Assembly: GCA_033442325.1 (NCBI GenBank)
Contig: JAWQFM010000006.1
Coordinates: 101,771-165,770, forward strand
Length of the DNA stretch: 64,000 bases
Direction of reading: 5' to 3'
Origin: Salpingoeca rosetta
Taxonomy: Eukaryota; Protista; Choanoflagellata
Made by a program: the position numbers and the translations under genes. The notes under the pieces were generated by a model that was not told the DNA's origin, ran no database searches, and was given only the letters and a program-made list of their open reading frames with translations. Every line of letters starts with the position of its first letter. Within the stretch, counting starts at the first letter, position 1. Shown here in pieces: positions 1 to 64,000 of this stretch.

Positions 1-104
1 TCCTCGACTGTCCGTCTCCATGTATCCCCCCCCCCCCCCCACACACACATACACACACACACCACATGTCTCGCTCATCCGAGCCAGCAAGGGCGAGCGC
101 TCAC

Positions 105-120
105 CTTTCTTGTCAACCAT
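105..120 (-). CDS. Probable first coding exon (MVDKK...) of an unidentified gene running off the left edge
   Basis: Reverse strand reads ccaccATGGTTGACAAGAAAG|gtgagc: good start context, then a strong donor and a TG-rich intron-like tract. Too short to identify. Confidence 0.4.
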
Positions 121-625
121 GGTGGAGATGAGGTGGTGGTGGTGGTCTTGTCTTCTTGGGTGGTGGAAGGAGAAAAAGGCAGCTCCCCACACACGCGGCT
201 CGCCAGCGTCGACTTTTCACGTGGGAAATCCCACACAAATGTATCACGTTGCAAATTGTCGACGGCCTCGGGGAAAAGTTGCGAATGAACTGGGCATCAC
301 CAACACCACAAACTGTAGTGAACAATCCGCACCCGCACAACCTGTGAGCGGGCGAATTACAGCGGACACGGTAACGAAACGACGCGCCACTGAAATGACG
401 CGAGCACCGTAATGTCCGGCGTTGTTCTGCCTGTTTTGCTGGATGAGTTTCGTTGCTGCTTAAGTCAAGGCAGCCGCAGCTACTGCGCTAGATCCACTGG
501 CTGGTCGGTGACGTCGCCATGTGCCCAGCCGGATCGCCATTTATTCTCTTTGTTCCGTTCTTTTTGGTGGAGTGTGTTTTGCCCCCGTCGACCCGGGCCA
601 CAGAGGAGACACGGAGACAACCAAC

Positions 626-12270
<11,645 letters not shown>

Positions 12271-12393
12271 CCCGGGGGCGAGAGTGCCTTCATGTGGGCG
12301 AGAGAGAGGAAGGAGGGGGAAAGAGACGACAAACAGAATGAAGAGCGGATGGGCGGGCCAGTTGGCCTGCCCCTCCTTGTTCACAATGTGTAT

Positions 12394-12466
<73 letters not shown>

Positions 12467-12902
12467 TGCAGATGAAGGCATGCAATGTGCAATGGCCAGA
12501 TTGGCTTTAACCAAAGATGGTTTTCTTGCTGTTGTCGAGGTTGGTTGTGGTGCGTGTCCGTGTATGGGCCGTTCAACAGCAGCGCGTGCAGTTGCTTGTA
12601 TGTTGGTTTGTACGCAAAATGCAATACACAGCAGCAGTTGAGAGGTATACTCTATGGGGACAAATAAGCACAACTTGAGGGGACATGCGAGAGCCTGAGT
12701 AACGCAATCACGTTGCAGCAGCTGGCAGTACGAACCACCCAAACCATGAAGAGGAGCAACAGTCGTAACAATGGCATTGGCATCACCATCTTCATCGCCA
12801 TCAACACTCCCCGTTGTGAGCCGCACAACATCAATGACAGCAGCAACGAGGCTTTGCTTATGGCGGATACAACGACTGATTGTGGGAAGGCGGTTCTTTG
12901 GA

Positions 12903-13784
12903 TCACGATGTTGCGGTGTCTCCCGGGTCGAAGTTACCGCGGCGGCTGATGGGTGATGACCAGAACTGCTGCAGCTCATGCTGGTAGCTCTCTAGGTCCT
13001 CCTGCGTCATGGCGTGGCACGCACACGCACACACACACACATGCATGTACACGTGTTCAGGCGTGTGAATACACTCGCACAAGCGCGCGTTTGTGCATTC
13101 CCACGCGTGCGCTCACCCACAAAACCACACCCACATGCACTTCCACACAGAGACGAGCGTCACCCACATCAAGACATTTAAATCACACGCGAACACCATG
13201 TCCAGCATCAAGCGAGTGGGTTGTGCGGGCTCACCCTTTTCACAAAGTGGCTTTGGAGGAGACCAGCTGCAATGTCTGATACGCTCTGGCCCTGTGTACA
13301 GGCACAGCATCGTGGCAGGCTGTGAGATGGAACACACAAACACAACACACTCAAGCGCAAAACCACAAACAAACCACAGCAAAGAATGCAAGAAACCAGC
13401 AAGGCCAGCAAGCACACAAACAAACACACAAACACACAAACAAACAAACACATGAAGTCTGACGTACGTCCTTTCTCCGCTTTGCAAGGATGGTTCGCAA
13501 GCGGTCGATGCGTGCCCTGCTGTCTGGTGCTCTGTCGCCCTTCTTCGGGTGCTGCTCTCTGCCTTTCGCTGTAGCGTCAGCACCATTACCATCCTTTGCC
13601 GCCGTGGCTACACCACCATCCTCTTCCTCATCGTCATCATCGTCCTGCTCTGACTTGTCACTTGGCGGTTCAGTCACCTAATGATGTGTGGGGTGGGATA
13701 AGGCGGCCACACCAGATTACATATGAAGCGCGCATGAATCGCACATTGTCGGCACCAAGCAACATCCCCTTCGAACACAAACAT

Positions 13785-13848
<64 letters not shown>

Positions 13849-13971
13849 CAACACTCACNNNNNNNNNNNNNNNNNNNNNNNNNNNNNNNNNNNNNNNNNN
13901 NNNNNNNNNNNNNNNNNNNNNNNNNNNNNNNNNNNNNNNNNNNNNNNNNNNNNNNNNNACCTACCTACCAC

Positions 13972-14042
<71 letters not shown>

Positions 14043-15392
14043 CACAGCCTCACCATGTCGAAGACCATCTGTCGCAGCCCGTGGAGCTCTCGCTTGTACT
14101 GCTCCTTGCCGTTGGCGAGATTTGAGGCAATACCAAGCAGGAGCAGCTGCTGGTTGAAGAGAAGCTTGCTCTGGTTCTCCAATAGCTTCACCTTGCGCTG
14201 TAACCGCTTGAGCTGGATGGTTGCCTCGTCAAGCTGCTGGGAATCACTGCTGGCGTCCGGCTGCTTCGGTGTCGACCCGCCATCCATTGCTCCTTTGCTC
14301 CTCTCCTGCGACGCACGGCTCGCTGCTTCAGACTTGGACTCTTCGACCACGAACCTGCACTCGGCATTCACACAACAGGCGCGGGCCGCAGGTGGGCAGG
14401 GTGGAGCGTAGTGTCAGCAGCAGGTGTGGAAAGAAAATGCATGGGCTGACTTGCAAGGCTGGTTGTGAGAGGGCAGTTGTGAAGGCTCATTGCCAAAGTG
14501 TGGTTGTGAAAGGGTGATTGTGCAGTGAAAGCTGGTTCCACACCCGTCACCGCATCTAATCTGCATGTGAGACCACACAGGACAACCAACCAGCAGCACA
14601 ACTTTCTTATCACACACATACACACATACACACATACACATACACACATCCACACATACGCACATACACACATACGCACATACACATACACACATCCACA
14701 CATCCACACATCCACACATCCACACACACACATACACACATACGCACATCCACACTCTCTCTTTCTCCCGCATACACTAGAGAAAACGCACAACGAGATG
14801 GCTCGCTGGACATCTGCCAGCTCTGTGTATGAGGCTGCCATCTCTGCGAAGAAGGACTTTGCCTGACGACGAAGCAAGCAAGGCGTGTGGCAACGACAAC
14901 AGAAAACAGTGTGCGAGGACAATGAGGCGCATGTGATTGAGGGCTTCCTATGTTGGAAGACGCAGCAAAGCAAATGGTGGGGAGGTGAAGAGTAGCACAG
15001 CAGTGCAAGCTTACGCCCTCATCTTTGATGTTCTTGCTACATCTCGCAAACCCATCTGTAAATGAACAACAGAGCAGAGGGGCATAAGAGTATGGACATG
15101 TCAGTGCAAAGCCACACCACACGCGCACACGCAAGCACTCGCCCATATGCAAGCCTCTGTCACAGACTCACCCCATCCACGCACCCGTGCACACAAACAC
15201 AATAATCACAGTAATTACACACACTGCATGGCATGGCAGAACATCACCACAACCACCATCATCATCATCACCTGCTGCCGCGTCGAACATCTCGTAGGCG
15301 ATGCCAGCACGCCCGCGAAAGGTGGCATTGTGGCCTGCCTCGACAGCCTGCCTCGCTGCCTTGAGGTTGGATGATATCATGGAGTCAGACAT
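12903..15392 (-). CDS. Uncharacterised protein: N-terminal MIT-like helical segment, coiled coil and acidic linker (possible NRBF2/Atg38-like); one exon probably in the N gap
   Basis: Exons: MSDSMISSNLKAARQ...FDAAA / DGFARCSKNIKDEG / AKSFFAEMAASY...AIS / LFVVEESK...RQMVFDM / [gap] / VTEPPSD...KRRKD / GQSVSDIAAGLLQSHFVKR / EDLESYQHELQQFW...TATS*. All visible junctions are GT-AG. The family assignment is weak. Confidence 0.6.
13859..13958. other. Assembly gap (100 N), likely containing an exon
   Basis: On the - strand an acceptor (tggtag) enters the gap and a donor (gtgagt) leaves it exactly at the gap edge. Confidence 0.9.
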
Positions 15393-15749
15393 GTTCCTTT
15401 GACGTGATGGAGTGCAGCTCTGCCTGTCCCTCTGTGTCTGCCGTGGGCGAGGATGATGGAGATGGGAGAAGAAAGCGCGATTGTGCAGCTTGCTGTGTCT
15501 GTCTGTCTTTGTCGTGTGTCAGCGGTTGCAGTTGTTGTGTTTGTGTTTCTGAAATTAATGTTTTTCTGCTGAATTCATTCCATGCATGGATAACGATTCA
15601 CCATCGCGAATACGAGCCGCCACACAAACAGCAACGAAGAAGAAGAAGCAAAGAAGCAAAGCAACGAGCGAGCCAGTGAGTGCAGCAGCTTCCGCAGACG
15701 ACTTCCCCACATCACCCTCTGCCTCTGCCTCTGACACACACACACAACC

Positions 15750-16875
15750 ATGTCGTCGGATGTGGTGCGGAAGTTGTTGGAGCGAAAGGATGCGACCATC
15801 TCGAGGACCAGGGTCACAACAACACGCGTAACGTCGTCACCGGGACACACAACCACCACCATCGCCGCGTCCAGCACCGTGACCTTGTCGGATCGGCCAG
15901 TGCTTGTGCTGCACTTTGGATCTCGGTACACTCGCGCAGGATTCGCTGGTGAGGATGTTCCCAGATTGATGCTGAAGACATGCGTGACAGAGGAGGCGGA
16001 CGGCTCGGAGAAATGGCTCTTCGATGTCACAAACAGCATTGAACGCAAGGCATTGCTCTACAAGTTCTTCCAGAAGGTGAGTGTGTGAGTGTGTGTGTTT
16101 GTGTGTGGTTGTGCGTGCGTGCGTGTGTGTGTATGTGTGTATGTGCGTGTGTGTGTGTTTGTGTGCGTGTGTGCGTGTGTGTGTGCGTGCGTGTGTGCGT
16201 GTGTGTGTGTGTGCGTGTGTGTGTGTGTGTGTAATGTGGTTTGCGACACTGTTGTTGACACTGGCATCCGGATGCCTTCTCCACGTCTTGTCCTGACCTG
16301 CAACACAGCTGTACAACAAGCAGTTGCTGGTCAAGAGCCCAGAACACAGGGTGCTGTTGTGCAAAGACTACACATCCCAAGACCCGTTCTTCGAAGATGC
16401 CGTGCACGTGCTGCAAGACAACTATTCGGTGAGTGGTTTTGGATCCTGCGTGGACGTGCCACACCATTTACTGCACATCAACACACGCTCGCACATGACT
16501 GCACACAACCATAACTGTACACAATTGCTCGCGCACTTGCACACACCCACTCACCCACGCACGTGCGTGCACCTTCGCCATGTGACAACAAGGTCCCTGA
16601 AGTGATGGTGAGCTACAGCCACGAGCTTGCCTTGTATGCTCTGGGCACAGACAGCGCGCTCTTTGTGGATTGTGGGGACAGAACGACACATTGCATTGCT
16701 GTGTCAAAGACATATCCCATTGTGAAGACGCTTGCCTTCGCCGACAAGGGCGCTTCCACCGTTCGCAGGTGCAATCGCATGCATATGTCTGTCTCTGTGT
16801 GTGCGTGTGTGTTTTTGCCTCTTTGTCTGTGTGTGTGTGTCTGTGTGTGTGTGCGTGTGTGTCTGTGTGTGTCTG

Positions 16876-16919
<44 letters not shown>

Positions 16920-16941
16920 CTTGCGGCTTTGTCTGTGTGTG

Positions 16942-17018
<77 letters not shown>

Positions 17019-18186
17019 GTGTGTCTATGTGTGTCTATGTCTCTGTCGCTATGTCCCTCTGTCTGTGTCTGTGTGTTTTATCCACAGCTGAGAGCACTTA
17101 CCGTCTACACTCACACGTGTTCGCACAGGCGCTTGCGAGAGATGATTGAGGATGGGGATGCACTGAGTGAGGATGACGTTGAGGACATCCAAGTGCGTGC
17201 GTGTTTCGCATGCCATCCCCCAGAGGGCGTGACATCCAGGTGCGTCAGCGTGCCCACACGTGCACCTGTGTGCCTGTGTGTTCACACTGCCCTGTGTGCC
17301 ACACCGCTCGCTGGCATTTCGCCCCGCTGCCTTACGTCGTGTCACCTCATACCGCTTCTCGATTCATCCTGCTTCGAGCAGCGATGCCCCATACGACATT
17401 GGCACCCGCGTGCTGACTGTCCCCGGGAGCGCGCGTGTGTGTGCAGCAGACACGCTGTTCACCCGCGATGATGATGGCGCGAGTGTTCAGGAGCTTGTCG
17501 CGCACGCCCTCAACAACGCCCCCATCGACGACAGAAAAGGTGGCCTGCTTCAATGAGGAGAGGAGAGGAGAGGCTTTGTGTGTGTGTGTGTCTGTCTGTC
17601 TGTCTGTGTGTGTCTGTCTGTGTATGTGTCTGTGTGCGTGTGTGTGTCTCTCTCTCTGTGTCTGCGCGTCTCTCTCTCTCCGTGTCTGTCTATCTGCCTC
17701 TCTCTCTGTCTGTCTATCTGTCTCTCTCTGTCTGTCTATCTGCCTCTCCCTGTCTGTCTATTTGTCAGGTGTGTGTCAATCCACCTGACCCTGACCACTT
17801 GTTGATGTGTACGTTGCAGACCTTGCACAACGCATCGTGTTGCTGGGCGGCACGTCACACATGCGCGGGTTTGGGTACCGCTTGCTGCAGGAGCTGCAAC
17901 ACGAAGCACAAGGTTGGTGTTGATTGTAGCAGCGATTGACGGGTGACGGTGGTGTTGACATGGTGTCCATCCAGATGCTGTGTTCCCACCCCCCCCCCAA
18001 CCACACATGCACGCGCGTCCTCACGGCTCGGTGCTTTGTGTTGTCATGCTGCTGCCGGCAGGTGAGGGGGAGGAAGGCACGACGTACGGCTATCTGGAGT
18101 GCCCGTTCCCTTCCAACGTGATTGTCTGGATCGGTGCTGCCATCGCAAGCGCCCTGCCAAACTTTCACCACCAACACACAGACTAG
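15750..18186 (+). CDS. ACTR10: Actin-related protein 10 (Arp11, dynactin pointed-end subunit)
   Basis: [85 protein letters not shown] match the Arp10-specific pattern (LYFRHLLVNP, SHLMALLTLG, LEDIKARTCF). Confidence 0.85.
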
Positions 18187-18289
18187 TTGATACATCTCAT
18201 GTGCTTGTTTGTCTGTATGTGTGTGTCTGTGTGTCTGTGTGTGTCTGTGTGTGTCTGTGTGTGTGTGTCTCTCTCTCTCTCTCACTCAC

Positions 18290-18384
<95 letters not shown>

Positions 18385-18456
18385 GCATCTCTTCCCCTCG
18401 TTATCTTCGCATTAAATCCTTTGGGGAATAACAAACAAGCAACAACAGCGACCGTG

Positions 18457-21975
<3,519 letters not shown>

Positions 21976-22160
21976 CGCCTTTGACACTGCACAAACAAAA
22001 CAAGGAGAACAAGGAGAGTGGAAGAACGGGCGCGACAAATGCCCACTGCCGAATTTCCCTGGTTATCTTCATCTTTTTCTCTGGTCTGCATGCACAATTA
22101 ACGACGCTTCCCACAAACCAAAACAACCCACTAAAACAACAAGCAAGCAACAAGGCAAAG

Positions 22161-25199
<3,039 letters not shown>

Positions 25200-26338
25200 G
25201 CGTCGCGTCCTTCATAACCAACCCAGCGCTTGAGGAGGCTGGGTTGTCTCATAAACATGGGGGGGTTGACTGCCGAGTGGTGGTGTTGGTTTTGTCGCAT
25301 TGGCCATTCTTGTTTCTTCCTGTCGACAGTCTCGTGCTTTGTTTGCCCTGTCTTTTAGCTTGGGTGTCTGTGCCTGTGTCTGCGGTTGTGTCTCATTGCT
25401 TGTGGTCACATCACATCACACTTCCCCTTCTTCCATTCCTTCCACTCCATTCCCCGTCCCTGCCCCCCGGTCATACTGTGTGCGAACTCCCGCCCCCCCT
25501 CCTCCCCCAACAGTACACAACAACGGTCATCCTCATGAAAGTCACAACTGCCAACAGATGCTGCGTGTTTCGCAAGTTGATTTTGTATTAGCGTGCGCAC
25601 AAAGACCAGAGCTCGGTGCGGAGCGGTTGTAACAGCAGTTGCATGTGCAGGAACAGCCACCAAAGGCAACGCATTACGTGCCGCCATCATGGCTGCTGCA
25701 CACAAGGCACTCAGGTAACTGCTGTTGCTGTTGCTTGGTCAAGCACAAAGGCAGAAGCAGGGTGGGGAACAAAAGAGAGAGAGATCAGAGTTATCGTGGG
25801 TAACAACCACGCTTGAAAGTGGCAGATAGGCACAATATCACCACACACAGAATACATGCACAGACAGACACACACACACTCATACACAAAAGACATGCAC
25901 AGACAAACACTCACACTCACTCACTGACACAGACACACACACAGAATGCATACATATCCACAACACACACACGCTGCAAACACGCATATACCCAGCGCGT
26001 AATGCACTCTTAGGAGCATGGGGTCATCATCTTCGCTTCAGTCAGCAACACAAAGCTCACACATTCCACCATCAACCAAACGATTATGTTGAAAGGAAAC
26101 AGCAAACCGCTGGGTGCAATCAATTGTTGTGCTAAACACAACGCAAAACGAAAAGCAAAAAAAAGGTGGGGCAAAGTCACCCATTCGGGCTCAATCCCGC
26201 TGTAACGCTGATAACGCTGATCACGCTGACACCGCTGGTCGTCTGGCCGAAGAAGCATCAGCGGATACCATCAGCAGCGCCACTCTTCAGAACGGTTGGG
26301 GAAAGGACGGGGGGGGGGGGCGTATTGTCATGGCGAGA

Positions 26339-26675
26339 TCAATACACCTTGCCATTGAGCCTGCGGCGCGTTGCGACGGGCGGAGGCAGGGTTGTCTTGC
26401 ATCGTGGGCAAAACCCTTTTGCCTTCTCAATCTTGCGAGGGATGTACGAACACTTTGTGCAATGCACGCCATACTTCTGCCAGCGAATGCCGCACGCATT
26501 GCACAGACGCGCGTCGTTGGGGCCGTCACGCCACATGGGCGTCCTGTTGTCACAGTGGTGGTGGCGGTAGTGGTGGTGGTAGTGGTGGTCAGAGTTGGAG
26601 GGGAGGGTGAAAGGGAGGGCGGAGGAGAGGATGTACACACCCATGTAGTAGCAGGCACACACGCACACACAGTCA

Positions 26676-26770
<95 letters not shown>

Positions 26771-28212
26771 CACGTACGATGTGATGCCGCAGCAGATGCA
26801 GCCGTTGCCCGAGGGATCCACCATCAGGGGTCGCACGCGCGCAATCGACGGCGACGACGACGACGACGAAGAGCAAGAGGATGACGATGACGAGGACGAT
26901 GATGATCGTGATCGGTGCTTGAGGGTGCGCTTCCCCCTCGCAGGCGACACGGGCTTGCTGCTGCGAGAGCGCTTGTGGTGCGTGTGATGGTGGGACGAAG
27001 ACGGCACGCGCTTGGGCTCCCGCGCACGCAACTTGGCGACCTTTGCACGCTTGGCGGACTTGCCCTTTGCCATTGCACCTGGCGAGGGCGATGTTGAGTT
27101 GGACACTGACGGAGACGATGCCGGCGACGACGACGCTGACATGCTTGCGTCTGAGGCGACGGATGCGGAGCTGAACGTGCTCGCTGTGCTGGCTGTGCTA
27201 TCTGAACGCTGGCGCCCAACACCGCGCACACCCTTGCCGCGGCTTACCACGTGCCCCTCATGAGGATGCTGATGTTGCTGCTGCTGCGGATCTTGTTGGT
27301 AGCCGAGGCGCGTGGCCGCTGCGGCGTTGCTCTGGGGCGGTGTCGTTGGCATATTCAAGGGGCGTCCGCACGGGACGGGCACGAGCGACGCCGGAATCAC
27401 GTGCTCGTCGAGCTGGCGCTGGCGACCAAGGTGGCGGAGTGTGGTGTGGTGTACAGATGCGACGGCCCCAAAACTGCTGCTGTAGCTGTAGCCAGCGAAA
27501 CGCGTGCTCTTCTTCCTCTGCTGCTGTTCCTGCTGCCTGATTGCCTGCAATCGGCTGATGGCGTGCAGCGTGTCGTTGTGCTGGGTGGTGCCCTGTGGTG
27601 CCTTGCACAGCAGCGAGTGCTCTTGCGCCAGAACTGTGAGCTCAGCCAGGGCCAGCCTGGACTGCTCGTGGTGTCGCTGTTGCTGCTGTTGCGGCAGCTG
27701 TTGGAGGTGGGGCGTGCTGCTGTTGTTGTTGTTCCCTGCAAGCTCTCGCACGCAGCCGGGGCTGGTGTAACTTGGGCCTTGCGTCAATGGCACCGACGTT
27801 CGGCGGCCAAAGAGGCGGGCGTGGGCCAAGTCAGCGCAGCTGCGCTTGGTGGGATGGTGGTGCTCGTTGTCACCACTTGTGTCCATGGACAGGGCGTAGG
27901 AGGTGTGCATGGTGTGGAAGGCGACCTCATCCCGCGGGTACACGTCCATGCTCAGCACGTCCACATCAAAGACGCCAAACAGGTCCATGAAGCGCCGACA
28001 CCTTCAAACACGCGCATGCGAGACATATCGGGGAATGGGAGGAGGTGTAGGTGAGATGGTATGAGTAAGGAAGAGGGTGGGTGAACGAGGTGGGAATATG
28101 ACACGGATCGCTCCGTGATACACACACATACACGCACAGCAAGCAAGGAACCAAAAATGAAAACAACAAACAACAAAAACCAAAACCAGAGCATCGCCAA
28201 CGACGAAGTCAT

Positions 28213-28251
<39 letters not shown>

Positions 28252-28533
28252 AACACACACACACACACACACGCACACGCACACACACACACGCGCACAC
28301 GCACACGCACACACACACCTCATGTTGTTGGTGTTGTTGGGCTCTTTGTGCGGCATGTCACCCTGGTCGGCATCAGAGTGTGCCGAGTCTGCAGAATCGG
28401 TGGATCCGACAGAGGCCGGCGACGTCGGGCGCGATGTCGGCGCGTGCTTGTGTTGTTGGCTGGTCGACATCCCCCGCATCATCGTGTGCTTGGCTGAGGA
28501 GCCTGCAGTCATAGTTGTCGGCAAGTAAGACAT
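26339..28533 (-). CDS. GATA-type zinc-finger transcription factor with an extra C-terminal CxxC..CxxC knuckle; 3 exons (28533-28319, 28001-26778, 26543-26339)
   Basis: Spliced finger [26 protein letters not shown] (C-x2-C-x17-C-x2-C), followed by IRWQKYGVHCTKCSYIPRK...CPRC. Long Q/S/H-rich N-terminal region with a basic stretch. Confidence 0.88.
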
Positions 28534-29850
28534 GGCTGCACTGGCGGTGCACCCTTCTTCTCTTCTGTGGTTGTTGTTGTTGTTGTTGGCCCTCGCAGAG
28601 CAGTTTAGGCCAGTCGGTAGGTGCTTTGGTGTTGTTGACCTTTGGCAGGCGGGATCTCGATGGTTTGCTGCTTGGGGGGGGGGGAATAGAAAATGGGAAT
28701 CAAGCGGAGTTAAGGTTTCGTCAGGCGCAGCTTCCTTCACCCACACGATTCAGCCGATCCGTGATGTCAACAGCTGCGTGTGCGTCTCTTTCTTTGCTCA
28801 CTTGGACCTTGTGGGGGGTGCGCGGTCGGAGTGTTTTGGCCAGGTGACAGCTGGTTGTTGGAAAGGGGAAAGGCCACAGGCACAGGCACACAAGGGCCTT
28901 GCAAAGGGAACAAACTGGCTGGTCTGGTCTGGTGTTTCGATTTTGTTTGTTGGTTGTTTGTTGGGTGGCGTCGTGGTTTTTTTTCCTTTTGATTTGGCCT
29001 TCTTGCTTGTGTGCGTGTGTGTGTGTGTGTGGTTTGTGTGCACACCAAGCACGAGCAAGCAGTGGTGCTCTTGCTTGCAGGTCCAAGCGAAGTGGCGAAG
29101 CATTTTGTCCGCGAAATCGGGACAGTACAATTTCGTTAAAGATTTCAATTGATTTTACCACATGTCCTACCAAAACGTGCCAAAAATGACAGCAGCCGGG
29201 GCAAATTGTTGTCCCTGACCTGCAAGGTCGTTGTGGGGTTGGGAGACACTGACATCAGTGTATGCGCGCCACGCGCGCAATGTGCTGACTCATGTCAACT
29301 CTCCTCACACACAGTTTTGCATTGGTGTCTCTCTCTCGCGCTTGTCTGTGTCTTGCCCACGTCAGTCTCTGTCACAGCACGTCACTGTCGCTCTCAAGCA
29401 CATCCTCTCCCTCCTTGCACCCATTGCATGTGTGTATTCTGCTGCAAAACACAAGGGAAGACAAGGGGAAAGGGGGCGCAAAAGCTGCATGTCAACTAAT
29501 GATGAGGCGGGTTAGAATGCTTTGGAGAACACAAACACAAACACAAACTTGCCTCTGGCAGGGCATTCCATTTGAAACACAATCCCTCACACACAACACG
29601 ACAACAACAAAACAGCCAAACCAAACCAAACCAAACCAAACGAACCAACATATCGCACACGTGCACATGGTGATGTAACAACATTCAACGCATCACAACA
29701 AGCCAGCAAGCATGCAAAAGCACAGCACAAAGGAAACAAGGCACATGCACGCGCGTGCGCACAAACACAGCAACACGAAGATGACGGTGGTGAAATGGGT
29801 GCAACAAGTTGAGGAACAAGAACAAGAACAAGAAGCCAAGCATGCGGCGC

Positions 29851-30615
29851 CTAGCGGGCAGCCTCGGCGTTCATGAGCTTGTTGCGGTCTTCGTTGAGGA
29901 AGGACGCGGGCCAGTTCATGTCCTGGATATGGCACTCGCCCTTGGTGAGGCCCATGTAGTGGGCGCCCTCGAGGTGTGCATAGTCAACCTCCGTCACGCC
30001 ATCGTTGGGCTTCGCAAGCACCGCATTCGTCAACTGTCGTGGTGTCGGCGGGGGACACAGATGGTGTCAAGGAGGGAGGGGACAAGATGAAGAGCAGAGG
30101 AGAAAGGGTTCATGTGAGCCAAAAGGAGGGCGATGACGTGATGTGATGTGGCGCAAAGCACTGAAGCTGCAAGACACGGACACCAGTCCCCAACAAGGTC
30201 GCTTCCCAACACGCACACACGCGTTCATATGAACCAACCACACGCATCCACAACACGCAGCACAGAACACCACGCACCATGTTGCAGTAGCCGTTGCCGA
30301 GCGGGCCGCCCTTGTCGTATTGGGTGACATAGTAGTACATGTTGTCGGCAACCTCGGCGGAGATGCCGGAGAGCCACATCTGCGCACCGTCGCGGGTGAG
30401 GTCTTCCTGGGAGTCGCAGCCTTCCTCAACCAGCATGTTCAGCACCTGTCACGAGGTCGGAGGATCGGGCCCCGGGGGGAAGCAACACACAAGAACAACA
30501 CAAGACAAAGAGGGAGGGATGGAGAAGGGGTATCAGCAGGTCAGCAACAAGGAGGAACGCACAAACAAGCACAAACAAGAAACACCCACCAGCCATGTCG
30601 CAAGCTGGACGTCAA

Positions 30616-30657
<42 letters not shown>

Positions 30658-33600
30658 CACACGAAGCGAGCGTAACGCCACACCTCAGCCCAGAAGCCGG
30701 CACCCGAGTTGCCCTGGTATGGCGTGCCCATGGACTGCAACTTGCGGGCACCCTGGGCAGTTGGCAGGTCGAGCATGGAGGATGCGTGATGGTTGAAATG
30801 GGTGGTGGTGGTGGTGGTGAGCAGTGACAACGAAACGATCACACTGCACGAAACTAAACGCGCATGTTGTCAGTGTTGTGCAAGTGGTGCAAAGAAACAC
30901 AAAGACCAGAAGCAGCGCAAAACACCGCCATCTGACCATCACAACCACCAAAACAAAACACAAGCAAACCAATTTCCAGCCACGAAGCAAAAGCCAGACG
31001 CAGTTGCAGTCCCACATGCGCACGGACCTGGGAGGCGTCGACACCGGTCCAGTAGTAGTTGTACACGTGGACGGAGGCAAACCCGCCCTGGGAATGGCCG
31101 AGCAGCCCATACGAGGTCAGGCCCTCCTTCTCCGCAAACTCAACCACGAGCTGGGCAAATTTGTCGTGGGAGCGCGACTGCTTGGGATCCTCAAAGTAGC
31201 GCGCATCATCCCACACCTGAGCACAATTGCACGCACGAGGAACGTGCAATTGGGGAGTGGTGAGACAAAGGTTCATGCGGCGCATAACAGGAACGGCAGA
31301 TCAAGCGATTGGAAAAGATGTGCAGTTGGGGAGGAAGGGAGGGAAAGCTTGTGTGTTGAGCATCCACACATACACGATCACACACACGCACGTACGCACG
31401 CACACGCACGTACGCACGCACACAATCACACAATCACACGCACGTACGCACGCACGCACACACACACACGCACGCACACAATCACACACAAGCACACAGA
31501 CAGAGCAACACAAATTCATGCTCACACATGCATAACAAAACCCAGCCACAAGCGGCAGACACGGGGGAGCGTACGTGGCTGGTGTGCTTCCACGGGTTAG
31601 AGTCGGAGCAGTAGCCGTGCAAGAGGACGAGGGCCGGGTTTGCGTCGGCGGCAGCGGTGGCGTTGCCGGATGCGCGGGCAGTGACGCGCTCGTGCAGCCA
31701 CTTGGGGCGCACGCCAAACCGCATCTAGGCAAGGGCGAGGGGGTGAGGGACCAAGGTGAGACCAAGGTGGAAGGAGAAGGGATGGTGGAGAGTGATGGGG
31801 TGGTGGTGGTGGAGAGGGATGGTGGTGGTGGTGGTGGAGAGGGATGGTGGTGGTGGTGGAGAGTGATGTGGTGGTGGTAGTGGAGAGTGATGGTGGTGGT
31901 GGTGGGTGGTTGTGGTCACTGGATGTGGCATGGAAATGACGTCTCGTGCGTGCAACTGTGTGCAATTGCCACAAACAACATCACGCACGCACGCACACGC
32001 ACACACACACACACATGTACATAAACACAAACACACATAGATATAAAAACACGCACACACACAAAACACCTTCTCTGTGACGGTGCCGTCGTATGTTGCG
32101 TTTGCAGTCTGGAATGCGCGCCAGAGAGCAACGTCGTTTGAGGCGGACAGCGGCGCGTCAATGGCGCCCATTGTCGACACGGGGATGAACGTGTTCACCT
32201 CCTGCACATACACGTTCTTCAGGGAGAAGGGGCCCACAGCAGCAGCAGCGGCGAGCCAGGCAAGGTCCACGTCGAGGCGAAGGACGGGCGCACCGTTGCT
32301 GCCCGCTGTTGGGGCAACGAGCGCAGACGACCACGCAACTGCACGCGTAGGCACGTAGCAAGATGATGTCAAGTGGCGGCGGTCAGGCGCATGAATGGGT
32401 CAAGGGAGGGGAGGTGAGCGTGAACAGGGTGGCAAAAAGGGGGGGGAGGAAAGGGGATAGCGTACATGTCACGTGCGCAAAGGTTGTTGCACATCACAAC
32501 TGTGACAACAGCAGAAGGTATGGCAGCAACAGAACCACAGCTGCAAACGGCAACAGAACCACAGCTGCAAACGGCAACAGAACCACAGCTGCAAACGGCA
32601 ACAGAACCACAGCTGCAAACGGCAACAGAACCACAGCTGCAAACGGCAACTATCTACAACACACATTACACAACACACAACACATTTCCAACACGTTCAC
32701 AGACAACAACAACGACGACGACTGACTTGGGACTTCGTGTCCGGTAAAGATGTTCCTGCCGTGGAGCTCAAAGTAGGCCCTGTAGCGCTCGGCGAGGTCT
32801 GTGAACCCGGCATCCACCTGGAACTGCTTGACCGCGAGGTCGACGACGAGGCGGTGCTGGGCACGGTCCACGTGCATGTCGACCGCACCGGTCAGCTCCA
32901 GGCTGCGGGGCACGATACGCACACTGTGCTCGGCCGTGCGAACAAAGGCGGCGCCGTTGCTGCGCGTGCCCTCCAGCACCGTCTGCACGAGGTACGAGCC
33001 GCACACGTCGGGGACAAAGCTGCCGCCAAACACGCCGTCGTTGGCGAGGAGGTCGTTGTGCAGGCCATCGTCGTGCATCTGCTCCTCCACGCGCGTGCCG
33101 TTGGGGAAGAAGACCTCCAGCTTGGCGGCGGAGACGGCATCGCCGAGGGCGGTGGGGCGAAGGCCCTTGGCCTTGACCAGGCTCGGGTTTGCAGTCACGT
33201 CATACATCTGGGCCTGGAAGCCGAGGTTGTCGTCCTGGCGCATGGTCAGGTACGACGTGAGCTTGCTGAAGATCTCGTCCTGCGACTCGTTCCACACCAG
33301 GAGGATGCCGTCCCCGGAGGTCTTGCTCCTGCTGCGAGCACCCTGCACGCGCTGCAGAAACTCGGCCTCGGCCATGTCGCTCACGGCGAGCGTGAGGTGG
33401 TACGTGCCGACGGCGGGCTTCTCAAACGTGTACACGTCGCCAATAATCTCAGTCGCGCTGTCGCCAACCGGCCAGAAGGACTGGGTCTTGTGGCCCGAGA
33501 GATCGACGGCGTTGCCGCTGGGGTCGCGCAGGGTCGGCTCAAGCCGATCCAGCAGCGGGGACATGAGCGAAAACTGGAACCCCTCGTCGGAGTCCACGAC

Positions 33601-33825
33601 CACATCCACCTCGTAAGTCCACAGCCGCTCGTTGTCGGCCGTCTGCTCAAAACGCATGAAGTGCGTCGCCGACGACTGGAACAGCGCGCCAAGCGAAGAG
33701 TCCGGGATGCCGTGGCGCTTGAACTCGGACGGCGGGCCACCCAGCATCTTGTGGTCCAAGCCGTGGGCGCTGTGCGCCACCACAGCCGCAAGCACTGCAA
33801 ACACAAACACAACAACCTTCATCAT
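29851..33825 (-). CDS. cmfA: Secreted conditioned-medium-factor (Dictyostelium CmfA)-like protein with a C-terminal alpha/beta-hydrolase domain; 7 exons
   Basis: Signal peptide MMKVVVFVFAVLAAVVAHSAHG, then KMLGGPPSEF, MHDDGLHNDLLANDGVFGG, LELTGAV, IAWSSALV, LKNVYVQEVNTFIPVS, LVLLHGYCS, GHSQGG, LQSMGTPYQG, DLTRDGAQMWLSGI, YCNMLTNAVLAKPNDGV, ECH. These are colinear with CMF as I recall it. Symbol denotes homology. Confidence 0.85.
32527..32650 (+). repeat. 24-bp minisatellite (caacagaaccacagctgcaaacgg) x5 in intron 1 of the CMF-like gene
   Basis: Five identical abutting copies, no spacers. Confidence 0.95.
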
Positions 33826-34069
33826 GGCGGTGCGTCCTCTGCTTCGTAATGGTTGTTTGTGTGTGGAAATGTGCAAGTCGCTCCAGAAACCACAAACGAT
33901 ATCGCTTGTGCTTCTTGGAAAATACGCAGGGGAAGTATTGTTGTGATAATTGGTGTGTGATGTTACAAATTTTCTAGCCAAGCACAGGGGGAACCAAAGT
34001 GAGCAAGTGGAGCAAGAAAGGCAGCAGCGGAGAGCACGACACATCGCTGTGCACAAGCACATCATCATC

Positions 34070-34531
34070 ATGTCCACGACAGCAACCGCAGCAGTGGCCA
34101 TGGCCATGGCGACGGCACGCCGGGTGCACGTGGCAAAGGGCTTTGTTGCAAGAGCTGTGGCTTGCGTGGGTGCGACGCCAGCCAGGGCTCAGCTGCACAC
34201 TTGCTCCTGCATGCACACAAAGTACCCGCCAAGGGACCCGCAGTACGACTTCAAGATGTACACGCTGCGGCCAGCCGCCAAGGCACAGGCATCGGACTTT
34301 ATCCATGAGCTTGGGCTCACCAACAATGGCGTCATCGGCTCCCGCCTGACCATCGAGGCCGTGGACCAGTACTCTCGCATGGGTGCGTGCTGTGGTTGAA
34401 GGAGCGGGCGTGTGCTGTGTGTAGTGTAGTGTGTGCGTGTGCTGTATGTGTAGAGAGAGAGAGTGTGTGTGTGTATGTCTGTCTGTATGTCCGTTCTTAT
34501 GTGTGCGTCCGTTCTTATGTGTGCGTCTGTT

Positions 34532-34586
<55 letters not shown>

Positions 34587-35392
34587 ACGCTGCGCGTCAC
34601 GTCTGAGTGTTGTGTTGTGGAGCGCGCCTCCTGCACCGTTTACCGCACGTTTCTAGATGAGCATTCGTTTTTGTCTCACGCTCCCCCTTCTTGTCACTGC
34701 TCCCTTGCGCGGGACTGTGCACAGGTTCCAACAACGCACAGGTTCCCTTGCCTGCGTCCACACCCAGGTCCAAGAACACGCAGCACAGCTTCCTCCTCCT
34801 TGACGAGGACAAAGTGCCCCACGTAAGTTACGCGTGTGTGTGTGTGTGTGTCTGTCTGTGTCTGTGTGTGTGTCTGTCTGTGTCTGTGTGTGTCTGTGTA
34901 TGCGTGTGTCTGTCTGTGTGTGTCTGTCTGTGTCTGTCTGTGTCTCTGTGTGTCTGTGTAAGGGCAGTGAAGCGAGTGTGATGCTGTTGTCTGGATGAGT
35001 GATTGTGTGAAATGCGCAGCTGTGTTTCACACCGTTGGGAGGCAAGCACGGGGTGGTGCAGCACGCCACAGCAGGCCCCTTGTTACCCAATACTCACTGT
35101 TGTTTCATGCGATGCACATGTCAACAGTTTATGAAAAACGCGACAGAGTACGTGTTTCCGGACCTGGAGGGTCTTGATAAGGAATACGACATGCCGGAGA
35201 GCGAGGTCATCTCCCGGGACCCCGCGTGTGCCAACCGCCGCTTCTCTTTCGTCTTTGTGGACACAAGCGAGGGCCAAACACACAACGTGAGAGTAGACAA
35301 AAGAGAGAGTGTGTGTGTGTGTGGTGTCTGTGTGCAGGGTGTTGAGTGTGAGCGCCTGTGTGTGTGTGTATGCAAGGTGTTGAGTGTGAGCG

Positions 35393-35427
<35 letters not shown>

Positions 35428-36920
35428 TGAGTGTCTGCCTGCATATCTGCCTGTCTGCATATGTCCTGCCTGTCTGTCTGTCTGCTTGGCACCTACCTCA
35501 CCACTTCTTTGCCTAACACGACACCACCGTGTTCCTCCCTCCCTGGTCTGTGCTTCGCCGTTTCACTCTGTGTGCTGTGCAGACCCGCCACATCCGCATC
35601 CGCGAGCAAGACGGCACCCTGCGCACGGCAACACGCGAGGAGCACGAGCGATACAACCAGGTCAGTCACGCTTGGGCTGTTGTCGTGTCGAGTGTTGTGC
35701 GGGGTTTTCTAAGGCTCGTCGATGCTGAGACTGCGTTCAGTCCACACACGCACGCTCAATTACGCACACTCACTCACTCACTCACGTACACTCACTCACT
35801 CACTCACGTTCTCACGTGTGCTGCAGGAATTCTTTGCGGAGCCGAGCAAGCGGGCCCAGCGGCCTGCTGTGTGCCGGGAGGAAAGCCTGCCTGGCATGTT
35901 TGCCATGAACCGCCACAAGTACATCCTGGACCTAACTGTCAAGCACCTCCACCCTTACCAGCGTGACTACCGCGAGGTGCGTCTGTGTGTGTGTGTGTCT
36001 GTGTGTCTGTGTGTGTCTGTGTGTGTCTGTGTGTGTGTCTGTGTGTCTGTATCTGCGTCTGTGCCTGTGTCTGCTTGTGCAGCCCTTTTGCTGTGACTGC
36101 ACACGTGCATGCATGTGTGTATCTCTGCTTGCCTGCATTCTCCTTTCCCCCTCCCACCTGCTGATGCTCGTCGCTGTCTCATCCGTGTGTTGCGCGCGCC
36201 CTGTGCGCTCAAAACCGCCTGTGGTTGCGTGTTTCATCAGGTGCACGAGGCCGTGTACAAGGATGTTGTTGTCACGAGCAAGTTCAACGCGCTGCAGGAC
36301 TCGCCCCACTGGCCTGCATTTGTCCGCTGGCTTGTCCGCACCGACCAGGCACATGTCCTCATCTCCACCCTCATGAAGGCGTCAAGGTTTGTCCTTCTCT
36401 GTTTCGTTTTCTGCGTCTGCGAGCGTGTGATGTGAATTGGGTGCACGCGTCTCTTCCTCCCGACTTTCTGCGGGAAGCCCATGACACTGCAACCCGCTGC
36501 CTTGCTGTGACTCACGCTCGACCACCTTCCACACGTGGACCAACATACGCGGGTTGCCTTCCCGCGTTGCACAGGTTCAAGGACGCCGCAAAGCTGGTGC
36601 ACTTTATCAAGACAGGAAGCATCGCCATCCCGGATAGCATTGAGGAGAACAAGAAGATTGCCCAGGTAATGGCTGCAGCACGGTTACGCCTGAACGCCAC
36701 ACCACAGCGTGTGCAAAAACAAAAAAAAAACTTGCCTCATCACGCACTCGTGCTCGCCCTCACAACCCCATCACACGCTCATGCTCTCCCTCGCAATCCC
36801 ACAACGCGCTCATCTTCACAACCCCACAACACACGCACCCACGATTGGCAGGACTACCTGCAAGAGTTCAAGCCACTCAAGGGCAACAAGAACAAGCAGC
36901 AACAGCAGCGCAAAGCGTGA
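34070..36920 (+). CDS. MRPS22: Mitochondrial ribosomal protein mS22
   Basis: Presequence, then EVISRDP...[73 protein letters not shown], matching mS22 [35 protein letters not shown]. Confidence 0.8.
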
Positions 36921-37262
36921 CGTAGGAATGAGGACGCGTGCATAGTCTTCGGTTGTTCTTCTTCACCTTTTTCTTCCTTGCTTCACTTCTTCTTGCTTGT
37001 CCATCCAGTAAACGTATCGCACGTCGCAGGTGTTCATCATGTCACACATCACCGCGCCTCAACATTCACATGCACAGTCGTGTGTCGGCTCTCCAACTTG
37101 TGTGCCAGTTACTGTGCTGCGATTGTGCAAACTGTAACAACCCTGAAGACCGCATCATTTTGTTGTCATTTCACTTTCGTTGATGATGACGAAGGCGCTT
37201 CTGCACTTACAACTCATGCCTAGACCCCCACTCCAGCAACCCACCAAGAACAACCGTGACGC

Positions 37263-37931
37263 ATGGCGATGACAAAGGAGTGCTGTGGCGTGGAGCGCGT
37301 TGAAGACGTGGAGGTTGTGTTGGACGAGATGCTGCGCGTGGTGCATGCGTCCTTCGATGCGTTTGTGGCCCCGGATTTCAGTGAGGAAGGCAAGGCCAAC
37401 TTTCGAGCGCACGCCACGCGCGACGAGATGCTGACCCGAAAGGATACGCACGACTGGTTTGTGGCACGGGACCCCATCACGAAGGAGCTGGCTGCGGTTG
37501 TGGAGGTGCGCGAGAGGCGCCACGTCTCCAAGTTCTTCACCCATCCGTCGCACCAACGCAAAGGGTACGGGCGAGCACTCATGCAGGCAGCATTCGAGCT
37601 GTGTGCAGAACACGCACGACAGCAGCGCCAGCGCAAGCAAGCGACTGCGTTGGAGCAACAGGCTCAGTCACACAAAACAGACGCAGCAAGGGCAGCCACG
37701 ACTCCGACAACGGTCAAGGAGGCAGACAAGGAGGGGCAAAGCGGAAGGCTTGGACACAACGAGGAGGACGACTGCCTTTGCCTTTCTTCTGCACAAGTGA
37801 CGCATGTCACAGTGTGTTCCTCGCCCTACGCTGTGCAGGTGTATTCGAGGCTGGGGTTCGTTGCCACTGATGAAGAGCAGACCGAACACGGCATGCGGTT
37901 CGTCCCAATGCAAGCAACCCTCGAATTATAG
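37263..37931 (+). CDS. Intronless GNAT-family N-acetyltransferase (bacterial type)
   Basis: Single 222-aa ORF: FVAPDFSEEGKANF, HVSKFFTHPSHQRKGYGRALM (acetyl-CoA motif A), VTVCSSPYAVQVYSRLGF, EQTEHGMRFVPM. Confidence 0.88.
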   Translation: MAMTKECCGVERVEDVEVVLDEMLRVVHASFDAFVAPDFSEEGKANFRAHATRDEMLTRKDTHDWFVARDPITKELAAVVEVRERRHVSKFFTHPSHQRKGYGRALMQAAFELCAEHARQQRQRKQATALEQQAQSHKTDAARAATTPTTVKEADKEGQSGRLGHNEEDDCLCLSSAQVTHVTVCSSPYAVQVYSRLGFVATDEEQTEHGMRFVPMQATLEL

Positions 37932-38362
37932 ACGTGTGGCGGGAGACGTGCGTGTGTGAGTGCAGTGTCGTGTTGGGTGTGTGGTGTCTGGTGTGGGTTT
38001 CTGTTTGTTCTCAGGTCCAATGAAGGATCGCGTTTTTGAGCGTCACAGGTTGCTTCTTGCCATTGCCTGCCATCTTGCATGTACTTGAGAATGAATAAAC
38101 GCGTGTAAAGGAGGGGGATTAGACCAAGGGAGCGTGAAGCGAGGAGGCTGAGTGCTCTTCTGTTCTTCTGTTGCTCGTGGTTGCTTGGTTGGTTGGTGTC
38201 CCCAGCCCAGCAGAGCGGTGCCAGCAAGCAAGCATCGCTCCATATTGGTCTACATTTTGTGCTGTCGCGTCCTGCGGCGGTTATCGAATCGAGTGCGGCG
38301 GCGGACACATTGGTGTGCAGCAGCAGAGCACGCTAACATTCATAAGCAAGCAGGCACCTGCC

Positions 38363-40490
38363 ATGGCCACGTCGAGGCTGTTCGCCCCGAAGACGCGGGT
38401 TGTGGACTGGGGCAGCATCAAGGCCATTGATGTCGACGATGTTATTGCCACGGAGAATGAGGACAGCCTCGCTCACTTGGAGGAGCTGTACGACATGATC
38501 GTGCGGGTAAGATGTGGCTCTGTGTTGTTGTGCCTGCTTGTGTTTGCTTGTGTTGTTGTGCCTGCTTGCGTTTACACGTGTCGTTGTGCCTGCTTGCGTT
38601 TACACGTGTCGTTGTGCTTGCTTGTGTTTGCATGTGTTGGTGTGCCTGCTTGTGTTTGCTTGTGTTGTTGTGCCTGCTTGCGTTTACACGTGTTGGTGTG
38701 CTTGCTTGTGTTTGCATGTGTGGACTGATGGGTGTTGCCACTGAATCCCCACACTCACTTCCTCACGCATGCACGCACATGCACACAATTCACAACACAC
38801 AACGCACACACAACTCACAACACGACGCATATGGCAGTGTGCACCTGCTCCCTCGGCGTTGAAGAAGGACATCTTGCAGCTCTTCCGTGTCACACAGCTA
38901 CTGCTGGAGCTCAAAGCAGACGTGCGGTTTTGGTGTTGCGATGCACCCTTGCTCCCACCGTATTCGCCGTGATTCCCGTCCTTCCTCGGCCTGCCTTGGC
39001 CTTCCTTCTTACACTCGTCGCACTCACGTGTTGATGCGCTTCATTCCCTGCTTCACAGGATGCAGAAGAGTATGCTCAGCAGTTGCAAGCCTCGCAGCGC
39101 TCCGCACGCGAAGCAGGTGCAACGTTTCGTCTGCTCGCAGACATACACATTCACACCCGCAATTACACGCACACGCATGCGTCTTCATTCACACGCACAC
39201 ACACCCATGTAAGGTCACACTGACTCTCACTGCCAAACGATCCCACGCTTGCACAACATGCACACCACGCCTGGCAGCCGGGCCCATCTCACGGCCGTCC
39301 ACCGGCGGGGATTCGCGACAGCTGCAGCGGAAGGTGGAGCAGCTGCAGTTGGAACTGCGGCACAAGACAGAATCGCTCGAACTCGCGCAGCAGGATGTGC
39401 AGAACCTGAGCTCTGATCTTGAAGCTGCACGCAGCCATGCAGACGACCTCGAAGCAGGTGTGTGTGTGTGTCATGACGATGGTACTTTCCTTGCCGCTGT
39501 TTTGATTTACGTAGCATCTGGCCACTCACGCGCGCACCTTCACACACTTCCTCTCACTCCCACTCACTCTCACACAATGCCCCACTTTCACACACATACA
39601 CACATGTGGCAGCCAACAAGAACTTGATTGCTGAGATTGATGACCTGAAAGCACATGCAGAAGCCAAGGTGCGACTGCTCTGCTATGGTGGACATTGTCC
39701 CAGGACTTGTTCCCCTTGCTTGATCGTTTCTTTGCTTCACCGCTTTTCAACGCCAACGCACACGAACACATGTACACACTCACTTACACATACACACATC
39801 CACAAACACACACCTGCAAACACCACCCCCAAACACACGCTCTGTTACAAACACACACTCACACGTACACGCATACGCACCTACTTATACGCATCCTGTC
39901 AGACTGCGGCGACGGCCGAGGCAGCCCAACACCAGGACCGCATCAGCCAGCAGCTGCAGGAACAGCGGGCGGCGATGGCGCGAATGGACGAAGCGCTGCG
40001 AGAGGCGCAGGAGCAGGTGCAGCGGCAGCGGGAACAGCTCGCACAGGCACAGGCCGCAGCAGCAGAGGACGAGAAGGTGGGCGCTGTGTGGCTGTGCTTG
40101 TGTTTGTGTGAATACTGGTGTGCGTGTGCGTGTGCGTGCGTGTGCGTGCGTGTGCGTGTGCGTGTCAGCATGTGCATGGTCACTGCTACCCGCAAAGAAC
40201 CACGTGACACATTCCTCGTTCTCAACATCACGATCACCACTCCCATCCTTGATCATCATCGCGGCACCAGCGAGCGGAAGGAGCGGAGAGCAGGGTGCAT
40301 GACTTGGCAGCCCGCGTGTCGTCGCTCGAACGCGAACTTGAGACCGCTGTGCGAGACCGTGATGCTGCGCTGGCACACGCCGACATCTTGGCGTCGCATG
40401 TAGCAGACAACACGGCCGCCGACACGCGAATCCTCGCACAGGTCGACGCGACCGTGAAAAAGGTACCGCCACAATGCTCGCTTGCTGTCA

Positions 40491-40560
<70 letters not shown>

Positions 40561-42833
40561 GTGTGTGTGTGCATGTGTGTGTGGGGTGTGTGTGTGTGCA
40601 TGTGTGCACGCTCTGCTGTCATGCATGTGTGTTTGTGTTCTTGTTTGCGCGTGCGTACGGGTGTTCTGCTGCTGTGCGCCTGCTCATTATGAAGCTCTGT
40701 ACCCTCACACCACCATTCTTCAACATCCAACACCGCCGCCACCACCAACAGTGGCAGCACATGCTGGGCGAGAAGGACGCCGAGTTGGCAGCCGCCCGCG
40801 AGGTAATCGCGCAAACTTTACAGTGACGAGGCCGTACGGGAACATGTGGACGTGTGTGTATGTGTGTGTGTACAATCGTGTTGCTCACTGCTTTTGCTTT
40901 TCTCTCTCTCTCACTGTCACTCACCCTCATCTTCACTCACCTACACGCGCTCTAACACCCCACCCCACCCCCACCTCCACAACCTTCAATACGACTGCAA
41001 CAGGTGATGTCGCGACTGCAGGATGAGGTTGTGCGGCAGCGGCAGGAGGCCGGACGCGAGGTGGAGGAGATGAGGAGGCAGCACGAGGGGGAAGTGGCAG
41101 CTCTCGAGCAGCAGCTTGCAGCAGTGCAGAGGGAAGGCGCAACGCAGGGGACAACACCATCGCTCCCTTCAACAACTGCACGCGGTAGGAACAGGCATTG
41201 TGTCGATATGCACGTGTAGTTCTGATGAGAGAACAGGAGCGAAATGACGATGATGTATGCGTTTGACACCTGCCCTGCCCCCCCCCCCCCCCCACTGCTG
41301 GGCGGTGCCAGTGCGTGTAATGTCACAAGCATGCTGTGTTTCGTACGTGTGTGCACTCTGACGTGCATCCCGTGCGCTCATGAACGTCACATGTTGCCGC
41401 ATGTAGACCACGAAACGCAACTGAAGAACCTCAGGCGAACACTTGAGGAGGCGCAAGCGTAAGTGAAACATCACATCGTGCATATATCCGCCTGCCAAGC
41501 CAGTTCCACAATGCCCTGGTGTGCCACCTTGCAACACGCGTCGTCCACAACTTGCTGATCCTCTTCTGCTGCTTCTTCCTTTGCGACCGCCAGGCAAAAC
41601 ACGCGGCTTCGTGCGCGCATGCGTCAATACGAAGAAGGCTTTGGTCTCTCCGACGCGCTGCAGGAGGTTGAGGTACGCTTGTATCAACGGAGGTCGAGTG
41701 AGGCTTCTTTGACAAGGTTCATGACCGTTTGTCGCAGCATGCGTGCGTGTGTTCTTACATATGTATGTTGTATGTGTGTGTGTGTGGTGTGCGTGTGCTT
41801 TGCTTGGCGGCGGTACGTTCAGGATTTGGAAGCGAAGGTTCGCCAACAGGACAGCGAAATTGAGCAGCGAACACAGGAAGCAAACGCAGCGCTGAGGCGG
41901 ATGGGTGCGTGGTGCACGTGCTATTATATATATACTGAAGAGTGAACTCGCAGGTGAATGTGGTTGTTCGCGATTGTTGGTGACATGTTTTTCCAAGTGT
42001 TGCTGATCACTCAACACGCACACACGCGCACGCATTCATACATACACACACATTCATACATACATACATACACACGCACGCACAAACACACGCACGCACA
42101 TGCACATGCGCAATCAAACAGATCGACTGTTGGATGAGAATGCGGTTCTGCGCGAGCGTGCGGGCATTTTCACTGTTGGCAGCAGCGAAATCGATCAAAT
42201 GCATGCAGATCGCAGGCAGGAGTTGGAAGGACTGCGCGATGCCAAAACGCGTTTGCAGGCGGACCTCGACGCCGCCCGTGACGAAACGTGCGTGCAAGTG
42301 TGGATGCTTGCATTGATTTTGTTTGTGTGCCTGGCTGCTTTGCTCGTTTGCCTCCCTCTTTCACTTGCCGCACATGCCTGTCTGTGCAACAACTGTGTGC
42401 TCATTCCGCTTCACCATCATCATGCACTCGAGCATTTCTTCACGCGCACACCCTGTCATCACGCCTCCAACGCAATCCAATCCCGTCGAATCCACCGATG
42501 GTGGCACCAGGGCGCGGCTGCGGCAGAAACTGCGGAAATACGCAACACTCGGGCGCGTTGTTGGTGCAGATGAGATGGAGGGCGACGAGACAGCAGCTGG
42601 TGAGGTGGTTGATGCTTTGACGCATGATGCCGTAGCCGTGGTGGCGATGGTGGCGGTGGTGGTGGCGATGATCGTGTTCATGATCGTGTTCATGATCGTG
42701 ATGACGTGGCAAGCACGCGACCACTTTGGGAAGCAGTGCAGTGATATACTCATTCATGTCTCATTTCCTTTTTCACCCGTGCCTTCCTTTGACATCTTGG
42801 TCACATGGGATGGCAACCCACTCACGTGTGTGC

Positions 42834-42890
<57 letters not shown>

Positions 42891-43632
42891 CGTGTGTGTG
42901 TGTGTGTGTGCGTGCCCGTGCAGAGAACGACATTGAGGTGTCGCTGCTGCAGCGGAAACTGCAGGCCGCACACGACGAGCTGGCGGAGGCGCGCGCTGAT
43001 GCGACTGAATTCAGGCGGCGGTGGACACATGCACAGGACGCGCTGACAGCAGCGGAGAAGCGGGAGAGGGAGAAGGAGCGAGAGGCAGAGCGCTTGGGCA
43101 CGGAGGTGAGGATGCTCAAGGCAGCGCTGTACCAGCTGGCACAGGAGATGAACAATCTTCAGTTCTACATCAACAAGGACGGCGACTTGCGAGAGTACAA
43201 GGTGTCGTGCCCGTCTGTGCGCGATCTCCTCGCGTTCTACAACTCAACAGCAGCCAGTGCATCGCCCTCCCATACAACACCTGCCCAACAACAAGACACA
43301 TCAGCAGCACCGACAGCGTCATCACCATCATCCTCAGCAGCCCAGCAGCGAGGGGCAGCAGGGGCGTCGGCGGACCTGATTACGCTGTACCAGAGCGACA
43401 TCCTGGCCCTGCGCACGGCAAAGGCAGAGCTTGCCCGCGCATTCCAGGAGCTGCAGCGCGAGCACCGGCGGGCTGTGGCGGACTTGGAACGAGCCAGGGG
43501 CGACAACAAACAGCTGGTGCGTGTCTGCATGTGTGCTGTGGGAGGGTGCTTTTGTTTTGTTTCAAATGGCGCTTTGTGGAACGTGCTTGACATGCTTTGT
43601 CTCCTTGTCTGTCGCTGCGGCTTCCTTCTTGT

Positions 43633-43727
<95 letters not shown>

Positions 43728-43932
43728 CCACAGACGAAGCGGGCGGAGGATCTGGAGCGAGTGAATGCGGAGTTGCAATCGCAGCAGTGGCTGCAACTGC
43801 CTGTGCAGCTGCCCGCAACGGGACGCGATGTGGTACACGTCCTCAATCAGCAGCTGCTGGAGACGCTCCATGAGCTCGACAAGAAGCAGGTTGCAGCAAG
43901 ACAGAGGGGAAAGGGGCACAAGTGCCATGTTG

Positions 43933-43999
<67 letters not shown>

Positions 44000-45140
44000 G
44001 GGTGTGAATTATGATGGCTGTGAGTGGCTGGGGCCATGTTGAAAGATGGTCGTTGCATGAGCTACATGGACGTGGCGATTGCTTCGCGCCCTTGACTCAC
44101 TTCACCTGACTCAGACAGCTTGGCCGTGCATTCACTGCAAACACACACGCCTTGTGTCATGATGCAGGAGCACATTGTGTCGATGAACAGGCAGCTGCTT
44201 CAGCTTGAGCAGCAGTACGCCGTGCTGGTGAAACAAAAGGTCAGTGGGAATGTGATGATCAATTGCACCCACTGAAATACGAAACACACACACAAGAAAC
44301 TCAAACACACACACACACACACACAAGAAACTCGAAACACACAGACACATTCTCATGCCCACAAGCACACACGTGTTGTCTTTCTGTACGCAGGATCTGC
44401 TGTACCAGGAGCACAACGAGAAGCGAAAGGAGTGGGAGGAAGAGAAGAGTGTGCTTGAGTCGCGTGTTGAGGAGGCGGAACACGCAAAAACGGAGGCAGC
44501 GCAGTGGCGGCAACAGCTCAACGACGCCATGGACACGATCGCTGCCGTGAAGAGGGGCGAAGAGCGCGCATTGTTGGCGTCGCTGGCGAGGAAGGTGTCC
44601 CGTCTTCGTGTGAACAACGCTGCTCTGGAGCGACGATACAAGTGCGTGTTGACAAGAGCGGCTCAAGCTTGAAACTAAGACTGGCTGCGCTGCATCCTGC
44701 GATGCCTGTGCAGCGAGCTGTCTTGTCGCTGTTAACCGCTGTTGTGTCACTGCTTCATGCTGCACTGCTCCTGCCTCACACCGACTATTCACACACACAT
44801 GCCATGATCCATCCATCCGCCCACCCCTCCACTGAATCATTGCCTTTGTCCTTCGCTCTTCTCCACCTCCAATGCGTCCTCGCACCAACCGCTCTACCGT
44901 TTCGTGCAGGCTGTCGTTGTCACGAGAAGAGGCAGCAACACGCCAGCTGCGATCTCTCCGGGCGGCTCTGCGGCAGTGCGAGTCTGCTGCGCGCATCACT
45001 ATTGACGCCGCCAAGCAGAAGAACGACGAGACAACGCGCGAGCTGTACGAGTGCATGGCTCAGCTTGAGGAATGCGTCCCACGGCAACAAGTCGACAGCC
45101 TGCACCGGTCCGTTGCTTGCGTGCTTGTTTCCAAAGTGCC

Positions 45141-45210
<70 letters not shown>

Positions 45211-46055
45211 CTGTTTATTGTGTTGCTGGGCGCCAAGTACAGGAATGTCACCACTGCATTCTTGCTTTGCCTCACTCATCACCCATCTCTACCCCGTCCC
45301 CCGCCCTCCTATCAAACATCGCCAGCCGGTGTGAGGTGCTTGCTGCGCGCTATCAGAAACTGCTGAGTCAGCACCACGATGTCCAGCAGCAGCTGAGCAC
45401 CTGCCGCGATGCGTCCGTCAAACTCGTCCAGGCAGAGGTACACGTCGTTGGTGCTGTGCTGTTGTGTAGCTGTGTTGTTGTGTTGTTGTGTTGTTGTGTG
45501 GCTGTGTTGTTGTGTTGTTGTGTTGTTGTGCGATGACTCTCAGTGTGGTTGCTTCCTGTGGGTGTTATTGCGGCCATTGTGATGCACTACTCGCACATTG
45601 AGTTGAACCAATTGCCAACCTTCGCTCACTGTATCCACTCTGCTTTTCGTCAACAACCTTCCCCGTCTGCTGTTGTCTCCGCCACCCTCGAATGACAGAA
45701 CTCCATCGCTCTCTATCAGCGAGAGGTTGAGATGCTGCAAGCAAGGTGCAACAACGCCAACACGCAACAGTCAACAACACCAGCGACTGCACAGCAGGTT
45801 GGATTGGTTTGAACATTGTGAGCGTGAGGTCTGTCGCATCACTGTCAATGTTGATCGCATGTACCCAAGCCGCCTATGCACACACTCACTCACTCACTCA
45901 CACGCACATACACGCACGCACTCCACATATTGTGCAGTCGTCTTCGCTGCAGCACGAGGTCGATCGCCTGCGCATCAATAACGAGCAGGAACACCAGGTG
46001 CGCGAAGCGCTCGTTGTTGTTCTTGTTTTTGTTCTTGTTTCTTGTTTCTTGTTTC

Positions 46056-46139
<84 letters not shown>

Positions 46140-46149
46140 CTTCTTCTTC

Positions 46150-46217
<68 letters not shown>

Positions 46218-47667
46218 GCTGTTCTTGTTGCTGTTCTTGTTCTTGTTGTATTGCTTCGCTGACATGAGCTCGCCTGATCATCACACGCACGTGTGTCCGC
46301 AATCCTGACGTGTCTGCGTACACGCGCATCCACAGCGGGCAGAGGTGCTGGCGCTGAAAGTGAAGCAGACGGAAGACTTGCTCGGTAAGGGCGGCTCACA
46401 CACGGCCGGTGTAGACTCCTGGTAATCGTTTTGTTGTTGTCAATAGGAGTTTGTTCTCATGTATGTATGACTGACGATGTGCATGTGTGTGTGTGTGTGC
46501 GCGCGCATGTGCGTGCAGCCTCCACGGAAGAGAGGTGTCAGCAGCTCGATGGAAAGTTGCAGGAAGTCATCAACGACAACCTATCCCTCAAGGTTGGTAC
46601 AGTGGTATTGTCGTGACGATGGTGTTGTTCTGACCGCACTCGCATGACCTCTGCATCCTTGCTCAACACATGCGCAACACACTCACGCACCCATACACAC
46701 ATTCAAATCACTCCCTCGAACACACATTTACATTCAACACCCTCCCTCATTCACGTGCGCAGGAGAAGGAAGCGGAACTTCTGCAGACCATCGCATCGCG
46801 CATGCACTTGGACGAAGCAACGAAACTCAGGTGCGGGGCGCGTGCTGCTGCCGTGTGACCTGGTGGTGGTGACGTTTGTACCCATAGACGCTGTGCATGT
46901 GTTTGCTGATGATTGCATGATGTCACGACTTTGGTGTCATGCCGCATGCCGCGATGCAGAGAGGAACTCAAACAGCTCAAGGAGTACAAACACAAGACAG
47001 AGGCAGAGGTGCGTGCACGTGTGCGAATGCTGTTGACTGTGGAGGCCGTGCTGCTCTTGCTCACACCGACGGCGTCTTACCTGCAGACACTTGCGTGCCC
47101 CTGTTCCTTGTCTCTGCTCTACGCTTCCTCTTCTCACTCTTCATGCACACACACATGTAACCAACAAACAAACACAAACACGCACAACGCAACGCGGGCG
47201 CAGATTACGGTCTTAAAACGCACAGCAGACATTGCAGTGACACAGGCGGACACAGCGCGGCGCCTAGCACAAACCAAAGACGAGGTGGGTGAACGATTAG
47301 AACTATTGGTGAATTGGTGGCAGTTGTCGTGTTTGTGGCTGTTGTGATCATAAGCTGGTGAAACGGTGAACTGTGTGGTTCTGTGCCGAATTGACTGTAT
47401 TTGCAGTTGCTGACGCTAAGTTGCACGAATGCAAACACGTGTTGGGCAGGAACTGCACGCTCTGCGGACGCAATTGATTGAACTTCAAGTTGAAGACGAC
47501 GAGCGATTGCAGATTGGACGACTGAGCCACCAGCTCCTCGCAGCGCAGGTGACGCAGCACACGCATGCACAAACAAACGCGCGCGCACGCGCATGCAAAT
47601 CACGCACACACACATGCAAAATCACGCACACACACATGCAAAACAAGCAACATGTATCCGCATACAC

Positions 47668-47722
<55 letters not shown>

Positions 47723-49834
47723 CCATGGTTGTCGTGACCACCACCGCATTCCAATGTTCCTTTGCGTGTACAGATGGCCGAAGCAGATGCTGTTCGCCGC
47801 TTGGATGCCGAGAAGCGAAAATCACTGGCGCAGGAGCGGGAAATCAAGCAACTGCAGGTGGACGTGGAACAGAAACATACGGCTCTCATTGAGCAGTCAC
47901 AAGGTGTCGTGGCACGGGTGGGGATGTGCATGCGTGAATGTGAGGGAAGATGGGATGATTGCGCGTGCGGATGTGTGTACATGCGTGCGTGCTTGGCACA
48001 GCTCTAACAACACAATCACGTCGCTGTCAAGTGGTGTTTGGCTTTATTCCCTCATCCATGCGTTTGCACGTGTGCTTGCGTGTGCACCAGTGTCACGGCA
48101 GCGGCTGAGCCACCTCAACGCGTCTCTATCGGCGCTGCGCACGCAATATGCTGGGGCTGTCACGCTGCACCAGCAAGAGCAAGCTGTGCAGGTGGGTCCA
48201 ACCAACACGCACTCGCTGTCTGTCGCTCGGTGTGCGGCTTGTTTGATGTGAAGCCATGCTCTGCAACCGCACACTGTGCTCGCATCATATCTCAACGCTG
48301 CACACACGCACACACACACTCACGCATGTATGCGTGTACAAACACGCATCCTCTCACAAACACACACACACCCATATACACGTTCATACGACATGCACGT
48401 GCACATTTACACACCCACACACTCACTCACACGTTCACACACACACACACACACGCAACAGGCGCTGCAAGATGTGCTTGAGACGAAGCGGCGGCTTGAG
48501 GACGAGGTTGCAGAGGCAAAGCGCCAGCGCGAAGAGGCGCAGTCACACGTGGACGCACTGCGCATTCAGCAGCAGCACTTGCAGGAGACAATGGCGGCGC
48601 TTGGCGACACAAAGGCAATGACGCTGCAGGCAAACGAGTGGCAGCAGCGGCTCACGCGCGCGCGGTTGCAGACTCTTCAGCTCCAACGGCGCGTGCACGA
48701 CTTGGAGGGCGAAGTGGACCATTTGTCCCGCGCTGCTGAGACGAGCCGTCACCGGCAGGCGCAGCTGGAGGCTGAGGCTGTCGAAATGACGCAATCCTTC
48801 GAGCAGCGAGAGGTACGGGGTGCCCTATGTTGTTTGTTCTTCGTGTGGTTCTTTGTGTGCGTGTGTGTGTGTGTGTGCGTTGTTGTTGTTTTTTTTTTTT
48901 TTTGGTAGTTCGTGCATGTATTGGTGTGTCTCACAGCAACTGTGCCATTTTTTATGCTCATCACATTGTCGTTGACTGTAGACGGCCTGGCTGAAGCGCG
49001 AGGAACAGCTCGAAAAGTGGGTTTGAGCACCATCTTGCGCCCAACACACACATGCACACACATGCACACACATAAGCGCACACACACATATATTCACACT
49101 GCTGTTGCACTCAACACAACTGCATGTGTGGCAGGTGGCTGTCTGAGCTCGATCACCGCATGCGGCAGCAAACGGTGCAGGTGGAGGCGAGACGCCGCGA
49201 TGATGAGAACTTCCTCCCAGGTGTGGCATGTTGTTGATGGTCGTGGTGTGATGATTGCGATGACGCTATGATGGCGAGGGGTACCAATGGGTCGCTTTCG
49301 CGATACGGACTGTGTTGTTCACCAAGCATGCAGCTGCAGTCTTTCTTTACTTGCTCACACCACGTTACATTACCACGCACACACGCCACTCCGCCAACCT
49401 GTCTCTCATTTCCTTTCGCTTGTCTCCGTACAACGCCATCAGCGAGCGAGTGGCCGATTGGACAGCAGCTCTCGCACGCCATCGAATCAATCAAGCGACT
49501 GCTGCAGCAGAGGAGTGATCTTCGTGATGAAACCAAACGCCTCGAACACCGCGTGCAGGTGCGCTATCGTTACGACCTGCGCTGTGTGCTTGGCTTGTGT
49601 TGGTGTTATTTTGTGTCTTTCTATGTATGCCGTTGCAAGTGTATTCCACGTATCTGTGTTGACACCCTTCCCTCACCCTTCCTTCAACCATCTCCAAACC
49701 ACCCGCAATGCCTCCGTTGCCCCACTGCGATCAGGATCAGATTGTTGAGTTGGCGGAGGCGAATGCGGCCACGCGGCGGGCCGAGGCCGCAGCAAAGACA
49801 ACGCCCCACACAGGTCAGAGCTGTGGTCGACACG

Positions 49835-49891
<57 letters not shown>

Positions 49892-51457
49892 TGCACATGA
49901 CCGAAGCCCCTTCGATTTGTTTCGCTACTGTGCATGAAGCGACAAAACCCAATCTCATGAACCGTCCGCTGATGCATGCATTTTCACGCCCGTTACTTTT
50001 CAGCAGGAGCGAACCAACACGATGCTGACGATGACGACAACGGGGATGGCGGTGGCGATGCGCTTGAGGACGCATCTCTCCGCTACCAGCTCGATCGCGT
50101 CATCAAAGTCTCCCAGCAGGTCGGCCGCACATGCTATTGCCGTCGACACTCGTTTTGAATGGATTGGATTGCGCTTCGTGTTTGTGCACCATCGCACACG
50201 CTTGTTTGGAGTGTGTGTATGCTTGTGTGTTGTGTGTATGTGGGAGTGTATGTGTATGTGTGTGTGTGTATTCTTCAGATTCACCCATGTGAACACTCTC
50301 CATGATGTACTGCAGACCATTGCAAGCCTCCAAAACATGTTAGACACGCGCGAGAAAGCGCTCGATGAGGCACACGCACAACTTGACGAGCAGCACCAGC
50401 GCCATGAAGCAGGTGATGTCCAAGCATGGTCTGTGTGTGTATGTGTGTGTGTGTGTGTGGCTGCCTTCCAACCCACAATTGTTTGTCTACACCATCCTTG
50501 ATCTTGGCTCCACCAAACCAACAGAGAAGCGAGAATGGGAAGAAACGAAGAAGGAGCTGGAGCACCGTCTACAGCTGCAAAACGTGAGACGTTCAAACGT
50601 GTAACCGACCACCCTCGGTCATGCGTTCGTTTGCTGCCTTGGCGCCTTGTCGTCCATTCATCCATCTATCCTTTTGCTTCCTTCCTTTGTCCTTGCTCGC
50701 CTTTTCATGTCAACGAGCTTGCGCTGCCACCAGGACAGTAACTCACGCCCTGCGTCCCCCCCCCCCCACACACACACACACACAAAATCACGTCACGTTC
50801 ACGTCACGTCCACCACCACAACCCCCTTGGTCATCTTCGCCATTCACAGGCGAACACGGCAGCGCCGCCACGAAGACCAACAGCAATGACAGCGCGAGGA
50901 GGAGATGCAATGCAGGTCGTTGATGAGATGCGCGCACACGTGCGGCGGCTTGAGACGGACAATGAACTGTTGCGACAGGACGCGCGCAGAGCACAGGAGC
51001 GATTGGCGACAAAGGAGAAGGATCTGCTTGCCATCAAGGTGCGTGGCCAACACGCAGGTCGATGTGGTGATGTGGTGACATGTGATGGCTGCGTGTTTGT
51101 TGTTTTGTTAGTTATTTAGTTCGATTGTTCGTCTTGTTGCAGTGTTCGCGCCTGGAGCTGTTCTGTCGTGTCTGACATGCACTCACAGGTACACACGCAC
51201 GCAACACACGATTGCAGCGTGAGCTTGTTGGGAGCCTGCAGGAGTTGGAGGCCGAATTCCGCGGAGTTGTTGAAGAACGCGATGCTTTGGAGGAACAACT
51301 CAACGCCACAAAGGCGAAGCTACAAGAGGTGCGTGCCATATGTGCTTGATTGCTTTTCACTCATGTGGTGGTCCATGTTTGTATTACCGTGTGAGTTTGC
51401 CGCTGGATTGATTGTGATTGAAGAAACGCACTCACATACAACAACAACAACAACTTG

Positions 51458-51542
<85 letters not shown>

Positions 51543-54500
51543 CGCGCGTGCTGCATGCAGGCTGAGGACGGGTTGCGTGCGCAGCAGCGGGAGGCCATGT
51601 CCCTGCGTCAGAGCCACGAGGAAGAGGCGGCAGTGATGCGATCGGCACTCGAGCGCTCGCAGAAGTACATCGATGCCCTCTCGCAGCCAGGATCACCCAA
51701 GGTGGTGACTCAACATGGTCGTGGTGGTCGTGGTGGTCGTGGTGTTTGAACGAGGTGGATGTTATTGCTCTGGAAGTGCACACAGCCGGTGAGCCTTGCG
51801 TTGCAACACATTTCGGCACGCTCCTTCTACGTCATCGTCACCCCTCGTCTTCGGCAGATTTGACTGCTGACGTTCCCGCGTGCAATGGCGCTGTGCTGTT
51901 TGTTTGTTGCCTTCCACTGCTCAGGTGACGATGGAAACGCTCCGAAAACGGCTCGCCCGCAAGACAGCCGAAGTCAAACGCGTGAGTGACACGGTGTACT
52001 GTGGCCTTGACCTGTGCTTGTGTGTGCTCTTGTTGCGCGGGCTGATGGTGGCAATGACCGGTGATGGCAGTGGTGGTGACCTGCTACAGTGGTGTCCCTG
52101 CTTTGCTGGGCTGGTGATTGCGCACAGCCTCACATGCACGTGCTCACATGGGTGCGCTTGCACATGTGCACATGTGCGCAGCTGCAATATGTGCTGGTTG
52201 AGGTGAAGAAGCCCGGAGGCGATGAGGCAGCCCTGACTGACGGTGAGTGGGTGGTGGACTCGCACCCGTGCACGCGCCGTCGTCGTGTCGTGTCTGTAGC
52301 ACTGCACGTTTTTGTGCTGTGCATATTAGTGTTGGCATGTGAACATGCGTGCATTCATACCCGCGTACATTTATACACATGTGTGCTCCTCACTCACACT
52401 CACACACACACACACACAACAACAACAACAACAACAACAAACAAACAAACAAACAAACAAACAAACAAACAAACAAACAAACAAACAAACAAACAAACAA
52501 ACAAACACGTGTCATTTTGCTGCTGCTTGCGTGGTTCATCTTGCCAGCACTCAAAGTTCCGTTTATGGAGAAAGCGCGAGCACTGGAGCAGGAGCGAGAC
52601 GAGCTGAAGGAAGAGCTGGCGACACTCAAGTCGCGCGCAGCCAAGGCCGAGGCAAATGCCTCCACATTCAAGACCCAGGCAGAGGTGGGGGATAGGCAGG
52701 CATTGAGTGAGGGGAGAGGCGTTTTCTGCCTGCTTGTCGATGTGTGATTTTATGTGTGTGTGTGTGTGAATGTGTAAGCGCGCAAGCGAATGTGTTTGCC
52801 CCTTCAACACCTTGCGTCCGAAAACAGTACGTGCATGCACTTCTTGTTGATATGCGTGCGTTGTCGCACGTCACGATCGTGGCAGTACAGTCCACGCCTT
52901 CACACCGCCGTTGCCTTTGTGCGGGCTTTCCTGCATGCACGGCCACAGGATCTGCAATCTCAACTTGAAACGCACCGGAAGGAGAGCTCGGGTGCAGTTG
53001 CGCTGTCCGCCAAATTCGAACGCGATCTCAAGGTGACGGGTTTGTTCGATTTTGTCGTTACCGTGCTTTGTGCTTGGTGTGACTGAGCTTGTGTCGTGCA
53101 TACGCGTGCATGTGTGTGTGCATGTGTGTGTGCATGTGTGTGTGTGTGCACATGTTTGTGTTGTATGCGTGTGTTTGCGTGAACATGTTTGTGTTGTATG
53201 CGTGTGTTTGCGTGTGCATGTTTGTGTTGTATGTGTGTGTATGTGTATGGATGTGTGTGTGTGTGTCACAAGACCCTTCAACATAACGCGTCCCCATGCT
53301 GGTGTCTGCAGAGAACGAAAGGCGAGCTCGAGGCATCAAGGAAACGGTGTCAGGTACGATGCTTGCAGGCACACGTGAAGGAAGACATGCGGATGGTGCC
53401 ATGTTAATGACAGCACGCCCTGACTTGCTCACTTCTCGTGCATATGTTGTGTATGTGTGTACGTGTGTGTGTGTGTGTGTGCCTGTGTAGGCGCTGGAGC
53501 AGCAGCTCAAATCTGTTCGCGAGCAAGCGAGAGAAACGCGTGCGCAGACGGTGGCCAAAGGTGAGAACTCCATACGATTCGCCACTCCTCTCACCAATCG
53601 CCAATATTTGCACCTGCACTCACTTCCACATCCATGACATTCACGTGATGCGTGTGTCTGTCTGTGTGCGTGTGTCTGTCTGTGTCTGTGTGTAGCGCCC
53701 ACATCGGCCCGCGATGATTCAAGAAAACCGCACGTCTCGCGTGACCTCCAGGTCCGGCATGCGTGTACCGTGTGTGTGTGTATCTGTGTGTCTGTGTCTG
53801 TGTGTGTGTGTGTGTGTGTGTGCGTGTGTGTGTGCGTGGTTTCACCCTAATGTGCTTCAGTCTTCGCTTCCGCGTTTTGCTGAAATCGCGCTGTTGTCTC
53901 TGCACATGTCAACAGGAACCTTCATCGGTGAAGTGGGAAGCAGACAAGAAACTTCAGAAACGGTGAGAACCACCGCCTTCAGTTTGTTTCCCCTCCGTTT
54001 GCTGCTTCATGCGCATCTGCCATATCACGATGACACGCAAGCCATCAACAACATTGGGGGATTTTCAAGCAAGCAAGCTGTTTCATTGCCATTTATATCA
54101 CCGTGTGCGTGTGTTTGTCGTTGTTGGCTGCTGCTGTTGTTTGCGCTGCAGGATGGAGAACTTGAAGAGCAAACTTGCGACGAAGGAAGAGGAGTTGCAA
54201 GCGGCCAACAGCCAGGTGAGTGCGCAGCGCACAAACCAAACATGATGCAGGAGAGCCAATCATGAACTGCGTGGAAGTACGATGGCTCGCACCACACGGC
54301 CGCATTCTTGCTGCCAAAATGACGCAATAACACAATCCATGTAACATAACACGTGTCACGCCCCCCCCCCCCCCAAACTCAAGGTGGCGAATTTGAAGGC
54401 GACAATTGAGCGCTTGAAGCGGGAGCGGAACGCGTTGCAGCGGAAAACAAAAGCGCTGGAGGCCGCGAGCGAGGGTAAGCACCCGATGCATGTGTGTGTG

Positions 54501-56759
54501 TGTGTGCATGTAAGCTTGTGCAGGTTGTACCCTGCAGGTTGCTTCTACTTTCCAGTGTCATGCACGCGGATCCTCACCGCCACTACCGCCACCACCGCCG
54601 TGGGGTGTGCAGACCACGCCACGTTGCGGGCGCGCGTCGAGCGGTTACAGGAGGAGAAGACGCAACTCCGCCGCGAACTCGAAGTCGACGCGAACGTGCG
54701 CGTGATGGAGCTACAAGCGATTGTCCGGGATTTGGAGGCCAAACTTGCGGATAAAACGTCCACAAGCGGGAAACATGACGACCTCGCCACAGACGGCAAG
54801 GTGCGTGCAGTGCAGCCTTGGCTTGGTTGCTTGTTGAGTTGGATGGTTGCTTGCGCGGTTTGCTCCTCGGTTAATTGCTCAGTTGCGTGTTTCTTTGCTT
54901 GGATATCATTCATATTTCAAAGTGGAGGTGGTTGCTGCGAGAGTGTTCATGATGAGTCCTTGCCATCGTCGCTGCTTCTGCACACGTGTCCTTCCTGGCA
55001 GAAGGGCACGCTGGAGAAGCAAGTCCTTGACCTGAAGGCAGAAAACCTGCAGCTTCAGCTGCAACTTGAACAAGCGCAAGCGGTGGGTGTTTTGTGCGTG
55101 TGTGCGCGGATGTGTGTGTGTGGGGGGGGGGTGCGTGTGCGTGTCTGTGCGTGCGTGTCTGTGTGTGCTTGTGTGTCACTTGTGTTACGTGTGCATCGCT
55201 GAAGCATTGATCTAGCGCACGCTCACGCAACGCTCTTCACATTGCCGGTGCCATTCAGACGGACGTGTCGGCGCTCAAGGCAGAGCTTGCATCCCTGCGT
55301 GAGCAACAGCAGCAACAGCAGCAGTCTGGTGGTGGTGCTGGTGGTGGTGGTGGAAAGGGCGGGAGAACGGCTGTGGAGGCATCGGAGCTGCAGCGCGTTC
55401 GAAAACTGAACCGCCAGCTCAGAACAGAGCGTGAGAAGGTGCAACCGACACGCATGCACATGTGGCGAGAGAGAGATGGAGATGGAGATGGAGAGGGTGT
55501 GTATGTGCGTGCGTGTGTGTGTATGTGCGTGCGTGCGTGTGTGTGTGTGCAAGATATTGGTTGGTTGGTTGGTTGGTGGCTGCTGTTTATGATAGGCGTT
55601 GATGCGACACCTCCTCACGCTCTCGTAATTATTCACGTGCGCTTGCGTGCATGCGTGTACCTGAAACACTGTCGTGCCACAACCACGTGCGTAATTGTGC
55701 CAGGCGAATGAGCGTGCACATGAAGCAGACAAGACACGCGAGCGTCTGCAGCAGGAGCTCAACGACTGCCACAGGTTGGGCGTGTGTGCGTGTGTGCGAA
55801 AGAGCGTATGTGGGAGTGGGTGTATGTTCATGTGTACGACGGCTGTCAATGTTGCGCCGTGTTTGAATACACATGTACGCTCACGCAGATTTTGCACACA
55901 CCGACGCGCGCACGTGCACATACCCTCTTCACGCTTAGAAACCAAGAGATGTTGGAAGCGGAGATCCAACAGAAACAGCAGCGCATCGACAAGGTTGATT
56001 GATAATCAGCAGTTCATTTGCAGTCGTGCTGATGTCATGTACGAGGGTGTATATGTGTGTTTGCAACGCCGTGTGTGTGTGTGTGTTGGTGCGTTTGAGC
56101 TCGTTTCTCCATCCTTCTCCCATCCACTCAATTATCTTCATCTGTCGTTCACACGCTCGTGTACGCTTCCGTGTTGTTGCTTCGACAGCTGCAGGCGTCG
56201 CTTGAACGCATGGCAGCGAATGAAGAGCGGCTGCAGTCCAGGTACTGATTGCTGTAACACGTCTCGTGCTCGTGCTGCCAGCCCATGCACAGGCCATGCC
56301 AATGCCACTTGCAAGGGCCGCACTACATCATGTGCACAAGCACAAGGCACGAGCCTGCATCACACAACTCAAGGGGTTTTCTTTCTTTCTCACTCACTCA
56401 CTCACACACGTATACTTTTGCACGATTTCATGCACAGGGCTGCCCTGCCAGCGCAAGCAGAGACGCGGCTGGAGGAACTGGAGGAGGAGAACCGCGAGCT
56501 GAGGGCGGAGCTGTCTGCGTTTGACCCGGAGTTCTTCGAAGAAATTGAGACCCTCAAATACGAGCACCAGCAGGCGAAGCAGGAGGTAGCGCGGCTACGT
56601 GCCCTCCTCAGCCAACAACAACAACAACAGCAGCAGCAGCAGCAGCTACAAAGCAGCACCCGTCAACAGGGTGTCGTTGACGTTGACGCTGATGATGATG
56701 ACATTGATGGTGATGATGGTGATGGTGCGCAGAAGGATAAGGGCGAAGAAGAAACGTGA
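38363..56759 (+). CDS. CEP290: Centrosomal/transition-zone protein CEP290; about 58 exons
   Basis: VDWGSIKAIDVDD, ILQLFRVTQLLLELKA, YEEGFGLSDALQE, LLDENAVLRERAG, IGRLSHQLLA, LRTQYAGAVTL, KWEADKKLQKRMENLK, and the C-terminal LSAFDPEFFEEIETLKY. All exons join in phase at GT-AG. Confidence 0.92.
38521..38722 (+). repeat. Degenerate ~28-bp tandem repeat (gttgtgcctgcttg...) in CEP290 intron 1
   Basis: About 7 alternating variants of gttgtgcctgcttg(c/t)gttt(acac/gctt/gcat)gtgt. Confidence 0.8.
46057..46250 (+). repeat. (TTG)n trinucleotide tract in a CEP290 intron
   Basis: Directly visible; complementary (CAA)n tracts occur at 47668-47722, 51438-51541, 52417-52440 and 58460-58510. Confidence 0.95.
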
Positions 56760-56988
56760 ATGTTGTGATGTGACATGACACGATGGAGGACTGATTAGCT
56801 GTTGTTTCATACCACCTTTGCTCGTGTTACACTCCCTTTGATGCACATAGAGACTTGCTGTTCTTATCTTCTCCTCTTCTTGTACACACACTTTACACCG
56901 TCATGGCAGTGGACTGACTGATGATGAAGCGAGCGAGACAGCAACAAGCGTGTGATATGACATGAGTCGCAACAAGTGAGGAAGCACA

Positions 56989-57056
<68 letters not shown>

Positions 57057-57278
57057 CACACCACCCCTCTTTATGGTGTCGTATTGACATTTTCGAATCT
57101 GCCTCACCGACGACAACCGACTTCCCAGCCAGCCACCCATCAGTTGCGACCACACACATCCTCGCACCCCTCCCCACCACATCCTTGCGTCGAATCAGGC
57201 AGACGAGTGCAAACATCACACGCGTCTCCACTGCAGTGCATTGGCCGTCCCTAGTCTCAGAGAGAAAGTGCAACAACC

Positions 57279-59109
<1,831 letters not shown>

Positions 59110-59392
59110 CTCCACATCCTGCTGTTGCTGCCTCTTTGTTGGTGCGCTTGCTTGCTGCCGACACAATGTGTTATATTTGATGCTTTTCTCTCTGGTGTCA
59201 GGGAACGCTTTGTCTGCTGTCTTGTTGCCGTTGTCACGTTCATGCACATGTGTTGCTGTTGTCTCGTGTTTCCGTCGTTCACTGTTTTGTGCGTCGCGGT
59301 GGCACGACTGTCATATGTACAGCAAGAAAACAGAAGGAGGAAAGAACGTTGCACACTTGCTTGCATGTGAGAGAGGTGCGCAACACACACAC

Positions 59393-59452
<60 letters not shown>

Positions 59453-59656
59453 CGCGCGCGCGCATGAAAAGGATACAGCCAGCAGCCTGCTTGCGTGACA
59501 AGGGGTGCGTGTCTCAGATGTAACATGAAACATAATTTGAACAAGAGGCGCCCAGCACGCAGTGATGAACGTGTACAACGACAGCATGACAGCACAACAG
59601 CGACAACACTGTTATGCACACACGCGCACTTCACTACATTGACATGTGCATTTGCA

Positions 59657-60959
59657 TCACCACTCGCTGTCCTCTGAGCCGTCTGAATCCCACCCACTCG
59701 CCTCCTTTGCAGGCTGTGGTGAACACATGAGGTGATGGCGAGATACGTGAGGTGGTGGTGATGGTGACACGACCGTTGCGAACAATGAAGTAGAGCCACA
59801 ACGCAGCGGAGGCACTGCACATCTCAATCTCTGTTGACGTGAAAACGCAAACATGTGCAAACACACACACACATACACACACACGCACGCACATACACAC
59901 GCGCACACACATACACACACGCACACACACACACGCACACGCACACGCACACACACACACCCCAAATTCCTTCTGCACGTCGTATTCAAAGTCGGTGCTG
60001 TCTTTGCTCACGCGGTTGCGCTCAAAGTCCGCATCCATCTCCTTCTTCTTTGCCTCCAGCACCTGTTAGGCGCGTGTGCGCGTGCACGAGCTGTGAGTGG
60101 AAGTGTGGTCTCGAACCAGCCCTGCATACATCAGGCGTGACACGTGCAGTGGCGCGATGGTACTGTTCACTTCATGTCGCGGTCGTGGCCACCAACCTCA
60201 TCTGGCAGCACGTTTAAGTTGCCTTCCTTCACATTGTCCATCGCATCCACCAGCGCCTGCAGCGCCTGCAACACCTGAGCACGTTCACATGTTTGTAGTG
60301 TAAGTATGGTGTGTACATGCCAACGAGAGAGTGTGTGTGCATGTGTGTGCATGTGTGTGTGTGTGCATGCATCAGTGTGGTTGTGTTTGCAGGACCACAG
60401 AAGTGACGGACTGCAAAGCACACGGAGCGCAAGTGGGACGAACAAGCGCACCTTTGTCTCGCCAATGCAGTCGAGGTACGTCTCGTGATGTAGTCGCATC
60501 ATGTCCAGAAGTTGGGTGGGCCTGATCACGCCAGCACAAATACCGACGACGCCAACAAGTGCAACCACCGGCACACACAACACAGCCGTGAGCGGCATTG
60601 ACTCGACCTCACGTTGCAAATGCAAACCGCCCGCTTCACCAGCAGTTTCAAGCACGGTCTGCCCTCATGTTGGCCTAATGCTTACGTTTCGTTGTACTTG
60701 CGTCTCACGGGAATGATCCGTCTTCGTCTCCTTCCTGCTCCACCGCAGACACACACGCGCGCGCACACATCCGCCAGCCGTTGTGGGTACATGAGGGTGT
60801 ACCAAACACACGAACCACGACACAACACACCGTGCAGGTGTCCCTCGCACACAAGCCACAAGCCACAAGCGCACCTGTTGCTCGCTCAATGTAGTCAATG
60901 ATGACAGCTGGTGGCTCCAGCCTGGCTCCCACGCCAGCCGCCTGCAGCGTCGCTGACAT
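59657..60959 (-). CDS. CEP19: Centrosomal protein CEP19; 6 exons
   Basis: [13 protein letters not shown] / [11 protein letters not shown] / HETYLDCI / NLNVLPDE / [33 protein letters not shown] / SGWDSD match CEP19 GIRFQPPAIILIY..RQRIMPVR..DLNKLDD..MDELFEKN..FVYDIEVEF..GWD. Confidence 0.88.
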
Positions 60960-61171
60960 GGCTGTGTGTGTCTGTATGTGTGTGTATGTGTGTGTGCGTG
61001 CGTGTATGTGTGTGTGAGTGTCTTGTTTGTGTGTGTGTGTGTGTGCGCGCCTGTGTGTGTCCTTCCTTTCCGCAACGGTCCTGGTGCGACAGAACGACAG
61101 ACAAAAACATCTAAATCGAAAGGAGGACACAAGACAAGCAAGAAGCAAGCAACAAGCAAGCACACGGCAAC

Positions 61172-63976
61172 ATGGATGCATGTGGTGGGAACGCAGCGCT
61201 CAAGGCTGCAGAGACACTGCGACGTGCACACCGGGTAAGCCTCCTCGTCGTCCTCGTCGTCGTCATTGTCGCTGTTGGTGTTGTTGTTGGTGTTGGTGTT
61301 GTTGTTGGTGTTGGTTGCACTGCATTCTTGGAGCAAGAGAGGCCTTCGTGGTGGGGCTGTCTCTTCCCTTCACCCTCTCATAGGCACCCTAGCTCACACC
61401 AATCCAAACCCACTCTCACCTCCCAGCCAAGCCAGGAGCACTCTGCGACTGCCCACGCCGCGTTTGCGCAGCAAGCGGCCCAGCTCGCGTTCCAGGAGGC
61501 GCAGCTCCAACAGCAACATCAGCGCCTACAGCGCCAGCAACACCATGCACATCGACAGCGGCAATACGCATCACAGGCGCGACAACAGCACAGCAGCTCC
61601 GCGAATAGCAGCAGCGCTCGCAGCGGTCAAACACGTGCACCGCAACGCCCTTGGTCAACAAGCACACATCAGCCACAAGATACATCCATAGCCACAGGTA
61701 TCTGCGGTGATGTAGTGTGCGTGCTTGACTGTCTCTGTCGGTGTTCCCTCTTGCCACTTGTCAACTTGTGCATGTGCAAGTCCACAACCGCATCCTCCTC
61801 ACCTTTGCTCTGCCGGCTGGGCTGGTGCGCTGTGTTGAGTAGATCAACGGTACTGGGGAACAGGATCAGTCCGAACACAGCCCGAGCATGCCCCAGCCTC
61901 TTTCATGTCTCCGATGCACCGCCATCATCACCTTTACCGCACTCGCGATTTCATGGGTATGCATGCATGCACGCAAGCATTTGGCGCACCTGTATCTCGT
62001 CCTCTAGCTGCATGGCCTGTACCCTGCTGTGTGCAACGCATGTTCGTTGAGCTTACCCGTTGTTGATGTGGTCCCTTACGACAACTTGCTTCCTTGGACA
62101 GCCCGACACATGGGTCGAAGCGACCACCATCATGATCACTCTTCCCCATCTTCCTCATCCACTCAGGTGTGCAGTCAGTGCGCACGAGTGTGTGTGTGTG
62201 TATGTGTGTGTGTGTGTGTGTGTGTTGGTTGATGGGTTTACGCCAGTGTCTTCGTGTGGGTCTGCGTTGCAATGATCAAGCTTTTGCTCAGCGTTCCCAC
62301 CAACCAATACCACCACTGCTACTGATACGACCACCGCGTTAACCACTGCTTGTCATACGTGCAGGTGCTGGACCATCCCCACGCGTGGGCAGAATCGATG
62401 CTCGCACCAGACACGACAGATGCGCAGGAAACCACGCGCACCGCTGAAAACGATGATGAGGTGGGCATGGGGTGGTCGAAGTGTGCAACGCCTGCAATTG
62501 TTGCTGTTTGATCGTGTGCCCTTTCGTAAGCGGCAGCCCTGAGCCAACGTGAACTTGCCCCCCAAACCCCCTGCGCAATCTCTCTCACATGCGCGCGTAC
62601 GTCTGAATGCCCGCGTGGACTTGCACACACGTGCGTGTCAATACAGGCGCTGCGCTCGGCTGCCCGCGACATTCACGCGCGGGCGTCTGTTGATTCTGAT
62701 TTGCAGCAGTCGCAATTCATGGCGCTGATGGAGCAGCTCGCTGCCGGTGACGTCTCCGTTGTCGATGGAGAGGTGCGCAACATGTGTGTGTGTGTGTGTA
62801 TGTGAGTGTGAGTGTGTATGTGCGTGTGTGAGTGTGTGCGTGTGTGTGTGAGTGTGTGAGTAAGCGTGTGTGTTTGTGTGAGTGTGTTTGTGTGAGTGTG
62901 TGAGTGTGTGAGTGTGTGAGTGTGTTGACTTTTGAGTGGCAGTGCTGACAGCGCTCTTGTTGCCACACACCTGGCTTTTTCAGCTCCAACGCAATACCGC
63001 AGCGACGGCACCTAAACAACAAACACAACAACAACAACAGCAGCAAACACCACAACAACAGCACCAACAACCACAACAACAGCAGCAGCAGCAGGCGCGA
63101 TACCCGCACCAGGTTGACGTTGACGTGGATGCGCAGGCCGTGGACGCAATGATGGAGGAGTTCCGGCGAGCTTTCCAGTCACCCGACCCAACAGCTACAG
63201 CAACACCCAACACAGGCGCCACCGCCACCACCACCGCCACCACCACCACCACCACCACCACTGCCACGACGTCTACCACTGCTGCGAGCTCAACAGCACC
63301 AGCAGCAGCAAGGGATGCACCGGCATATGCGTTTCAGGCCACACTTCAGGCCGAGGACCACCAGAGAACAGCAGACGATTTCGTGCAAATGGGACAACAC
63401 GAGCTCGCAGCAGGTGTGTGTGTGTGTGTGTGTGTGTGTTGTGTGTGTGTTGTGTGTAACCTTACATCTGAGCTGCTGATGTGCGAACTGTATCGCTTTG
63501 TGCGTGTCTTGTCCTCGCCTCTTTCGTCGTTTCACATCCGCGCATGTGTACACGCCACCACCACCACAGGACGACTGGTCGCGGCCATCCTCAACTTTGA
63601 GCGCGCATGCCAGCTGGATGCATCGCATGTGGAGGCCTGGCAGCTCCTCGGTACCAGGTAATCACATGATGCCCGCACCACCACAACCCACAACCTGTTC
63701 TTTTTGATTCTAATGCTCCCACCTCCTCCTTCTCCTGCTGATGCTGTTGAAACCCTCCCCCCCCCTCTCTCTTCACCCTGCACCAACACCAACACTGTCA
63801 CCACTTTATATGCTACCCTCATCCTCATCCACACCTGCCGCCTCTTCCACGCCCTTCGCAGCCGTGCCGAGAATGAGCAAGACGAGATGGCCATTGCGGC
63901 GCTGCGCACATGTCTGCAACTCGACCCAACACGCCGTCCAGCCCTCCTCGCAATCGCCACAAGCTATGCAAACGAG
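61172..63976 (+). CDS. PEX5: Peroxisomal PTS1 receptor PEX5 (3' partial)
   Basis: N-terminal Cys motif [13 protein letters not shown]7-binding-like [20 protein letters not shown], and TPRs [47 protein letters not shown]...IATSYANE. Confidence 0.9.
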
Positions 63977-64000
63977 GTGTGTCGAGTGTGTGTGTCTGTG

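What the first reader, a model, noticed from the sequence alone, without database searches (positions are those of the whole stretch)
29851..33825. Full-length homologue of the social-amoeba cell-density signal CMF in an apparent choanoflagellate
Seen: an intact 7-exon gene with a signal peptide and motifs colinear over the full length with Dictyostelium conditioned medium factor (KxLxGxPSEF; DDGLHxDxxANDGxFGG; HGYCS; HSQGG; QSMGTPYQG; YCN..PNDG; CH). Known: CMF is the secreted glycoprotein that starving Dictyostelium use to sense density before aggregation, and related proteins occur in some gamma-proteobacteria. I do not know of the family in animals. Inference: a close unicellular relative of animals may have its own secreted density or aggregation signal (colony formation, swarming, mating), as opposed to relying only on bacterial cues.
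Basis: partly seen in the sequence, partly recalled or inferred. Interest (0 to 1): 0.85.

Follow-up and report, generated by a model that had tools for sequence, protein, structure and literature searches.

The report
Choanoflagellate CMF-family secreted lipase-like hydrolase
This is a real, expressed Salpingoeca rosetta gene (PTSG_01015) that is a full-length relative of the Dictyostelium density factor CMF, but its family is a widespread secreted lipase-like enzyme of bacteria and bacteria-eating protists, so it is not evidence for a density signal in choanoflagellates.

Summary
A seven-exon minus-strand gene (CDS 33825-29851) encodes the 708-aa protein P0001. This is S. rosetta PTSG_01015, which UniRef already names "Conditioned medium factor". 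RNA-seq from three studies supports all six GT..AG introns. The gene is single-copy and expressed in every cell type, about twofold higher in thecate cells.

It aligns with D. discoideum CmfA (P34090) at E = 8e-81, 31% identity over about 590 residues.

The density-signal interpretation is not supported. The family has 761 cluster representatives and occurs in at least 419 bacterial species, many non-aggregating amoebae and at least seven choanoflagellates. The protein has a signal peptide, three beta-sandwich domains like Legionella NttD, and a C-terminal lipase-like alpha/beta hydrolase. Ser548, Asp659 and His683 are kept in 259, 261 and 262 of 262 members, CmfA included. In the tree, choanoflagellates form one clade that is not sister to the dictyostelids.

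The most likely function is a secreted or food-vacuole serine hydrolase. A density-signal role is not excluded (about 10%).

In passing: the 1992 CMF sequence is garbled at exactly the two catalytic motifs.

The parts
32727..33825 (-). CDS exon 1 (ATG at 33825). Encodes the signal peptide (residues 1-22), the KxLxGPPSEF motif, and beta-sandwich domains 1-3, including the choice-of-anchor X motif (residues 250-281).
   Evidence: splices to P0001. (junction 32338/32727 in reads and contigs). (NF041940, E 7.3e-10, 38.4 bits against a cutoff of 25). (fold like 4kh9).
33826..33905 (-). 5' UTR (approximate transcript start)
   Evidence: the assembled transcripts X13 and X14 extend to 33905.
32070..32338 (-). 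CDS exon 2 (end of the third beta-sandwich domain and the linker helix)
   Evidence: (contig junction 31725/32071)
31575..31724 (-). CDS exon 3. Start of the alpha/beta-hydrolase domain, with the oxyanion-strand motif LLHGYCS (H492 G493 C495).
31028..31216 (-). CDS exon 4. Nucleophile elbow GHSQGG (Ser548).
   Evidence: Junctions.
30684..30752 (-). CDS exon 5. QSMGTPYQG motif. The acceptor is GCCCAG|GGT.
   Evidence: P0001 junction ...DASQ|GARK...; junction 30751/31027, cut +1
30278..30445 (-). CDS exon 6. Cap/lid region with conserved Cys602 and Cys646 (YCN).
29851..30033 (-). CDS exon 7. PNDG (Asp659), CH (Cys682-His683), and the stop codon at 29851-29853.
29700..29850 (-). 3' UTR. It continues about 225 nt beyond 29700.
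   Evidence: depth of 110-300 over 29700-29841. The contigs begin 223-228 nt before 29700.

Best explanation
PTSG_01015 is a single-copy, constitutively expressed S. rosetta gene. It encodes a secretory-pathway protein of about 75 kDa with four N-glycosylation sequons. The protein belongs to the 'conditioned medium factor / choice-of-anchor X' family.

Architecture: a signal peptide; a conserved KxLxGPPSEF segment; three beta-sandwich domains arranged as in the Legionella type II-secreted protein NttD (DUF4785), the second of which carries the Asp-rich choice-of-anchor X loop; a linker helix; and a C-terminal alpha/beta-hydrolase domain closest to secreted bacterial lipases.

The hydrolase domain has an HG oxyanion strand, a GHSQGG nucleophile elbow (Ser548), a PNDG acid (Asp659) and a CH histidine (His683). 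Four invariant cysteines probably form two disulfides.

Most likely mechanism (inferred): a serine esterase or lipase that works outside the cell or in the food vacuole on lipids or esters, plausibly those of bacterial prey, with the beta-sandwich domains providing substrate or surface binding.

Shown here: gene structure, expression, homology, fold, residue conservation and family distribution. Inferred: secretion, catalysis, substrate class and biological role.

On this reading, the density-factor role of Dictyostelium CmfA is a lineage-specific use of an older enzyme and does not carry over automatically to choanoflagellates.
For: Gene model and expression: (about 89-229 normalised units in all eight samples).

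Single copy.

Homology: P0001 is PTSG_01015, UniRef 'Conditioned medium factor'; P0271 is CmfA, P34090; E 8e-81.

Hydrolase identity:
- VIA Z 15.7, 15.4 and 15.3 to BlEst2 6wpx, P. aeruginosa LipA 1ex9 and Burkholderia lipase 8xy5.
- the Foldseek top hits are family I lipases.
- the profile search hits only alpha/beta hydrolases, aligned at the HG strand and the elbow.
- GHSQGG..GTPxxG aligns with Burkholderia lipases.
- after the CMF clusters, the next-nearest Atlas clusters are PGAP1/DUF676/Lipase_2 esterase-lipases.

Purifying selection on the catalytic residues: (Ser 259/262, Asp 261/262, His 262/262; Cys495, Cys602 and Cys682 in 262/262, Cys646 in 258/262).

N-terminal part: (4kh9, E 3.8e-15, TMt 0.57). 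4kh9 is NttD, a type II secretion substrate (PMC6617341).

Secretory features: (only the N-terminus is hydrophobic; four sequons; every family member has a signal-like N-terminus).

Breadth in organisms without aggregation.

Phylogeny.
Against: - No enzymatic activity has been shown for any family member, and I found no paper on the question.
- No Pfam hydrolase family reaches its threshold on P0001.
- In the domain-only model the loop carrying Asp659 has low confidence (pLDDT below 50). The tools do not give coordinates, so I could not measure the triad geometry.
- The one experimentally studied member, CmfA, acts as a receptor-binding signal. Starved cells have about 40,000 CMF receptors and recombinant CMF restores aggregation (PMC2121003 abstract); 10 s of exposure to CMF is enough to rescue cAMP responses (PMC2120463 abstract). 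CmfA keeps the same triad, so an intact triad does not exclude signalling.
- Constitutive expression fits an accumulating density cue as well as it fits a digestive enzyme.
- Bacterial gene neighbourhoods gave no clue to a substrate.
Confidence: 0.6

Rival explanations
1. Autocrine density signal. The secreted protein, or fragments of it, accumulates with cell number. It binds a surface receptor and gates a life-stage transition in S. rosetta, as CmfA does in Dictyostelium.
For: Full-length homology to CmfA. Signal peptide. Steady expression in all cell types would let the concentration track cell density. CmfA signals while keeping the same triad.
Against: The family occurs in at least 419 bacterial species and in many amoebae that never aggregate. 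The choanoflagellate clade is not sister to the dictyostelids. There is no stage-specific or starvation-specific switch, only about a twofold rise in thecate cells. No paper links CMF and Salpingoeca. The presence of a CMFR1-like receptor could not be tested.
Confidence: 0.1
2. Signal-processing enzyme. The hydrolase makes or destroys a small lipid or ester cue, for example by modifying the bacterial lipids that S. rosetta reads. It would matter for cell-cell or cell-bacterium communication through its catalysis, not as a ligand.
For: Intact lipase-like active site. Secretory features. From my own knowledge, not tested here: S. rosetta development is controlled by bacterial sulfonolipids and lysophospholipids.
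Against: This is purely inferential. No substrate information came from gene context or from the literature.
Confidence: 0.15
3. Structural or adhesive extracellular protein, such as a theca or matrix component. The beta-sandwich domains would be the working part and the hydrolase domain would be vestigial.
For: About twofold higher expression in attached thecate cells. Besides NttD, the N-terminal domains weakly resemble bacterial adhesin Ig-like repeats.
Against: Near-absolute conservation of the triad, oxyanion strand and cysteines across 262 members argues against a vestigial enzyme. The thecate enrichment is small next to true theca genes, which are up by 30-fold or more in the same table.
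Confidence: 0.07
4. Bacterial contamination or an assembly artefact, not a choanoflagellate gene.
For: Most family clusters are bacterial.
Against: The gene has six spliceosomal GT..AG introns that are removed in RNA. It lies on a scaffold of about 2.48 Mb between eukaryotic genes, a GATA finger and a GNAT. Orthologues in seven other choanoflagellate transcriptomes form a clade with support 100.
Confidence: 0.01

Closest known systems
Dictyostelium discoideum conditioned medium factor CmfA (UniProt P34090, 699 aa)
   Same: Same length class and the same domain order. 31% identity over about 590 residues, E 8e-81. All signature motifs are shared and colinear, including the N-terminal KxLxGxxSEF, the choice-of-anchor X loop, HGYCS, HSQGG, QSMGTPYQG, PNDG and CH. 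Both have a signal-like N-terminus.
   Different: Not the nearest relative. The choanoflagellate clade groups (support 100) with Phalansterium, Filamoeba, Planoprotostelium, Soliformovum, Copromyxa and Flabellula, while the dictyostelids form a separate long-branched clade. CmfA has a demonstrated density-sensing role with cell-surface receptors. Nothing functional is known for the S. rosetta protein.
Bacterial 'choice-of-anchor X domain-containing / conditioned medium factor family' proteins (for example Pseudoxanthomonas dokdonensis P0130, Xanthomonas, Dokdonella, Tahibacter)
   Same: Same full-length architecture. Atlas structural TM 0.84 over 626 residues. 30-33% identity. NF041940 motif. 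Same triad and the same four cysteines.
   Different: Prokaryotic, intron-less, stand-alone genes with no conserved neighbours. They form their own clade (support 100). Function is uncharacterised.
Secreted bacterial lipases: family I lipases (P. aeruginosa LipA 1ex9; Burkholderia lipases 8xy5, 1ys1, 1cvl) and B. licheniformis BlEst2 (6wpx)
   Same: Alpha/beta-hydrolase fold at Z of about 15, with about 200 aligned residues. HG oxyanion strand, GHSxGG elbow, and a G-T-P-x-x-G segment after the next strand. From my own knowledge: an N-D-G acid motif in the family I lipases.
   Different: Only 14-17% identity. No Pfam lipase model reaches its threshold. The lipases lack the N-terminal module of three beta-sandwich domains. 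The cysteine pattern is different. The substrate of the CMF family is unknown.
Legionella pneumophila NttD (lpg0956, DUF4785; PDB 4kh9)
   Same: Residues from about 25 to 430 match its three beta-sandwich domains (Foldseek E 3.8e-15, TMt 0.57). Some family members hit Pfam DUF4785_3rd. NttD is itself a secreted protein.
   Different: NttD has no hydrolase domain. Identity is 12%. P0001 itself does not reach any DUF4785 Pfam threshold.

Membership tests
CMF / choice-of-anchor X family (UniRef 'Conditioned medium factor') | Full-length colinear sequence homology to D. discoideum CmfA | tested here: met
   E 8e-81, 31% identity, query 133-706 against subject 146-697; the N-terminal motif also aligns.
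CMF / choice-of-anchor X family (UniRef 'Conditioned medium factor') | Choice-of-anchor X motif (NCBIfam NF041940) above the curated cutoff | tested here: met
   38.4 bits against a cutoff of 25, residues 250-281. CmfA, Acrasis and two bacterial members also hit.
CMF / choice-of-anchor X family (UniRef 'Conditioned medium factor') | N-terminal secretion signal | tested here: met
   the only hydrophobic window is residues 1-24, and all 15 members inspected start the same way. No dedicated signal-peptide predictor was run.
CMF / choice-of-anchor X family (UniRef 'Conditioned medium factor') | Acts as an extracellular cell-density signal (the function that gives the family its name) | not testable with these tools
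   Needs a knockout and add-back experiments. The expression data do not decide it.
Alpha/beta-hydrolase fold serine hydrolases (lipase/esterase type) | Alpha/beta-hydrolase fold | tested here: met
   Z 12-15.7 to many hydrolases over residues 33-259 of the domain model; 201 Foldseek matches at E <= 1e-3, and the listed top 50 are nearly all alpha/beta hydrolases.
Alpha/beta-hydrolase fold serine hydrolases (lipase/esterase type) | Nucleophile elbow G-x-S-x-G on a strand-turn-helix | tested here: met
   GHSQGG at residues 546-551. The model has strand 541-547 followed by helix 549-560. Ser is kept in 259 of 262 members.
Alpha/beta-hydrolase fold serine hydrolases (lipase/esterase type) | Acid and histidine in the order Ser-Asp-His, with His after the last core strand | tested here: inconclusive
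   Order and conservation are met: Asp659 in 261/262 and His683 in 262/262, with His following strand 673-679.
Alpha/beta-hydrolase fold serine hydrolases (lipase/esterase type) | Match to a curated Pfam hydrolase model above its gathering score | tested here: not met
   there is no family for P0001. Relatives give only sub-threshold DUF676, PGAP1, Lipase_3 and Abhydrolase_1 hits.
Alpha/beta-hydrolase fold serine hydrolases (lipase/esterase type) | Hydrolytic activity | not testable with these tools
   Needs a biochemical assay.
DUF4785 (NttD-like) three-domain module | Structural match to 4kh9 and a Pfam DUF4785 hit | tested here: inconclusive
   The structural match is met (E 3.8e-15, TMt 0.57). 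Pfam PF20943 is hit by some relatives (P0017 and P0021 above the cutoff) but not by P0001.

The most novel reading that the evidence does not exclude
Choanoflagellates use their CMF-family protein as a secreted density or quorum cue, either as a ligand or through its hydrolase activity on a diffusible lipid. If so, protein-based density sensing by this family would predate both dictyostelid and animal multicellularity. A corollary can be tested in Dictyostelium: CMF signalling may depend on the never-examined Ser-Asp-His active site.
Probability: 0.1. Interest if true: 0.8.

Novelty: already known. Interest (0 to 1): 0.3.

Why it matters
If the S. rosetta protein were a density signal, the closest relatives of animals would have a self-made quorum cue, which would matter for the origins of multicellularity. 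The evidence here points the other way. CMF belongs to an old, mostly bacterial and protist family of secreted lipase-like hydrolases, so homology alone predicts an enzyme.

The useful outcome is a sharper question in both systems: is the conserved active site needed for CMF's signalling in Dictyostelium, and what does the enzyme hydrolyse in bacterivorous protists and in Xanthomonas-type bacteria? S. rosetta has a single copy and, as far as I know, published knockout methods, so it is a clean place to ask.

Tried and rejected
- Pfam on each exon and on the whole protein: nothing above threshold.
- Sequence search of the PDB with the single protein: only marginal lipase hits, E about 0.1. The profile search did better, E 5e-4.
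- Bacterial contamination or assembly artefact: rejected on introns, RNA, neighbouring genes and the choanoflagellate clade.
- Alternative 5' exon suggested by loose read ends at 33816: rejected. The extra letters come from an AAC-rich locus on another contig. Loose ends at 30820 lie in a (GGT)n intron repeat and were treated the same way without a separate check.
- Paralogues in the genome: none.
- Conserved bacterial gene neighbours, such as a lipase foldase: none among 16 loci. ORF calling in these high-GC genomes is crude.
- Literature: no paper holds PTSG_01015, or 'conditioned medium factor' together with Salpingoeca, or cmfA together with Acrasis. None of the papers listed links CMF to serine-hydrolase or lipase chemistry. 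The cmfA hits in sponge papers were 'CMFASW' seawater. The Gomer 2011 review is not held, and the 1995 and 1996 JCB papers are held only as abstracts.
- Searching S. rosetta for a homologue of the CMF receptor CMFR1: not possible, because no tool returned that sequence.
- The domain-only fold was less confident than the full-length model (pLDDT 75 against 86).
Full report
**1. The observation**

The finding's coordinates are exactly the coding span of a minus-strand gene. I located the exon-encoded peptides and enumerated frame-compatible GT/AG junctions. I then confirmed that seven exons splice to a 2127-nt CDS whose translation is identical to database protein P0001. The exons are 33825-32727, 32338-32070, 31724-31575, 31216-31028, 30752-30684, 30445-30278 and 30033-29851. 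All six introns are GT..AG and 238-388 nt long.

P0001 is 'hypothetical protein PTSG_01015 [Salpingoeca rosetta]'. UniRef already names it 'Conditioned medium factor'.

**2. Expression**

Two stranded raw RNA-seq runs from 2026 cover the exons at a depth of about 40-300 and the introns at about 0. The first mate lies on the + strand, as expected for a minus-strand mRNA. Split reads support five junctions. Assembled 2.58-kb transcripts from two further studies (2011 and 2017) carry all six.

The supplementary tables of Fairclough et al. 2013 (PMC4054682) give normalised expression for PTSG_01015:
- 229, 171 and 195 in the three attached (thecate) samples
- 96 in swimmers
- 114, 129 and 90 in rosette colonies
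- 89 in chain colonies

The same tables mark the gene 'NoDomain'. It is therefore strongly and constitutively expressed, about twofold higher in thecate cells, with no on/off stage switch. It is single-copy: every match in the 55-Mb genome is one of its own exons.

Reads that diverge at 33816 come from an AAC-rich locus on another contig, not from an alternative exon.

**3. Homology to CMF**

A cluster look-up identified P0271 as D. discoideum AX4 CmfA, UniProt P34090, 699 aa. BLASTP of P0001 against P0271 gives E = 8e-81 and 31% identity over 591 aligned columns. The similarity runs the full length.

**4. What the protein is**

An AlphaFold2 model built on the family alignment is confident (mean pLDDT 86, pTM 0.88).
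- Residues from about 25 to 430 form three beta-sandwich domains. Their best structural match is PDB 4kh9, Legionella pneumophila lpg0956 (Foldseek E 3.8e-15, TMt 0.57).
- lpg0956 is NttD, a DUF4785 protein exported by type II secretion that promotes growth in Acanthamoeba (PMC6617341).
- The Asp-rich DDGLHxDxxANDGxFGG loop is the NCBIfam 'choice-of-anchor X' domain (38.4 bits against a cutoff of 25).
- Residues from about 455 to 708 form an alpha/beta-hydrolase domain.

Folded alone, the C-terminal domain matches B. licheniformis lipase BlEst2 (6wpx, Z 15.7), P. aeruginosa LipA (1ex9, Z 15.4) and a Burkholderia lipase (8xy5, Z 15.3), with about 200 residues aligned. The Foldseek top hits are the same family I lipases. 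A profile of the domain finds only alpha/beta hydrolases in the PDB, aligned at the 'HG' oxyanion strand and the nucleophile elbow. The single sequence already aligned GHSQGG…GTPYQG with GHSQGG…GTPHRG of Burkholderia lipases.

No Pfam model reaches its threshold, so this is a divergent hydrolase family without a Pfam home.

The only hydrophobic segment is the N-terminal signal sequence. There are four N-x-S/T sequons, the C-terminus is hydrophilic, and the mature mass is about 75 kDa.

**5. Conservation of the active site**

Among them, Ser548 is kept in 259, Asp659 in 261, His683 in 262 and Gly493 of the HG strand in 262. Cys495, Cys602 and Cys682 are kept in all 262 and Cys646 in 258.

The three exceptions are an Acanthamoeba gene model with a gap, one metagenomic protein, and the 1992 CMF entry discussed in section 9. 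Conservation at this level across bacteria and several eukaryotic supergroups is what a working catalytic centre predicts. Dictyostelium CmfA shares it.

**6. Distribution and phylogeny**

An exhaustive HMMER search finds 761 cluster representatives at E <= 1e-3. Of these, 364 are at E <= 1e-30, and most align end to end.

Named eukaryotic members:
- Eight choanoflagellate proteins from seven further species: Microstomoeca roanoka, Hartaetosiga balthica, Choanoeca flexa, C. perplexa, Salpingoeca macrocollata (two proteins) and Codosiga hollandica.
- Dictyostelids.
- Many other amoebozoans: Acanthamoeba, Planoprotostelium, Phalansterium, Gocevia, Filamoeba, Copromyxa, Flabellula, Cochliopodium, Soliformovum and Amoeba proteus.
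- Acrasis kona and Petalomonas.

Bacterial members:
- 419 species-representative genomes encode a relative. The 80 best are all Xanthomonadales/Lysobacterales, including cultured Xanthomonas, Dokdonella, Tahibacter and Pseudoxanthomonas.
- Further members come from MAGs labelled Chloroflexi and Pyrinomonadaceae.
- The four closest ESM Atlas structural clusters are 88-100% bacterial, with Pseudomonadota or Planctomycetota the commonest phylum.

No animal or fungal member appeared among the named hits. This is not an exhaustive test.

A 52-sequence maximum-likelihood tree (quick IQ-TREE, LG+C20) gives these groupings:
- All choanoflagellate proteins plus five environmental sequences form one clade (SH-aLRT 100).
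- That clade is sister (100) to Phalansterium, Soliformovum, Planoprotostelium, Filamoeba, Copromyxa and Flabellula, with Petalomonas.
- The dictyostelids form a separate clade (100).
- The bacteria form a single clade (100) next to Acanthamoeba and Gocevia.

The tree is unrooted and has some long branches, so I draw no conclusion about donors. It does show that the gene is old within craspedid choanoflagellates and is not a specific orthologue of dictyostelid CmfA.

**7. Surroundings**

The flanking genes are a GATA zinc-finger gene (26342-27988, minus strand) and a GNAT acetyltransferase (37263-37928, plus strand). A small divergently oriented ORF lies at 33950-34399. There is no functional cluster. 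The bacterial homologues also have no conserved neighbours.

**8. Interpretation**

The best-supported reading is a secretory-pathway serine hydrolase of lipase/esterase type carrying an NttD-like triple beta-sandwich module. It would work outside the cell or in the food vacuole of a bacterivore. Catalysis, substrate and location are inferred, not shown.

The density-signal idea rests only on homology to one family member. The family's presence in hundreds of bacterial species and in many non-aggregating amoebae shows that density sensing cannot be the ancestral function. The idea is not excluded: CmfA signals through surface receptors (abstracts; PMC3937094) while keeping the triad, and a constitutively secreted protein could report density. 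I put it at about 10%. A related possibility, that the enzyme processes a lipid cue, gets about 15%.

**9. A side result**

The original 1992 CMF database entry (CAA77749.1, P0277, 571 aa) is 96% identical to the genome-derived CmfA. It lacks the first 130 or so residues. Two short stretches also read differently, and those stretches are exactly the nucleophile elbow (…VAHSQGG… reads …LLIVKVV…) and the acid motif (…WPNDGVV… reads …MAEMMVL…). This pattern looks like compensating frameshift errors in the old sequence. If so, it would have hidden the hydrolase signature when CMF was first described. I found no paper in the held library that discusses CMF as a hydrolase.

**10. Verdict**

The gene and the homology are real and already annotated in databases, so novelty is 'already known'. 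The functional inference is speculative and is made less likely by the family's breadth. Interest 0.3.

Noticed in passing
Proteins P0277 and P0271 (Dictyostelium discoideum; not in the window): The original 1992 CMF entry (CAA77749.1, 571 aa) differs from the genome-derived CmfA (P34090, 699 aa) mainly in two short blocks. These blocks are exactly the GHSQGG nucleophile elbow and the PNDG acid motif. It also lacks the first 130 or so residues. The likely cause is compensating frameshift errors, which would have hidden the hydrolase signature when CMF was first described.
   Followed up: partly
window 32540-32640 (intron 1 of the gene): Five tandem copies of a unit of about 21 nt (…cagaaccacagctgcaaacggcaa…) lie inside intron 1. 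(CA)n, (GGT)n and ACGC-rich microsatellites fill introns 2-5. These repeats attract stray RNA-seq reads from other loci (loose ends at 30820).
   Followed up: no
window 33816, and L088 (G000:C1:438083-438109): About 60 reads in run X22 match the gene up to 33816 and then continue with an AAC-rich sequence. That sequence is found only on another contig. This is a mapping artefact of a shared low-complexity stretch, not an alternative first exon.
   Followed up: yes
window 26342-27988 (-), 33950-34399 (+) and 37263-37928 (+): Neighbouring genes. A GATA zinc-finger ORF (PF00320, E 9e-11) lies downstream. A GNAT acetyltransferase (PF13673, E 5e-27), which fits the GNAT-annotated PTSG_01013 of Fairclough et al., lies upstream. 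A small ORF faces away from the CMF gene's 5' end, about 45 nt from the transcript start at the ORF's TTG and about 155 nt at its first ATG.
   Followed up: partly
L064, L069, L071, L072, L078, L079, L081-L087 (Xanthomonas spp.): Many plant-associated Xanthomonas species carry a full-length CMF-family gene, about 51% identical to the gammaproteobacterial query. It has a signal-like N-terminus and no conserved neighbours. It appears to be an uncharacterised candidate secreted hydrolase in these bacteria.
   Followed up: no
Supplementary file 11 of PMC4054682: The held copy of this file is labelled 'upregulated in colonial cells', but its columns are Attach/Colony and Attach/Swim fold changes. 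It is in effect the attached-cell list.
   Followed up: no
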